From Zunongwangia sp. (GTDB lineage: Bacteria > Bacteroidota > Bacteroidia > Flavobacteriales > Flavobacteriaceae): a DNA stretch of 64,000 nt. The position numbers were made by a program, and so were the translations under genes. Position 1 is the first letter of the stretch; every line of letters begins with the position of its first letter. Shown here piece by piece: positions 1-64,000 of the stretch. The notes under the pieces were generated by a model that saw nothing but the letters and a program-made list of their open reading frames with translations, was not told the DNA's origin and did no database searches. The DNA is taken from positions 25,158-89,157 of the forward strand of contig NZ_JBLXIB010000012.1 of assembly GCF_048269745.1 (NCBI RefSeq), written 5' to 3'.

Positions 1-1
1 A

Positions 2-3000
2 TTTACTTCTGATAATGTTGATACTCAAATAAAAGGGGAGGTTTCTAAACTTCAATACAATAAATACACCTATAAAAATATTAGAGTGCTAGGTAATTTA
101 AGAGCACCGGTTTTTAATGGTAATTTAATTATTAACGATCCTAACCTGAGGATGGAATTTAATGGTTTAGTAGAGCTTTCTGAAAATAATAACACCTACG
201 ATTTTGAAGCTTCTATAGCAAACTCTGATTTACATAAATTAAATTTCATAAAACGTGATACAATATCGGTATTTAAAGGTGATATAATTATGAATATGAA
301 GGCCCAATCCTTAGATGATGCGGTAGGGCAAGTATTGCTATTAAATACATCATATCAAAATCAAAAAGGACTTTATTATTTTGATGATTTTAAAATTGCT
401 TCTAGTTTCATAAATAAAGTGAGGACAATTAGTATTAACAGTCCCGACGTAATTAGTGGAGAGATGAAGGGAGTCTATAATTTGTCTGAAATTCCTGCTT
501 TATTTAAAAATTCTTTTGGTAGTATTTATACTAATTACAAACCTAGCGTTATTACGAACAATCAGTACATGGAATTTGATTTCGACATATATAATAAGAT
601 TGTCGAGGTTTTTTATCCTGATTTAAAATTGGCACCTAATACATTTATAAAAGGTCGAGTAGAATCTGATGAGTCAGAATTCAAATTAAGTTTTAAATCT
701 CCTGAGATTAATTTGTTCAACAATATGTTTCAGGGAGTAAATTTACAAGTAGATAATACCAACCCTATTTACAACACTTACTTTGAAGCAGATAGTGTAG
801 CAACTTCAGTTTATAATTTTTCAGAATTCAGTTTTATAAATGTAACGCAACGAGACACTTTATATATTCGTTCAGAATTTCAAGGAGGAAAAAGAAATAA
901 AGATGTATTCAATTTAAATCTTTTTCATACAATAAATAAGAAAAACCAATCTGTCGTTGGTATTCAACGAAGCGATTTAACATTTAAAGATAATACATGG
1001 TTTTTTAATGAAAACCGGAATAAGAATAACAAAATCATTTTTGAAAATGATATGCGTAGTATTACTATAGATTCTTTGGTGATGAACCATGATAATGAGG
1101 AAATTCTATTGAACGGAAAACTACGAGACTCCACATATAAAAATTTACAAATGTCTTTCAATCAGGTAGATTTAAATAAAATTTCTCCTGAAATAGATAG
1201 TTTGCAAATGGGGGGAGTAATAAATGGAAAACTAGATGTTTTACAGAAAAACGGAGCGTATTATCCGAATTCATCTTTAAAAATAGATTCTTTAAATATC
1301 AATTCTATCCTTTTAGGTGATATGAATTTGAATGTTAGCGGAAATAGAAATTTAACGGAATATTCTATAGATGCTGAATTGAAAAAAGATGATGAAATAT
1401 CGCTTTCTGCTGAGGGAAATATTCTTACTAATAAAAATGCAGAATCTTCTATAGATTTAGCTGTGAATTTGCAGGAATTCAATTTAAAAGCTTTTAGTCC
1501 ACTGGGTGGAGATGTAATTAGTAATATTAGAGGTTTTGTTTCTGGAGATGCAAAGCTTACAGGGAATTATAAAAATCCTGATTTTTCAGGAAGCTTAAAA
1601 CTCGATAAAGCAGGTTTAAAAATTCCGTATTTAAATGTTGATGTTAATTTTGAGAAACAATCTACCATAGAGTTAACAAAACAAAAATTTGTTTTCAATG
1701 ATATAACTTTAACAGATTCTAAATATAAAACAACAGGAATTTTAAATGGTTATATCTCTCACCAAAATTTTAGAAAATGGTATTTAGATTTAGGTATAGA
1801 TACCAATAGATTATTAGTTTTAAATACTGAAGCAAAAGAAGATGCACTATATTACGGAACAGCTTTTATAAGTGGAGATGCTTCAATAAAAGGCCCTACA
1901 GACCAATTAGCTATAGAAGTAAATGCCACAACAGAAAAAGGGACTATTTTTAAAATTCCATTAAATGATGAAGAAGCTGTAGGCGATAATTCGTATATAC
2001 ATTTTTTAACTCCTGAGGAAAAAGCAGCCCGAAAGGCAGGTGAAAATATTAAAATACCTGAAGTAAAAGGAATTGAGATGTTGTTTGATCTAGACATTAC
2101 TAAAGATGCCGAAGTAGAAGTGGTAATCGATCAAACTAGCGGAAGTACTTTAAAAGGAAGTGGTGCCGGAAACTTATTGTTAGAAATTAATACTAATGGC
2201 AAGTTTAATATGTGGGGGGATTTCGTGGTGTATGAAGGAGTTTATAATTTTAAATATGCAGGTTTAGTACAAAAAGTATTTAAAGTAAAATCTGGAGGAA
2301 GTATAAACTGGGATGGAAATCCGCTACGAGCACAAATTGATGTAAGCGCTATCTATTCTTTAGATGCAAACCCAGCAGTATTATTAGAAAATCCATCTGT
2401 AAACCGTAAAATACCTGTAGAGGTTGTTATTAATTTACAAGGACAAGTAATTCAGCCTGAAATAGATTTTGACATTGACTTTCCAACAGCGAGTTCTGTT
2501 GTTAGATCAGAGTTAAAATATAGGATGGACGATCGAGCAAGTAGAGAGCTTCAAGCCTTATTTTTAGTTACACAAAATGCATTTTATAGTGAATTTGGCC
2601 TACGACAAACAGCTATAACTGGAACGTTAGCAGAACGTGCTTCTAGTATTGTAAATGATATTTTTGCTGACGATGATGGTAAATTTCAAGTTGGGGTTAA
2701 TTATGTTCAAGGAGATCGTACACCAAATCAGCAAACAGTAGATCGATTTGGACTTACTTTAAGCACACAAATAAGTGAACGTGTTCTTATAAATGGACAA
2801 GTGGGTGTTCCTATTGGTGGGACAACAGAATCGGTCATTGTAGGCGATTTAGAAATAGATTTTCTATTGAATGAAGATGGTTCCTTAAGAGCTACTATTT
2901 TCAATAGAGAAAATAATATACAATTTATTGGAGAAGAAATAGGGTTTACACAAGGAGTAGGGCTATCGTATTCGGTAGATTTTGATACGTTTAAGGAATT

Positions 3001-3121
3001 ACTTCGTAAAATTACAGATAAGGAAATTTCCAATCAAAATAAAAAGCTGAAAAAGAAGAAAAACAATACTGAAAAATCAGTAGCTCCAGAATATATTAAT
3101 TTCCCTGACAAAGCCGAATAA
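2..3121 (+). CDS. Translocation/assembly module TamB-like protein (DUF490 C-terminal region). It is 5'-truncated: the reading frame stays open to the window edge upstream of the GTG at 86.
   Basis: 1011-aa ORF with no in-frame stop back to position 2. Long beta-rich N/S/T/G-rich repeats and a conserved C-terminal segment are typical of TamB/DUF490. A K/E-rich tail follows. Confidence 0.55.
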   Translation, partial: FTSDNVDTQIKGEVSKLQYNKYTYKNIRVLGNLRAPVFNGNLIINDPNLRMEFNGLVELSENNNTYDFEASIANSDLHKLNFIKRDTISVFKGDIIMNMKAQSLDDAVGQVLLLNTSYQNQKGLYYFDDFKIASSFINKVRTISINSPDVISGEMKGVYNLSEIPALFKNSFGSIYTNYKPSVITNNQYMEFDFDIYNKIVEVFYPDLKLAPNTFIKGRVESDESEFKLSFKSPEINLFNNMFQGVNLQVDNTNPIYNTYFEADSVATSVYNFSEFSFINVTQRDTLYIRSEFQGGKRNKDVFNLNLFHTINKKNQSVVGIQRSDLTFKDNTWFFNENRNKNNKIIFENDMRSITIDSLVMNHDNEEILLNGKLRDSTYKNLQMSFNQVDLNKISPEIDSLQMGGVINGKLDVLQKNGAYYPNSSLKIDSLNINSILLGDMNLNVSGNRNLTEYSIDAELKKDDEISLSAEGNILTNKNAESSIDLAVNLQEFNLKAFSPLGGDVISNIRGFVSGDAKLTGNYKNPDFSGSLKLDKAGLKIPYLNVDVNFEKQSTIELTKQKFVFNDITLTDSKYKTTGILNGYISHQNFRKWYLDLGIDTNRLLVLNTEAKEDALYYGTAFISGDASIKGPTDQLAIEVNATTEKGTIFKIPLNDEEAVGDNSYIHFLTPEEKAARKAGENIKIPEVKGIEMLFDLDITKDAEVEVVIDQTSGSTLKGSGAGNLLLEINTNGKFNMWGDFVVYEGVYNFKYAGLVQKVFKVKSGGSINWDGNPLRAQIDVSAIYSLDANPAVLLENPSVNRKIPVEVVINLQGQVIQPEIDFDIDFPTASSVVRSELKYRMDDRASRELQALFLVTQNAFYSEFGLRQTAITGTLAERASSIVNDIFADDDGKFQVGVNYVQGDRTPNQQTVDRFGLTLSTQISERVLINGQVGVPIGGTTESVIVGDLEIDFLLNEDGSLRATIFNRENNIQFIGEEIGFTQGVGLSYSVDFDTFKELLRKITDKEISNQNKKLKKKKNNTEKSVAPEYINFPDKAE

Positions 3122-3226
3122 ATAAAGGAATTCTTTTTTGTTTACTCACACTAATTTAATGTAGAAAATCTTAAAAAATTAGCATTATACTTCGTAAATT
3201 TATAGCAGAATTAAACAGAGATTTCT

Positions 3227-4213
3227 ATGAGTAAAAAAATAAAAAGAATAGGGGTAATGACTTCTGGAGGAGATGCTCCAGGTATGAATGCGGCTATTAG
3301 AGCCGTAGTAAGAGCTTGTGCTTATTATCAAGTAGAGTGTGTAGGTTTTTACAGCGGCTATTCAGGAATGATCGAAGGTAAATATGAAGAGTTGAACGCC
3401 CGTAGTGTACGTAATATTATAAATAGGGGAGGTACTTTTTTAAGAAGTGCACGATCTGCAGAATTTAAAACTAAAGAAGGAAGAGCTAAAGCCGCTGCAC
3501 AGCTTGAAAAAGCTAAGATAGATGCAATGGTTTTAATTGGAGGAGATGGGACTTTTAGAGGAGGTCAACTCTTTTGTAACGAGCATAATATTCCAGTAAT
3601 TGGTGTTCCGGGAACTATAGATAACGATATTTTTGGTACTTCATATACAATTGGCTATGATACTGCTTTAAATACTGTTTTAAGTGCAGTAGATAAAATT
3701 AGAGATACAGCTAGTTCACACGATAGATTATTTTTTATTGAAGTAATGGGACGTGATGCTGGATTTATAGCTTTAAATACAGGAATTGGAGCTGGAGCAG
3801 AAGAAATATTAATACCAGAAGAAGATTTAGGTATCGATAGACTATTAAATTCTTTGGAAAAAAGTCGTCGTTCTGGAAAAACTTCAAGTATTGTTATTGT
3901 ATCTGAAGGAGATAAAACCGGAAAAAATGTTTTTGAATTAGCCGATTATGTTAAAAAGAATTTACCATATTATGATTCTAAAGTTACTGTTCTAGGACAT
4001 ATTCAGCGTGGTGGTAGTCCAACTTGTTTCGACAGGGTATTAGCTAGTCGATTATCGGTTAAAGCAGTAGAATTATTGCTAGATAATAAAAAGAACTTAA
4101 TGGTTGGTATAAAAAACGAAGAAATTGTAACTTGTCCTTTGGATGATGTAATTAAAGGGAAACCAAGTATTAATAAGGATTTAATTAGAATTTCAGAGAT
4201 TTTATCTATTTAA
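3227..4213 (+). CDS. pfkA: ATP-dependent 6-phosphofructokinase
   Basis: The N-terminus RIGVMTSGGDAPGMNAAIRAVVR plus the GGDGT and MGR motifs are the canonical PfkA family signature. 328 aa. Confidence 0.93.
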   Translation: MSKKIKRIGVMTSGGDAPGMNAAIRAVVRACAYYQVECVGFYSGYSGMIEGKYEELNARSVRNIINRGGTFLRSARSAEFKTKEGRAKAAAQLEKAKIDAMVLIGGDGTFRGGQLFCNEHNIPVIGVPGTIDNDIFGTSYTIGYDTALNTVLSAVDKIRDTASSHDRLFFIEVMGRDAGFIALNTGIGAGAEEILIPEEDLGIDRLLNSLEKSRRSGKTSSIVIVSEGDKTGKNVFELADYVKKNLPYYDSKVTVLGHIQRGGSPTCFDRVLASRLSVKAVELLLDNKKNLMVGIKNEEIVTCPLDDVIKGKPSINKDLIRISEILSI

Positions 4214-4216
4214 GAT

Positions 4217-4582
4217 ATGAGAACAGTCGCGATAATAGCACATAACGGGAAAAAAGCAGAAATGGTTCAGTTTTTAAACGAAAATAGAACTATTTTAGAA
4301 TCAAAAGATATTAGTCTAATTGCAACAGGTACTACAGGTTCCAAAGCAGAAATTGCTGGTTTTGAAGTAGAAAAATTACTTTCTGGTCCTCTAGGAGGAG
4401 ATGCGCAAATAGCAAGTAGGATAGCCGAGCATAAAGTAGATATGGTTATTTTCTTTAGAGACCCTATGGATAAGCACCCGCACGAACCTGATATTTTCAT
4501 GCTTATGCGTTTATGCGATGTACACAATATACCTTTGGCAACTAACCCGGCAAGTGCTAAATTATTAGTAGAAGCCTTATAA
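4217..4582 (+). CDS. mgsA: Methylglyoxal synthase
   Basis: 121 aa. IAHNGKK..LIATGTTG..LSGPLGGDAQI..VIFFRDP..HEPD aligns motif-for-motif with E. coli MgsA. It starts 4 bp after the pfkA stop. Confidence 0.88.
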   Translation: MRTVAIIAHNGKKAEMVQFLNENRTILESKDISLIATGTTGSKAEIAGFEVEKLLSGPLGGDAQIASRIAEHKVDMVIFFRDPMDKHPHEPDIFMLMRLCDVHNIPLATNPASAKLLVEAL

Positions 4583-4635
4583 TAGAATCATAAAATATGG
4601 AAGAGAAAAAAATAGATACTAAGAATAAATAATGC

Positions 4636-5280
4636 ATGAAATATATACAGGCTTTAATTGTTAGTTTATTTTTTTCTTTTTCCCTTTTTTCTCAAAATAA
4701 CGAACCTTCAGTTTCATGTGAGAGGAAATTCTATAAGATAGGTTTTAATTTTGGTTTTGGAAGTGTAGATAATCCAGTATTTCACGACGACGATTATTTC
4801 TACGAAGTACAGTTTCGAAAATTTCAATTATATTATAAATTAAAATCAGGTAAATTTGTCGATTTTCAATTACTTTTTCAACCTGAATTTAATACAGCAA
4901 AGCATCAATTAACTAGTGATAGGTACATTGTGGCAAAAGATCATCCTTTATACGAAAGGAGAGAGGAAATGAAGAAATTTAAAAAATTCCACGAATATAT
5001 ATTTAATTTCGGCTTTCAGGTTAGTAAGAATTTCTCTAATAATGAAGTTTACCTTCTTGCTAGCATTGGTCCTGGTTACTTTGAAAAAACTACAGAAAGA
5101 ATGTCTAAGGGAATTGGGTTTTCAGATAATCTAGCAATTGGTTATAGTCGGAAAATTCAAAAATATTATATCGATACTCGGCTAGGCTATCGTCATGCAT
5201 CTAATGCTGAAATAAATGAAGTAAACGATGGTTACGACATGCTTGTTATAGATTTAGGTATTGGTTTTTATTTTAATTAA
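4636..5280 (+). CDS. Outer-membrane acyloxyacyl hydrolase / PagL-like lipid A 3-O-deacylase family protein
   Basis: Signal peptide, about 190 aa of amphipathic beta-strands ending in aromatic residues, and a GYRHASNAE motif that matches the His-x-Ser-Asn catalytic motif of PagL-type lipid A deacylases. Confidence 0.5.
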   Translation: MKYIQALIVSLFFSFSLFSQNNEPSVSCERKFYKIGFNFGFGSVDNPVFHDDDYFYEVQFRKFQLYYKLKSGKFVDFQLLFQPEFNTAKHQLTSDRYIVAKDHPLYERREEMKKFKKFHEYIFNFGFQVSKNFSNNEVYLLASIGPGYFEKTTERMSKGIGFSDNLAIGYSRKIQKYYIDTRLGYRHASNAEINEVNDGYDMLVIDLGIGFYFN

Positions 5281-5287
5281 AGTTTTT

Positions 5288-6172
5288 TTAAAAAGTTCCA
5301 ACAACACCAATAGTACCAACTCCCATTTTTAAACGCCAACTAATATTCGTTTCCTTACGCAAAGCCGGGTTGTTTTTTAAGAGGGTTTGTTTATCTAAAT
5401 ATTTATCTACTGAATCTACTACGGCTATTGTTAGTGCCATACTTAAAGCAACATCTGTTAGCCAGTGTGCTCCATGCCAAAGGCGTGATACAGGAGATAC
5501 TAATCCTCCTAAATACAAACCAGCTTTAACCCATGGATTTTCAAATTGTTTACTAAGTGCGTAAAATGTGGTAAATGATAAAATGGTATGACCAGAAGGG
5601 AAAGAATGATAGGTTCCTTCTTTTGAAAAAGGTTTAAAAGATAACTTGTCTCTACCATCACCAGGGCGCGCTCTTCCCGCTATATTTTTAGAAATAGTTT
5701 GTATTAATCCTGCCGCACTAGCTGCAGAAATCATTAAAATACCAGTTCGTCTAATTTTTGGATTTTTAGTGAGTAACCCTGTTAAATAGATGGCGCCAGT
5801 AACTCCGTAATTATTTTGAGGGCTTCCAAAGTACCAACCAAATTCTTTAATTACACCAGGTACATCATCTTCTTGTTTTTTAAAGAAACGATGTGTTTCT
5901 TGGTCAAACATATTTAAACCTACGGTACCAATTAAAACTCCCGCAAAAAGCCCAATATCATCTTCTTGCCATTTAAAGGGACGACTATAAGAATATTTCA
6001 GCCCTCCATACATTAAAGAAGCATCAATCTTTAACGTTTCCCAAGTAGAAGCATCAGGGTTGTCAAAATAAGAATTAAACTCAGGATTCCCTCTCTGAGC
6101 ATATGTATTAGTAGAAAATTGAAAAACTAAAATTAGAAAAAACAATTTTTTGATCATAAGCTTTAAATCCAT
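5288..6172 (-). CDS. PAP2 (phosphatidic acid phosphatase type 2) family phosphatase, possibly a lipid A/undecaprenyl phosphate phosphatase
   Basis: Signal peptide. PAP2 motifs KxxxxxxRP (KNIAGRARP), PSGH and SRLWHGAHWLTD are present. Confidence 0.75.
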   Translation of the reverse strand: MDLKLMIKKLFFLILVFQFSTNTYAQRGNPEFNSYFDNPDASTWETLKIDASLMYGGLKYSYSRPFKWQEDDIGLFAGVLIGTVGLNMFDQETHRFFKKQEDDVPGVIKEFGWYFGSPQNNYGVTGAIYLTGLLTKNPKIRRTGILMISAASAAGLIQTISKNIAGRARPGDGRDKLSFKPFSKEGTYHSFPSGHTILSFTTFYALSKQFENPWVKAGLYLGGLVSPVSRLWHGAHWLTDVALSMALTIAVVDSVDKYLDKQTLLKNNPALRKETNISWRLKMGVGTIGVVGTF

Positions 6173-6357
6173 TTTTTCTGCAAAAGAAAAATTTATTTGT
6201 TAATTGGAGTGCAATATTAACACATAATTTACATTAACAGGTAAAGATTCTAGTTCAATTTTCGATTAGTTGTGTTGGATTGGTTTAATAGGTAGATGTA
6301 AACTGAAATTTCTTATTACCTATTAAAATTTCGTAAATTGTATTCAAATTTAATCAT

Positions 6358-7350
6358 ATGGGAATATACAATGCTAAATCTGATAGATATTCTAAAATGA
6401 AATATAAACGCTGTGGAAAAAGTGGAATTAAACTGCCTATGATTTCTTTGGGATTATGGCATAACTTTGGAGATAATAGCAATTTTGAGAATTCTAGAGC
6501 ACTTCTGAGAACCGCTTTTGATAACGGAATTACTCATTTTGATTTGGCTAATAATTATGGACCACCATATGGCGCAGCTGAAAGAAATTTTGGGAAAATT
6601 TATATAGAAGATTTTAAAAAATACCGTGATGAATTAATAATTTCATCTAAAGCAGGTTACGATATGTGGCCAGGTCCTTACGGCGATCATGGTTCAAGAA
6701 AATATCTTATTTCTAGTATAAATCGGTCATTGGAAAGGATGAATTTAGAGTATGTAGATATTTTTTATCATCATCGTCCAGATTTTGAAACACCGTTGGA
6801 AGAAACAATGGGAGCTCTCGATCAGATTGTAAGAAGTGGAAAAGCTTTATACGTAGGAATTTCTAATTATCCTGCAGATAGAACTGCCGAAGCAGCTAAA
6901 ATTTTAAAGGAATTAAGGACACCATTCTTAATCCATCAACCACGTTATAATATGATGGATCGCTGGGTGGAAAATGGATTGTTAGATACTTTGGAAGAAG
7001 TCGGAATAGGTAGTATTGTATTTTCTCCTTTGCAGCAGGGTATACTTACTAATAAATATTTAAATGGTATACCTAAAGATTCTAGGGCAGCGACAGAAGG
7101 TACTTATCTTAAAAAAGAAACAATTACTCCCGAAATTATTAAGCAAGTTCAGCAATTAAATATGTTAGCAGAGGAAAGAAATCAGACTTTGGCTCAAATG
7201 GCAATCGCATGGCTGTTAAAAGATAGTAGAGTGACTTCTGTATTAGTGGGGGTTAGCAAAATACAGCAATTAAAAGATAATATTTCAGCTTTAAACAAGT
7301 TAGAATTTTCTTCTGAAGAATTAGAAGCAATTGAAAATATACTTCACTAG
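6358..7350 (+). CDS. Aldo/keto reductase (YghZ/L-glyceraldehyde-3-phosphate reductase-like)
   Basis: 330 aa. It has the AKR (alpha/beta)8 signature (LWHNFGD, ITHFDLANNYGPP, YHHRPD) and resembles E. coli YghZ/Tas. Confidence 0.8.
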   Translation: MGIYNAKSDRYSKMKYKRCGKSGIKLPMISLGLWHNFGDNSNFENSRALLRTAFDNGITHFDLANNYGPPYGAAERNFGKIYIEDFKKYRDELIISSKAGYDMWPGPYGDHGSRKYLISSINRSLERMNLEYVDIFYHHRPDFETPLEETMGALDQIVRSGKALYVGISNYPADRTAEAAKILKELRTPFLIHQPRYNMMDRWVENGLLDTLEEVGIGSIVFSPLQQGILTNKYLNGIPKDSRAATEGTYLKKETITPEIIKQVQQLNMLAEERNQTLAQMAIAWLLKDSRVTSVLVGVSKIQQLKDNISALNKLEFSSEELEAIENILH

Positions 7351-7358
7351 AAATACTA

Positions 7359-7393
7359 AAAAAGCCTCAGATAATAATTTCTGAGGCTTTTTT
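7359..7393. terminator. Bidirectional rho-independent terminator between convergent genes
   Basis: aaaaagcctcag / ctgaggcttttt forms a perfect 12-bp stem around a 10-nt AT-rich loop, flanked by A and T runs. It lies between the AKR (+) and ridA (-) 3' ends. Confidence 0.7.
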
Positions 7394-7411
7394 ATACAAT
7401 TGTTATTCGTT

Positions 7412-7795
7412 TTAGCTGATAATAGCGATAGCGCTTATTTCAACATTTACAAATTTTGGTAAATTAGCAACTTCAACTGTTTCACGAGCAGGAGCAGTAT
7501 CGGTATTAAAATAAGTTCCGTAGATATCATTAATTTTTGCAAAATTATTCATATCGCTAATAAAAATAGATGTTTTAATTACATCTTCCCAATTGCAACT
7601 AGCTTCTTTTAAAATAGCTTCTAAATTTTGCATTACTTGATGAGTTTCGGTATCTAAATCTTTATTGTTTAACTCACCTGTTTCAACATTAAGCGCAATT
7701 TGTCCAGAAATAAATAGCATATTGCCAGTTTGTATAGCTTGGTTATAAGGACCTATTGGAGCCGGAGCATTTTCAGTTTTTATAATCTTTTTCAT
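7412..7795 (-). CDS. ridA: RidA family reactive-intermediate deaminase (YjgF/TdcF)
   Basis: 127 aa. N-terminus ENAPAPIGPYNQAI...FISGQI and the overall length match the RidA/YjgF family. Confidence 0.85.
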   Translation of the reverse strand: MKKIIKTENAPAPIGPYNQAIQTGNMLFISGQIALNVETGELNNKDLDTETHQVMQNLEAILKEASCNWEDVIKTSIFISDMNNFAKINDIYGTYFNTDTAPARETVEVANLPKFVNVEISAIAIIS

Positions 7796-7811
7796 AATTT
7801 ATGACTTTAAA

Positions 7812-10634
7812 TTAATTTGAGATAGTTCTGTCTGGTGCACGTCTCTTATCGTATTTAATATCGCTAAGTACAGAAGATTTAATTCCGATAAAGAAATTCC
7901 AAGACTTTCTTGCGCTAAAAGGAATCCAATTAAAACTCATTCTCCAACTTTCTAAATCACGCTGAAAACGAAATTGTGTATAGGTGAAACCTGTATTTAC
8001 AAAATCGAATCCGGAAGAAACTCCTGCTTTCCATTTAGGAGAAAGTTCTACATCTCCGGAAAACATTATAGAGTGGGAGCTTATTTCATTATTTCTTACT
8101 CTATTATTATACGTCATGGTGTAAGAAATTCGGATGTCCCATGGTATTCGGTAATTATACCAGTCTGTTTTTTCTTTTTCATCCCCTTCAATTTCCTCTT
8201 CATCATCAGGATATAAGTTTCCATTTAGCCCAGGGTTTACACCTAATAGATCATCCCTTCTTCCTCCATTTCGATAGGATTCATTATCAATCTCATCTTC
8301 GTTTTCATTATCTTTATCTGCAAAATCTTTACTAGAAAAAGAATAGCCAAAACTAACATTTGCATTAGTCAAACGGAATAAACTACCTCCGTTAGAAATA
8401 TTTAATTTATCGATTCTTCTGTTATTATTGTCTAAAGCATAAATATCTAGATTACCACCAAAATTAATATCTAATTTATTTTGAATAATTGGTAAACTTC
8501 CTCTAACAGAAAGTGGCGCTAATTTTAAACTATCTGCTGCTAGATTATAAGATGTGCTTACACTGAAGTTATTAAGAAGTTTGATTTTTTTAGGTTCTGT
8601 AGCAGTACTGTCTTTATCTCTCACTTTGGCTTCTAATGTATTACTTATACTAAAACCTAACGAACTGGAAAAATCTTTACCAGGAGCGCCATATAGTGTA
8701 TTCTGAAAGCGTGAATATTCTACTCGAGTAGAATCTGTAGGGTCGGCTAATGGAACTTCATAATATTCATCGTAATACTGATCGAAAGAAGGATTAATTC
8801 CATAGCTAATTGAGGGGCGCATGGTATGCCGTATAGCTTGAATCTTTTTATCTTTCCCAAAATTTTTCTGACCATAAATTGTAGTACCTATACTAGCACC
8901 AAAATTATAGGTCCTGTAGGAATCAAATCCTCTTATAGTATCTACTACTTCTCTATCATTAACACTGTCGTATGATCTATCGTAAGTCTCAAAAACCCAA
9001 TTTTCTTCATAATTTGTATTAGCACTTACACTAAAATATTTGAATATTTTAAAGTTAGTAGCCAGTGGTATTGTATGTTGAGCACCGTATACAGCTTCTT
9101 TAAACATCTGAGGTTTAAAAAATAAAGAATCAGTAGTCTCGAATTTATTTTGTGCTCGTAAATTATATTGTAGGTTTATATTTTGAATAATCCCCTTTTT
9201 AATACCACTTTTAGTAGCAAACGGATAAATACGATCTACGCTTGCCTGCAATGTAGGCAGCGTCATTGTAATTTTTCCTGTGTTTGTATTTTGTTGGTGT
9301 GAAGCAGTTAAACTTAAATTTACACCGGGATCACTGTCAAAAGTTTTACTATATGATACAGAAGATCTTAAGGTGTTATTTAAAACATTTGCAGAGTTTG
9401 TTTGGTTTTGAGAGAATGTATAGTAATTACTACTTCCTAAGTTTACACTTGCAGAGAACCTAGAAGACGGACTTGCTTTAGAATCTTGGCTATGTGACCA
9501 TTGCAAGTTGTAAATGGAACCCTCGCCATAATCGGGGAAGCCTCTTTCGCTAGTATATTGCTTTTCGAAACGGAAGCGTAAATTACCTCTAAATTTATAG
9601 CGCTTTGCATAATTAGATTCAATTCGCAACCCATAGCTTCCATTTGTATAGTAATCTCCCAAAGTAAGCAAATCTACATAATCACTAATCGCAAAGTAAT
9701 ACCCACCATTTTGAAGAAAAAATCCTCGATTTCCATTTCCAAAAGAGGGCACTATAAAACCAGATGTTGTTTCTTCGGTTAACGGAAAGTATCCAAAAGG
9801 TAGGAGTAATGGAGTAGGTACATCTGCGATATACATATTTACAAAGCCACTAACTATTTTTTTACTAGGAACAAATTTTATTTTTCGAGCATAGAAATAA
9901 TATTCCGGATCATCTACATCTTCTGAAGTTGTAAAGCGAACATTCTTCATAAAATAAACTGAATCATTCTCTCTTTTGGTTACGGCACCTTTTACATTAA
10001 ATGAAGCTTCTTGAGTTCTAGAATTATAAATAAGTGCACGTTCTGTATCAAAATTAAACCGTATCGAATCAGGTTCTACCGTTCTAGATCCTTGTTTAAA
10101 AACAGGAGGTTGGGTGTAAGTTCCTGTAGAATCTACAATACCATATGCGTAAACTTCTTTTTGGTTATTATCAATAATAATTTTACCGGCACTAATAGTC
10201 ATGTCTTGGTAAACTACTTCTGCATTATTGTAAAGATACATTTTGCCTTCACGTTGGCTGAGCCTCATATAATCTTTAGCAGAATAATCTACAATATCTG
10301 TAATTACTTGGTTTTGATTGTTTTCTTTAAGGGTGTCGGTTTCAAATAATCCTAATAAACTATCTTGTTCCCTTACCAATTTTGCTAAAGGAAGGTTGTT
10401 AACTAAAATCAGCGAATCTTTTTCTGCTCGGATTTCTATAGAATTAGTTTTAGGTATTTCCTGAGCGTACGAACACACCAACGGGAAGAGTAGGAGAATA
10501 CAGCAAAAAAGTATTTTAGGTATATTTGTTTGCAATGCTTTAAACACTATTTTTGTACAGAATGGCTCATTTTTTGAGATTCCAAAATTACATATATTTT
10601 TAGCAATTTTTTGCTTTTGGGCGAAAATAGTCAT
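7812..10634 (-). CDS. LptD/OstA-like outer-membrane protein (putative LPS-assembly protein). The start is uncertain: ATG at 10634 or GTG at 10547. The 10742 start from the ORF track is unlikely.
   Basis: About 940 aa. A signal peptide (KILFCCILLLFPLVCSYAQ) is followed by an OstA-like N-terminal domain and a very large beta-barrel-type region rich in N/S/T/Y/F. Using 10742 as start would overlap the divergent amidase gene. Confidence 0.45.
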   Translation of the reverse strand: MTIFAQKQKIAKNICNFGISKNEPFCTKIVFKALQTNIPKILFCCILLLFPLVCSYAQEIPKTNSIEIRAEKDSLILVNNLPLAKLVREQDSLLGLFETDTLKENNQNQVITDIVDYSAKDYMRLSQREGKMYLYNNAEVVYQDMTISAGKIIIDNNQKEVYAYGIVDSTGTYTQPPVFKQGSRTVEPDSIRFNFDTERALIYNSRTQEASFNVKGAVTKRENDSVYFMKNVRFTTSEDVDDPEYYFYARKIKFVPSKKIVSGFVNMYIADVPTPLLLPFGYFPLTEETTSGFIVPSFGNGNRGFFLQNGGYYFAISDYVDLLTLGDYYTNGSYGLRIESNYAKRYKFRGNLRFRFEKQYTSERGFPDYGEGSIYNLQWSHSQDSKASPSSRFSASVNLGSSNYYTFSQNQTNSANVLNNTLRSSVSYSKTFDSDPGVNLSLTASHQQNTNTGKITMTLPTLQASVDRIYPFATKSGIKKGIIQNINLQYNLRAQNKFETTDSLFFKPQMFKEAVYGAQHTIPLATNFKIFKYFSVSANTNYEENWVFETYDRSYDSVNDREVVDTIRGFDSYRTYNFGASIGTTIYGQKNFGKDKKIQAIRHTMRPSISYGINPSFDQYYDEYYEVPLADPTDSTRVEYSRFQNTLYGAPGKDFSSSLGFSISNTLEAKVRDKDSTATEPKKIKLLNNFSVSTSYNLAADSLKLAPLSVRGSLPIIQNKLDINFGGNLDIYALDNNNRRIDKLNISNGGSLFRLTNANVSFGYSFSSKDFADKDNENEDEIDNESYRNGGRRDDLLGVNPGLNGNLYPDDEEEIEGDEKEKTDWYNYRIPWDIRISYTMTYNNRVRNNEISSHSIMFSGDVELSPKWKAGVSSGFDFVNTGFTYTQFRFQRDLESWRMSFNWIPFSARKSWNFFIGIKSSVLSDIKYDKRRAPDRTISN

Positions 10635-10671
10635 TAAAATATTAATATAAAGACTAGAAGTGAGATTATCT

Positions 10672-11805
10672 ATGAAAACGATTATAACTAATATTTTGGT
10701 ATGTTCATGTTTCCTGTTTTTTTGTAATGATATGTTAGCCAATACGCAACCTCCTCAAAAAGATTCTTATGTAGTAGTTTTAGATGCTGGCCACGGAGGT
10801 AAGGATCCTGGGAACTTAGGAAATAATTATAAAGAAAAAGATATTGCACTAGATATTGTCCTTAAAGTTGGTAAAAAACTTGAGTCTAAAGGCATTAAAG
10901 TAGTTTATACTCGTAAAACAGATGTTTTTATTCCTTTAATGAAACGGGGACAAATTGCGAATGATGCTAATGCTGATCTTTTTGTATCTGTACATTGTAA
11001 TTCTCATAGTTCTCAAGCATCCGGTACTGAGACTTTTGTTTTAGGATCTAAAAGGCACGATACAAATTTTGAAGTTGCCAAACGTGAGAATTCGGTTATT
11101 TATATGGAAGAAGATTACAAAGTAACTTATAATGGTTTTGATCCTAATTCTCCGGAGTCTTTTATAGGGATGACGCTTTTACAGGAAGAATATTCAAACC
11201 AAAGTATTTTATTGGCCGATTTAATTCAGAAAAAATTCACTAACGATCTACATAGAAAAAATCGAGGAGTTAAAGAAGGCGCTTTAATTGTATTGCACCA
11301 AACGTATATGCCAAGTGTATTAGTAGAAGTTGGTTTTTTAACAAATAATAGCGAAGGTGCTTTCCTAAATAGTAATGCCGGTCAATCTAAAATGGCTAAT
11401 GGAATTGTGGATGGTATTATGGATTATGCCTCTCAAATTAATTTATCTTCTATATCAAGCATTCATCCTTTAGATAATAAAACTGTTACCAAATCAGAAT
11501 CTGGTGTAAGTATTAATGGAAATGCAGCAGATTATTATAAAGGAATAATATTTAGCGTTCAGCTAGCAGCGGGATCTAAGAAATTAGCTACAAAATCTTA
11601 TAATTTTAAAGGTATAAATGATGTTTTTAGAAAAAAAGAGGGGAATCTATATAAATATTATGTAGGTGAAACCTCTAGTTATTTAGATATTCAAAAAGTA
11701 CATCAGAAAGCGATAAAACGAGGTTTTCCAAACAGTTATATAGTAGCCTTTAAAAATGGAAAAAAAATTACAGTTAATGAGGCGTTAAAAACAAATATTA
11801 ATTGA
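10672..11805 (+). CDS. N-acetylmuramoyl-L-alanine amidase (Amidase_3, AmiC-like) with a C-terminal SPOR domain
   Basis: Signal peptide. VVLDAGHGGKDPG and HCNS motifs of Amidase_3. The C-terminal roughly 80 aa (IFSVQLAAGSKKL...YKYYVGETSSY...) is SPOR-like. Start taken at the internal ATG 10672 (MKTIITN...). Confidence 0.85.
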   Translation: MKTIITNILVCSCFLFFCNDMLANTQPPQKDSYVVVLDAGHGGKDPGNLGNNYKEKDIALDIVLKVGKKLESKGIKVVYTRKTDVFIPLMKRGQIANDANADLFVSVHCNSHSSQASGTETFVLGSKRHDTNFEVAKRENSVIYMEEDYKVTYNGFDPNSPESFIGMTLLQEEYSNQSILLADLIQKKFTNDLHRKNRGVKEGALIVLHQTYMPSVLVEVGFLTNNSEGAFLNSNAGQSKMANGIVDGIMDYASQINLSSISSIHPLDNKTVTKSESGVSINGNAADYYKGIIFSVQLAAGSKKLATKSYNFKGINDVFRKKEGNLYKYYVGETSSYLDIQKVHQKAIKRGFPNSYIVAFKNGKKITVNEALKTNIN

Positions 11806-11860
11806 GAATCTTTTCTATATTTATCCTTAAATTTGTTGCTATTGACTAAAAAACTAACTT

Positions 11861-12811
11861 TTGAAATACTCTAGAGAGGTAAAAACAGCTATACTTGCTA
11901 TTATAGCTATTGCAATACTAATATTTGGTTATAACTTTTTAAAAGGTAAAAACCTATTAGATTCCAATCGTACATTTTATGCAATATACAATGATGTAGA
12001 AGGGCTTTCTCCTTCTTCTAATGTAACTATTAATGGATTAAAAGTAGGTCAGGTTACTGCTATAAATTTTTTAAATAGAGAAGGCCAGCTTTTAGTAACA
12101 TTCACAGTTGAAAAAGATTTTCAATTTACTAATGCTAGTGTAGCTCAAGTATATGGTGGTGGTATTATTGGAGGAAAATCCTTAGGGATAATTCCAAAAT
12201 ATAAGGAAGGAGAAATAGCAAAAACCGGAGATACCTTACCGAGTAATGTAGAAGAGGGAATTATGGAGCTGGTTAACGAGAGGCTTACACCTCTTCAAAA
12301 GAAAATAGAGCGTACTGTAGTAAGTGCAGATTCTTTATTGACAGGTGTAAATCAGTTACTTAACGATTCTACTCGATATAGTATTCAAAATACATTCAAA
12401 AATTTGAATAAGATCTCTAGCTCATTAAAAAATAGCAGTGTTGAAATTGAAGGTATTTTGAACGAGAACTCTAGTAAACTAAGTAGTACATTTACTAATT
12501 TAGATAAAACAGCAAGTAATTTTGCATCGGTTTCAGATTCATTAAATCAAATGAATGTTGGCCAAATAACTCGAGATTTGGAAGGAGTTGTTGCTGATTT
12601 TAGAAATATAGCTGATAATTTGAATTCTGGTAAAGGAACTGCCGGTAAATTATTAAATGACGATAAAGTTTATAATAATTTAGATAGGGCTACTATGCAA
12701 CTAGAACAATTATTACAAGACATAAAACTAAACCCGAAGCGATACGTACATTTCTCTGTATTCGGAAAAAATCCTGGTCCGTACGAAGAGCCTAAAGATT
12801 CTTTAAAGTAA
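11861..12811 (+). CDS. MlaD/MCE family protein
   Basis: TTG start, an N-terminal TM helix, then an MCE domain (YAIYNDVEGLSPSSNVTINGLKVGQV). The C-terminus is an Ala/Ser/Asn-rich helical extension. Confidence 0.75.
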   Translation: MKYSREVKTAILAIIAIAILIFGYNFLKGKNLLDSNRTFYAIYNDVEGLSPSSNVTINGLKVGQVTAINFLNREGQLLVTFTVEKDFQFTNASVAQVYGGGIIGGKSLGIIPKYKEGEIAKTGDTLPSNVEEGIMELVNERLTPLQKKIERTVVSADSLLTGVNQLLNDSTRYSIQNTFKNLNKISSSLKNSSVEIEGILNENSSKLSSTFTNLDKTASNFASVSDSLNQMNVGQITRDLEGVVADFRNIADNLNSGKGTAGKLLNDDKVYNNLDRATMQLEQLLQDIKLNPKRYVHFSVFGKNPGPYEEPKDSLK

Positions 12812-12820
12812 ACAAGCGGT

Positions 12821-14158
12821 ATGCAAATCCTAGCTCAAATACTATTTTCAATAGCATTAATAGTTGGTATTTCTTTTTTTGTAAGGAATATTCGGCTAAT
12901 GATCCGGAATGTTAAATTAGGAAAATCAATTGATCGAACTGATAGAGCTGCAGAACGTTGGTCTAAAACAATCAAAATTGCTTTAGGTCAGAGCAAAATG
13001 GTTAGAAAACCAGTCGCAGGTATTCTCCATGTCATAGTATATCTTGGTTTTATTATTATCAATATTGAAGTTCTTGAAATTATTATAGATGGTATTTTTG
13101 GGACGCACCGTGTATTATCATTTTTAGGTGGATTTTATAACTTTTTAATAGGGAGTTTTGAAATTTTAGCCGTTTTAGTGCTGATAGGTGTTGTTATTTT
13201 TTGGATTCGCCGAAATGTTCTTCATATTTATCGATTTTTAAATAAAGAACTAAAAGGTTGGCCAAAAAATGATGCAAACTATATTTTGTATTTTGAAATG
13301 GTACTGATGTCTTTATTTTTAATAATGAATGCAGCAGATCTTCAATTACAATTAAATGGTCATACGCACTATGCACATTCTAGTGCAATTGTTGGAGCAT
13401 TTCCGGTGAGTCAATTTTTACTGCCAATTTTCGAAAGTATTTCTGATGCTACTTTAGTTATTATTGAAAGAGCTGCGTGGTGGCTTCATATTTTAGGAAT
13501 ACTATTTTTCTTAAACTATTTATATTATTCAAAACATCTTCATATTCTATTAGCTTTTCCAAATGTTTATTTTTCAAAATTAAAACCTAAAGGAGAGTTA
13601 GATAATCTTGAAGCGGTTAAAAAAGAAGTTGCTTTAATGATGGATCCTAATGCAGATCCGTTTGCAGCTCCGGCAGAAAATGAAGAAGAGCCTGAAAAAT
13701 TTGGAGCTTCCGATGTTTTCGATCTCAATCAGGTTCAGTTATTGAATGCGTATACGTGTACTGAATGTGGACGTTGTACCGCAGAATGTCCGGCAAACCA
13801 AACCGGAAAAAAATTATCACCCCGAAAGATAATGATGGATACGAGAGATCGTTTAGAAGAAGTAGGTGGTATTATAACAAAAAAGGGCAAGTTTGAAGAT
13901 GATGGCAAACAGCTCTTAGATAATTATATACAGCAAGAAGAATTATGGGCTTGTACAAGCTGTAATGCTTGTGTTGAAGCTTGCCCAATAGGAATCGATC
14001 CACTTTCAATAATTATTGATATGAGACGTTATTTAGTAATGGAACAAAGTGCAGTACCTAATGAACTAGCAGTATCTTTAGGTAATATTGAAAACAATGG
14101 AGCACCTTGGCCATACAACCAAATGGATCGTTTAAATTGGGCAGAAGAGAATAAATAA
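12821..14158 (+). CDS. Membrane-anchored (Fe-S)-binding oxidoreductase subunit (HdrC/GlpC-like 4Fe-4S dicluster domain)
   Basis: About 250 aa with five to six TM helices, then two CxxCxxCxxxCP motifs (CTECGRCTAECP, CTSCNACVEACP). Confidence 0.7.
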   Translation: MQILAQILFSIALIVGISFFVRNIRLMIRNVKLGKSIDRTDRAAERWSKTIKIALGQSKMVRKPVAGILHVIVYLGFIIINIEVLEIIIDGIFGTHRVLSFLGGFYNFLIGSFEILAVLVLIGVVIFWIRRNVLHIYRFLNKELKGWPKNDANYILYFEMVLMSLFLIMNAADLQLQLNGHTHYAHSSAIVGAFPVSQFLLPIFESISDATLVIIERAAWWLHILGILFFLNYLYYSKHLHILLAFPNVYFSKLKPKGELDNLEAVKKEVALMMDPNADPFAAPAENEEEPEKFGASDVFDLNQVQLLNAYTCTECGRCTAECPANQTGKKLSPRKIMMDTRDRLEEVGGIITKKGKFEDDGKQLLDNYIQQEELWACTSCNACVEACPIGIDPLSIIIDMRRYLVMEQSAVPNELAVSLGNIENNGAPWPYNQMDRLNWAEENK

Positions 14159-14176
14159 TTTTAAAGAATTCAATAT

Positions 14177-14968
14177 ATGGCAGATGCGATTAAAGTTCCA
14201 ACCATGGCAGAATATATGGCTGAAGGAAAAAATCCTGAAGTATTATTTTGGGTAGGTTGTGCAGGTAGTTTTGACGATCGCGCCAAAAAAATAACAAAAG
14301 CTTTTGTAAAGTTATTGCACCGATCTGGTGTAGATTTTGCAGTTTTAGGAACCGAGGAAAGTTGTACCGGAGATCCGGCTAAAAGGGCAGGAAATGAATT
14401 TTTATTTCAAATGCAAGCCGCAATAAATATAGAAGTTCTAAACGGTTATGGAATTAAAAATATAGTAACAACTTGTCCGCATTGCTTTAACACTCTTAAA
14501 AATGAATATCCTTCACTTGGCGGAAATTACGAAGTCCAACACCATACTCAATTTTTAAAAAGCCTTTTAGAAGAAGGAAAACTAAAAGTAGAAGGTGGTA
14601 AATTTAAAGGTAAACGTATAACTTTTCATGATCCTTGTTATTTAGGTCGTGCTAATAATGAGTATGAAGCACCAAGAGATTTACTTCGGAAATTAGAAGT
14701 TGAACTTATAGAAATGCGTAAATGCAAACGCAATGCTATGTGTTGTGGAGCAGGTGGTGCACAAATGTTTAAAGATTCCGAAGAAGGAAAAAAAGAAGTT
14801 AATATAGAACGTACCGAGCAGGCTGAAGCTGTTAACCCTGATGTAATTGCCGCAGGCTGTCCATTTTGTAATACCATGATGACCGATGGTGTTAAAAGCA
14901 AATCTAAAGAAGATGAAATAGCTGTTTTAGATGTAGCTGAAATGATCGCAGAGGCAGAAGATCTTTAA
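14177..14968 (+). CDS. (Fe-S)-binding protein with two CCG cysteine-rich domains (HdrB/GlpC/LutA-like)
   Basis: CCG-domain cysteine patterns (TTCPHCFNTL, HDPCYLGR, CCGAGG, GCPFCN). It is co-directional with the preceding gene, 18 bp downstream. Confidence 0.7.
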   Translation: MADAIKVPTMAEYMAEGKNPEVLFWVGCAGSFDDRAKKITKAFVKLLHRSGVDFAVLGTEESCTGDPAKRAGNEFLFQMQAAINIEVLNGYGIKNIVTTCPHCFNTLKNEYPSLGGNYEVQHHTQFLKSLLEEGKLKVEGGKFKGKRITFHDPCYLGRANNEYEAPRDLLRKLEVELIEMRKCKRNAMCCGAGGAQMFKDSEEGKKEVNIERTEQAEAVNPDVIAAGCPFCNTMMTDGVKSKSKEDEIAVLDVAEMIAEAEDL

Positions 14969-15041
14969 ATAAAAAAGAAGATCTTTTTTTTGCCGCTTAA
15001 GCGATAATCATAATTTTGCAATAAAAAAATTACCAAAGCAC

Positions 15042-15527
15042 ATGTTAGTACCATTTAAAGCGTTACCTGATAACGCTAGAGTCTGGATATACCAAAGTAA
15101 CCGATCTTTTACTGAAGAAGAATTAACCGAAATTCAATCAAAATTAGATGATTTTTTAGTTGAATGGACAGTACACGGACAGCAACTAAATGCTGGATAC
15201 GAAATTCGATACAAACGTTTTATTATTATTGGTTTAGATCAAGAAATAAATGCAGCTTCAGGTTGTTCTATAGATGCTTCTGTACATTTTATTCAATCTC
15301 TTGAAAAGGAATATAATGTCGATTTGTTAGATAAAATGAATGTTTCTTTTAAGCAAGGAGAATTTGTGGCTTATAAGAATTTGATTGATTTCAAAAAAAT
15401 GGTGAAAAATAAATCTGTTTCTCCAAAAACAATCGTCTTCAATAACTTGGTAAATAATAAAGCTGAATATCTTTCAGATTGGGAAGTTCCTGCAGCTGAA
15501 AGCTGGCACAAGAGATTTTTAAAATAA
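15042..15527 (+). CDS. Conserved hypothetical protein (161 aa)
   Basis: The ORF has good coding character and no recognisable catalytic motif. Its stop overlaps the start of the GH3 gene. Confidence 0.45.
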   Translation: MLVPFKALPDNARVWIYQSNRSFTEEELTEIQSKLDDFLVEWTVHGQQLNAGYEIRYKRFIIIGLDQEINAASGCSIDASVHFIQSLEKEYNVDLLDKMNVSFKQGEFVAYKNLIDFKKMVKNKSVSPKTIVFNNLVNNKAEYLSDWEVPAAESWHKRFLK

Positions 15528-18448
15528 TGAGTTTTAAGAAAAGAGTTTTAAGCGGAATATTTATTCTCTTCAGTTCTTTTTTACTAGCTCAAACTCCAGA
15601 TCCGTTAGTTACGGCTGATAGTCTTGCCCAAAAAAAGTGGGTAGATAGCATCTATTCTAATTTTAGTTTAGAACAGAAGTTGGGGCAACTCTTTATGGTC
15701 GATGTTTTTTCGAATACTTCGCAACAGAATTTAAATTATGTTGAAAGTTTAATTAAAAACTACCATATTGGAGGTGTAATTTTTTCTAAAGGAGGTCCTG
15801 TTCGAGAAGCTAAAATTACTAATACATTTCAAGAAGCTAGTAAAGTTCCATTATTAATTGGGATGGATGCTGAATGGGGGCTATCTATGCGCTTAGATTC
15901 TACTTATTCGCTTCCTTGGAACATGACGTTAGGAGCAATTCAAGATACCACTTTGGTAAGAAGAGCCGGTTTTACAATTGGTAAGCATTGTAAACGTATG
16001 GGGATTCATATAAATTTTGCACCAGTTGTAGATGTGAATACCAATCCGCGTAATCCCATTATTGGAAATCGGTCTTTTGGAGAAAATAAATTTAATGTAG
16101 CTGAAAAAGCGGTTGCATTTATGCAAGGCATGCACGAAGCCGGAATTTTATCGAGCGCTAAGCATTTTCCAGGACACGGAGATACTAATCAAGATTCTCA
16201 CAAAACCTTACCTTCTGTATTATTTTCTAAAGAGCGTTTAGAAGATATTGAATTTTACCCATTTAAGAAATTAATTCATAACGGAGTAAGTAGTATTATG
16301 GTTGCTCACCTTAATGTTCCCGCTTTAGAGACAAAAGAGAGTATGCCAACTTCATTATCTAAAAATGTAGTTACTAATTTACTTCAAAAAAAGCTTCAGT
16401 TTAAAGGATTAGTGTTTACCGATGCATTGAATATGAATGGTGTTGCTAATTACGATAAACCCGGAGCTATAGATTTAGCAGCCTTTGAAGCTGGCAATGA
16501 TATCTTATTGATGTCTAAAAATGTTCCTAAGGCATTAAAAATATTAAAAGAAGCTTACGAGAATAAAATAATTTCAGAAGCTCGTTTAGCCCATTCTGTA
16601 AAGAAAATTTTAAAAGCAAAATATAGAGCAGGTTTAAATAATTATAAACCCGTTGAAGAGGAGTATTTAATTAAAGAATTAAATACAACAGCCGATAAAG
16701 CTTTTTACGAAGACTTAATGGAGAATGCTATAACACTGATTCGTAATAATAGAGGTATTGTTCCTTTAAAAAATATTAAAGATCAGAAAATAGCATACAT
16801 AAGTATGGGCAACGATGATGGAAGTACATTTTTAAGAGAATTAAAAAAATATACAAAAATCGATCATATTGAAAGTGGAGATTTATCAAGTTTGCTTAAT
16901 AAATTAAAGACGTATGATCGTGTTATAATAGGTTTTCATAAAAAAAGTGATAATCCTTGGCGGAGCTATAAATTCACTGAAAAAAATAGATTATGGATTC
17001 GTGAAATTGCCAAGCAGCATCCTGTATTATTATCAGTTTTTACAAGTCCATACTCGTTACTCGATTTCAAATCTACTACAGATATAGAATCGATTTTGGT
17101 AGCCTATCAAAATACTGAAATAGCACAACAAAAAGCAGCACAAATACTATTTGGAGCTATAGGCGCTAAAGGAAAATTACCGGTTAGTGTAGGAGTAGAT
17201 TTTCCAGAAGGTACTGGCTATTTTTCTAAACCAATAAATAGGTTAAGTTACGGAATGCCTGAAACGGAAGGAATGAATTCTTTTAAATTAAAGAAAATTG
17301 ATTCTATAATTAACGATGCAATCAAAAAAAAAATGACTCCTGGAGCTCAAATTTTAGTAGCTCGCCACGGAAAAGTCGTCTATAATAAGAATTTTGGATA
17401 CCAAACTTACAATAAATCAAAAGCAATTACCGATACTTCGGTTTATGATTTAGCTTCTCTAACAAAAGTATTAGGAACTTTGCCATTAATAATGCAGCAA
17501 GTTGAAAAAGGCATACTTACTTTTGATACTACTTTAGGTGAGTTTATGCCGGTTTTTCAAAATTCAAATAAATCTGATATTACACTCCAAGATATGTTAA
17601 TGCATTATGCCAGATTAAAACCTTGGATTCCGTTTTACATATCTACTATAGATGGAGTTACAAAAAAGCCCTCTACATTATATTATCATACCAAAGCAGA
17701 TAGTGTTTTTAATACACAAATTGCTAATAATATGTTTTTAAGGCGGAGTATGCAAGACTCTATTATTAACACAATAAAAGAGAGTAAATTAAATAAAAGA
17801 AAAGTTTATAAATACAGCGATTTACCCTTTTATATAATGAAATATTATCTGGAAGGATTTTATAAAAAAAACCTTAACACGTTAACACAAGAGCGTTTTT
17901 ATAAATCGTTAGGTGCAAATTACACAGGATATTTACCTAAAACACGTTTTCCGTTAGATGAGATTGTTCCTACAGAAAACGATAAGTTATGGCGAAGGCA
18001 ATTAGTGCATGGTTATGTACACGATCAGGGTGCAGCAATGCAAGGAGGCATTGGTGGCCATGCTGGTTTGTTTAGTAATGCAAACGATGTCGCAAAAATA
18101 ATGCAAATGTACTTGCAAGGAGGGACCTATGGAGGGCATCAATACTTCAAATCTAGTACTATCGATAAGTTTAATACTTGTTATTATTGCGATGAAAATG
18201 TAAGGCGGGGCGTTGGTTTCGACAAACCTCAAATATCAGGTGGAGGTCCGGCTTGTACTTGTGTATCTAAAAGTAGTTTCGGGCATAGCGGTTTTACCGG
18301 TACATTTGCTTGGGCAGATCCTGAAAATGGAATTGTTTATGTATTTTTATCAAATAGAGTATATCCAGATTCAACAAATAGAAAACTGATTCATGAAAAT
18401 ATTCGTACAAAAATACAAGAGATTATTTATGAAGCAATCGATTATTAA
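15527..18448 (+). CDS. Glycoside hydrolase family 3 (NagZ-like beta-N-acetylhexosaminidase) fused to a C-terminal beta-lactamase/serine-hydrolase domain
   Basis: Signal peptide. GH3 N-terminal domain with KHFPGHGDTNQDSH. The C-terminal half carries the SxxK active-site motif (ASLTKV) and a PBP/beta-lactamase-like fold signature (HSGFTG). 973 aa. Confidence 0.8.
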   Translation: MSFKKRVLSGIFILFSSFLLAQTPDPLVTADSLAQKKWVDSIYSNFSLEQKLGQLFMVDVFSNTSQQNLNYVESLIKNYHIGGVIFSKGGPVREAKITNTFQEASKVPLLIGMDAEWGLSMRLDSTYSLPWNMTLGAIQDTTLVRRAGFTIGKHCKRMGIHINFAPVVDVNTNPRNPIIGNRSFGENKFNVAEKAVAFMQGMHEAGILSSAKHFPGHGDTNQDSHKTLPSVLFSKERLEDIEFYPFKKLIHNGVSSIMVAHLNVPALETKESMPTSLSKNVVTNLLQKKLQFKGLVFTDALNMNGVANYDKPGAIDLAAFEAGNDILLMSKNVPKALKILKEAYENKIISEARLAHSVKKILKAKYRAGLNNYKPVEEEYLIKELNTTADKAFYEDLMENAITLIRNNRGIVPLKNIKDQKIAYISMGNDDGSTFLRELKKYTKIDHIESGDLSSLLNKLKTYDRVIIGFHKKSDNPWRSYKFTEKNRLWIREIAKQHPVLLSVFTSPYSLLDFKSTTDIESILVAYQNTEIAQQKAAQILFGAIGAKGKLPVSVGVDFPEGTGYFSKPINRLSYGMPETEGMNSFKLKKIDSIINDAIKKKMTPGAQILVARHGKVVYNKNFGYQTYNKSKAITDTSVYDLASLTKVLGTLPLIMQQVEKGILTFDTTLGEFMPVFQNSNKSDITLQDMLMHYARLKPWIPFYISTIDGVTKKPSTLYYHTKADSVFNTQIANNMFLRRSMQDSIINTIKESKLNKRKVYKYSDLPFYIMKYYLEGFYKKNLNTLTQERFYKSLGANYTGYLPKTRFPLDEIVPTENDKLWRRQLVHGYVHDQGAAMQGGIGGHAGLFSNANDVAKIMQMYLQGGTYGGHQYFKSSTIDKFNTCYYCDENVRRGVGFDKPQISGGGPACTCVSKSSFGHSGFTGTFAWADPENGIVYVFLSNRVYPDSTNRKLIHENIRTKIQEIIYEAIDY

Positions 18449-18506
18449 ATAGTAGTTGAAAAAATAGTAAACTAGAATCAGTTTTATTGATTCTTAAAAG
18501 AATTAA

Positions 18507-19658
18507 ATGAAAATAGGAATTGTTTGTTATCCGACCTTTGGAGGAAGTGGGGTTGTAGCTACAGAATTAGGCTTAGCGCTTTCTAAACGTGGGCATGAAG
18601 TTCATTTTATTACTTATAAGCAGCCGGTCAGGTTAGATCAGCTATCAAGTAATGTTAAGTTTCATGAAGTCCATGTTCCTAATTATCCGCTCTTTCATTA
18701 TCAACCTTATGAACTGGCACTTAGCAGTAAGTTGGTAGATATGGTAAAATTGCACGAGATAGAAGTTCTACATGTACATTACGCAATACCACATGCTTAT
18801 GCAGGATATATGGCAAAAAAAATGTTGGAAGAAGAAGGAATTACGATACCTATGGTAACCACCTTGCATGGTACCGATATTACACTTGTAGGAAATCATC
18901 CTTTTTACAAGCCTGCTGTGACCTTCAGTATTAATGCTAGTGATGTGGTAACTTCAGTCTCTGAAAGTCTAAAAAAAGATACCTTAGAATTATTCAATAT
19001 TAAAAAAAATATTGAAGTAATTCCAAACTTTATAGATGTTTCAAAATACGATAGAAAAGGATTTAAAGATTGTCAACGTGAGATGATGGCGGAAAATAAT
19101 GAACGAATTATCACGCATATCAGTAATTTTAGAAAAGTAAAACGAATTCAAGACACCATCAAAGTTTTCTATCAGGTTCAAAAAAGAATTAACTCTAAAC
19201 TAATGATGGTTGGAGAAGGGCCTGAAAAAGAAAAAGCAGAAAAACTTGTAGAAGAACTAGGGATAGAAGATAAAGTGATGTTTTTAGGTGCGAGCTACGA
19301 GATAGATAAAATTTTATGTTTTACCGATCTGTTTTTGCTAACTTCAAAACGCGAAAGCTTTGGTTTAGCCGCTTTAGAAGCCATGATTAATAGTGTTCCT
19401 GTTGTTTCTTCTAACGCAGGCGGTTTACCAGAAGTTAATAAACAAGGGGTTTCCGGATATTTGTGTGATGTAGGAGATATTGATGATATGACGGAAAAAT
19501 CTTTATTGATAATTGAAGATCCAGAAAAATTAAAAGAGTTTAAGCGAAATGCTAAAAAAGTAGCAGAGACTTTTGATATTAATCATGTTGTTCCAAAATA
19601 TGAAGCAGTTTATCAGAACCTTTTAGAAAAAAAATCTATAAAAAAAATGGAATATTAA
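18507..19658 (+). CDS. bshA: N-acetyl-alpha-D-glucosaminyl L-malate synthase (bacillithiol biosynthesis glycosyltransferase, GT4)
   Basis: Near-colinear with B. subtilis BshA: KIGIVCYPTFGGSGVVATELG...HVHYAIPHA...TLHGTDIT...HISNFRKVKR...ESFGLAALEAM...GGLPEV. Confidence 0.85.
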   Translation: MKIGIVCYPTFGGSGVVATELGLALSKRGHEVHFITYKQPVRLDQLSSNVKFHEVHVPNYPLFHYQPYELALSSKLVDMVKLHEIEVLHVHYAIPHAYAGYMAKKMLEEEGITIPMVTTLHGTDITLVGNHPFYKPAVTFSINASDVVTSVSESLKKDTLELFNIKKNIEVIPNFIDVSKYDRKGFKDCQREMMAENNERIITHISNFRKVKRIQDTIKVFYQVQKRINSKLMMVGEGPEKEKAEKLVEELGIEDKVMFLGASYEIDKILCFTDLFLLTSKRESFGLAALEAMINSVPVVSSNAGGLPEVNKQGVSGYLCDVGDIDDMTEKSLLIIEDPEKLKEFKRNAKKVAETFDINHVVPKYEAVYQNLLEKKSIKKMEY

Positions 19659-19693
19659 TTCCACTTTTTTTATAGATTTTAATTTAAAGTCAA

Positions 19694-20185
19694 TTAGAAC
19701 TGGTATCTAAGACCAATTGCAAAATCTGGAGAAATATCATCTAAAGTCTGATAATCGTTAAAGCCAATTTCAGGGCGTAAATCTAACGACAATACTAGAG
19801 GAATATCAAAATTATATTCAATTCCAACATTACCCGCTAAAAGCAAATAAGCTCCATCGTTACGTAATGGATTATCATCACTCAAACTACCAAATCCTGC
19901 ACCTGCACCGGCATACCAATTAAATCCATTTTCTATATTCCAAACCCATTGGTAAAGACCAACTACTTTCACTAAATCGTAATTATTATTATTTCTCCAA
20001 GCGAGCCCAAATTCTAATCTGTTATTGTCAGCTCCAACAGCACGTTGATATGAAATTTCAGGTCCAAAACCTTCGTTTCCACCTAAACGTAATCCAATTG
20101 CGTTTTCGGAGATTTCTTGAGCCTCTACAGAGTTGCTTAACGAGACAAAACAAAAAATGCTTGCCAGTAAAAATAGTTTTTTCAT
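19694..20185 (-). CDS. Small outer-membrane beta-barrel protein (OmpW/porin-like, 8-strand type)
   Basis: Signal peptide, alternating hydrophobic beta-strands, and a C-terminal ...YQF aromatic terminus. Confidence 0.6.
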   Translation of the reverse strand: MKKLFLLASIFCFVSLSNSVEAQEISENAIGLRLGGNEGFGPEISYQRAVGADNNRLEFGLAWRNNNNYDLVKVVGLYQWVWNIENGFNWYAGAGAGFGSLSDDNPLRNDGAYLLLAGNVGIEYNFDIPLVLSLDLRPEIGFNDYQTLDDISPDFAIGLRYQF

Positions 20186-20304
20186 TGTTAATAGTTTTTA
20201 TTTGAAAACGCAAAATTAGATGATGAAGTGTGTCGAATTGCGATTTTTCGACCTAATCTATTGTTAATTATCTTTAAATAAATGTTAAGTAAGTTTCAAG
20301 GATT

Positions 20305-23247
20305 TTGTTTAATTTTAAAAGCTGTATGGAAAAGAATTTAGAAAAACTATCCCAGCAAATTGAGGGCCAATTATTTGATGATAAGTTGTGGCGATCTATT
20401 TATGCAACCGATGCTTCTGTTTATCGAGAACTACCACTAGCAGTATGTTATCCTAAAAATATAGCTGATATTAAGCAGCTTATTCATTTTGCCAGAAACA
20501 ACAACACTTCTTTAATTCCTAGAACAGCCGGAACATCTTTAGCCGGACAATGTGTGGGAAAAGGCATTGTGGTAGATGTTTCTAAACATTTCACAAAAGT
20601 TTTAGCCATAGATCCGGAGCAAAAAACAGTAACTTTGCAACCGGGAGTAATTCGAGATGATCTTAATCGAATTTTAAAACCTTACGGATTGTTTTTTGGT
20701 CCAAATACTTCTACATCAAACCGCTGTATGGTTGGTGGAATGGTAGGGAATAATAGTAGTGGTACTACTTCTATAAAATACGGAACAACACGCGAAAAGA
20801 CTCTTGCTCTAAAAACTATTTTAAGCGATGGTAGTGAAGCAGAATTTAAAGCCATATCAAAAGCAGAATTTCAACAAAAATTAACCTTAGAGAATTTAGA
20901 AGGAGATGTATATCGAACGATATATGATATTTTAAAATCTGAAGTTAACCGTTCTGAAATTATAAAAGAGTTTCCGCCTAGGGAGTTACATCGTAGAAAT
21001 ACAGGCTATGCTATAGACGAATTAATTTATTCTGAAATCTTTTCTGAAGATTCTAAAGAACTAATTAATATCTGCAATCTTTTAGCAGGAAGCGAAGGTA
21101 CTTTAGCTTTTACCACAGAAATCACATTGCAATTGGATGAATTGCCACCAGCACATACCGCAATGGTTGCCGCTCATTATAAAAGTATAGAGTCTTGTTT
21201 ACAAGATGTTGTTTGTACAATGGAACACTCGCTGTATACTTGCGAGATGATGGATAAAACCATTTTAGATTGTACCAAACAAAATATAAAATATCGAGAA
21301 AATCGATTTTTTATAGAAAACGACCCTGAAGCCATTTTAATGCTTGAAGTACGTGCTCAAGATGTTGACAGCCTACAAGAGAAAACAAAAAACTTGTTAA
21401 GTACTCTAGAAGAGAATGGCGTTAGTTATGCAAATCCTATTTTACATGGTGAACAAATAAACTTAGCGTTAGAATTACGAAAAGCCGGTTTAGGTTTATT
21501 AGCAAATATTGTGGGCGATAAAAAGGCAGTAGCATGTATAGAAGATACAGCTGTTGCATTGCCCGTATTAGCTAATTATATAAATGAGTTTAGCGGTATA
21601 ATGAAAACCTATAAACAGAATGCTGTATATTATGCTCATGCTGGTGCTGGCGAGCTACATTTACGCCCTATTTTAGATTTGAAGAAAGAAGAAGATGTTG
21701 CCCTTTTTAGAAAAATAACTACCGATGTTGCCAAATTAGTTAAAAAGTATAACGGATCTATGAGTGGGGAGCATGGAGATGGTCGTGTTCGTGCAGAATT
21801 TGTAGAATATATGATAGGTGCTAAAAATTATATGTTATTAAAACAAGTAAAAGCAGCATTCGATCCTAAAAATATATTTAATCCAGGGAAAATTATCGAT
21901 GCTCCGGCAATGGATACTTCGCTTCGATACGAAGTAGGACGTGAAGAACCAAAAATAAAAACACTCATGAATTTTGATGAAAATCATGGGATTTTACGAT
22001 TAGCAGAACAGTGTAATGGTAGCGGAGATTGTAGGAAATCGGCAGAAAGTGGTGGCACTATGTGCCCAAGTTATCGAGCTACAAAAAATGAAAAAGATAC
22101 CACTCGTGCTCGTGCGAACACACTCAGGGAGTTTTTAACACAATCTGATAAAGAAAATAAATTTAGTTATCAAGAAATAAAAGAAGCTTACGACTTGTGC
22201 CTAAGTTGTAAAGGCTGTAAAAGTGAATGCCCAAGTAGTGTAGATGTAGCTGCATTAAAAGCAGAATTTCAGTATCAATATCAAAAAGAAAAAGGTTTTT
22301 CTGCTCGTAATAAAGCTTTTGCCAATAATGGTAAGATGAATAAAATGGCATCAAAGATTCCATCCATAGCTAATTTTATGTTTACTAATAAAATTACATC
22401 TGGAATTGCAAAAAAGGTAATGGGTGTTGCACCAGAACGTACTTTACCAGCTTTATCTAAAACTACTTTAAATTCTTATTACAAGAAAAATAAATCGGTT
22501 TTAAAACCTGAAAATCCAATTAAAAAGGTTTATTTTTTTAATGATGAATTCACTAATTTTTTAGATGCTGAAATTGGTATACATGCGCTTGAATTATTAA
22601 GCAAATTAAATTACGAAGTGGTTTTTGTAGATCACGAAGAAAGTGGTCGTGCTCATATTTCAAAAGGATTTTTAGAGGAAGCTAAGAAAATGGCTAATAA
22701 TAATATAGAAATATTTGCGCCTATCATTTCTGAAGAACATGTGTTAATAGGTTTAGAACCTTCAGCTATTTTAACCTTTAGAGATGAATATTTACGTTTG
22801 GCAGATGATGTGAAAAAAGCTTCTGAATTATCGAAAAACTGTTTTATAATTGAAGAATTTCTAAAAAAAGAAATAGCATTAGGAAATATCCAAGCAAGCC
22901 AATTTACAGAAGAGGCAAAAACAATTAAAATTCATGGACATTGCCACCAAAAAGCATTGTCTAATACAGCAACTACATTTTCAATATTAAATCTTCCGAA
23001 GAATTATAAAGTGAGCATTATTCCATCTGGTTGCTGTGGAATGGCAGGATCCTTTGGTTACGAAAAAGAACATTACGAAGTTAGTATGGCGGTAGGGGAG
23101 CAAACTTTATTTCCTGCTGTTAGAAAAGCTTCTTTAGAAACAATTATATCTGCGAATGGAACAAGTTGTAGGCATCAGATTTATGATGGAACCCAACGAA
23201 AAGCAAAACATCCGGTTAGTATTTTGTTAGAAGCGCTTGTTGTATAG
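20305..23247 (+). CDS. ydiJ: FAD-binding and Fe-S/CCG-domain oxidoreductase, YdiJ homolog (putative D-2-hydroxyacid dehydrogenase)
   Basis: 980 aa. Aligns along its whole length with E. coli YdiJ: an FAD PCMH domain (SIYATDASVY...GPNTSTSNR...), a 4Fe-4S region (CNGSGDC, CLSCKGCKSECP) and a C-terminal CCG domain (CCGMAGSFGYEKEHYEVS). Confidence 0.8.
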   Translation: MFNFKSCMEKNLEKLSQQIEGQLFDDKLWRSIYATDASVYRELPLAVCYPKNIADIKQLIHFARNNNTSLIPRTAGTSLAGQCVGKGIVVDVSKHFTKVLAIDPEQKTVTLQPGVIRDDLNRILKPYGLFFGPNTSTSNRCMVGGMVGNNSSGTTSIKYGTTREKTLALKTILSDGSEAEFKAISKAEFQQKLTLENLEGDVYRTIYDILKSEVNRSEIIKEFPPRELHRRNTGYAIDELIYSEIFSEDSKELINICNLLAGSEGTLAFTTEITLQLDELPPAHTAMVAAHYKSIESCLQDVVCTMEHSLYTCEMMDKTILDCTKQNIKYRENRFFIENDPEAILMLEVRAQDVDSLQEKTKNLLSTLEENGVSYANPILHGEQINLALELRKAGLGLLANIVGDKKAVACIEDTAVALPVLANYINEFSGIMKTYKQNAVYYAHAGAGELHLRPILDLKKEEDVALFRKITTDVAKLVKKYNGSMSGEHGDGRVRAEFVEYMIGAKNYMLLKQVKAAFDPKNIFNPGKIIDAPAMDTSLRYEVGREEPKIKTLMNFDENHGILRLAEQCNGSGDCRKSAESGGTMCPSYRATKNEKDTTRARANTLREFLTQSDKENKFSYQEIKEAYDLCLSCKGCKSECPSSVDVAALKAEFQYQYQKEKGFSARNKAFANNGKMNKMASKIPSIANFMFTNKITSGIAKKVMGVAPERTLPALSKTTLNSYYKKNKSVLKPENPIKKVYFFNDEFTNFLDAEIGIHALELLSKLNYEVVFVDHEESGRAHISKGFLEEAKKMANNNIEIFAPIISEEHVLIGLEPSAILTFRDEYLRLADDVKKASELSKNCFIIEEFLKKEIALGNIQASQFTEEAKTIKIHGHCHQKALSNTATTFSILNLPKNYKVSIIPSGCCGMAGSFGYEKEHYEVSMAVGEQTLFPAVRKASLETIISANGTSCRHQIYDGTQRKAKHPVSILLEALVV

Positions 23248-23264
23248 TTTTAAGCTTTATTAAT

Positions 23265-23303
23265 CGATATTCGTAGAATTTTAAAGATATTTTACGAATA
23301 TCG
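23265..23303. terminator. Hairpin terminator between convergent ydiJ and the lpxH-like gene
   Basis: Perfect 11-bp inverted repeat cgatattcgta / tacgaatatcg with a 17-nt loop, followed by a gttttg tract. Confidence 0.5.
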
Positions 23304-23335
23304 GTTTTGAAATAGTAGTAAGCAGTAATAGCTGT

Positions 23336-24151
23336 TTATAAATTTTTACTTTGCTTTAATATAGTTATTGCAGTTAGTAATTGCGGATTATTGATTTGTT
23401 TTAAATTAAGTTCTGAAAAACTAATAAGCTCCCAACGTTTATCGTTATATTCTAATGCCGTTAAATTTTCTATCCAATCACCGGAATTTAAATAAAGGCA
23501 TGTTCCTTTTTTATTAGTTTTTCGGATGATTTTTGGCTGATGAATATGTCCACAAACCACATATTTATAATTATTTTCAATCGCTAAATCTGTTGCTGTT
23601 TTTTCAAAATCATCAATAAACTTAATAGCCCCTTTTACGCGATTTTTAATTTTTTTAGAAAGCGAATATTTTTTTCTCCCTAATTTGGTTAAGCACCAAT
23701 TTAAAAACCGATTTATTACTATCAATAAATCGTAGCCCCAACCACCTAATTTAGCGATCCATTTTGCATTTTGTATAGAAACATCGAAAACATCTCCATG
23801 AAAAAACCAAGCTTTTTTACCGTTAAGCTCTAAAACCAATTTATCGACTATTGAAAAAGAACCTAGAAAGGTGTCACTGAATTTACGCAACATTTCATCG
23901 TGGTTTCCAGTAATGTAAATAACCTCTGTACCGCTAGTGTTTAAATCGATAATTTTTTTGATTACTTCAAGGTGAGCTTTCGGAAAATAACGCTTTCTGA
24001 ATTGCCAAATATCAATAAAATCGCCATTCAAAATCAATTTTTTAGGCTGTACGCTTTCTAAATACATTAATAATTCTTTGGCATGACAACCAAAAGTTCC
24101 TAAGTGAACATCAGAAATTACTATTAAATCAATATTTCTTTTTTCAATCAA
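23336..24151 (-). CDS. UDP-2,3-diacylglucosamine diphosphatase LpxH-family metallophosphoesterase
   Basis: Motifs ISDVHLG, GDFIDIW, GNHD, HGD and GHIHQP sit in LpxH-like spacing. 271 aa. Confidence 0.65.
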   Translation of the reverse strand: MIEKRNIDLIVISDVHLGTFGCHAKELLMYLESVQPKKLILNGDFIDIWQFRKRYFPKAHLEVIKKIIDLNTSGTEVIYITGNHDEMLRKFSDTFLGSFSIVDKLVLELNGKKAWFFHGDVFDVSIQNAKWIAKLGGWGYDLLIVINRFLNWCLTKLGRKKYSLSKKIKNRVKGAIKFIDDFEKTATDLAIENNYKYVVCGHIHQPKIIRKTNKKGTCLYLNSGDWIENLTALEYNDKRWELISFSELNLKQINNPQLLTAITILKQSKNL

Positions 24152-24324
24152 TATTTTTCTATTTAGGGATAAAGAAACTGAAAATGTGTGTTTTAAGTGT
24201 TTCTTTCAGTTTAAAGAAGGTTTATTAAACTATTAATTGGTCGGTGCTTTTTTATCTAAATATTAATTGGAGTAACATTTTTAAATTATAGCCTAAAAAT
24301 TTACATTTGTTCAAAATCGAACTA

Positions 24325-25389
24325 ATGGCAGGAAATACCTTCGGTAAAATTTTCAAATTAACGACTTTCGGAGAGTCACATGGGCCAGCAATTGGAGGCA
24401 TAATAGATGGATGTCCGGCTGGTTTACAATTGGATTTAGAAGCAATACAAACAGAATTAAACCGGAGAAAACCCGGCCAATCGGCTATTGTAACACAGCG
24501 TAAAGAACCAGATGCAGTACAATTTTATTCTGGTATCTTTGAAGGAGAAACAACAGGAACACCAATTGGTTTTGTAATTCATAATTCCAATCAAAAATCG
24601 AAAGATTATTCACACATTAAAGATACCTTTCGTCCTTCTCACGCCGATTTTACATATACTGAAAAATACGGAGTTCGAGATTATCGAGGTGGAGGAAGAA
24701 GTTCTGCTCGCGAAACCGCAAGTAGAGTAGTAGCCGGAGCTATTGCAAAACAATTACTAAAAGATATTGAAGTAATAGCTTATGTAAATTCTGTAGGCAA
24801 AATAGGTTTAAATAAAACCTATCAGGAAGTAGATTTTTCAGAAATAGAAAAAAATCCGGTACGTTGTCCTGATGCAGCTAAAGCTCAAGAAATGGAAGCG
24901 TATATTAAACAAATCCGATCAGAAGGAGATACTGTAGGAGGAACTGTTTGCGGAGTAATTAGAAATGTTCCGGTAGGCTTAGGAGAACCGGTTTTTGATA
25001 AATTACATGCAGAGTTAGGAAAAGCAATGTTATCTATTAATGCTGTAAAAGGCTTTGAGTATGGAAGTGGTTTTTCAGGAACAGTTTTAAAAGGTAGCGA
25101 GCATAATGATTTGTTTAATGAAGATGGCTCTACCCAAACTAATTTAAGTGGCGGAATTCAAGGTGGAATTTCAAACGGTATGGATATCTATTTTACGGTA
25201 GCTTTTAAACCAGTAGCAACCATTATGCAAAATCAGGAAACAATTAATAGTAAGGGCGAAAAGGTAGCGATGCAAGGAAAAGGAAGACACGATCCTTGTG
25301 TGGTACCAAGAGCAGTACCGATTGTAGAAGCGATGGCAGCATTAACTATTACTGATTTTATGCTTCAAAATACTGCTTCAAAACTTTAA
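24325..25389 (+). CDS. aroC: Chorismate synthase
   Basis: [25 protein letters not shown]...[30 protein letters not shown] is canonical AroC. The start is set at the internal MAGNT, not the upstream ATG at 24307. Confidence 0.92.
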
Positions 25390-25414
25390 AAAATCTAAGA
25401 ATAAACTAAACTAC

Positions 25415-26722
25415 ATGAAGAAATTAGCACTGCATTGGCAGATTTTATTGGGTATGCTTGCCGGAGTTGTTTTTGCACTTATTTTAACAAATTTTAGCTG
25501 GGGAGCTGAGTTTGTAAATGATTGGATTAAACCCTTTGGGAATATTTTTATAAACGCATTAAAATTAATTGCAGTTCCGCTGATTTTAGCTTCGTTAATT
25601 AAAGGAATTTCCGATTTAAAAGACATTTCTAAATTGTCTAAAATGGGAACCCGTACCATCGGTATTTATATCGTTACTACTGTCATTGCAGTAAGTATTG
25701 GTTTAGTAATGGTTAATGTAATTAAGCCAGGTTCTAACATTAATCAAGAAACTCGTGAAGATCTTATAGCTAGTTATGAAGGAGATGCTCTTAATGTACA
25801 ATCGGCAGCCCAAAAACAAAAAGATGCTGGACCTTTGCAGGCTTTAGAAGATTTAGTTCCGGGTAATATATTTGCTGCTGCTAGCGATAACGGAAATATG
25901 TTGCAGGTAATATTTTTTGCTATTTTCTTCGGAATTGGTTTAATATTAATACCTGAAGAACAATCAAAACCCGTCAAAGCCTTTTTTGATGGTTTTAATG
26001 AAGTAATTTTAAAACTGATTGATATCATTATGCTTTCCGCTCCATTTGGAGTATTTGCTCTATTGGCAGCTTTAGTGGTAGAATCACCTAGTCCCGATTT
26101 GTTCGAAGCATTAGCAATGTATGCGTTAACTGTAATTCTAGGCTTAGCTATAATGATAGGTATTTATGTGTTGATGGTATGGATATTCACTAAAAATAAA
26201 CCTAGTTTTTTTATAAACGGAATCTCTCCGGCACAATTATTAGCATTTTCTACAAGTTCGAGTGCTGCTACACTACCGGTAACTATGGAACGAGTGGAAG
26301 ATCATTTAGGCGTTCATGAAGAAGTTACCAGTTTTGTATTGCCAATAGGAGCAACCATAAATATGGATGGAACCAGTTTATATCAAGCAGTAGCTGCTGT
26401 ATTTATAGCACAAGCTTTTGGTATAGATCTAACAATAGGAGCGCAGTTGGGAATTATAGCAACAGCAACATTAGCCTCTATAGGTTCTGCTGCGGTACCA
26501 GGTGCCGGAATGGTCATGTTGGTAATTGTATTAGCACAAGCAGGTATCCCAGAAGCTGGTTTAGCCTTGATTTTTGCAATTGATAGGCCACTTGATATGT
26601 GTCGGACAACAGTTAACGTTACCGGAGATGCTGCAGTTTCAGTTATGGTTGCTAAATCAGTAAATATGATGGGACCGCCAAACGTAAAAACTTGGAAAAA
26701 AAAATCTGAAAATAGTCTTTAA
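25415..26722 (+). CDS. Dicarboxylate/amino acid:cation symporter (DAACS/GltP family)
   Basis: 435 aa polytopic membrane protein with family motifs (SSSAATLP, NMDGT, VNVTGDA). Confidence 0.85.
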   Translation: MKKLALHWQILLGMLAGVVFALILTNFSWGAEFVNDWIKPFGNIFINALKLIAVPLILASLIKGISDLKDISKLSKMGTRTIGIYIVTTVIAVSIGLVMVNVIKPGSNINQETREDLIASYEGDALNVQSAAQKQKDAGPLQALEDLVPGNIFAAASDNGNMLQVIFFAIFFGIGLILIPEEQSKPVKAFFDGFNEVILKLIDIIMLSAPFGVFALLAALVVESPSPDLFEALAMYALTVILGLAIMIGIYVLMVWIFTKNKPSFFINGISPAQLLAFSTSSSAATLPVTMERVEDHLGVHEEVTSFVLPIGATINMDGTSLYQAVAAVFIAQAFGIDLTIGAQLGIIATATLASIGSAAVPGAGMVMLVIVLAQAGIPEAGLALIFAIDRPLDMCRTTVNVTGDAAVSVMVAKSVNMMGPPNVKTWKKKSENSL

Positions 26723-26740
26723 TAGAGGGGGGATATTAAA

Positions 26741-26776
26741 AAAGGAAGGTATTTTTTTAATTACCTCCCTTTTTTA
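26741..26776. terminator. Rho-independent terminator after the symporter gene
   Basis: aggaaggta / tacctccct stem with a T-rich loop, followed by ttttt. Confidence 0.5.
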
Positions 26777-26949
26777 TGTGTAATAGTTTGAATTAGCCAA
26801 CATAAATATATAAAAATATTTTATATAATTTAGGTTAAACCGTGAATTTCAGAAAATGACAATTATAAGATATTATTATAATAATCTATTAATAAAATTT
26901 ATTTTTTATTGACATTTTTTAGTGTATCAAATCAGTTTTTTAATTTTAT

Positions 26950-27957
26950 TTAGCTCACTTTTACTATAATTTTTCCTAGCTGTTGATTTGATTCCATATA
27001 TTCATGAGCTTTTACAATATCTTCAAAATCAAAAACTTTATCTATCGTTGGTTTTAATTTACCATTTTCTAAAGCGTTATAAACAAATTCTCGAGCTGGT
27101 TTTAATTTTTCAGGATCTGTAGATATATCTAATAGAATATATCCTTGAATATGAAGTCTTTTTTGCAATAATTGTCCAAAAGGAAATTCAGCAGGTTTCC
27201 CTGATAAAGATCCGTATTCAATAATTTTCGCTTGTGGTGCTGCTGCTTTTGCCAATGTCTCAATCATCGGACCGCCTATGGGGTCAAACGCAATACTCGC
27301 ACCATTACCAGTAATTTCCATAACGCGTTCTACTAAGTCTTCAGTATCAGTTACAATTACATGATCGGCGCCAGCATCTAATAATTGTTGTTTTTTGTTT
27401 TCTTTTCGTGTGGTAGCAATAGCAATTCCGCCTTTAATTTTAGTTAAAGCAATTGCTGCAAAACCAACACTACTACTAGCCGCAGTAATTAATACGGTAT
27501 CATCTGTTTTTAAACCTCCATTCTCTATAAGACCTCCGTAAGCAGTTATGAAAGGCATCCAAATTCCAGCAGCCTCAATCGAAGAAAGGGAAGAAGGATA
27601 ATGACTTACTGAATGCTCAGGAACTATAGTTGTTTCGCCATATGTTCCATAATCATTCATTGAGAATGATGGAATTGTACTAACTTTATCTCCTACTTTT
27701 ACAGAAGTTACTTTGCTACCTATTGCCTCTACAATTCCACTTGCTTCATATCCAAGCCGAGAGGGTAATTTTGGTTTTTCTAAATATTGTCCGCTTCTAT
27801 AAGCTACTTCGGCACGGTTTAAGCCTAATGCTTCAACTTTTAATCTTACTTCATTTTCTTTAGGTTCTACAAGATCTATTTCTTCAATTTTTAAAACGTC
27901 AGCAGAACCGGTTTCATTAAATTGTACAATTCTTGTTTTTTTATCGGTAGTATTCAT
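26950..27957 (-). CDS. NADPH:quinone reductase / zinc-independent MDR-family oxidoreductase
   Basis: 335 aa. MDR fold with a Rossmann GxxGxxG-like ASSSVGFAA motif, and quinone oxidoreductase-like N- and C-termini. Confidence 0.75.
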   Translation of the reverse strand: MNTTDKKTRIVQFNETGSADVLKIEEIDLVEPKENEVRLKVEALGLNRAEVAYRSGQYLEKPKLPSRLGYEASGIVEAIGSKVTSVKVGDKVSTIPSFSMNDYGTYGETTIVPEHSVSHYPSSLSSIEAAGIWMPFITAYGGLIENGGLKTDDTVLITAASSSVGFAAIALTKIKGGIAIATTRKENKKQQLLDAGADHVIVTDTEDLVERVMEITGNGASIAFDPIGGPMIETLAKAAAPQAKIIEYGSLSGKPAEFPFGQLLQKRLHIQGYILLDISTDPEKLKPAREFVYNALENGKLKPTIDKVFDFEDIVKAHEYMESNQQLGKIIVKVS

Positions 27958-28064
27958 AGCTATTTATTTTGACGTAAATTTCTAAATTCGTGTATTTGAT
28001 GACAAAAAAATTAGTATAAATAACAAAGTATTATAATTTATTTTAGCTTTAGGAAGCTTGTATT

Positions 28065-28823
28065 TTATTTAAAATTCTCTCTTAATTTCATGAATTCTTG
28101 TTCTAGAAAATTTAGTTTTTGTTCTAGTTCTGTATTTTGATTTTCCGGAAGATGTTTTAAAAAACAATACTTTACACACCACATTTCTTTTATGTCATTT
28201 AATTTAATCTCAAGATCATCGATGTTTTTGTTTGTAGCCTGCAAGGTTATTTTTTCTGAAGTTTGATAAAATTTGCGTAGTAAAATTTTATGGGTAGTAA
28301 CTAATAAGATTAAGCTACTATTTTCAATTTTAGAATAATCTTCAGTTTCAATTTTCTCACCTATAATTACGTCTTTAGGAAAATATCCCTTATCGTTATT
28401 GGTCATTTCTAAATTAGATATCAAGTAACCTCTGTATTTTTTTTCTCGGTTTAATGGTAAATGTAATTTAGGAAGATCTTCTATAAAATGTGGTTTATCA
28501 AAATATAAAACATAATCTGTTTCAGTTTTAGGAGTAATGCAGGGAATTCTAGCGAATTTTTCTTTATCGAAGCTTCCCTGTAATGCTAGATCGTCTTTAA
28601 ACTTCAAAAGTTTATTTACAGTAAGTTCTTTGGTTAACAAGTCATCTATGGTAATGCTAAAATGGTTAGCTATTTTTATAATAGTTTCTATCCTAGGTTC
28701 ACTACGTTCCTCCTCGTAAGCACCCAAAGTACCACGCTTTAGTTCGAATAATTCGGCAAAAGCCTGCTGACTTAATTTCTTTACATTTCTTATTTTCCTA
28801 ATATTCTTACCGAAATACGACAT
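28065..28823 (-). CDS. XRE-family helix-turn-helix transcriptional regulator with a C-terminal LexA/S24-like beta domain (the catalytic Ser is not evident)
   Basis: N-terminal HTH_3 (IRKIRNVKKLSQQAFAELFELKRGTLGAYEEERSEP...IANHFSITIDDL). The C-terminal roughly 150 aa resemble an S24-type fold, but the GDSM serine is not conserved. Divergent from the PspA-flotillin cluster. Confidence 0.6.
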   Translation of the reverse strand: MSYFGKNIRKIRNVKKLSQQAFAELFELKRGTLGAYEEERSEPRIETIIKIANHFSITIDDLLTKELTVNKLLKFKDDLALQGSFDKEKFARIPCITPKTETDYVLYFDKPHFIEDLPKLHLPLNREKKYRGYLISNLEMTNNDKGYFPKDVIIGEKIETEDYSKIENSSLILLVTTHKILLRKFYQTSEKITLQATNKNIDDLEIKLNDIKEMWCVKYCFLKHLPENQNTELEQKLNFLEQEFMKLRENFK

Positions 28824-29115
28824 TTTTTGCTAAAATTATTTGCAATAATAAAATTTAGTTGTATATTTATCTAACAATATTAGCTAATAGAATTGATAAT
28901 TACTAATTTATTTGGTTATATCTTGATTTTAGTTTTAAAATCTTGAACTTGCTAAATAAATTAGCTTGACGTAGATATTTTTAATTTTAACCTAAACAAC
29001 CAATGATAACAGTAATAATTACTAGCGTGATTTTGTTAATAATACCTTAAAATAGATTAGATTTTTTGTATTATTATACCAAGTTATTTAACACCAATCA
29101 AAAAATACTTTCTAG

Positions 29116-29511
29116 ATGAAAAATCACTATCAGATTACCAAAAATTTTCTGTTAGAGCTTAATTTCAATATTGATTTTGAAAATGAAGCTGAAGGAATCT
29201 TAATGATTCGAAGAGAAAATTTTGGGATTAAAAACCTTATCCTGGGTGTTGCGCCACCTATTTTAATAATGGAGCAGTTTTTATTCAGAATAAACAACCA
29301 ATCAGAAAAGATTTATCGTAGTCTGCTCCAGAAGAACCGTGATATTATCCATGGAGCATTTGTAGTAGACGATTCAGGAGAAAAAGTGATCTTTAGGGAT
29401 ACACTTCAGATAGAGAACTTAGATCTAAACGAGCTAGAAGGATCTTTAAACTCACTCAGTTTATTGATGAGTGAATATTCAGATAAAATTATAGAATTTT
29501 CAAAATATTAA
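29116..29511 (+). CDS. Small cytoplasmic protein, YjfI/DUF2170- or YbjN-like (first gene of the PspA cluster)
   Basis: 131 aa, no TM segment. Its size and its position immediately 5' of a PspA-family gene mirror E. coli yjfI-yjfJ. The assignment rests on context and is not confirmed. Confidence 0.3.
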   Translation: MKNHYQITKNFLLELNFNIDFENEAEGILMIRRENFGIKNLILGVAPPILIMEQFLFRINNQSEKIYRSLLQKNRDIIHGAFVVDDSGEKVIFRDTLQIENLDLNELEGSLNSLSLLMSEYSDKIIEFSKY

Positions 29512-29522
29512 ACCTTAGCGTT

Positions 29523-30236
29523 ATGAACATTTTTAGACGATTATTTAAAATAGGAGAAGCTGAAGCAAATTCGGCAATCGACAATATGGAAGATCCTATC
29601 AAGTTAACTGAACAGGGAATTAGAGATCTTAGAAAAGATTTAGAAAAAAATATGGAAGCTTTAGCTCAGGTAAAAGCTTTAGCCATTCGGGCCAAAAATG
29701 ATCAAGATGAATATCTCGATAAAAAGGATGATTATCATAATAAAGCGATTTTGATCCTGAAAAAAGGACAAAGTGGTGATATGGATAAAACAGAAGCAGA
29801 TCGTCTTGCCCGTGAGGCCTTAGTAAAAAAAGAAGAAGCCCAAAAGCATGTAGATCGGTCTGAAGAAGAAGCGAAGAAGTTCAATGAAAATGTGGCACAG
29901 TTAGAACGTAATATTCAAACCATCAAATCGAATATCAGTAATTGGGAAAACGAACTTAGAACGCTTAAAGCTCGCGTAAAAGTGAGTAATGCCACAAAGA
30001 GCCTTAACAAGCAAATGGCTGAAATTGATAGTAGTAGTACCGTTTCAATGTTGGAACGTATGAAGGAAAAAGTAGCTCAGGAAGAAGCTTTGGCAGAGGC
30101 TTACGGTGATATTGCTGGTGCATCTAAATCTATAGATGATGAGCTTGAAAAAGCTGCGAGCACTACTGAAGCTAAAGCCGAAGATGACCTTAGCAAACTT
30201 AAAGATCAGTTAGGTTTAAATGAAGATAAAAAATAA
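29523..30236 (+). CDS. pspA: PspA/IM30 (phage shock protein A / Vipp1 / ESCRT-III-like) family protein
   Basis: 237 aa, all predicted coiled coil. The N-terminus MNIFRRLFKIGEAEANSAIDNMEDPIKLTEQGIRDL parallels E. coli PspA ([31 protein letters not shown]...). Confidence 0.8.
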   Translation: MNIFRRLFKIGEAEANSAIDNMEDPIKLTEQGIRDLRKDLEKNMEALAQVKALAIRAKNDQDEYLDKKDDYHNKAILILKKGQSGDMDKTEADRLAREALVKKEEAQKHVDRSEEEAKKFNENVAQLERNIQTIKSNISNWENELRTLKARVKVSNATKSLNKQMAEIDSSSTVSMLERMKEKVAQEEALAEAYGDIAGASKSIDDELEKAASTTEAKAEDDLSKLKDQLGLNEDKK

Positions 30237-30241
30237 CGAAA

Positions 30242-30946
30242 TTGACCAGTTTAACAGACATATTATTTTCTGAGGTAAACATTACCCTTAGCATTCTCTG
30301 TATTTTATTAATCGTTTATTGGTTGCTTACCATGATTAGCGGTATCGAATTTGAATACGATATGGATATAGATATCGACGCCGATATGGACGTCGATATT
30401 TCAACAGACGGTTCGAATATGGAATTTCAGGATGTATCGAATGCCGAGCTGAATAAAGAAGATGTGGTAGGTAAACGTATCCAACCTCTAAAATGGTGGC
30501 AAATTATGTTGATCTACTTCAACTTTGTCGGGCTACCTTTTATGTTCACTTTTACCTGTTTTGTTTTTATCTGGTGGTTTACCACGGCAATAACAACTGC
30601 GCTCACATTTACCTATGACAACTTTATAGGTTTTGCAATAATGATAGCTGCGTTTTTTACCTCTTTATTTGTAAATAAGATATTTACTACACCTTTTAAA
30701 GGTTTCTTTAAAAACCTGAATAAAGATGGCGATAAAGCCACTGATTATATTGGCAGGCAAGGGGTTTTATTATCGACCATTTCTGGAGATAAAATGGGCA
30801 ATGCAGAGATTTCAGCCAATGGCGATTCACATTCTATTTACGTAAAATCGCTAGACGGCCATCAGCTTAATTATCAAGACAAAATTTTAATTATCAAGCA
30901 GTCTGCTGATAAAAATTATTTCTTAGTACAATCTTATAACGACTAA
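30242..30946 (+). CDS. YqiJ/NfeD-like inner-membrane protein (DUF1449-type) with a C-terminal OB-fold
   Basis: An acidic DMDIDIDADMDVD stretch, three to four TM helices, then a C-terminal soluble beta domain (GRQGVLLSTISGDKMGNAEISANGDSHSIYVKS) typical of NfeD/YqiJ partners of SPFH proteins. It sits immediately upstream of the flotillin gene, as in E. coli yqiJ-yqiK. Confidence 0.6.
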   Translation: MTSLTDILFSEVNITLSILCILLIVYWLLTMISGIEFEYDMDIDIDADMDVDISTDGSNMEFQDVSNAELNKEDVVGKRIQPLKWWQIMLIYFNFVGLPFMFTFTCFVFIWWFTTAITTALTFTYDNFIGFAIMIAAFFTSLFVNKIFTTPFKGFFKNLNKDGDKATDYIGRQGVLLSTISGDKMGNAEISANGDSHSIYVKSLDGHQLNYQDKILIIKQSADKNYFLVQSYND

Positions 30947-30961
30947 ACTTAACTACTTAAA

Positions 30962-33040
30962 ATGAATTATATTTTATCAATTATCGTAATGGGATTGGGT
31001 GGGGTAGCTTTCCTAATCGTCATTTACTTCGCAGTTATAGCGATGTTTTACAAAAAAGTTCCACAAGGCCGTGCCATTGTTCGTACTGGCTTTAGAGGAA
31101 CAAAGGTAGCCACAGATAAAGGAATGTATGTTGTTCCTGTTTTGCATAAAATGGAGATAATGGATATTTCTGTAAAGAAGATCCAGATTGAAAGAATGGA
31201 ACACGAAGGTTTAATTTGCCGCGATAATATGCGTGCAGATATTAAAGTAGCCTTTTTTGTTCGAGTGAATAATGATATCTCTTTCATTAAAAGAGTGGCA
31301 CAAACCATTGGTGTAGATCGTGCATCCAGAATCGAAACTTTAGAGGATCTTTTTGAAGCTAAATTTTCTGAAGCCTTAAAAACAGTAGGAAAGAAGTTTG
31401 ATTTTATCGAACTATACGAAGCTCGTCGTGAGTTTAGAGACGAAATTGTAAATATTATTGGTACCGATCTTAACGGCTATACTTTAGAAGATTGTGCGAT
31501 AGACTTTCTAGAACAAACGCCAATTACACATCTTAAGCCAGATAATATTCTGGATTCGGAAGGTATCAAAAAAATTACCGAGCTTACTGCTGTTCAGAAT
31601 ATGAAAGCGAACCTTATTAAGCGTGACGAAGAAAAAACCATCAGAAAACAAGATGTTGAAGCACGTGAAGCTATTCTAGAATTAGATAAGCAGTTAGCGG
31701 AAAAAGAAGAGGCGCAAAAACGAGAAATTGCTAATATTAAAGCTAGAGAACATGCGGAAATTAGTAAAGTTTCTGAAGAAGAACGATTAAAATCGGAGTC
31801 AGCCAGAATTTCTACCGAAGAAAAAGTAAAAGTAGCCGAAGAAAATATGAACCGCCAGATCATCGTGGCGGCGAAAAACAAAGAACGAACAGAAGCAGTA
31901 GAAAGCGAACGAGTTGAAAAAGATCGTATGCTGGAAGCTACCGAGAGAGAACGTATTGTGACACTTGCTCAAATTGAAAAAGAAAAAGTTCTTGAAGTAG
32001 AGAAGAAAAACATTCAGGATGTCATTAGAGATCGTGTAATGTTAGAAAAAGGTGTGGTTGAAGAGCAAGAGAACATGAAAGATATTCAAGCTTTTAAAAC
32101 GGCCGATCGTGAAAAGCAAGTAAAAGTTACTATTGCTGAGGCAAATGCACAGGAAGATTTGATTAAAACAATTAAAGCTGCTGAAGCTCAAAAAGAAGCT
32201 GCCAAGCAAAAAGCAGAAGAAATTAATATCGAAGCACAGGCGCATAAAGAAGCCAGTGAGAAAGAAGCCGAAGCTAGAAAAACGATTGCTGAAGCTAAAG
32301 CGAAAGAAGAAGCAACAATTGGTTTATCTGAAGCTGAAGTAATGCATGCTAAAGCCGATGCTAACGAAAGACAAGGACTTATGGAAGCGCTTATCATCGA
32401 GAAAAAAGCCAAAGCTGAAGCTGCTGGAATGGAAGCTAAAGCCGAAGCTAGTAGAAAAGAAGGAAAAGCTGCTGCCGATGTTATTAGAGATAAAGCACTT
32501 GCCGATGCTGCAGGTATCGAAGAAAAAGCTGCTGCTATGAAGAAACTTGATGGTGTTGGTAAAGAGCATGAAGAATTTAAGTTGAAACTGGATAAAGAAT
32601 TGCAAGTAGATTTAGCACATATTAATATTCAAAAAGATATCGCTGATGCTCAGGCTAGTGTAATTAGTGATGCGCTGAAAGCCGCTAAAATTGATATTGT
32701 TGGTGGTGAAACCATGTTCTTCGATCAAATCATAGGTCAGATAACCAGAGGTAAAGGATTCGACAGATTGGTTCAAAACAGTTCTAATATTCAGGATTTA
32801 AAAGATTCTATTTTAGGAAGTGACGATATTAAGGGGAATTTATTAACCAAAGTACGTGAGTTTTCAGAGAAATATGGAATTTCTTCCGAAGACATCAAAA
32901 ACCTTACGATCGCTAATTTGATTATGGAACTAAAAGGTCGCTCTAACGATCAAAATGAGCAAACCATGTTAGGCAATTTATTCAACCTGGCGAAAGGTTT
33001 AGGATTGTCAGATCAGCGAGTATCAACCTTAAAGGTTTGA
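30962..33040 (+). CDS. Flotillin-like SPFH/Band-7 protein (YqiK-like) with an extended E/A/K-rich coiled-coil tail
   Basis: N-terminal TM helix, an SPFH domain (VPQGRAIVRTGFRGTKV...MEIMDISV...), roughly 350 aa of EA-repeat coiled coil and a C-terminal flotillin domain. 692 aa. Confidence 0.85.
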   Translation: MNYILSIIVMGLGGVAFLIVIYFAVIAMFYKKVPQGRAIVRTGFRGTKVATDKGMYVVPVLHKMEIMDISVKKIQIERMEHEGLICRDNMRADIKVAFFVRVNNDISFIKRVAQTIGVDRASRIETLEDLFEAKFSEALKTVGKKFDFIELYEARREFRDEIVNIIGTDLNGYTLEDCAIDFLEQTPITHLKPDNILDSEGIKKITELTAVQNMKANLIKRDEEKTIRKQDVEAREAILELDKQLAEKEEAQKREIANIKAREHAEISKVSEEERLKSESARISTEEKVKVAEENMNRQIIVAAKNKERTEAVESERVEKDRMLEATERERIVTLAQIEKEKVLEVEKKNIQDVIRDRVMLEKGVVEEQENMKDIQAFKTADREKQVKVTIAEANAQEDLIKTIKAAEAQKEAAKQKAEEINIEAQAHKEASEKEAEARKTIAEAKAKEEATIGLSEAEVMHAKADANERQGLMEALIIEKKAKAEAAGMEAKAEASRKEGKAAADVIRDKALADAAGIEEKAAAMKKLDGVGKEHEEFKLKLDKELQVDLAHINIQKDIADAQASVISDALKAAKIDIVGGETMFFDQIIGQITRGKGFDRLVQNSSNIQDLKDSILGSDDIKGNLLTKVREFSEKYGISSEDIKNLTIANLIMELKGRSNDQNEQTMLGNLFNLAKGLGLSDQRVSTLKV

Positions 33041-33082
33041 TCTAATATTTAAAGTAATTTGATTTAGATTTAGAGCTATGTT

Positions 33083-33103
33083 ATCCCGGGCTTACCCCGG
33101 GAT
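33083..33103 (+). promoter_or_regulatory. GC-rich intracistronic hairpin between the flotillin gene and the giant ATPase gene
   Basis: atcccggg-ctta-cccgggat forms an 8-bp G/C stem in an otherwise AT-rich spacer, followed by a weak T-rich tract. It could be a partial terminator or a processing site. Confidence 0.4.
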
Positions 33104-33173
33104 CTCATCCTCTTTGTTTTCTTACGTTTTAGGAATTACTAAAAATCAACCCTAACCCTTACCATAAAACCTA

Positions 33174-36100
33174 ATGAATACTAACAAAGAAAAACCGATA
33201 CAAAAAGATGCTTTAGATGGTGGGACTTATGAGATTATTCGTAAGCGTCTTAACACTCATAAATCTGATTTACAGGAACGTCTTAACACATTAAATGATG
33301 CCCGAAAAACGGTTTTTGGTTCTCTTGAAACACAGTTAATTGCAAATAACCGCATTAGTACCGAAAATAACTGTGTTGCCAGGGATATAATTTCGCTGGG
33401 AAATACCTGCATTTTCGGTTATAACGTGCATTTTGGTTTGCGTACCGATATTAAGCTCTCTGATGTTTTTAGTATTTACAAATTCGATAATGAACATTTT
33501 GAGTCGGTTTCTTTAGAGCTTTTGGAAGATGAAACATTTAAAACCGATTTTTCAAATTTATATAAGTATTATCGAAATACAATTTTTACCAAGTTTGCCA
33601 AGATAGGGAATTACCTGCATATGGTATTTCAGCTTAGCGATAGCGTAACCGATATAAAAACCTTTAAATGGCTTATCAAGGATAATACTCTTACCTATAT
33701 CGATAATCGTAGCGAGCATGAGTTTAAATACCCAAAACAGTATCAATTTAACTGGCAGGAAGCTACTAGAGATATGCAACGTTATGGCGAACATCCACAT
33801 GTGGCGATTTTAGATAAAGTGTTTGTAGAAACCATTGGTGGCGATCTAACCATTAAAATTGAAGATAATACAAACGATGGAATGGGAATCTATTCCGAAC
33901 CTGTAGATTATAAAGATCAAACTTTGGATGATGGCCAGATTCGCTTTGCTGATTTAGGGAATCTGATTGTGTTGGAAATTAAACCATTTCAGGAAGAAGC
34001 ACGCTATTTTGTGTATAATCATAAAATGCAGGAAGTGCAGAAAATTGATTCCATCAAAGAAACTGCTATATTATTGCCCGACGATCAGGGGATTATTTTT
34101 CCTAATGGTTATTATTTGCAAACCGGAGAATTTCATTTGTTTTCTAACGAAGTTCAATCTTGGAAATATCAGGAAACCATTAGTTCTCCCAATGGAGAAG
34201 ATTTTTTATATATTTTCTATTCGCCATCCAAAAGCGCTTATCTGCTAATGGATTATAATATGATCGAGCAGGAAATAAAAACGCCTATTGTTTGTGGCGG
34301 CTTCACGATTTTACCCGGTGGCGAGCTTTGTTATTTTAAAGCCGAAGACGAGCAAACTAAACATCATATGATTCAGATTTGGCAGACGCCATATCTGGAA
34401 GGCGATATAATGCCTTCTGAACATCAGGATTCGATGTTGTATAAAATCGGAAATAAAGATATTGTAAAAGCAATGGCCGAGGCTAACGAGCTTCTCACTT
34501 TGCTTAGTAAAGAAGATAATTATGATGGTTTATATGCGGATATAGCAAAATCATCAAAAAATATTTTAGATGCCTTTTATTGGTTGAATGAAAAGGAAAC
34601 TGCTGTTTTAAGTGAACCTTTAAAAGAAATAAATATAGCTGCTAATGCAGCAATCGATGAGTTTCAGAAAGTAATTCAACTTAAGAAAAATGCTGAAAAA
34701 CAAACCCAGGAAATTCAGCAAAAAGCACAAGAGCTTTTCAGTAAAATAAAAAGCACTTCATTTAAAAACATTAATGAATTTGTTGTATTACTCTCTCAAT
34801 TACGAGCCTTGCGCGGCGAGGTTATTGGCCTTTATGAAATTAGATACGTAAACGAAGAATTTATTAAGTCTCTTGAAACTGAAATAGCTGAACAAACAAC
34901 AAAAATTTCAAGGCGCTGCGTCGAATTTTTACTGAATGATAAAGCATTGCAGCCTTATCATGATAAAGTTGATGAGAAGAAGCAACGATTAGCCGATATT
35001 AGCAAAGTTCTTGAAGCTAAAAACTTAGAAGATGAGGTAACCCAGATAGCGATTGATCTGGAAATGCTTATCGATATTGTATCAAACCTTGATATTGAAG
35101 ATACATCACATTCTACCAAAATTATCGATAATATTTCGCTAATTTTTGCAACCATAAACCAGCTTAAAGCAGCAATTAAGAATAAGAAAAAGTCGCTTGG
35201 AAGTAAAGAAGCTAAAGCCGATTTTGCAGCTCAGTTAAAACTTATAGATCAGAGTATTATTAATTATCTGGATATTGCTTCTACTCCTGAAAAGTGTGAT
35301 GAATTTCAAACAAAAGTCAGCATACAACTGGAAGAATTAGAAGGGAAATTTGCCGATTTTGAAGAGTTTATTACTGAAATAATCGAAAAGCGAGAAGAAG
35401 TTTATAATGCTTTTGAAAGTAAAAAAAGCGCTATTAACGAAAAGCGAAATAAAAAAGCCATTGCGCTGCAAACTGCTTCGGATAGGATTTTAAAAAGTGT
35501 TGGCAAAAAAGCTGAAAGTCTACACTCGGTTTCAGAAATTAACGGGTATTACGCTTCAGATCTTATGGTTAACAAACTTCGCGATATTGTGGAGCAATTA
35601 CGTGAGCTAGATGATAGTGGTAATGCCGAAGAAATTGAAACTTCCCTTAAAACCAGTAGGGAAGATGCTTTACGAAAGCTTAAAGACAAACAGGATCTTT
35701 ACGAAGATGGCGAAAATATCATCAAACTTGGAAATCATAAATTTGGGGTAAACCGCCAAGATTTAGATTTAAGTATTGTTTTTAAGGATGATCAATTATT
35801 TTATCATTTAAGCGGTACCGATTTTTATCAGGAATTACAGAATGATATTTTAAATAATAGCCGAGAATATTGGGATCAGGAATTTATTTCTGAAAATGAT
35901 TCAGTGTACCGAGCATCGTTTTTAGCTTTCAAAATTTATAAAAATAATGCGTTTGAAAAACTTTCAGGATTAACAGAAGCTGAATTGCTGAAGTTAATTC
36001 AGGAAGAAAGCAGTAGCAATTATGCTGAAGGTTATATAAAAGGTGTTCACGATCTGGATGCGGCTAAAATTTTACAAGTTTTAGTACAAAAACATCAAGA

Positions 36101-38042
36101 TTTAGGCATTCTAAAATATAGATCTGAAATTCGTGCTTTTGCGAGATTTTTTTGGAATCAGTTAGATAAAGATTCCAAACAAGGTTATAACAATTCTATT
36201 AAAGCATCAGGCCAGGTTTTAAAATATTTTCCAAATACACGGGAATATGACTTTTTAATTCAGGAGTTAGAACAGGTAATAAGCGAATTTGGACAAAATT
36301 CAGGTTTATTTTCTCCGGAAATGAGTTTAGAAATCGCTCAGTATCTATTTGAAGAATTGCAAAGTGATGATCGTTTTGTAGTAAGTGGTTTAGCAAAAAA
36401 GCTTGCTGAAGATTTTCAGCAGATGTTGAATAAGGAAAAGGCAGAAAGTCAATTTCAAAATAGTATAGAAAGTTTACACTCATATTCTGCTAAAATTAGG
36501 TTGGTTAAACAATGGCTTCAGGCTTTTGCTAAATCAAAATTAGTAGAAAATCAGATAGGTTATATTGATGAAGCGGCTTGTTGTATTTTGTTTCCGCAGC
36601 AAACTCCGGAAGTGAATCATATCAATCCTTCAACAGTAATTTCAGGTTTAAAAGGCGACCATAAATATATCGAAAATGGGCAATATCAGTTCGATTTTCA
36701 TGAGTTTACGCAAAAACTTCAGTTGTATTTTAATTATAGTGTTCCAGCCTTTCAAGCGTTTAGAAAGGCAAGACATCAGGTAACCGAGGAGTTGAAAGAC
36801 CAATTGAAATTAGACGAATTTAAGCCCCGAGTTTTAACTTCTTTTGTTCGAAATAAATTAATCGACCAGGTATATTTTCCGCTTTTCGGAGAAAATTTAG
36901 CCAAGCAATTGGGAAGTGTAGGGGAGAACCGCCGTACCGATCGTATGGGAATGTTGTTGTTAATTTCGCCACCGGGATACGGGAAGACCACCTTAATGGA
37001 GTATATCGCAAACCGGCTTGGTTTGATATTTATGAAAATTAACGGCCCGGCGATTGGCCACGATATTACTTCGGTAGATCCAGATGCAGCCACTAACTCG
37101 GCTTCCCGAGAAGAATTAAAAAAGCTGAATCTGGCTTTTGAAATGGGAAATAATGTGATGTTATACTTAGACGATATTCAGCATTGTAATCCCGAATTTT
37201 TACAGAAGTTTATTTCACTGGCTGACGGAACTCGAAAAATCGAAGGTATTTTTAATGGAAAACCTAAAACTTACGATTTACGCGGAAAGAAATTTTGCGT
37301 GATTATGGCAGGAAATCCGTATACAGAAAGTGGTGAGAAATTTAGAATTCCCGATATGCTTTCTAACCGAGCTGATATTTATAATTTGGGAGATATAATT
37401 GGCGATACCGAAAGCTTGTTTAAATTAAGTTTATTGGAAAATTCGTTAACCTCTAATCCGGTCTTACACCAATTAAGCTCTCGAAATTTTGATGATGTGT
37501 ATACACTTGTGGATCGTGTAGAAAATAATTCGGATGTCGGAGAATTAAAGGGAAACCATACGCAACAGGAAATTCAGGATTATAAATCTGTTTTAGAAAA
37601 AGTACTCAGTATCCGTGATACGGTTTTAAAAGTGAATGCTACTTATATTAAATCGGCTGGAATGGAAGATGAGTACCGAACCGAGCCTGCATTTAAGCTT
37701 CAAGGATCATATCGGGATATGAATAAACTGGTTTCTAAAGTGGTGCCAATTATGAATGATAAAGAACTAAATAGTTTATTATTATCCCATTACGAAAACG
37801 AATCGCAAACGCTTACTACAGCTGCAGAAGCTAACCTTTTAAAATTTAAAGAACTGCGCGGCGATATTTCTGAAAATGAACAAGCACGTTGGATAACTAT
37901 TAAAGAAACATTTTTAAAGAATAATAAATTGAAAGGTTTTGGTAACAAAAATGAAATGGCACAGGTATTATCGCAAATGATGATGTTTAGCGAAAATCTG
38001 GAAGGTATTAAAGAGGTTTTGCAACGCGGTTTTGAAAAATAA
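33174..38042 (+). CDS. Giant (1622 aa) cytoplasmic protein: N-terminal globular region, a central coiled-coil of about 700 aa, and a C-terminal MoxR/AAA_5-like P-loop ATPase
   Basis: No signal peptide or TM segment. Walker A LLLISPPGYGKTT (nt ~36966-36992). Walker B VMLYLDDIQH (nt ~37161-37181). Sensor-1/AAA_5-like FCVIMAGNPY (nt ~37299-37322). The next segment, RIPDMLSNRADI, resembles the MoxR LPEAQLDRF region. The central region is K/E/Q-rich with heptad periodicity. Confidence 0.7.
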   Translation: MNTNKEKPIQKDALDGGTYEIIRKRLNTHKSDLQERLNTLNDARKTVFGSLETQLIANNRISTENNCVARDIISLGNTCIFGYNVHFGLRTDIKLSDVFSIYKFDNEHFESVSLELLEDETFKTDFSNLYKYYRNTIFTKFAKIGNYLHMVFQLSDSVTDIKTFKWLIKDNTLTYIDNRSEHEFKYPKQYQFNWQEATRDMQRYGEHPHVAILDKVFVETIGGDLTIKIEDNTNDGMGIYSEPVDYKDQTLDDGQIRFADLGNLIVLEIKPFQEEARYFVYNHKMQEVQKIDSIKETAILLPDDQGIIFPNGYYLQTGEFHLFSNEVQSWKYQETISSPNGEDFLYIFYSPSKSAYLLMDYNMIEQEIKTPIVCGGFTILPGGELCYFKAEDEQTKHHMIQIWQTPYLEGDIMPSEHQDSMLYKIGNKDIVKAMAEANELLTLLSKEDNYDGLYADIAKSSKNILDAFYWLNEKETAVLSEPLKEINIAANAAIDEFQKVIQLKKNAEKQTQEIQQKAQELFSKIKSTSFKNINEFVVLLSQLRALRGEVIGLYEIRYVNEEFIKSLETEIAEQTTKISRRCVEFLLNDKALQPYHDKVDEKKQRLADISKVLEAKNLEDEVTQIAIDLEMLIDIVSNLDIEDTSHSTKIIDNISLIFATINQLKAAIKNKKKSLGSKEAKADFAAQLKLIDQSIINYLDIASTPEKCDEFQTKVSIQLEELEGKFADFEEFITEIIEKREEVYNAFESKKSAINEKRNKKAIALQTASDRILKSVGKKAESLHSVSEINGYYASDLMVNKLRDIVEQLRELDDSGNAEEIETSLKTSREDALRKLKDKQDLYEDGENIIKLGNHKFGVNRQDLDLSIVFKDDQLFYHLSGTDFYQELQNDILNNSREYWDQEFISENDSVYRASFLAFKIYKNNAFEKLSGLTEAELLKLIQEESSSNYAEGYIKGVHDLDAAKILQVLVQKHQDLGILKYRSEIRAFARFFWNQLDKDSKQGYNNSIKASGQVLKYFPNTREYDFLIQELEQVISEFGQNSGLFSPEMSLEIAQYLFEELQSDDRFVVSGLAKKLAEDFQQMLNKEKAESQFQNSIESLHSYSAKIRLVKQWLQAFAKSKLVENQIGYIDEAACCILFPQQTPEVNHINPSTVISGLKGDHKYIENGQYQFDFHEFTQKLQLYFNYSVPAFQAFRKARHQVTEELKDQLKLDEFKPRVLTSFVRNKLIDQVYFPLFGENLAKQLGSVGENRRTDRMGMLLLISPPGYGKTTLMEYIANRLGLIFMKINGPAIGHDITSVDPDAATNSASREELKKLNLAFEMGNNVMLYLDDIQHCNPEFLQKFISLADGTRKIEGIFNGKPKTYDLRGKKFCVIMAGNPYTESGEKFRIPDMLSNRADIYNLGDIIGDTESLFKLSLLENSLTSNPVLHQLSSRNFDDVYTLVDRVENNSDVGELKGNHTQQEIQDYKSVLEKVLSIRDTVLKVNATYIKSAGMEDEYRTEPAFKLQGSYRDMNKLVSKVVPIMNDKELNSLLLSHYENESQTLTTAAEANLLKFKELRGDISENEQARWITIKETFLKNNKLKGFGNKNEMAQVLSQMMMFSENLEGIKEVLQRGFEK

Positions 38043-38050
38043 AATGTTTG

Positions 38051-38088
38051 AAATAGCCAAATCAACCGATTTGGCTATTTATTTTTAG
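38051..38088. terminator. Strong rho-independent terminator, bidirectional between convergent genes
   Basis: Perfect 13-bp inverted repeat aaatagccaaatc / gatttggctattt with a 4-nt loop, followed by atttttag. Confidence 0.8.
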
Positions 38089-38191
38089 TTTATCATATCA
38101 ACTTCATTTTTTAAAATTTCAATACAAAAACTGAAACATAAAATTAGTGAAGACATTTAGTTAAAATTTCAAGTGCAATTTTTAGCTAGCT

Positions 38192-38680
38192 TCATTCTAT
38201 TCTCTTCTTATTCTGATCAAACAGGCCTATTAAAATACTATTTCCCTGGTCGTCTACTTTTATTCCACCATATTTTGCAATTTCAAATTTGTAGGAGTTT
38301 CCTTCTTGAAAAAAGTATGATTCTGCACCAAAATGGACATTTCGAGATCCATTATAACTATATTTTATCAGGAATTCATCATTATTAATCGGTGTTTTTT
38401 GTTCTTGAATTCGGACTTTTTTAGCAACACCATCTTCTTTTAGTTTAACCACACAAAATCCTCTTTTAGAAATACTATCTATATTAATATTGTTTGAAAT
38501 AGCATACCTTAAATTCATATAATCACCTTGCATTAGTGAACGAGGATCAACAGGAGCTAATTCTAATAAAATTAGCTGTCCATTAGCTAACAATTTTTCT
38601 TTCTGAATAATGGAATAGTTGAAGAAAACTAGTAAAACAATAAGATTAACTAATAGGATTATCCACTTATATTTTTTCAT
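38192..38680 (-). CDS. GDYXXLXY domain-containing protein
   Basis: Signal/TM N-terminus and the literal motif GDYMNLRY. 162 aa. Overlaps the upstream gene by 14 nt. Confidence 0.75.
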   Translation of the reverse strand: MKKYKWIILLVNLIVLLVFFNYSIIQKEKLLANGQLILLELAPVDPRSLMQGDYMNLRYAISNNINIDSISKRGFCVVKLKEDGVAKKVRIQEQKTPINNDEFLIKYSYNGSRNVHFGAESYFFQEGNSYKFEIAKYGGIKVDDQGNSILIGLFDQNKKRIE

Positions 38681-39743
38681 TAGAATTTAATTTTTTAATA
38701 ATGAATAAATAGAATAAAAGAAATATAATGCCAGATACAAATAAGATGATTGATTTGGATAATAAGGTAAAATTTAGAGAGTAATAATATTGTGATATAA
38801 AATAAATAAAAGCAAGTATCCCTATCACCACTCCACTTTTATAATTAACTAAAAAGCTCAACAAAATAATAGCAATTGCTCCAGAAATAGTAGGGGAAAA
38901 TATTGTTGGAGCTAGTATTGATATTGTTAAAATGTATACTATACTTTTAGTTTTAACAGAAGTTATTTCATTTATTTTTATAATCATATTTGTTAAATAC
39001 ATGATTACTGAAATAATTATGATAGATGATAACCAAATATAATTTAGAGAAATTGGTAGTAATCTTTTTTCTGTAATTCCAATAAGGCCAAATAGTAGAG
39101 AGAATATCATTCCAATTCTAATTGGGTTATAAAGTTTAGATAATTTTTTATGAGACGAAATTATCTTAGCTTCATTTAAAAATACATATACTAAAATTAT
39201 ACTAGTAATGGCAATGTATAAATGAACTAAGTTGTAATAATTATTAAAAGCGATCAGAAAAAGAAAGCTACCACTAATTGTAATTATTGAAATGAATGAT
39301 AAAATATAATTCTGGCAAATGAACAAACAGGATAAAGCTATACAACTAATGGATAATGAAATGATATTTTCATTAATTCCAATTTCTGATAACCCAAGAG
39401 AGTATAAAATAAAACCTGCAATGTATATTGAAATACTAAATGTATCTATAATAATTTTATCGTACCATTTATTTAAACAAATAGCCAAAATTAGAAATAC
39501 TGTCCCAAATATTAGTAAACTATACTCAGAGTCATAAAGCCCTGAAAGGATATAAAAACCAATTAACGCTAAAGTGGCTAAAAAGCCTCCAAAAATTGAA
39601 AGGATTTTAATAGCTAAACTAGATTTATTTTCAGCTAGATTAGCATACTCTTCTAAAATAGCATTTTCATCACATTCAAATTCTGAGCCTTCAGAAAACC
39701 GAATCTTATCTAATAAAAGTTTCTTATTCGTTAATTTTTCCAT
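38667..39743 (-). CDS. DUF4401-type polytopic membrane protein
   Basis: 358 aa with about ten TM helices. It is the middle gene of an overlapping three-gene minus-strand operon of the kind that usually reads DUF2157-DUF4401-GDYXXLXY. Confidence 0.5.
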   Translation of the reverse strand: MEKLTNKKLLLDKIRFSEGSEFECDENAILEEYANLAENKSSLAIKILSIFGGFLATLALIGFYILSGLYDSEYSLLIFGTVFLILAICLNKWYDKIIIDTFSISIYIAGFILYSLGLSEIGINENIISLSISCIALSCLFICQNYILSFISIITISGSFLFLIAFNNYYNLVHLYIAITSIILVYVFLNEAKIISSHKKLSKLYNPIRIGMIFSLLFGLIGITEKRLLPISLNYIWLSSIIIISVIMYLTNMIIKINEITSVKTKSIVYILTISILAPTIFSPTISGAIAIILLSFLVNYKSGVVIGILAFIYFISQYYYSLNFTLLSKSIILFVSGIIFLLFYLFIIKKLNSNEKI

Positions 39744-40681
39744 TTCTTTTGAAGATCAATAAGGTTTTTAATTACCAATGTTATACTCCCTATAACGAAT
39801 AAACTAATCAATAAAAATGCATTTATTTCATTTGATATTTTTAAAATAAATGCAGAAATTATAATAACAATACTAAAGGGCACGATTGAAAGATAAAATC
39901 CGCTTTTTACCTTAAGTCCATATTTAATTCCAGCAAAATATAGTACTGTGGTAATTATAAGTAATACCAATAATGAGTTTTGATTTTTGCTGAAAATACC
40001 AATTACAATACCTATTGTGGTAAAAGATACACTGGCTAATGCTATTAAGTTTGAAAACCATACCGGTGGTTTAATACTAGTATTGATTTTATGACCAAAT
40101 AATGAAATAAATAAAAACAATACATTAATCACGAAAAGTAAAGTATACGTAAAAACATCTGACCAGTTATATGCAACTTGTTGAGAATATAGTATGAATG
40201 TTGTATTTACTAAAATGATATATAAAAGCCATAGTGGCGCAAAATTTGAGATAAAAACCCATATCGAAATAAAGATTGTCCAGCCCAAGAAAAAATCATA
40301 AGCATTAGCTCCCGTTTGATAAACTTGACCGAAAACAGCGAATAGTACACCTACCAAAACTGATGCACTCGTTAGCACTATATTTTTTATATTTAAACTT
40401 AATTTTGAGAATACAACAACTAAGGTTAAAATTAAAAGTAACCCCTCGATTAATCCAATTTTCAAAAACTTATGTAAGTCAGCCCAGTTATAAGCAAAGA
40501 AAAAAATAAGTCCAGCTGTTGTAAAACCTATACCTAAACTTATAAAAAAAAGTTCAAGAAATTTATGCCAAGATTGTTTACTACTATAAATATTTTTTTT
40601 CAGAATAGTATCAATTCCTTTTGCTGACCAATTACTATGTCGAGAGATGATTTGAATATCTTCTCGGTTAATTTTTTTCAT
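39731..40681 (-). CDS. DUF2157-type polytopic membrane protein
   Basis: 316 aa with about eight TM helices. First gene of the trio. Its stop overlaps the next gene's start. Confidence 0.5.
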   Translation of the reverse strand: MKKINREDIQIISRHSNWSAKGIDTILKKNIYSSKQSWHKFLELFFISLGIGFTTAGLIFFFAYNWADLHKFLKIGLIEGLLLILTLVVVFSKLSLNIKNIVLTSASVLVGVLFAVFGQVYQTGANAYDFFLGWTIFISIWVFISNFAPLWLLYIILVNTTFILYSQQVAYNWSDVFTYTLLFVINVLFLFISLFGHKINTSIKPPVWFSNLIALASVSFTTIGIVIGIFSKNQNSLLVLLIITTVLYFAGIKYGLKVKSGFYLSIVPFSIVIIISAFILKISNEINAFLLISLFVIGSITLVIKNLIDLQKKWKN

Positions 40682-40840
40682 TTTATTTCAAATAATCTTT
40701 TTAAATAAAAGGATTCTTAAATATGATTTTTTCCTTAAGAGATTAAATTTATAAAATTGAATTTAGTTAATTACATCCACAGCTATTTTTTATATAGAAT
40801 GTTTTAAACATGTTTTTTTGTTTTATATTTGCGCATCAAA

Positions 40841-40895
40841 TCAGGCAATGAGGTCTGCCTTAAACCGTTCCGCTTGGAACTAATGACATCTACTT
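40841..40895 (+). promoter_or_regulatory. Fluoride riboswitch (crcB RNA motif) in the 5' leader of the CLC-F gene
   Basis: AUCAGGCAAUGAGGUCUGCCUUAAACCGUUCCGCUUGGAACUAAUGACAUCUAC matches the crcB consensus GGCGAUGGnGUUCGCC..AAAC-stem-CUAAUGAnnCUAC, including the P1 pairing GGCA/UGCC, the internal stem CGUUCC/GGAAC and the pseudoknot segment. It lies about 40 nt upstream of the ATG at 40937. Confidence 0.8.
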
Positions 40896-40936
40896 TTATG
40901 GCTTATGCCACTGTAGAATCATTTATTTAAGTCAAT

Positions 40937-42241
40937 ATGGACAAGACAAAAATTAAAAAATTTTTATCCTCATTCGAGCAAATTCCTTCATTAATTTATC
41001 TTTTTAAGTGGATTTTTATTTGTTTGATATTAGGTGTAATTACGGGAAGTATTTCTGCATTTTTTCTTTTAAGTCTAGAATGGGCAACAAATTGGAGGGA
41101 ATCTCATTTGTGGATTATAGCACTACTGCCAGTAGGAGGTTTTATTATTGGTTTATCGTATCACTTATACGGAAATAGTGTTGTAAAAGGGAATAACTTG
41201 CTATTAGAAGAGTTTCATTCGCCAAAAAAAGTAATACCTTTTCGGATGGCTCCACTTGTTTTATTTGGGACAATATTAACCCATTTTTTTGGAGGTTCTG
41301 CAGGCCGTGAAGGAACAGCTGTTCAAGTTGGAGGAGCAGTTGCCGATAGGTTTACAAAGGTTCTTAAATTATCAAAACGAGATCGAAAAATAGTTTTAAT
41401 AGCAGGTATAAGTGCAGGTTTTGCATCTGTTTTTGGAACACCACTAGCAGGTGGAATTTTTGCCTTAGAAGTTTTAATTTTAGGTAGAATACGCTTAGAT
41501 GCAATTATTCCGAGCTTTATGGCTGCTGTTTTTGCCGATTATTTTTGCCGGTTTTGGAATGTTTCTCATACACATTATCATATTGATTCCGTCGCAAAAA
41601 TGACACCTGTAAATTTACTATGGTCTTTACTAGCAGGAATTATTTTTGGTCTTGTCGCGATGCTTTTTTCAAAATCTACCCATTTCTGGAGTAACCTTTT
41701 TAAAAAGACAATTAATTATCCCCCTCTACGTCCTGTTGTGGGAGGTGTTATATTAGCTGTTGCCATATATTTTATGGGAACTACAAAATATATTGGGTTA
41801 GGAGTACCTACTATTGTTAATGCTTTTAAAATACACCTCAATTCTTACGATTTTCTTTTAAAGGTACTGTTTACCTCATTTACACTTGGTGCAGGATTTA
41901 AAGGAGGAGAAGTAACTCCTTTATTTTATATAGGAGCTGCTTTAGGAAATGTACTAATTTGGTTTATACCATTACCAATGGATCTTCTTGCAGGAATGGG
42001 ATTTGTAGCAGTTTTTGCAGGAGCTACAAATACACCAATAGCGTGTACTATAATGGGAATAGAACTATTTGGAATAGAATCGGGTGTTTTTATTGCCTTG
42101 GCATGTTCAACCGCATATTTATTCTCTGGGCATTCGGGTGTTTATTCCTCCCAAATTATAGGAAGTCCAAAAAATACGTCATTTACTAGAGAAAAAGGTT
42201 TACATCTATCTGAGGTAGGAAATAGAAGGATAAAAAAATGA
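40937..42241 (+). CDS. CLC-F type fluoride/proton antiporter (EriC-F)
   Basis: CLC fold. The GSGIP motif is replaced by GNNLLLEE, and the gating-Glu motif reads GREGT rather than GK/REGP. That is the N/T signature combination described for the fluoride-specific CLC-F clade. A fluoride riboswitch lies upstream. Confidence 0.75.
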   Translation: MDKTKIKKFLSSFEQIPSLIYLFKWIFICLILGVITGSISAFFLLSLEWATNWRESHLWIIALLPVGGFIIGLSYHLYGNSVVKGNNLLLEEFHSPKKVIPFRMAPLVLFGTILTHFFGGSAGREGTAVQVGGAVADRFTKVLKLSKRDRKIVLIAGISAGFASVFGTPLAGGIFALEVLILGRIRLDAIIPSFMAAVFADYFCRFWNVSHTHYHIDSVAKMTPVNLLWSLLAGIIFGLVAMLFSKSTHFWSNLFKKTINYPPLRPVVGGVILAVAIYFMGTTKYIGLGVPTIVNAFKIHLNSYDFLLKVLFTSFTLGAGFKGGEVTPLFYIGAALGNVLIWFIPLPMDLLAGMGFVAVFAGATNTPIACTIMGIELFGIESGVFIALACSTAYLFSGHSGVYSSQIIGSPKNTSFTREKGLHLSEVGNRRIKK

Positions 42242-42579
42242 AAGACTTTGTAACGTTAAGAGTATATTTTGAGTACGGACAAAAAGTACACGATCATTCC
42301 TTTTGGAGAAAACTATATTCTTCAGATTTTTCTATTGAGCTAATGAAAAGAGCAAAAGCATTCGGCTTGAGCCAAGTTTTACATCTAAATGTAAGCAAAG
42401 GCTATTTAGAGAACCAAAAAATTAATTGGGGAATAACAGAAATACGTCATTATAAACACCCACATATTATTGAAATTACAGATTCTGAAGAAAAAATAAA
42501 TCAATTTTTAGAAGAGCAGAAAAAACTGTTACTGTATACTTCCATTTTAATGGTTAAAAATGAAGTTATAGTGAAATAA
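42238..42579 (+). CDS. DUF190 domain protein (the P-II-like small protein usually co-transcribed with fluoride exporters)
   Basis: 113 aa. Overlaps the CLC-F stop by 4 nt (ATGA). Size and operon position fit the DUF190/COG1993 genes found in fluoride riboswitch regulons. Confidence 0.55.
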   Translation: MKDFVTLRVYFEYGQKVHDHSFWRKLYSSDFSIELMKRAKAFGLSQVLHLNVSKGYLENQKINWGITEIRHYKHPHIIEITDSEEKINQFLEEQKKLLLYTSILMVKNEVIVK

Positions 42580-43262
42580 TTATGCTTAGTTGGTTAACTT
42601 TATTGTCTAACTTTTTTGTAATTCTTAACTGTATTAAATTAAACCTAAATCGCTTATTTTAGCTACCATTTTATTCAATTTTTAAAGAGTTAAATTGAAA
42701 CCGATATTCTCAATTTCTTCAATTTTTTTGATACAGATTTAAAAAGAAGTATTCCACATCATTTTTAACTAAATTTAAAATAAATATATAAGGGTTTAAG
42801 ATATTGGTTTTTGAAATTTCGGTAAATTTTCAGTTCATTATCAATGATAATTATCTTTTGAGTTTTATAATGTTGGATTAATTTATTTCTATTTCTTTTT
42901 TTGAAGAGACGAATAAAAAACATTGTTCCAATAGTTTCTGTAACCCCTCTTCATTATTCTTAGAGTCTGAAATAACTATAATCCCTATAATCTAAAATGT
43001 AGTAGTTAATGCAGATAGAGCAATTAGAATTATTCCAAATATTATATTTTTTTCTCCTCTTTTTTCTTTGCAAAAACGGAGAAGACAAGGTAATCCTGAG
43101 GTTTGATTTGGAAAAAAAAGATATCCTTTTATTTGAATATTCTTAAATAATAATTCTAAAAATTTACTTTTAATTAAATCTTTAAGGAAAAAAAGGTATT
43201 ATTATGTTCTATATTATGAAAATTAGTAATATTGGGAAAATTTAACAGTAAAGGAAGAGCAA

Positions 43263-43865
43263 ATGAGGTATGATGCTAAGAGGGGTGATAAATTTTTAGT
43301 TTTCCAACTCAAGCAGGGAAATGAAAAAGCTTTCAATAAATTATATGAAAAATATCTGTCCGACAGCTATCATTTTGCTCTTAGCATACTAAAATCAAAA
43401 GATCATGCACAGGAAGTAGTTCAAGAAGTTTTTTTAAAAGTTTGGATAAACCGAGAAGAACTTGATACCACTAAAAACTTTAAATCTTTTTTGCTAACAA
43501 TTACTAAGAATCTTTCCATAAACATACTTACTAAGGCTACTAACGACTTAAACATTAAAAATAAAATTTACGAAGGCTTAGAAACACAAAGAAGTACTAC
43601 TTCAGAATATATACTTACTCAAGAATATGAAGAAATTAGAAAGAGAGCAATTTCTTCGCTTCCAGAAGGGCGGAAAAAAGTGTTTATAATGGCCAGAGAA
43701 GAGGGAAAATCCTATCAAGAAATTAGTGATGAATTAGGGATTTCTATTAATACTGTAAAAACTCAAATGAAAAAAGCTTTAGAAAGTATTCGGTTTTATT
43801 TATCGAAAAATAGCGATATAGACCTTATTTTTTTACTTTTTCTTCACATTTTGCTAAAAAAATAA
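43263..43865 (+). CDS. RNA polymerase ECF-type sigma-70 factor
   Basis: Sigma-70 region 2 (FNKLYEKY...VVQEVFLKVW) and a region 4 HTH (KSYQEISDELGISINTVKTQMKKAL). Confidence 0.85.
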   Translation: MRYDAKRGDKFLVFQLKQGNEKAFNKLYEKYLSDSYHFALSILKSKDHAQEVVQEVFLKVWINREELDTTKNFKSFLLTITKNLSINILTKATNDLNIKNKIYEGLETQRSTTSEYILTQEYEEIRKRAISSLPEGRKKVFIMAREEGKSYQEISDELGISINTVKTQMKKALESIRFYLSKNSDIDLIFLLFLHILLKK

Positions 43866-43986
43866 AAACAATAAAGTATTGTTTTTTAGTTGTTTATGTT
43901 TGTATTTTACTTTTTTTTTAAATAAATCACTTTTTGAGTCACCCTTTATCCATTTTCAGCTGTATTATTAATGAAGTTGTTAATAA

Positions 43987-45144
43987 ATGGATAAAAATAC
44001 AAGGTTTATATATTTACTAAATAAATATCTCAATAATTATTGCGATAGGTTAGAATTTGACGAGTTTTTTGAATTTCTTAAAGATCCTTATTATATCGAT
44101 TATTTAAGGGAAAGCGAACTTATAGAAAATATTAAGGTAAAAAGTCATACAATACAGCTAGAAAAAAATCTGTCTGATGAGATGTATGATAATATTTTAT
44201 TAACGGCAAAAAATAAACCCAAGAAATCAAAAAATTATTCGAAAAGTAAAATTCTTGGTTTAGCAGCAGTTTTCATTGCGATAGTATGTGGCGGGATTTT
44301 CTTGCTTTATTGGCATGATTTTTACGCTGAAGATTTTTCTTCAAACCATGTCGTTTTAGAACGAGAAAATGGCGAAAAAATAATTTTAGATACAATACAA
44401 AGCTCTTCACTTGTATCGCTTTCCGGAGATACTATTCAAGTTACTCAAGGTAATTTAATTCGCTATTCGGAGAAAACAAAAGGGAAAGGTACTAATACCA
44501 TTAGTGTTCCTTTTGGAAAAACATTTCAGGTAGAATTAATAGATGGATCACTAGTGCATTTGAATTCTGGATCAACTTTAATTTATCCATTGAATTTTTC
44601 CGAATTTGATCATAGAGCGGTAGAACTTAAAGGAGAGGCCTTTTTTAATATTACTCATGATGAACAAAAACCTTTTATAGTAAAAGCTAATGGATTGAAT
44701 GTACAGGTTCTGGGAACACAATTTGACATTAATGCTTATGACGAAAATAAGAATATCGCTGTGGCATTATTGGAAGGAGCTGTGAAAATGTATAATCGAC
44801 AGGATAACTTGGATGAAAATGCCAAGATTTTAAGTCCTGGTTTAGTTGGAAATTACAACAGAGAAGATAAAAAAATCCAAATAGAAGAGATAAATGTTAA
44901 TAATTACGTTGCCTGGAGGTTTGGTAAATTGGTGTATAGAAATGTAAAATTAAAGGATTTACTAACAAAGTTAGAACGTCATTTTAATATAAGAGTAGAT
45001 AATCAATATATGGAGATCGAAAGCAAAACGATAAATGCAAATTTTGGAGATCAACCTGTGGAAGATGTGATGAAATATTTAAGTGAAATTTACAGATTTA
45101 AATATGTGATAACCGATAATCTGGTAACAATCAAAGAAAAATAG
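43987..45144 (+). CDS. FecR-family anti-sigma factor / transmembrane sensor
   Basis: A cytoplasmic N-terminus, a single TM helix (LGLAAVFIAIVCGGIFLLYW), and a periplasmic FecR domain (VELIDGSLVHLNSGSTLIYP...EAFFNITHD...VLGTQFDINAY). Confidence 0.85.
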   Translation: MDKNTRFIYLLNKYLNNYCDRLEFDEFFEFLKDPYYIDYLRESELIENIKVKSHTIQLEKNLSDEMYDNILLTAKNKPKKSKNYSKSKILGLAAVFIAIVCGGIFLLYWHDFYAEDFSSNHVVLERENGEKIILDTIQSSSLVSLSGDTIQVTQGNLIRYSEKTKGKGTNTISVPFGKTFQVELIDGSLVHLNSGSTLIYPLNFSEFDHRAVELKGEAFFNITHDEQKPFIVKANGLNVQVLGTQFDINAYDENKNIAVALLEGAVKMYNRQDNLDENAKILSPGLVGNYNREDKKIQIEEINVNNYVAWRFGKLVYRNVKLKDLLTKLERHFNIRVDNQYMEIESKTINANFGDQPVEDVMKYLSEIYRFKYVITDNLVTIKEK

Positions 45145-45213
45145 GGAATGGTGGCTCATTCCCTATTAGTAAAATGCTTGTATTAAGCAATACAATAATA
45201 AAAAACTAAAAAT

Positions 45214-48200
45214 ATGAAAAAATCTCTACTTTTTAAAGTAGATAGGACAACTATTGCTCAGATTCTTGTTAAAATAGTTGGTGTTTTTTTACTGGTCTTT
45301 TCTTTCGTTACCAGTAATCAAGTCTACTCGAAAGAACTTCAAAATCAATTCATAACCATTACTGCAAAACAAATTCGAATTCAGGATTTATTTGATAGAA
45401 TCGAGAAAGAAACCGACTACCTTTTCGTTTATAGTGTTGATGATATTGATATTAAAAGAAAGGTAAATGTCGATGTTAAAGATATCGATATCCTTACTTT
45501 ACTCAATAAAGTTATTCCTACCGATAATGTGGTTTTTAAAAGAATCAAAAATCAAATTATTATACGCAAAAAAACAGCACAAGAAGATCAGTCCTCTTCT
45601 AGTAGCTATTTAATGCAGCAGCAAAAAAATGTAAAGGGAATAGTGAAAGATGAAGAAAATTTTTTGCTCCCCGGGGTTAATGTGATCGTAAAAGGAAGCA
45701 GCCGGGGTACCGTTACCGATATGGACGGGGAATTTAATATTAGAACTAGACCCAGTGATACCCTTGTTTTTAGTTTCGTTGGATATAAAGAACAAGAAAT
45801 ACCCGTGGGGAGTAAGTCTGAATTTGATGTGCAAATGAAACTTGGTTCTCAATTGTCTGAGGTAATTATAACCAGTAGCTATGGTACAAAGGTGAAAAAG
45901 GAAAACGAAGTAAGTAGTAGTTTTACAGTTGAAGCTAAACAACTTAAAAGTTTACCGCAGCAAAGGATAGACAAACTGTTGGATGGAATTGTCCCGGGTT
46001 TACAATATAATCCGCAGTCTCAAGATGCCAGCAGTACTCGTTCAAGGAATTCCGTAACTATTCGGGGAGAAGCATCATTGGGTGCTTCTAATGAGCCTCT
46101 TTGGATAATCGATGGAACCAGAATGCATACGGGAGGAAAAACTAATATGATTACTGGGCTTAGCACTAGCGTAAGTCCTCTTTCGTACATCAACCCCCAA
46201 GATATTGAAAGTATCAGAGTTTTGAAGGATGCTGCAGCCACCTCTATATATGGTGCAGATGGGGCTAATGGTGTTATTCTTATTACAACTAAAAGAGGAT
46301 CGAGCGGTAAATTGCAATTTGATGTATCGCTTCGCAGAGGACAATCTCTCATTAATGATGCTACTCGTTTTAAAGTACTCGATGGAAATCAATATTTGGA
46401 TTTAGCTCGTGAGTCTTTTGAAAATGCTGGGAATGATATGCGGTATTTTCCTTTTACAGATAATGAATCTAACCAATATAGTACCACAAATACCGATTGG
46501 TACGATACATTCTATGATATAGGGAGTAATTCATTATTGAATATATCGGCAAAAGGAGGGAATGAAAAGGGGACATATTATATTTCAGGTTCTTATTTCA
46601 ACGATGAAAGTACAGTGGTTGGTAATGATACACAGCGTTTCGCTTTACGTACCCGTAATACTGCCCAGATCACTTCTAAGATGGATATAGATCTTTCGTT
46701 GTCGGCTTCCTATAACCTGAACCAAATATTTAATCCGGGATCTGATTACTATGAAAATCTTCCAATAATTTCACCATATAATCCTGATGGGACTTTTAGA
46801 CAATATTATAGTGTTATTGAAGGTAGTAACCCTGATGGTTCTCCAAAATGGGTAGATAAGAGATTCTATAATTCTTTAGCAGAGCGGGAACAAAATGATA
46901 ATAATCAAAAAGCTTTTGCTTTTCAGGGGAATTTCAAATTCTCTTATACTCCAATCGAAGCATTAAAATATACAGGACAGTTTGGAGTGGATTATCAGAG
47001 CAATACAGAGGAGATCTATAGGTCAATCAAAAATTGGTCAGGTAAGGACACTAATGGTAACCCGCTTGGTGAGGCCTATAGTAACCAATCCAATTTTTTG
47101 AACTGGACAATGATTCATAGACTGAATTTTCAAAAACAATTAAATAAGCATCATATTAGTGGAGTAGTGGGATTTGAAATGAATTCTTCCGAAAATAATT
47201 TTACAGGTGCAAGAGGTACAGGATTTGTTAATGACTATCTAAGAAGAGTTTCTCTGGCTGAAGATAGATATGGATCCGGTAATTATTATGAACGAAATAG
47301 CCTCTCTTATTTGGCTCAAATGTCCTACAATTATAATGATCGTTACAATGCTAGCTTGAGTTTTCGACGGGATGGAAATTCTAATTTCGGAAAAAATGTT
47401 CGTTGGGCTGAATTCGCATCAGCTGGAGTATCATGGAATATTCATAATGAGGAATTCTTTGAAAGCGAAATTGTTAATTTTCTGAAACTTAAAGCTTCTT
47501 ACGGAAGTAATGGAAACAGCCGTATAGGTTCACAGGAATCGAATGGGGTATATGATATTGGGGATAGTTATTATTATAATGGTAAGCCAGGAGCTACTAT
47601 GACTACCCCTGCAAATCCTAATCTAAGTTGGGAAACTACTTACATGGCCAATCTAGGTCTGGATTTAGGATTATTTAATCAGCGAATTAATCTGGCTCTG
47701 GAAGGCTATCGAAATAAAACAGTTGATTTGTTGAGCCAGTTAGATGTAAGTAGGACTATCGGAGCATTAAAAATCTTTAGGAATGTTGGTTCTATTGAAA
47801 ATAAAGGTTTGGAAGCAACTATCAGAACTCAAAATATAATAACCGATCAGTTTCAATGGAATACCACACTAATCGCTTCAAGAAATGAAAACAAAATTCT
47901 AGAATTATACAATAATATACCTAAAAATAATGATAAAACAAGATGGGAAGAGGGAGCTGATATAAATACTTTCTATCTAATTCGATGGGCAGGAGTTGAT
48001 CCCAGAGATGGATATCCACTATGGTATGATAGCGATGGAAATGTAACCAGGCAATACAGTGCCGATAATAGAGTAAAATATAAAAGTTCGACACCAGAAG
48101 TATATGGAAGTTTGAGAAACACTTTCAAATACAAAGACTTTAGCTTATCAATTCAAGCATCATATACAATTGGAGGTTATTCTTTCAGCCCCTTTGGAAG

Positions 48201-48576
48201 GGACGTGAATTCTGATGGTTTAAATATTATGGATGGAAATCAATCTATTGATCAGTTAAACAGATGGCAACGTCCTGGAGATGTTGTTTCTATTCCGCAA
48301 TTAATGTGGGGAGTAAGTACGCGATCGACTATGAACTCTACTAGATATCTCTTTAATAAAACCAATATTAGATTGCAAAACGTAGCGTTAAATTATTTTT
48401 TTCCAGATAAAATAACGCAAGAATTAGGTGTTCAACAATTTGGGTTGTCCCTAATTGGAGATAACCTGGGGCTCTGGACACCATATGATAATAATAATAA
48501 AAACTCTTATCGAAATAACATGAGTGGATATCCACTAGAGACCATGATTTCTTTAGGGGCAAATATTCAATTTTAA
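45214..48576 (+). CDS. SusC/RagA-family TonB-dependent outer-membrane receptor with an N-terminal STN signalling domain (trans-envelope signal transducer)
   Basis: 1120 aa. STN domain (QIRIQDLFDRIEKETDYLFVY), then a carboxypeptidase-regulatory-like domain (VKGIVKDEENFLLPGVNVIVKGSSRGTVTDMDGEFNI), a TonB plug and a 22-strand barrel with a C-terminal ...NIQF. Confidence 0.9.
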   Translation: MKKSLLFKVDRTTIAQILVKIVGVFLLVFSFVTSNQVYSKELQNQFITITAKQIRIQDLFDRIEKETDYLFVYSVDDIDIKRKVNVDVKDIDILTLLNKVIPTDNVVFKRIKNQIIIRKKTAQEDQSSSSSYLMQQQKNVKGIVKDEENFLLPGVNVIVKGSSRGTVTDMDGEFNIRTRPSDTLVFSFVGYKEQEIPVGSKSEFDVQMKLGSQLSEVIITSSYGTKVKKENEVSSSFTVEAKQLKSLPQQRIDKLLDGIVPGLQYNPQSQDASSTRSRNSVTIRGEASLGASNEPLWIIDGTRMHTGGKTNMITGLSTSVSPLSYINPQDIESIRVLKDAAATSIYGADGANGVILITTKRGSSGKLQFDVSLRRGQSLINDATRFKVLDGNQYLDLARESFENAGNDMRYFPFTDNESNQYSTTNTDWYDTFYDIGSNSLLNISAKGGNEKGTYYISGSYFNDESTVVGNDTQRFALRTRNTAQITSKMDIDLSLSASYNLNQIFNPGSDYYENLPIISPYNPDGTFRQYYSVIEGSNPDGSPKWVDKRFYNSLAEREQNDNNQKAFAFQGNFKFSYTPIEALKYTGQFGVDYQSNTEEIYRSIKNWSGKDTNGNPLGEAYSNQSNFLNWTMIHRLNFQKQLNKHHISGVVGFEMNSSENNFTGARGTGFVNDYLRRVSLAEDRYGSGNYYERNSLSYLAQMSYNYNDRYNASLSFRRDGNSNFGKNVRWAEFASAGVSWNIHNEEFFESEIVNFLKLKASYGSNGNSRIGSQESNGVYDIGDSYYYNGKPGATMTTPANPNLSWETTYMANLGLDLGLFNQRINLALEGYRNKTVDLLSQLDVSRTIGALKIFRNVGSIENKGLEATIRTQNIITDQFQWNTTLIASRNENKILELYNNIPKNNDKTRWEEGADINTFYLIRWAGVDPRDGYPLWYDSDGNVTRQYSADNRVKYKSSTPEVYGSLRNTFKYKDFSLSIQASYTIGGYSFSPFGRDVNSDGLNIMDGNQSIDQLNRWQRPGDVVSIPQLMWGVSTRSTMNSTRYLFNKTNIRLQNVALNYFFPDKITQELGVQQFGLSLIGDNLGLWTPYDNNNKNSYRNNMSGYPLETMISLGANIQF

Positions 48577-48585
48577 AAAAGAATT

Positions 48586-50007
48586 ATGCTAAGAAATTTA
48601 AAATTTGGCGCAATTATATTTTTCAACCTTCTGTTATTTTCAGGATGTGAGAATTTTCTTGAAGGAGATAATGCTGGTCGAGCTTCAATCCCTGTATTTT
48701 TTTCTGATGTTGATGGTATAACGTCAGCTATTATTGGAAGCTATAGCCGGGTATATGAGTATTATGATTCTGAATTTTATCTCTATCCAGAGGTTGCTGG
48801 TGATTTATTACAGCTAAGTGCCATAGGAGAAAATGTGAAAATGTTTTCGCAATATAATTTTGTCTCTGAACCAGATCAGGAAGCAACAGCAGTTGGACAT
48901 ATTTGGGCTAAAGGTTATGAAGCCTTGGCTAATGTGAATAATATTCTCGAATACCAACCTGTTTTGTTGGAAAAATTCCCAAACAGTTCCGATGATTTGC
49001 TAATAATTAGAGCTGAAGCTTTGTTTTTAAGAGCCTTGATTCATTTTGATCTAGTAAGAACATATGCACAAACTTATACTTATACTGAGGATGCATCTCA
49101 TATTGGTATTCCAGCTCTTACCTTAACACCGGCAGAAAATGAGTTGAATGCCAGAAATACAACAGCTATCGTATATGATCAAATCATTACCGATTTACAG
49201 GAGTCAATTGATCTTTTTTCGGAATTCCCGGAAACGGAACTTATGCCTTATAGAGGATCTGAAATGGCTTCGAGATCTTTACTTTCAAAGATTTTTCTTT
49301 ATATGAATGAATGGGAGAGTGCAAGTGAGCAAGCAAATATTGTATTAAGTACTATGGAGCTAACAGTCCATGATGAATATGTCGAAATGTTCAGAACCTT
49401 AGAACCTGGAGCTGAGGCTATTTTTATGTTGAGCGGTGAACAAAAAAAATCAAGTGTAGGAGTGTTTTATGCAACCTCCGATCCTGTCGCTACGGCTTCA
49501 TCAAAATTAATAGATGTGTTTTCTGATACATCTGATGTAAGACTGGATTTATTACGTGAGAAATCGGGTACTTATCAAACATTGAAATATTCTCGTCCCG
49601 ATGTTAATCAGACGGAATATGGAAGTGACCTTTATGTTTTAAGAGCTTCTGAAATTTTATTGATACATGCTGAAGCAGCCATAGAATTGAATGATTTCGT
49701 GGCGGCTAAAGAAGATATTATCCAAATTCAATCAAGGGCTTTAGGTGTCCCGAACGATAGCTTAGAAATTAATCTAAATACCAAAGATGAATTACTAGCG
49801 GTTTTAGAAAAAGAAAGAATAAAGGAACTAAATTTTGAAGGGCAGCGCCTTTTTGATATTACCAGATGGCATCACAACCTGAACAGGGATGAAAACACCT
49901 CTTCCAATGTCAAAGAATTAGCCTATCCCAGCCACCTTTTTGCGCTGCCCATTCCTTTAAGGGAAATTAATGCTAACGAAAATATTATACAAAATGAAGG
50001 TTACTAA
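48586..50007 (+). CDS. RagB/SusD-family nutrient-binding outer-membrane lipoprotein
   Basis: Lipoprotein signal (LLFSGCEN), a TPR-like helical body, and a conserved C-terminal SusD region (ERIKELNFEGQRLFDITRW). Confidence 0.88.
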   Translation: MLRNLKFGAIIFFNLLLFSGCENFLEGDNAGRASIPVFFSDVDGITSAIIGSYSRVYEYYDSEFYLYPEVAGDLLQLSAIGENVKMFSQYNFVSEPDQEATAVGHIWAKGYEALANVNNILEYQPVLLEKFPNSSDDLLIIRAEALFLRALIHFDLVRTYAQTYTYTEDASHIGIPALTLTPAENELNARNTTAIVYDQIITDLQESIDLFSEFPETELMPYRGSEMASRSLLSKIFLYMNEWESASEQANIVLSTMELTVHDEYVEMFRTLEPGAEAIFMLSGEQKKSSVGVFYATSDPVATASSKLIDVFSDTSDVRLDLLREKSGTYQTLKYSRPDVNQTEYGSDLYVLRASEILLIHAEAAIELNDFVAAKEDIIQIQSRALGVPNDSLEINLNTKDELLAVLEKERIKELNFEGQRLFDITRWHHNLNRDENTSSNVKELAYPSHLFALPIPLREINANENIIQNEGY

Positions 50008-50482
50008 ATGTGCTTTAAAGTTCTTTTTTGTAGTTGTTTATGCAATGGGTATAGTTTCATTGATAGGCTGTAATAAAGATAATATAGAAGACTTTCAAGA
50101 TGCGTATGTACATATCATGCAAAATGAGTCTAATATTATCACTGTAAATTCCAATAGAAAGGATATTGCTACTTACTATATCTACTATAGTACACCTGGC
50201 ACTAATAAAGATCTTATGGTGAATTATAGAATTGAGCCTGGAAATGGACTCAAAGAAGGTCGCGATTATCAAGTAATTACTACTGAAAACCCGCTACTTT
50301 TTCCAGCAGGAATTTATCAAAGACCAATACAGATAAGATGGTTAGAGAGAGAATTAGATGAGACCCAGGACAATACACTTAGTATCATAATAGAGGATGT
50401 AAATAATAATGATGTCGCTATAGGATTACCAGGGCCAGCTCGAAATCAAAGCCAATTTATCATCAAAAAAGTAAATCCATAA
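49994..50482 (+). CDS. Small PUL-associated lipoprotein of unknown function
   Basis: Lipobox (SLIGCNKD). Sits between the SusD gene and the peptidase gene. Start taken at the internal MKVTK. Confidence 0.5.
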   Translation: MKVTKCALKFFFVVVYAMGIVSLIGCNKDNIEDFQDAYVHIMQNESNIITVNSNRKDIATYYIYYSTPGTNKDLMVNYRIEPGNGLKEGRDYQVITTENPLLFPAGIYQRPIQIRWLERELDETQDNTLSIIIEDVNNNDVAIGLPGPARNQSQFIIKKVNP

Positions 50483-53287
50483 ATGACATATTTTAAAAGA
50501 ATATTTTTCACCTTTTTACTTTGTCCTATTGTTGTTTTTAGTCAGCATATTAAGGAAGATCCTAAACTTATTTCGGGAGAACTAAACAATGGCTTAAAGT
50601 ATTATTTATATCAAACTGATAGAGTTAAAGGTCAGGCAGAATTTCAAATGTTTCTAAAAGCGGGTTCTCTGCAGGAAAAAAATAACCAAAGAGGGCTAGC
50701 TCATTTTATGGAACATATGGCTTTTAATGGATCGACCCATTTCCCTGAGAATACTCTAATTGATTTTTTAGAACGTAATGGGGCTAAATTTGGTCATGAT
50801 CTTAATGCTCATACCAGTTATGGAGAAACCATTTATAAATTAAAAATTCCAACTAAAAGGCAGAGTGTGGTCGATTCCACATTATTAATTATAAATGACT
50901 GGATACAAGGAATAAGCTTAGATAGCCTGGAGATTGAGAAGGAAAGGGGAGTAGTGTTGTCTGAATGGCTTTCTAAACAAAGCGGAAGTAAGAATACCCA
51001 AGATGCTTTTTTAGAACTTTTATTAAATGACTCAAGATATAGCGATAGAAAAGTAATTGGTGATACAGCTACCTTAAGAAACTTTAATCGAAAAGATATC
51101 AATGATTTTTATAATTCATGGTATGATCCTTCTTTAATGGCTATAGCAATTGCTGGTGACATCGATCCAGATTATGTTCTTAAAGAAGTTAAAGCTAAAT
51201 TAGAAGATATAACATCGAAGAATATAGAAAATACTTCATATCCAATTAAAGATTTCGAAGAGTCTGAATATACTGTGATAACAGATGAGGGAACTAAAAA
51301 AATTGAACTTACGGGGGTTCAGTTATTAGAACCTTTTAGAAATATTAAAACTGAAACTGCGTTTTATCATTTTCTCCAAAAAAATCTTCTTAATGATCTA
51401 TTTCAGGAACGATTGGATAATAAGTCTTTCTTAAACCCTGCATACGAAGGAGCAAGTATAAGTTTAGGTAATTATTTCCCTGTGAAAGCTGCGCTCATGT
51501 ATACTGTGGAATTTCAAAAGGATTCTATCGATAAAGGGCTACAACAATACTGGTATGATGTAGAGCAAATTTTTCAATACGGTTTTACATCGATGGAGAT
51601 ATCTAAGATTAAAAAACAACTCCTTCAACAGTTGCGAAATAACACGGACAATAAAGAACAGCCTTCTTCAGGAAAAATGATTAAGGAAATGTATCAGAAA
51701 TTTTTCTATGGAAATGCGATTGTAACTCCTGAAAAAGAGTTTGAATTGACTCAAAAAAGTCTGAAATCTATTGATTCTTTAAGTTTATTAAACTGCTTGA
51801 AAAATATTAGAAAGCAGAAACAAACAAAATATATTCTGACAGCAAATGAGTTGGATAAAAAGATATTACCTGATTCATCAGAATTTTATGCTCATCTCAA
51901 TTTTGAAAAAGATGAAGTGCAACCATATGAAAGAAACTTGGATGTTCCTGAAAATTTACTCTCAGAACTCCCTAAACCTGGTAAAATTATTTCTAAAACA
52001 TATATTCCTGAAATTGATGCAACGGAATATTTATTGTCTAATGGAGTGAAACTTATTTATAAACAAACAGATCTTGATAAAAATGCAATAATACTAAGTG
52101 GGTTTAGAAAGGGCGGATATTACGCACTTAAAGAACAAGATTATATCACCGGACTCTATGCCGCTCCTGTAATCTCTCTTAGTGGTTATGGTGATTTTAG
52201 CAGAGATGCGTTAAGCCAGTTTCTGGCTGGTAATAGTGCTAAAGCTACATTATTAGTAGATAAAACCAGAACAGGTTTTTATGCTAGTGCAGATAAAAGG
52301 GATCAGAAAACGGTTTTCAAACTTCTATATTTAAAATGGACTGCACCCAAAATGGATGTGAAAATTTTCGATGAAATTAAATCACGAACAATCGAATCTA
52401 AGCAGAATGAAATTTCTAAGCCTGCTGACTTATTTGGTGATAAAATAAAAAAAGCTTTAAAAGGGGAGGACTATGTTACTAGGAAGTTGAAAGTAGAAGA
52501 TATTGAATCTGAATTAGATTCTTCCAAGATTATAGATACTTATCATCAGTTTTTTGGTGGTGCTGAAAACTATAATATTAGTCTAATATCAGATCAGCCT
52601 TTTGAAACTCTTAAATCCGATGTTTTGCAATATATCGCTACTTTACCTAAAGGAAAAGCAGCTACTACATACCGGTATCAGCCAAAGCATGTTTTGAAAG
52701 ACGATGTTGTGATACAACAAAAAGATGGTGATAGTCCAAAAGTGACCGTCTCACTGATTTTTCAGCAAAATACTATTATGAAATCTTTGCCTGAGACCGA
52801 CTTTTTAAATCAGGTGGTTAAAAACCTGATAAGAAACCGCTTGTTAAAAAAGCTTAGGGAAGAAATGGGGGCAGTTTATAGTGTTTCGGTATCGGCAAGT
52901 TCTACTAAACAACCTATAGCGCTGAGCAGACAGAGTATTAGTTTTGTTTGCGAACCAAAAGATGTGGATAAATTGATTGAAGAAACTGAAAAGATTCTTT
53001 CCGCTATGGCTGCAGGCAATTTTTCGCAGGAAGAACTTTCGAAAATAAAAACGAACCTAAAGAAAATGGATGATCTGCTAAAGCAACGAAATACCTATTG
53101 GACAAAAGCCATACGTGAACATTATTTCAATCATTTTAAGAATTGGGATGCGGTTACAAATTATAAGGAAAGAATAGATGCAATAAGTAAAAATGAAATT
53201 GCTGAAGTAATTAAAGCATATTTTAAAAATTCGCCATCTATAAAAGCAATTTTATGGCCTTCCACAGAACATATTAACAATCAATAA
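50483..53287 (+). CDS. M16 (pitrilysin/insulinase) family zinc metallopeptidase, secreted
   Basis: Signal peptide. Inverted zinc motif HFMEHMAFNGSTHFPEN (HxxEH...E). The 934-aa length fits a tandem M16 active plus inactive domain architecture. Confidence 0.85.
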   Translation: MTYFKRIFFTFLLCPIVVFSQHIKEDPKLISGELNNGLKYYLYQTDRVKGQAEFQMFLKAGSLQEKNNQRGLAHFMEHMAFNGSTHFPENTLIDFLERNGAKFGHDLNAHTSYGETIYKLKIPTKRQSVVDSTLLIINDWIQGISLDSLEIEKERGVVLSEWLSKQSGSKNTQDAFLELLLNDSRYSDRKVIGDTATLRNFNRKDINDFYNSWYDPSLMAIAIAGDIDPDYVLKEVKAKLEDITSKNIENTSYPIKDFEESEYTVITDEGTKKIELTGVQLLEPFRNIKTETAFYHFLQKNLLNDLFQERLDNKSFLNPAYEGASISLGNYFPVKAALMYTVEFQKDSIDKGLQQYWYDVEQIFQYGFTSMEISKIKKQLLQQLRNNTDNKEQPSSGKMIKEMYQKFFYGNAIVTPEKEFELTQKSLKSIDSLSLLNCLKNIRKQKQTKYILTANELDKKILPDSSEFYAHLNFEKDEVQPYERNLDVPENLLSELPKPGKIISKTYIPEIDATEYLLSNGVKLIYKQTDLDKNAIILSGFRKGGYYALKEQDYITGLYAAPVISLSGYGDFSRDALSQFLAGNSAKATLLVDKTRTGFYASADKRDQKTVFKLLYLKWTAPKMDVKIFDEIKSRTIESKQNEISKPADLFGDKIKKALKGEDYVTRKLKVEDIESELDSSKIIDTYHQFFGGAENYNISLISDQPFETLKSDVLQYIATLPKGKAATTYRYQPKHVLKDDVVIQQKDGDSPKVTVSLIFQQNTIMKSLPETDFLNQVVKNLIRNRLLKKLREEMGAVYSVSVSASSTKQPIALSRQSISFVCEPKDVDKLIEETEKILSAMAAGNFSQEELSKIKTNLKKMDDLLKQRNTYWTKAIREHYFNHFKNWDAVTNYKERIDAISKNEIAEVIKAYFKNSPSIKAILWPSTEHINNQ

Positions 53288-53305
53288 TAACTCAAATTAA
53301 ACTTT

Positions 53306-54754
53306 ATGAAAACTAAAATTAACGTTCTTTTATTATTAATAGCCTGTACTGGTTTTTTTACCTCTTGTAGCAGTGATGATGACAGTTTGCCATCAGAATC
53401 TGCTGTAGTAGGAATGTCGTCTTTCGGCTTTTATCAGGAAGATAACGATCAATTAGTTCAGGATTATGTAATAGAAGAATTATCGGGAAACTCAATAAGC
53501 TTTGCATTACCTTCACAGGTTGATGTAACAAACCTGGTAGCAAGATTTACAACTACTGAAAATGATATTGTTACCGTTGGAGGAGCTAACCAGATGAGTG
53601 GTGAGACTGCAAATGACTATAGTGCAGCAGTAGAATATCTTCTTACTGAGGAAAATACTAATGAAATATATACCGTGACTATAACAAAAATGGCTAATGC
53701 GGTATGGTCTCAATTAACAGCTTATGATCAGGAGGTGAAAGATATTTCCTTAAGCATTAACCCTACAAATGCTATGCCTTATATCGGTTATATTGCAAAT
53801 GCAGAGGAGTATGAGGATAGAAGATTAAACCTTATTTCTTATCAGGATAATATTTGGAGTCGAATAGGTGCAGCTGACTTTAATTCAGCAAGAGCAAAAG
53901 ATGCAGATCTTGCTTTCTCTCCTGAAGGAACTCCTTTAATATCATTTGGTGATTATTCTGTTGATCCATCTCAGGTTTCTTTAATGGAATATACAGATAA
54001 TTCCTGGAACTATGTCGGACAGCCTGGTATCTCCGAAGGAGAAAGAAGTTATAGAGAATCAGCATTAGTAACTGGGGAAGATGGTGCTATTTATAACTTT
54101 TACATAGATAATGATCGTCAACTAAAATTAAAAGCTTTTGATGGAAATGCATGGAATACTATTGCAATTTCAGGAGTAAATTCTCCAAGTGTCGATCTTG
54201 ATGCGGTATATGAAAATGGTGCTTTATATGTAGCAACAATAGACAGAACGACTCTTCAGAGTGTATCTGTATTCAAGTATGAAAACGGAAACTGGACGAC
54301 ACTGGCAGATCAAATGAAAGAAGCTCCTGAAAATGCTATAAGAACTTACAGAATAGCTATGGATGTGGATACTGAAGGGAATGTTTATTTAGCTTATGCA
54401 GAAGATGATGCAGCTGCAGGAACAGATTATCAGGTAAAAGTGAAAAAGTACACAGCAGCAAGTAATTCTTGGTCAATTTTAGGAGATCTTATTCCAGATG
54501 CTTCTTACCGATCATTTGATATTGCCATTGATGCTTATGATAATCCAATGCTTTTATATAGAAATGCATCTGATAACCCAACAACATTAGCATTTGATGA
54601 TGAAGTTAACAACTGGGCTTCTCCTGTGGTATTATCAAATAATGAAGCTGATGATGTAGAATTGGAATATGCCGCAAATGGAATAGGATATGCTGCTTAT
54701 ACAGTAGGTAATCAACTTTATTTGCATAAATATGATTCTCCGGATAATCAGTAA
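53306..54754 (+). CDS. PUL-associated surface lipoprotein of unknown function (482 aa)
   Basis: Lipoprotein signal (FFTSCSSDDD). Repetitive beta-rich body with recurring aromatic/Gly blocks. No catalytic motif recognised. Confidence 0.5.
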   Translation: MKTKINVLLLLIACTGFFTSCSSDDDSLPSESAVVGMSSFGFYQEDNDQLVQDYVIEELSGNSISFALPSQVDVTNLVARFTTTENDIVTVGGANQMSGETANDYSAAVEYLLTEENTNEIYTVTITKMANAVWSQLTAYDQEVKDISLSINPTNAMPYIGYIANAEEYEDRRLNLISYQDNIWSRIGAADFNSARAKDADLAFSPEGTPLISFGDYSVDPSQVSLMEYTDNSWNYVGQPGISEGERSYRESALVTGEDGAIYNFYIDNDRQLKLKAFDGNAWNTIAISGVNSPSVDLDAVYENGALYVATIDRTTLQSVSVFKYENGNWTTLADQMKEAPENAIRTYRIAMDVDTEGNVYLAYAEDDAAAGTDYQVKVKKYTAASNSWSILGDLIPDASYRSFDIAIDAYDNPMLLYRNASDNPTTLAFDDEVNNWASPVVLSNNEADDVELEYAANGIGYAAYTVGNQLYLHKYDSPDNQ

Positions 54755-54819
54755 TTTAATATAATTACATAAAAAGGGCGGAAATTTTTCCGCCTTTTTT
54801 ATGTCTCAATTTAATATCG

Positions 54820-56307
54820 ATGATTAAAAATATATTCATTTTAATATTCTTTTTAGGATTTAGTTTTGATACGTTACTATCACAAGAATACTATGATATA
54901 AGTGGAAAAGTATGTTTAAATGAAGATCTGCATAATAAAAAATCACGTGGTATAGCGGATATATATTTATCTGATGGTGAGCATCTTTTTAAAACAGATA
55001 AAGCAGGGAATTATCGTGCTAAAATAAATATAGGATCTCCTTTCTTTATCATTCTTCCTTCTGGTTACGAAATGAATAATACTTCATGGTACCGATCTAA
55101 TCCAAAAGATGGAGAACAAATAAATTTTGAACTTCAAAAGGAGTCGGTTTCTAAGAACTTCAATTTTCTTGCTATTGGAGATGTTCAGGTAGGATCCATG
55201 GAAGAAATGAATATGGCAGATGTTGGCTTCTTTCGTGAAATAGCGAACCGAGACGATTTCGATTTTGGAATGTATCTTGGAGATTTAGTGAATGATAAAA
55301 CAGAACTCTTCCAACCTTTACGTCAGTCTATTCAAAGTAGCTCAAAACCCTATAGAGTAGTTTATGGAAATCATGATTGGAAGCATGGTGCGTTACATGA
55401 TCTACAAGACAAACCATTTGAAAAGAATTTTGGCCCTAAAAATTACGCATTTGAAAAAGGGAATGTACTTTTTATAACTTTAAATTCGATTTATCCTGTT
55501 GGGAAATATGGCTATAAAGGAATATATAAGGCTGAAACAATCTCTTTTGTTAAAGAGCTTCTTGATAAGGTGCTTAAGAAAAATCAGTTGATTATTATCA
55601 ATCAGCATATCCCATTACGCTGGATGAAAAATAAAAATGAACTCCTAGAATTATTAAATATCGATCATGAGGTTTTAGTTCTTAGCGGACATACGCATAG
55701 TATTAATAGATTTTTCTACTCAAGAAAGAATAGATCAGATATTCAGGAAGTTGTGTGTGGAGCCGTTTCAGGAAATTGGTGGACGGGACAGAAGAATTGG
55801 GAAGCTATGCCTCTGGCTCTTATGAAAGATGGTACGCCAAGAGGCTATTTTAAGATTTCGGTCTTTAATAATAAATATAAATTAGCTTATAAAGCAGTAG
55901 GATTGGATTCAAAAAGGCAAATGAATACTTGGTTTGGATCATTAAATAATAAGCACATAGCAAACTCTATAGATACCACGAGCACTAAGCTTATTCTAAA
56001 TTTATATGCCGGATCTAATAAAACTAAGGTAGAGATATTTGTAAAAGACAAGTTTGTGGGGAACATGAAAAAAATCAACTCTGTTGATCCTTATATTAAC
56101 CGTATCAAAGTATTACAGGATGAAGGGGTGTATCCAAATAAAATGAGTCAGAAATCCCCTTATCTTAATACGCCTTCTTCTCACATATGGACTATGGATA
56201 TGTCGAATTTGAATCTTGAAAATTTTAATTTATTAGATATTGAAATAGATGATCCATTCCTTGATTCTTTAAATTATTCGATTAATTTTCGCGATTTTAG
56301 AGAATGA
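54820..56307 (+). CDS. Secreted calcineurin-like metallophosphoesterase with an N-terminal carboxypeptidase-regulatory-like beta-sandwich
   Basis: Signal peptide. Metallophosphoesterase motifs GDVQVG, GDLVND, GNHDW and GHTH. Confidence 0.75.
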   Translation: MIKNIFILIFFLGFSFDTLLSQEYYDISGKVCLNEDLHNKKSRGIADIYLSDGEHLFKTDKAGNYRAKINIGSPFFIILPSGYEMNNTSWYRSNPKDGEQINFELQKESVSKNFNFLAIGDVQVGSMEEMNMADVGFFREIANRDDFDFGMYLGDLVNDKTELFQPLRQSIQSSSKPYRVVYGNHDWKHGALHDLQDKPFEKNFGPKNYAFEKGNVLFITLNSIYPVGKYGYKGIYKAETISFVKELLDKVLKKNQLIIINQHIPLRWMKNKNELLELLNIDHEVLVLSGHTHSINRFFYSRKNRSDIQEVVCGAVSGNWWTGQKNWEAMPLALMKDGTPRGYFKISVFNNKYKLAYKAVGLDSKRQMNTWFGSLNNKHIANSIDTTSTKLILNLYAGSNKTKVEIFVKDKFVGNMKKINSVDPYINRIKVLQDEGVYPNKMSQKSPYLNTPSSHIWTMDMSNLNLENFNLLDIEIDDPFLDSLNYSINFRDFRE

Positions 56308-56542
56308 TTTTAAATAATCCTTGACAAAAGATTTGTCGAAAGTTGTTAATGTTAAAAAAATGTAAATGATTTTTTTAAATAGTTGCTGAATTCAGATTTT
56401 GTGAAGAACCATTGTTGGGTAATGGTAAACTCTATGAGTAGTGGCAGATTGCTTAGTAATCTTTTGTCAAATCGAAATGCAGTTTGAGCGGACTGAAAAA
56501 TCGGAATTCACTACAGCGTCTGCCATTACTTATATGTTTTTA

Positions 56543-57484
56543 TTAATTTCTAAACAAATATTTTATATTTTGTGGTTTTTCTCCTACACGCCTAATTGCG
56601 TAAGGCCACCAGTCTTTTCCATAAGGCAAATATAATCTAAGTTTATATCCATTATTTACCAATTCTTTTTGATAATTTACTCGAACTCCGAATAGCATTT
56701 CAAACTCGTATTCATTTTTTTTCCAACCCATTGTGTTTGCTTGTTTGTTGATGTAATCTATTATTTTGTCATCATGTGTTGCAAAAATTGGATAAAATTT
56801 ACTTTTTTTAGCTTCATCTGAGAGCATTAGGGTTGCAAGTTTTCGATAAGCTTTATCAATATCCTCTTTAGATTTAAATGCTATTGTTTTATTTTCAGCA
56901 AAAGCTCCTTTTACAAGTCGGACAGCGCTATTGCTTTTTATAATATTTTTTAAATCCTCCTCGGTTTGATATAGATATGCTTGCAAGGTAATTGCTGTAG
57001 GTATTTCTTTTTCTTTGAGTTTATTGTAAAAATTCAAAGTCTCTTTGTAGACACTAGAGTCTTCCATATCGAGCATTAAGAATGATTTTTTAGAAGTATC
57101 CAATTGTTTAAGTTGATTTTCTTTAATTTTTTTACCTATCGTTACTAAATTCTTATAACACTTTGATTTATCAATTTGAAGTCCCACTTGGGTTGGGTCT
57201 ACTGAAATATGTATATCGAGGTTGTTTTGTGATAATAATTTAGACATTTGCTGAAGAGAATGGATTGTTTTATTAATAACAATCATATCTTTCTCATACT
57301 CTCCTAAATAAAATAAAGAAGTATAAATCTTTTCATTCATTAAGTTGATTACTGTCTTTATAGCTTCATTTTTATTTTGCCCACCAACGAATCTAGTCGC
57401 TAGTTGATGGAGTTGTCTCCTTGATTGAAAGAATATTTTTAACTTTTCACTTCTCGCTAAGAATATCATAAGTTTTTGCCACAT
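56543..57484 (-). CDS. Proline dehydrogenase (monofunctional PRODH)
   Basis: 313 aa. RFVGGQNKNEAIKTVINLMNEK... and the downstream TIM-barrel motifs match the bacterial PRODH family. Confidence 0.75.
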   Translation of the reverse strand: MWQKLMIFLARSEKLKIFFQSRRQLHQLATRFVGGQNKNEAIKTVINLMNEKIYTSLFYLGEYEKDMIVINKTIHSLQQMSKLLSQNNLDIHISVDPTQVGLQIDKSKCYKNLVTIGKKIKENQLKQLDTSKKSFLMLDMEDSSVYKETLNFYNKLKEKEIPTAITLQAYLYQTEEDLKNIIKSNSAVRLVKGAFAENKTIAFKSKEDIDKAYRKLATLMLSDEAKKSKFYPIFATHDDKIIDYINKQANTMGWKKNEYEFEMLFGVRVNYQKELVNNGYKLRLYLPYGKDWWPYAIRRVGEKPQNIKYLFRN

Positions 57485-57612
57485 AATCTTAATATTTTAA
57501 GTTGTATTTAATGTTTTACAAAATTAAGAGATATGATAGTGAAGTTGTCTTTTGAATCAAAAGCTCATATAAATTATTATCTTTGAATCATAGGAAATAG
57601 TCAAATTTAGCT

Positions 57613-58038
57613 TTGATATTGATGGATAAACTAAGTAAGAACATTATAAAAGTATTGCAAGATAATTCTCGTTCTACATATGCCGAGATAGGCCGTAAAG
57701 TTGGCTTATCTGCTCCTGCTGTGGCTGAACGAATTCAGAAACTTGAAGATTCAGGTATTATTGATGGATATTCTTTAAAATTGAATAAAAAAAATCTTGG
57801 ATTACATGTAGAGGCTATTATTTATTTGGATGTTTTATTCTTGAATTTCAAAAAATTAATCGATGATTTAAGTGATATTCCAGAAATACAAGAGTGTTTA
57901 AAAGTAACAGGAAAGCATAGTATCATTTTAAAAGTTGCGGTTGAAGATAACGAAGCATTAGAACGTGTTATTGACAAAGTTTCTTTATATGGTCAACCTC
58001 AAACCTCTTTAATACTTTCAAGTTATACAAACCCATGA
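57613..58038 (+). CDS. Lrp/AsnC-family transcriptional regulator (PutR-like, divergent from PRODH)
   Basis: HTH (NIIKVLQDNSRSTYAEIGRKVGLSAPAVAERIQKLEDSGII) plus a C-terminal RAM domain. The true start is probably MDKL at 57622. Confidence 0.85.
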   Translation: MILMDKLSKNIIKVLQDNSRSTYAEIGRKVGLSAPAVAERIQKLEDSGIIDGYSLKLNKKNLGLHVEAIIYLDVLFLNFKKLIDDLSDIPEIQECLKVTGKHSIILKVAVEDNEALERVIDKVSLYGQPQTSLILSSYTNP

Positions 58039-58379
58039 TCGGTTTAAATAAGGCACGAGCCGTTTATACACTGTTGTAAGATTTTTTATATTTATATTAA
58101 TTTTTTATGTTTTATCAAGTTATCAAAAATTTCCGAAGAAATGAGCATTGCAGCTGACGGTTTCTTTCTGTTAAGATTAAAATAACTTCATATCGAAATG
58201 TAAAATTATAAAGTCAATATTTAAGAATTTTGATTCTTTTGTGAATTGTTCTTTATCAATGTATTCTCAACCTTTTCTATGCAATAAAACCGTTCTGATT
58301 TTATCATTTTCTAATTCAAATAACTTTTAAAAATCACCTTTGGTCTATAGATTTTCTATAGTCAAGATACTGACTTGTT

Positions 58380-59120
58380 TCACTTTATTAAAAAATTAGT
58401 AAGTATTGAGTTAAATACTTCTGAGTTATCTATCAATGATAAATGTCCTGCTTCTGGAATTACACGAAATTTTGCATTTGGTATTATTTTGGAAGCAGCT
58501 TCACCATATTTAACAGTGAATAATTTATCTTCCTTTCCCCAGATGATAAGAGTTTCATTTTCTATTTTAGATAATGACTCCTCTGGTATTTTGGAAACAG
58601 CGGCTCCTCGGCCTTTCCTGAAAGCATTTTTCCCTCCTTTATCTTTAATAACTGCAATTGAGTAGAGTCTGTGGTTAGGATCTCTTTTTTTAGGAGTGTG
58701 AAGTATATAATTGGAGTTAAACCAATCTGCTACTGAGGAAGGGGAATTATTTAGCCATACCATACCGACCATAGGTCAAAAAGAGACTTTTGCCCCCAAG
58801 CCTGCAGCATTAACTAAAACAAGTTTGTTCACCATATTAGGGTTATCCATAACAAACTGTAAAGCAATAGCTCCTCCTTGAGAGAACCCAACGAGATTGG
58901 CCTTTGATATTTTCAATTTTTCCATGAAACCTTTGAGCCATTTGGCGAAATATGGCCGATTATATGGAACATTATTAGGTTTATCTGATTCTCCATATCC
59001 AACTATATCTGGTGCTATTACTTGAAAATACTTAGAAAGAATACTAATTGACGGATACCAAGTAACACTACCTGCACCCGTACCGTGTAGTAAAATTACA
59101 GGGTAACCGTTTCCAGCCAA
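58380..59120 (-). pseudogene. Alpha/beta-fold hydrolase interrupted by an in-frame TGA
   Basis: ORFs 58776..59120 and 58380..58772 are in the same frame and separated only by a TGA at 58776-58778. The N-terminal part carries HGTGAGS and the nucleophile elbow GFSQGG. The C-terminal part carries the catalytic His region (PEAGHLS). Confidence 0.65.
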
Positions 59121-59385
59121 CAGATATTTTGTTTTAATTTTCTTTACAGTTACTTCTTTTTGTTCAACTGTTCTATCTATCTTTTCTATTAGTTTTTTTC
59201 TATATGTTTTTTATTCATTCTTATCTTTAAATTTAGTTATAACGTTATTAATTCCAAGTTTTTTTGGTTTTATAAAGTCAAATTAACAGATTTTAAAATC
59301 CATTAAATTTTTATAAAACTTTAGAGTGGGGAAGAAGATATATTAATTCTAGCCAGTATTGCTAACTGTATTTATTTTATAAATT

Positions 59386-60218
59386 CTAAGGCTTTAATTG
59401 TAATTTCTTTTTCTTAGTTATAGGGAATAATTCTTTGTTTGTGTTTTCATTAGGTTCAATATTGGTAGTAAAAAAGTATGTGTTGTTTTTGTTTGAATAT
59501 AACCTACAAACCATTGTAGTTTCTATTTCTAATGGATAAACCAGTTTTTGCGTATAATTTATATCTTTCCTTTTCTTCAATAAAAGAGATTCTCTTTAGG
59601 ATTTCTTCAGTCCTTTTAGAAATTTTTAATTCTGAATTAACCAGGCGTTTTAAAAAAATTATTTATTGAAATTGATTGATTTTTGATATTCCTTCTAATC
59701 AGAATATGTCTAAATTTTTTGAAGTAATATTCATCTCTCCAAATTGTGCTTTTTGAAATATTCATTCATCCTTTTTTTTCCAATTTTATTGGCAATTTCT
59801 TGGTAACAAGGAATACAAGAATATTGAAAAGTATCTTTTAATATTAAATCTTGCTCTCAAATTTTATAAGCTCTTTTTTCTCCATTCCATTTAAATAATG
59901 TACTGTTATTTTCAACAACTTCAGTTTCTAAAGCAATTATAGAATGCAGAATTTTATATATAGAAGCGCGTAAATGGCCTATTTTAGCCCAATTAAAGTT
60001 ATTTGAGTAGAACAATCTTTTTGTGCATCATAAATCAGTATAGAACCATTTACATTACTTGAGTTTATAATTGATTGAAATTCGGGCTTAAGTATTTCTT
60101 TTGTATTTGTTGTTTTATTAAAAGAAATTAAAATACTTATAGTTAAGATAATATTTAAGATTACGGCTACAAAGCCAAGAATATTATTGAAAAACAGTTT
60201 GAATCTGTATTCAAACAT
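59386..60218 (-). pseudogene. Decayed class D (OXA-like) beta-lactamase / BlaR1-sensor-type penicillin-binding domain gene
   Basis: Minus-strand fragments in three different frames read in order. MFEYRFKLFF(TM)...GSILIYDAQKD. Then HLRASIYKILHSIIALETEVVENNSTLFKWNGEKRAYKI* (SxxK = SIYK). Then ..YQEIANKIGKKRMNEYFKKHNLER*. Then ...NNTYFFTTNIE. These are colinear with OXA motifs STFK...ALETG...FKWDGK.R...YQ.IAREVG..RM..YLKKF.YGN...WFFA.N. Confidence 0.6.
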
Positions 60219-60244
60219 TCTTAATGATACTAAATAATGGATGT

Positions 60245-60823
60245 TTATTGTATGTTTTCTCCTAAATGCAATATTTTATCCAACCATTTTTTCTTAAAAT
60301 CAGAACTTGAATTTTTAATTGGTGAAATATAAGTTACTTTAACAGGATTAATCCCACAAAATTGCAAAGTTCCTTTTTTAAATTGATTTATAGCTGGCCT
60401 TTTCATAATTAAATAATCATACCATTTTGGTGTGTCAGCCGTAATAATTAAACGTGCTGATTTTCCTTTTAAAAGCTTCTCAGGTAATGGTTTTCCCTCA
60501 ATTGGCTGATAAGTAATTCCAGGTAAAAATGTTCTGTCAATAAATCCTTTCATTAATGCAGGGTAGCCATACCACCACATTGGGAATATCCATACAATAT
60601 GGTCTGCTTTTTTTATTTTCTCAATTGCATTGACCAAATCGGGTTCTAATTCCATTCTTTTTCGATAGCCAAATTTCAAGTTAGGATTAAATTTTAATTC
60701 AGAAATGTTAATTTGAGTCAATTTAGATTCGGTTTTATTTGCTCCTTTTATATAAGCTTCTGATAAAGCATAATTAAAACTCTCTTTATCAGGGTGTCCA
60801 TTAATTATAAGTACTTGTTTCAT
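60245..60823 (-). CDS. NAD(P)H-dependent oxidoreductase, flavodoxin-like fold (MdaB/KefF/NQO family)
   Basis: MKQVLIINGHPDKESFNYALSEAY... The flavodoxin-like quinone reductase signature is clear in the 192-aa sequence. Confidence 0.75.
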   Translation of the reverse strand: MKQVLIINGHPDKESFNYALSEAYIKGANKTESKLTQINISELKFNPNLKFGYRKRMELEPDLVNAIEKIKKADHIVWIFPMWWYGYPALMKGFIDRTFLPGITYQPIEGKPLPEKLLKGKSARLIITADTPKWYDYLIMKRPAINQFKKGTLQFCGINPVKVTYISPIKNSSSDFKKKWLDKILHLGENIQ

Positions 60824-60881
60824 GTTTATTCTATTTTTTTCAAAGAACTATACATTTAAATTACTTTAAAAGGACATTTGT

Positions 60882-61445
60882 CTAATTTGAAATGGACTTT
60901 CTTATTCGGCTCAAATGTCTTTGAGTAATGCCCAAATATGAAGAAAGATAATTAAGAGGGATTAACTGTAAATATTCTGGTTGATTGGTTAGTAAATCGA
61001 GATATCGTTTTTCAGCTGTTTCCATTTGTAACATGAAAATTCTTTTTTCCAGTTTGATATATTCTTGCTCAGCCATCATTTTAAAAAACTTTAACCAATT
61101 AGTACTAGATTGTTCTAGTTTTAAAAGCTGATCTCTTGATATTGTTAAAATTTCAGTATCGGTTAGAGCTTGAATATTCTCTAAAGTTTTATTTTGAGAC
61201 AAAAATGAAGAGTAGGCACTTACAAATGAATTAGAAAAAGTAAAGCAATAGGTTACTTCTGCTTCCATAGATGAGTGGTAAAATGATCTAAATAATCCAG
61301 AGACTACAAACCCTACTTCTTTACAAGTTTTACCTTCTTTAATGAAAAAATCTCCTTTTTTTAATTTTTTACGAACTACTTTTTGTTCAAAAAAATCGAT
61401 TTCATCCTTAGTAAGAATTTTAAATGTTTCTAAATACTTTTTCAT
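60882..61445 (-). CDS. Crp/Fnr-family transcriptional regulator
   Basis: cNMP-binding beta-roll (KKGDFFIKEGKTCKEVGFVVSGLFR) plus a C-terminal HTH (LSSYLGITQRHLSRIRK). Confidence 0.85.
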   Translation of the reverse strand: MKKYLETFKILTKDEIDFFEQKVVRKKLKKGDFFIKEGKTCKEVGFVVSGLFRSFYHSSMEAEVTYCFTFSNSFVSAYSSFLSQNKTLENIQALTDTEILTISRDQLLKLEQSSTNWLKFFKMMAEQEYIKLEKRIFMLQMETAEKRYLDLLTNQPEYLQLIPLNYLSSYLGITQRHLSRIRKSISN

Positions 61446-61590
61446 TTTATTAATTACTAACTATTGCCTTTTTGGGAAAGGCATCAGGTTTAAAGCTACT
61501 AACTTTTACATGACACTTAATTTTGACTTATATTTTAAGATAACGAAGAGTTGCCATTGTTTCTAAATAATGCTTTCTTCTCAACTTTTT

Positions 61591-62124
61591 TTATGGTGTC
61601 TTAATTTTTGAATAAATGTCTAAACTTATAAATTTTCCATTTTTAATTTCACAATCTTTCATTGTTCCTTCATATTGAAAATCAAGTTTTGACATGGCAT
61701 TTTTACAATTTGTATTATCCGATTCTACAAAACCTTCAATTCTATGAAGTCCTAATTTATCAAAACCGTAGTTACATATTAGTGGCATTGCTTCTTTCAT
61801 AATGCCTTTTCCCCAAAAATCGGTTAGTAGCCAAAAACCAATTTCTGCTTTTTTATGTTCTTTACTCAAATCATTTAATCCACCTGCGCCGTAAAAAGTT
61901 TTATTATCTAACGAACAAACAGCAAACCACATTCCCGTTCCTTTTTTCTCAAGCTCAGTAAACCAATTCATTTGTTCTTTTGTAGCTTCTATACTGTCAA
62001 AACTAATTCCGTAATGCTTAATGATATCAGGATGAGAAAGTCCTTTGAAAACTTTTTCAATATCACTTTTAACAAATTGTCTTAGTAAAAGTCTATCGCT
62101 TTTTATCTTCTTTGTGTTATTCAT
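61591..62124 (-). CDS. GNAT-family N-acetyltransferase (RimJ/RimL-like)
   Basis: LLLRQFVKSDIEKVFKGLSHPDII... and GNAT motif A (GFWLLTDFWGKGIMKEA). Confidence 0.8.
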   Translation of the reverse strand: MNNTKKIKSDRLLLRQFVKSDIEKVFKGLSHPDIIKHYGISFDSIEATKEQMNWFTELEKKGTGMWFAVCSLDNKTFYGAGGLNDLSKEHKKAEIGFWLLTDFWGKGIMKEAMPLICNYGFDKLGLHRIEGFVESDNTNCKNAMSKLDFQYEGTMKDCEIKNGKFISLDIYSKIKTP

Positions 62125-62366
62125 TTTCTTCAGATTATATTTTCAGAATAAACTTAACTTACTAGTTATTATAATTATTTTAATGGATATTTTCTCAATA
62201 GTGTTCTCTTTGTGTTTATATATTTTGTAGATCCCTTTTAGTTTAATAAAGCCATACAGAATCTAAGAAATAATAAGATTTTTATTTACTTAATATTGAT
62301 TTCAGCTATAATACTTTTCTTTAAAATATATTTCAGAATCAGAAGTTTTATTAACTAATTGAATAT

Positions 62367-62948
62367 TTACACGGACATAAATTTTTCTAATTTATTCGAG
62401 ACATTCAATATTCCTTTAAGCATTAAGGGCAATTTATTCTTTTTAGTGCTAATAACACTTTCTACCAATACAGGAAATATTAAGGATAGTAATACTATAA
62501 TTCCCCAAACCGGTATTATATTATAATGTAATATATTTATGATAGCTAAAATGTCTATAAACAAGGCAACAATGCCACCAAATAAAAAGCCTGGGTTATA
62601 TTTTTTAGTTTTTACAGTCAATACAATATGCTGTAATGAATTGAGTATTGTAAAATCAATTAAAAGCATCATCAATATTGAGCTAATAGTTAACCCTGGT
62701 ATTATATAACAGACTGAGGTCCATGCAAAACCAATAAAACTCAAAAGAAACAACCAAAGCCTAGTTCCTAAAATACTTTCTTTAATAACACCTTTTGGAT
62801 AATTTTTTTGATGATAGTGATAAATGTTCCATTCTTCCATCTCATGTATAAATAATATGAATGGAATCACAAAAAATAATTTTTCTAAAATCTCTATTTT
62901 AAAAATCACAACAAATAATTTAGGTAAATATTTATTTTCTCTTTTCAA
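62367..62948 (-). CDS. HXXEE-domain membrane protein
   Basis: The literal HEMEE motif sits at the N-terminal TM region. There are four to five TM helices. Confidence 0.6.
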   Translation of the reverse strand: MKRENKYLPKLFVVIFKIEILEKLFFVIPFILFIHEMEEWNIYHYHQKNYPKGVIKESILGTRLWLFLLSFIGFAWTSVCYIIPGLTISSILMMLLIDFTILNSLQHIVLTVKTKKYNPGFLFGGIVALFIDILAIINILHYNIIPVWGIIVLLSLIFPVLVESVISTKKNKLPLMLKGILNVSNKLEKFMSV

Positions 62949-62965
62949 AATTAGAGTAATGAGAT

Positions 62966-63712
62966 TTAAGAATCTTGAACGAAATAACTGTCCTTTAATA
63001 AAGTTTTCATATTCAATCCTGATATTTGATTAATAACTCTACTTAAATGGGCATAATCAGCAAATCCTGCTAAAAAAGCTGCTTCTGTTAAACTATATTT
63101 TTGCATAATATAGTAAACTGCTTTTTTAATTTTTATCCATAAAATATATCGTTGAATTGATAGGCCTGTTTGTTCTTTAAATAGCGAACGAATTCTACTT
63201 TTAGATAACGGAATGTCTCGAATCAATGTTTCTAAATTTGTATTGTGCGGATCCATCATTGATATTTTTTCAATTAACTGAAAAATCCTATTGTCAATCG
63301 TTCTTTTAGTAGGTGTTAAGTTTAAAAGTTCGAATATTCTATTTTCTAGGTTACTAGTCAATGTATCATTATTTGACATTTCAATCATTAAATCCATTAA
63401 AACTTTTCTTGAAATAGAAAGAGCTTGATAAGGCGTTCGAAAATTGTGAATTAACGTATTACCTAAATCAGTTGTTGGGTCAATTAAAATACAAAGTAAT
63501 GCACCATTGGTTGAAGTATGCCTATGTTGGACGTTTGAATGGATTATAAAACTTTTATCAGTATACTCTACATTTTCAATATAAAGCTTATAATTCCCAC
63601 TTAATACAATCCCTATCTGTATTGCGTAATGTTTATGATTTTTTGTTATAGATGATTTTCCTGAATATACTAATATTCCTTTGTCAACAAATATTTTTGT
63701 ATTATGTTTCAT
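62966..63712 (-). CDS. AraC-family transcriptional regulator
   Basis: N-terminal cupin-like sensing domain. C-terminal dual HTH (IRSLFKEQTGLSIQRYILWIKIKKA...AAFLAGFADYAHLSRVINQISG). Confidence 0.85.
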   Translation of the reverse strand: MKHNTKIFVDKGILVYSGKSSITKNHKHYAIQIGIVLSGNYKLYIENVEYTDKSFIIHSNVQHRHTSTNGALLCILIDPTTDLGNTLIHNFRTPYQALSISRKVLMDLMIEMSNNDTLTSNLENRIFELLNLTPTKRTIDNRIFQLIEKISMMDPHNTNLETLIRDIPLSKSRIRSLFKEQTGLSIQRYILWIKIKKAVYYIMQKYSLTEAAFLAGFADYAHLSRVINQISGLNMKTLLKDSYFVQDS

Positions 63713-64000
63713 TAGTTATTAGTAGCTATTGCTTTAAGAATTCTTAGTGAAAATACTTTTATTTTTTTGAATAGAAACCAAATTCTAAATTTGGCTATCA
63801 AATGAATATAAACAAAACTTTGAATAAGAAAAAAGTAAAATATGTTTCAGAAAAGGAATTTAAACTCTGCAATTTTATTGCATCATTTCAATGTTACGAA
63901 AAAATCTATATTTTCGGAATATGAGTTATCAAGGAAAAGGGAATTATAAAGTCAGCCATTTAAGTTGTCACCTAGTTTGTGTCGCAAAATATCATTATCC

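Follow-up and report, generated by a model that had tools for sequence, protein, structure and literature searches.

Coupling of an SPFH membrane scaffold to an AAA+ machine is an established theme, exemplified by HflK/C with FtsH and by prohibitin with the m-AAA protease. The closest described relative of the locus presented here comes from comparative genomics (Ravi et al. 2024, mSystems, PMC11237479), which revealed the same operon and architecture, that is CesT/Tir, PspA, a band-7/flotillin protein, a YqiJ/YuaF protein and an AAA+ protein. That study devoted one sentence to the system, left the AAA+ head unclassified and contained no experiments; it also reported abbreviated operons without PspA and, independently of the present analysis, inferred that the system acts in the dynamics of sub-membrane assemblies. 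According to a 2025 review (PMC7619361), bacteria appear to lack a Vps4-like ATPase, and none is known for their PspA. The window analysed here, i.e. the whole stretch of 64,000 nucleotides, carries an orthologue of the operon of Ravi et al. 2024, with no difference in kind. To their description we add that the head of the giant AAA+ ATPase lies near the MoxR/dynein/midasin group, that flotillin rather than PspA is its near-universal neighbour, and that the protein possesses a separate globular middle domain.

The gene for the giant is a single uninterrupted reading frame in the ORF list of the window (Table 1), as the initial annotation had read it. A fusion artefact of two genes, which that annotation had allowed for, is excluded by more than 100 homologues of 1600–1650 aa that span 99–100% of the ORF, and the proposed absence of a TM segment is borne out by a Kyte-Doolittle 19-residue mean that peaks at 1.23. 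Homology searches returned 5316 homologues at E≤1e-5, with a query coverage of 99–100% in each of the 120 matches listed; the protein of Zunongwangia profunda is 91% identical over 100% of the length, and an exact-sequence lookup of the 1622-aa protein found it not on record. The family occurs in at least 589 species genomes. Orthologues are encoded in Proteus mirabilis, Vibrio campbellii, Pseudomonas fluorescens pQBR103 and Flavobacteriia, and family members are also found on megaplasmids in several lineages. Pfam DUF3686 (PF12458) is matched over its complete profile (positions 1–448 of 448) with 599 bits as compared to a cut-off of 25, DUF7902 (PF25472) follows, and AAA and AAA_5 exceed their cut-offs; this domain order is unchanged in distant DUF3686 members. 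As judged from these matches, the giant belongs to the DUF3686-type AAA+ family (PF12458, PF25472 and AAA). Thus, the family is known and catalogued, and the giant of the window is a further member. The initial annotation had considered the family unrecognised and uncharacterised, of which the second part stands: literature searches on DUF3686, PF12458, 'DNA repair ATPase' with flotillin and flotillin with MoxR yielded nothing relevant, no paper that tests the family came up, and further searches led only to the 2024 comparative study and to general reviews on SPFH or ESCRT proteins. PDB searches with the whole giant and with a 65-sequence profile found no solved structure for any relative; they gave matches at the P-loop level only, namely to RuvB, p97 and Rix7 (E about 1e-3).

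Table 1. Positions of genes, protein domains, motifs and putative regulatory elements in the window.
Feature	Position	Strand	Details
XRE-type HTH regulator gene, divergent	28065..28823	-	252 aa; HTH_3, E=6e-10
GCTAA-N5-TTAGC palindrome cluster, divergent promoter region	28829..28965	.	sites 28829, 28870, 28951
CesT/Tir-like chaperone gene	29116..29511	+	131 aa; CesT_Tir_1, E=3e-55
PspA/IM30 (bacterial ESCRT-III) gene	29523..30236	+	237 aa; PspA_IM30, E=1.6e-43
Gene for 3-TM protein, putatively YqiJ/DUF1449-like (NfeD-type SPFH partner)	30242..30946	+	234 aa; three hydrophobic segments
Gene for flotillin-like SPFH protein	30962..33040	+	692 aa; TM segment 1-34, Band_7 match; conserved partner
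GC-rich hairpin and U-rich tail, between flotillin stop and giant start	33082..33105	+	RNA fold
Giant AAA+ ATPase gene, DUF3686 family	33174..38042	+	1622 aa; NCBI name 'DNA repair ATPase'
DUF3686 domain, N-terminal	33267..34580	+	aa 32-469; PF12458, E=5.5e-180; beta-propeller-like: helix 16-48, then about 28 strands
All-helical region	34602..35699	+	aa 477-842; 12 helices of 10-52 residues (AF2 DSSP)
DUF7902, inside helical region	34941..35195	+	aa 590-674; PF25472, E=1e-25
Middle globular region	35718..36590	+	beta unit aa 849-887 and all-alpha domain aa 913-1139 (AF2 DSSP)
AAA+ head	36609..38036	+	beta unit and long helix aa 1146-1211, alpha/beta core aa 1261-1403, helical lid to aa 1621
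Walker A, SPPGYGKTT	36966..36992	+	aa 1265-1273; S1265 to T1272 invariant (65 sequences)
Walker B, VMLYLDDIQH	37155..37184	+	aa 1328-1337; D-D, not D-E; then invariant Q1336, H1337
Pre-sensor-1 beta-hairpin	37236..37277	+	aa 1355-1368; AF2 strands 1355-1360 and 1363-1368; follows Walker B, precedes sensor 1
Sensor-1 strand, FCVIMAGNPY	37293..37322	+	aa 1374-1383; G1380, N1381, P1382 invariant
IPDMLSNRADI	37347..37379	+	aa 1392-1402; P1393, M1395, L1396, R1399 invariant
LQGSYR, start of lid helix	37698..37715	+	aa 1509-1514; Q1510 to R1514 invariant
Terminator-like hairpin, 9 nt past giant's stop	38051..38080	+	13-pair stem and T run

An AlphaFold2 model of the giant (pLDDT 81.6), with secondary structure assigned by DSSP, indicates a domain layout that departs from the initial annotation upstream of the head. 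Residues 1–430, described there as devoid of a recognisable motif, largely coincide with the DUF3686 domain, which models as a divergent β-propeller. The ~700-residue coiled coil proposed for residues 440–1150 is replaced by about 365 residues of broken helices (477–842), in which K, E and Q make up 29% and a crude heptad scan finds few heptad patches, followed by a globular domain of ~290 residues. This middle region is modelled with a pLDDT of mostly 85–93 and carries the motif G957-x-H959-D960-x-D962-A963, which is invariant in the 65-sequence alignment; a Pfam search of the region gave no match.

The ATPase motifs of the head fared better. Walker A, Walker B, sensor-1 and IPDMLSNRADI are all present and show little or no variation in 65 diverse homologues with 28–48% overall identity. 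Together with the sensor-1 polar residue, a candidate arginine finger (R1399, by its position) and a lid with a candidate sensor-2 arginine (R1514), the head thus displays the features of an AAA+ module, and the giant is predicted to be a soluble and catalytically competent AAA+ ATPase. The aspartate replacing the catalytic glutamate in Walker B could make hydrolysis slow or regulatory.

In Foldseek searches, per-domain comparison of the head returned MoxR-class rings and dynein/midasin modules as best matches, and in the model the head is closest to this group. Top dynein alignments obtained with a 1153-residue model were long but meaningless (TM 0.13), and per-domain matches alone were used. 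CbbQ2 and NorQ protomers superpose on about 89% of their chains at 3.6–3.7 Å, lids included; the spacing from Walker B via the hairpin to the sensor-1 NP and the xxxNRAD/DRF motif parallels that of CbbQ, NorQ and RavA, and the G-S-x-R sensor-2 motif is shared. Residues R1354, G1358 and G1362 are conserved around the modelled pre-sensor-1 hairpin (65 sequences), and in the model four helices separate strand 5 from the helix that carries sensor 2, which, with the superposed lids, is suggestive of the extra helix before sensor 2 and of the lid typical of the pre-sensor-2-insert clade. However, MoxR proteins are single modules of about 250–350 aa with a VWA/MIDAS partner, whereas the giant has 1622 aa and no conserved VWA neighbour: none of the genes next to it in the window matches VWA, as the initial annotation had remarked, and none is conserved across 80 related loci. 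A MoxR gene is absent from the compared loci. The giant also differs from MoxR proteins by the D-D of its Walker B; before helix 2, the AF2 model shows a conserved loop of 18 residues (1291–1308) and no β-hairpin. The MoxR-specific AAA_3 (PF07726) reached only 12–14 bits (E 0.06–0.2; cut-off 27) in three of six diverse heads, gave no match in the others and is not among the Pfam matches of the window giant. Thus, the MoxR/AAA_5-like assignment of the initial annotation holds as regards the hairpin and the closest folds, but the giant is not MoxR proper. Dynein and midasin/Rea1 (Pfam AAA_5) concatenate six AAA modules per chain, whereas the giant has one, and a ring would therefore need several chains; the giant furthermore lacks a MIDAS domain, a microtubule-binding stalk and a long antiparallel coiled coil.

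In the window, the giant gene is co-directional with the genes for the CesT/Tir-like, PspA, 3TM and SPFH/flotillin proteins, all five being adjacent, in agreement with the operon described initially. In the flotillin, an N-terminal TM segment is followed by a Band 7 domain, a long helical region rich in E, K and A, and a C-terminal block that is conserved. Band_7 was detected with residues 1–222 alone (E=1.2e-13), the whole protein giving no Pfam match owing to the composition filter, and a phmmer search of the PDB with the SPFH part returned no match; syntenic genes elsewhere carry the annotation 'flotillin family protein' or 'SPFH domain-containing protein'. The 3TM protein has no Pfam, NCBIfam or PDB match, and the gene in the same position of a Hymenobacter operon is annotated 'DUF1449 family protein'. 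The Hymenobacter orthologue of the XRE-type regulator is annotated 'LexA family transcriptional regulator'; a LexA-like self-cleaving regulator was ruled out, as the Ser/Lys dyad is not conserved. The palindromes in the divergent promoter region are candidate operators: across 30 related loci, their density amounts to 4.8 per kb in this region as compared to 0.034 per kb elsewhere. The RNA between flotillin and giant (33041–33173) folds with –26.4 kcal/mol (z = –2.57), and its hairpin may act as an attenuator; the terminator-like hairpin behind the giant marks the operon end. A link to the convergent GDYXXLXY/DUF4401/DUF2157 genes downstream was ruled out, as these are absent from 80/80 related loci.

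Five phyla (Bacteroidota, Planctomycetota, Verrucomicrobiota, Desulfobacterota and Clostridia), represented by 80 genomes, were compared for synteny, and annotated records from Pseudomonadota, Actinomycetota and Deinococcota were added. Of 64 informative loci, 61 carry flotillin on the giant's strand as the gene immediately upstream; L028, L047 and L058 lack an adjacent flotillin. A 3TM gene of putative YqiJ type was identified in 57 of 63 loci, and TM, flotillin and giant follow one another in this order without exception. PspA belongs to the operon in 32/63 loci, all from Bacteroidota, and the CesT-like gene in 28/63, always together with PspA; the five-gene order CesT-PspA-3TM-flotillin-giant recurs in 28 related loci. 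An XRE-type HTH gene accompanies 30/63 loci and is always divergent from CesT-PspA. No other neighbours are conserved across the 80 loci. Thus, the neighbourhood with flotillin and PspA that the initial annotation had drawn from one operon is nearly universal for flotillin, but PspA is present in half of the loci. The flotillin-giant pair persists in all eight phyla, with 36–52% identity between phyla for the giant and 40–60% for flotillin. On the Pseudomonas plasmid pQBR103, the CesT-like/PspA dyad was separately joined to the trio (YjfI, PspA ... SPFH, giant). Adjacency of the genes demonstrates that their products function together, but does not single out the substrate.

Since the family almost always adjoins a flotillin gene, the giant is probably the energy-driven partner of flotillin. 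We propose, at about even odds of being right, that it is a dedicated ATP-driven partner and remodeller of a scaffold formed by the YqiJ-like 3TM protein and flotillin, to which a PspA module was added in Bacteroidota. This proposal builds on architecture, motif conservation, fold neighbours and gene linkage as observed, and from these we infer ring assembly, substrate identity and the direction of remodelling. It is favoured because Walker A, DDIQH, MAGNPYT, R1399 and R1514 are all intact and invariant, because the best folds are substrate-remodelling MoxR-class rings and dynein/midasin, and because the flotillin-giant pair persists across phyla with both proteins unusually conserved. In addition, the CesT-like/PspA dyad joined the trio twice, in Bacteroidota and on pQBR103, pairing of SPFH proteins with AAA+ ATPases is a known theme, and the inference of Ravi et al. 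2024 agrees. Against it speak the D-D of Walker B and the three loci that lack an adjacent flotillin. As in HflK/C-FtsH and prohibitin-m-AAA, an SPFH membrane scaffold would be coupled to an AAA+ ATPase; however, FtsH and m-AAA are membrane-anchored classical AAA proteases within the cage, whereas the giant is a soluble protein of another AAA+ clade and devoid of a protease domain.

Mechanistically, the C-terminal MoxR/dynein-type modules of the giant would form a ring, while propeller, helical arm and middle domain would dock onto the cytoplasmic flotillin assembly. ATP hydrolysis may then pull a scaffold segment via the conserved pore-facing loops (the 1291–1308 loop and the 1355–1368 hairpin), whereby the flotillin/YqiJ oligomer would be assembled, opened or dismantled. 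In Bacteroidota, addition of the CesT-like chaperone/PspA module and the XRE-type regulator may couple this activity to the PspA membrane-stress response. The full picture is more tentative, and we consider it possible rather than probable: a ring of MoxR/dynein-type heads, its six arms each tipped by a propeller, would open, take apart or load the assembly of flotillin and YqiJ, with coupling to PspA in Bacteroidota and some Proteobacteria.

Alternatively, the giant could be a PspA-directed disassembly machine, that is a functional Vps4 analogue that recycles PspA polymers, flotillin serving as membrane platform only. The giant is indeed an AAA+ ATPase encoded beside an ESCRT-III-superfamily protein, and polymer recycling is conceivable; PspA and the CesT-like chaperone are present in the window operon as well as in the 32 loci counted above, the independent acquisition of the dyad on pQBR103 points in the same direction, and no partner of the Vps4 kind is known for bacterial PspA (PMC7619361). 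However, about half of the loci do without PspA, including all examined Planctomycetota, Verrucomicrobiota, Clostridia, Actinomycetota and Deinococcota. Moreover, Vps4 is a classical-clade AAA protein that carries an MIT domain but lacks the pre-sensor-1 hairpin, and Pfam did not detect an MIT domain in the giant. This explanation therefore appears unlikely.

Quite unlikely, too, is a role as passive or mechanical tether or ruler, in which the head is a nucleotide switch and flotillin platforms are tied by propeller and arm to a further structure of the cytoplasm. A large protein of several domains, including a helical spacer and a binding domain at its end, would suit such a role, as would dynein and midasin among the best fold matches and a Walker B variant that could mean slow hydrolysis. 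However, there is no long stalk: the helices are short and broken, the longest one in the arm comprising about 52 residues (roughly 8 nm), and since the claimed coiled coil is half as long as described and split up, the 'motor or ruler' architecture of the initial annotation has lost its footing. Invariance of the candidate arginine finger, the candidate sensor-2 arginine and the pore-loop regions argues for an active ring instead.

We regard it as improbable that the operon is an anti-phage or conflict system in which a membrane scaffold and an NTPase trigger abortive infection. Occurrence of the family on megaplasmids and the adjoining XRE-type regulator would fit, and MoxR-type ATPases are part of known conflict systems (Kaur et al. 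2020, PMC7159879). But the sole PADLOC match is a 30-residue P-loop segment (IetA, E=1.4e-4), with nothing for the 3TM, flotillin and CesT proteins, and a collection of 50,697 phage records has no match to the giant. Surrounding genes in the window are of the housekeeping type (PFK, chorismate synthase, transporters), an effector-like domain is absent, and high sequence conservation and fixed gene order contrast with the variability of defence islands. Finally, a DNA-repair ATPase of the SMC/SbcC/Rad50 type, the finding that the initial annotation had said would speak against its reading, matches the giant in inherited names only (Pfam 'ATPase involved in DNA repair', NCBI 'DNA repair ATPase') and is hardly credible, because the domain order contradicts it, with both Walker A and B in a single AAA+ domain at the C-terminus, at a distance of 60 residues (aa 1265–1334), rather than split as in SMC heads and with a propeller-like N-terminus, and as NCBIfam gives no SMC, SbcC or Rad50 match, the 80 loci have no conserved DNA-repair neighbour and literature searches lend the name no support; sequence, fold and context thus leave the database name unsupported.

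Taken together, the DUF3686 family provides a concrete and conserved candidate for the energy-consuming step in the assembly and recycling of bacterial flotillin platforms and PspA polymers, given its occurrence in at least 589 species genomes, its adjacency to flotillin in eight phyla and its intact ATPase motifs. The question is directly testable by definable point mutants (K1271A, D1334, R1399 and R1514), through the candidate operator and with orthologues in tractable hosts. If the remodeller model is true, the giant would be the so far missing source of energy behind the membrane dynamics of SPFH and ESCRT-III-like proteins in bacteria, similar to Vps4 in logic but without an evolutionary relationship to it.

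Exactly the operon found here was described by Ravi et al. 2024 (PMC11237479), and the giant AAA+ ATPase is an orthologue from a family that has been catalogued before and described on computational grounds. This family is known yet uncharacterised, and the locus is not a new discovery; in the literature we came across neither experimental nor structural studies of the family. The giant is encoded by a single unbroken ORF of 1622 residues. Its nearest relative among the matches listed, a Zunongwangia profunda protein, shows 91% identity over the full length, and the best 120 homologues comprise 1599-1651 residues with 99-100% query coverage. These full-length homologues speak against the fusion artefact considered in the initial annotation, and by this comparison the ORF is genuine. 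The ATPase motifs quoted there are all present at the places given, and the absence of a TM segment is confirmed, since the highest Kyte-Doolittle mean over 19-residue windows is 1.23 and thus below the criterion of 1.6. Across 65 aligned, diverse members with 28-48% identity overall, the P-loop, D1333-D1334, Q1336-H1337, G1380-N1381-P1382, R1399 and Q1510-R1514 are invariant. The family includes 363 representatives (50% clustering; E<=1e-30 against the head) and occurs in at least 589 species genomes. Giants with 200-400 additional residues exist in Planctomycetota, Desulfobacterota and some Verrucomicrobiota (P0147, P0168 and P0196 with 1927-2036 residues; loci L020, L023, L033, L036, L058, L065, L079); in three proteins scanned, the domain set is unchanged and the added sequence lacks a Pfam match. 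Altogether, the giant is a real and well-conserved protein that is intriguing from a mechanistic viewpoint.

Placement in a flotillin/PspA operon, as proposed initially, is borne out by four co-directional genes upstream. To assess linkage, ORFs were called, clustered and searched by tblastn in the best 80 related loci. The flotillin gene lies immediately upstream on the same strand in 61 of 64 informative loci, and the 3-TM gene is nearby in 57 of 63, as compared to 32, 30 and 28 of 63 for PspA, the divergent HTH regulator and CesT, respectively. In this sample, the latter three are confined to Bacteroidota, all loci of Planctomycetota, Verrucomicrobiota, Desulfobacterota and Clostridia lack PspA, and no downstream gene is conserved. 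Annotated records extend the flotillin-giant pair to additional phyla, with examples from Streptomyces, Deinococcus, Proteus, Vibrio, Photobacterium and Halomonas. On Pseudomonas fluorescens SBW25 megaplasmid pQBR103 (L081/L083, record 84437-97641), a counterpart of the E. coli yjfIJKLMC-type polyamine/PspA cluster continues directly into the pair, in the co-directional order YjfI, PspA, rhomboid protease, DUF2491, DUF350, DUF1190, glutathionylspermidine-synthase-like protein, hypothetical protein, SPFH, giant. PspA is here part of a second arrangement, which differs from that of Bacteroidota. Locus counts and annotated records thus identify flotillin as the near-obligate partner of the giant and PspA as a recurrent add-on. 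One to four small ORFs (80-240 aa) separate flotillin and giant in L004, L019, L029, L068 and other loci; they are mostly mutually unrelated, except for one recurring cluster (~146 aa, five loci).

Features of the giant ATPase locus (window positions) and of the encoded protein
Feature	Position (nt)	Strand	Residues of giant
GCTAA-N5-TTAGC, further copy	28656-28670		
HTH regulator	28065-28823	-	
GCTAA-N5-TTAGC cluster, divergent promoter	28829-28965		
CesT/Tir-like chaperone	29116-29511	+	
PspA	29523-30236	+	
3-TM protein	30242-30946	+	
Flotillin (TM, Band 7, E/K/A-rich; 692 residues)	30962-33040	+	
Flotillin-giant intergenic region	33041-33173		
GC-rich hairpin AUCCCGGG...CCCGGGAU, then U-rich stretch	33082-33105		
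Giant	33174-38042	+	1-1622
DUF3686			32-469
Helical part (AlphaFold2)			477-842
DUF7902			590-674
Small beta unit (AlphaFold2)			849-887
All-alpha globular domain (AlphaFold2)			913-1139
G-x-H-D-x-D-A	36042-36062		957-963
Walker A SPPGYGKTT	36966-36992	+	1265-1273
Walker B VMLYLDDIQH		+	1328-1337
Two-stranded hairpin (model)			1355-1368
Sensor-1 FCVIMAGNPY		+	1374-1383
IPDMLSNRADI		+	1392-1402
GDYXXLXY, DUF4401, DUF2157 cluster	38192-40681	-	

Sequence methods were unable to place the head within AAA+: Pfam AAA, AAA_5 and AAA_22 scored roughly equally, the MoxR-specific model AAA_3 remained well under threshold, and PDB sequence and profile searches got no further than the P-loop of RuvB, p97 and Rix7. 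Fold comparison was more informative, yielding scores of 14.9 for the MoxR protein CbbQ2 (238/267 residues, 3.7 A), 14.8 for the dynein motor, 14.3 for midasin, 14.0 for NorQ, likewise a MoxR (227/254 residues, 3.6 A), 12.7-13.1 for ClpA/ClpB and 10.0-10.6 for Vps4. In agreement, NorQ and CbbQ2 gave the top target-normalised TM-scores (0.50-0.57) in Foldseek, closely followed by RuvB. The model further features a two-stranded hairpin between Walker B and sensor 1, and four helices ahead of the sensor-2 helix. On these grounds, the MoxR/AAA_5 assignment made initially is upheld at the level of the predicted fold, by a small margin. However, a canonical MoxR is ruled out by the AAA_3 result, a Walker B reading D-D, a five times greater length and the lack of a conserved VWA partner gene in the best 80 loci. 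That the giant represents a PspA-specific Vps4 analogue is unlikely, the recurrence of PspA standing against the PspA-free loci.

The N-terminal region had been regarded as motif-free, which is contradicted by an end-to-end match to DUF3686 (Pfam, E=5.5e-180); DUF7902 follows (E=1e-25). AlphaFold2 predicts residues 1-480 confidently (pLDDT 89.2, pTM 0.88) as one helix and then ~28 strands. In the model of residues 470-1622 (pLDDT 81.6, pTM 0.67), the supposed 700-residue coiled coil resolves into 12 helices of 10-52 residues, a beta unit and a well-predicted globular domain, and a crude scan detected heptad periodicity in patches only. At a rise of 1.5 A per residue the longest helices would span ~8 nm, and a long stalk is not supported by the model. 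A nucleotide-switched tether, against which these short helices speak, appears rather doubtful. Within the middle domain, in a region without Pfam match, G-x-H-D-x-D-A is invariant and accompanied by conserved Y954, E907, R913 and R987; a role in binding or catalysis is conceivable.

Scanned whole, the flotillin matched no Pfam model even at E<=10, whereas its residues 1-222 alone matched Band_7 (1.2e-13); SPFH is detectable only without the low-complexity part, and the HMMER composition filter apparently reacts to the E/K/A-rich helical region. Automated annotation can miss such flotillins, the Hymenobacter orthologue being labelled 'hypothetical protein'. The flotillin-giant intergenic hairpin (-26.4 kcal/mol, z = -2.57) might attenuate read-through, resulting in less ATPase than flotillin, and a terminator-like hairpin lies directly 3' of the giant. 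The convergent cluster of predicted membrane proteins just downstream is rejected as operon partner (linked in 0/80 related loci). Elsewhere, the window has the content of an ordinary chromosome (PFK, chorismate synthase, transporters); even with the megaplasmid copy in mind, participation in a conflict system is improbable.

The HTH regulator combines an XRE-type HTH with a poorly conserved C-terminal domain. No Ser/Lys dyad is conserved in it and it is probably not self-cleaving; its Hymenobacter orthologue is annotated 'LexA family transcriptional regulator'. The palindrome GCTAA-N5-TTAGC, probably the operator of this regulator, clusters between the HTH and CesT genes, four of its seven matches in the window falling within 310 nt. 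Across 30 related loci, this region contains 4.8 copies per kb as against 0.034 per kb elsewhere (~140-fold). The palindrome occurs in L001-L015, L030, L034, L037, L039, L042, L046 and L048-L051, and was not found in the Hymenobacter and Sphingobacterium loci. One conserved copy within the HTH coding region specifies ANHFS; there, the match may be a coincidence of coding.

A DNA-repair ATPase, as NCBI and Pfam label the family (a Streptomyces record reads 'flotillin family protein' followed by 'DNA repair ATPase'), is very improbable: both Walker motifs lie within a single AAA+ domain at the C-terminus, SMC or SbcC matches are absent and no repair gene is linked in the best 80 loci, leaving the label without support; we suspect that it was inherited from weak coiled-coil matches. 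Our best explanation, with about even chances, is that the giant uses ATP to remodel the flotillin/YqiJ scaffold. Its heads would form a ring, the cytoplasmic flotillin assembly would provide the docking site for propeller, helical arm and middle domain, and a scaffold segment would be gripped by a conserved pore-side loop (1291-1308) and the hairpin. In Bacteroidota, the CesT/PspA module and the XRE-type regulator would tie this machine to the membrane-stress response. The analysis itself shows how the protein is built, which motifs are conserved, which folds it resembles and which genes it is linked to; its oligomeric state, its substrate and the direction in which it acts are inferred. The giant makes a good target for experiments and could answer what powers the dynamics of bacterial flotillin and PspA.
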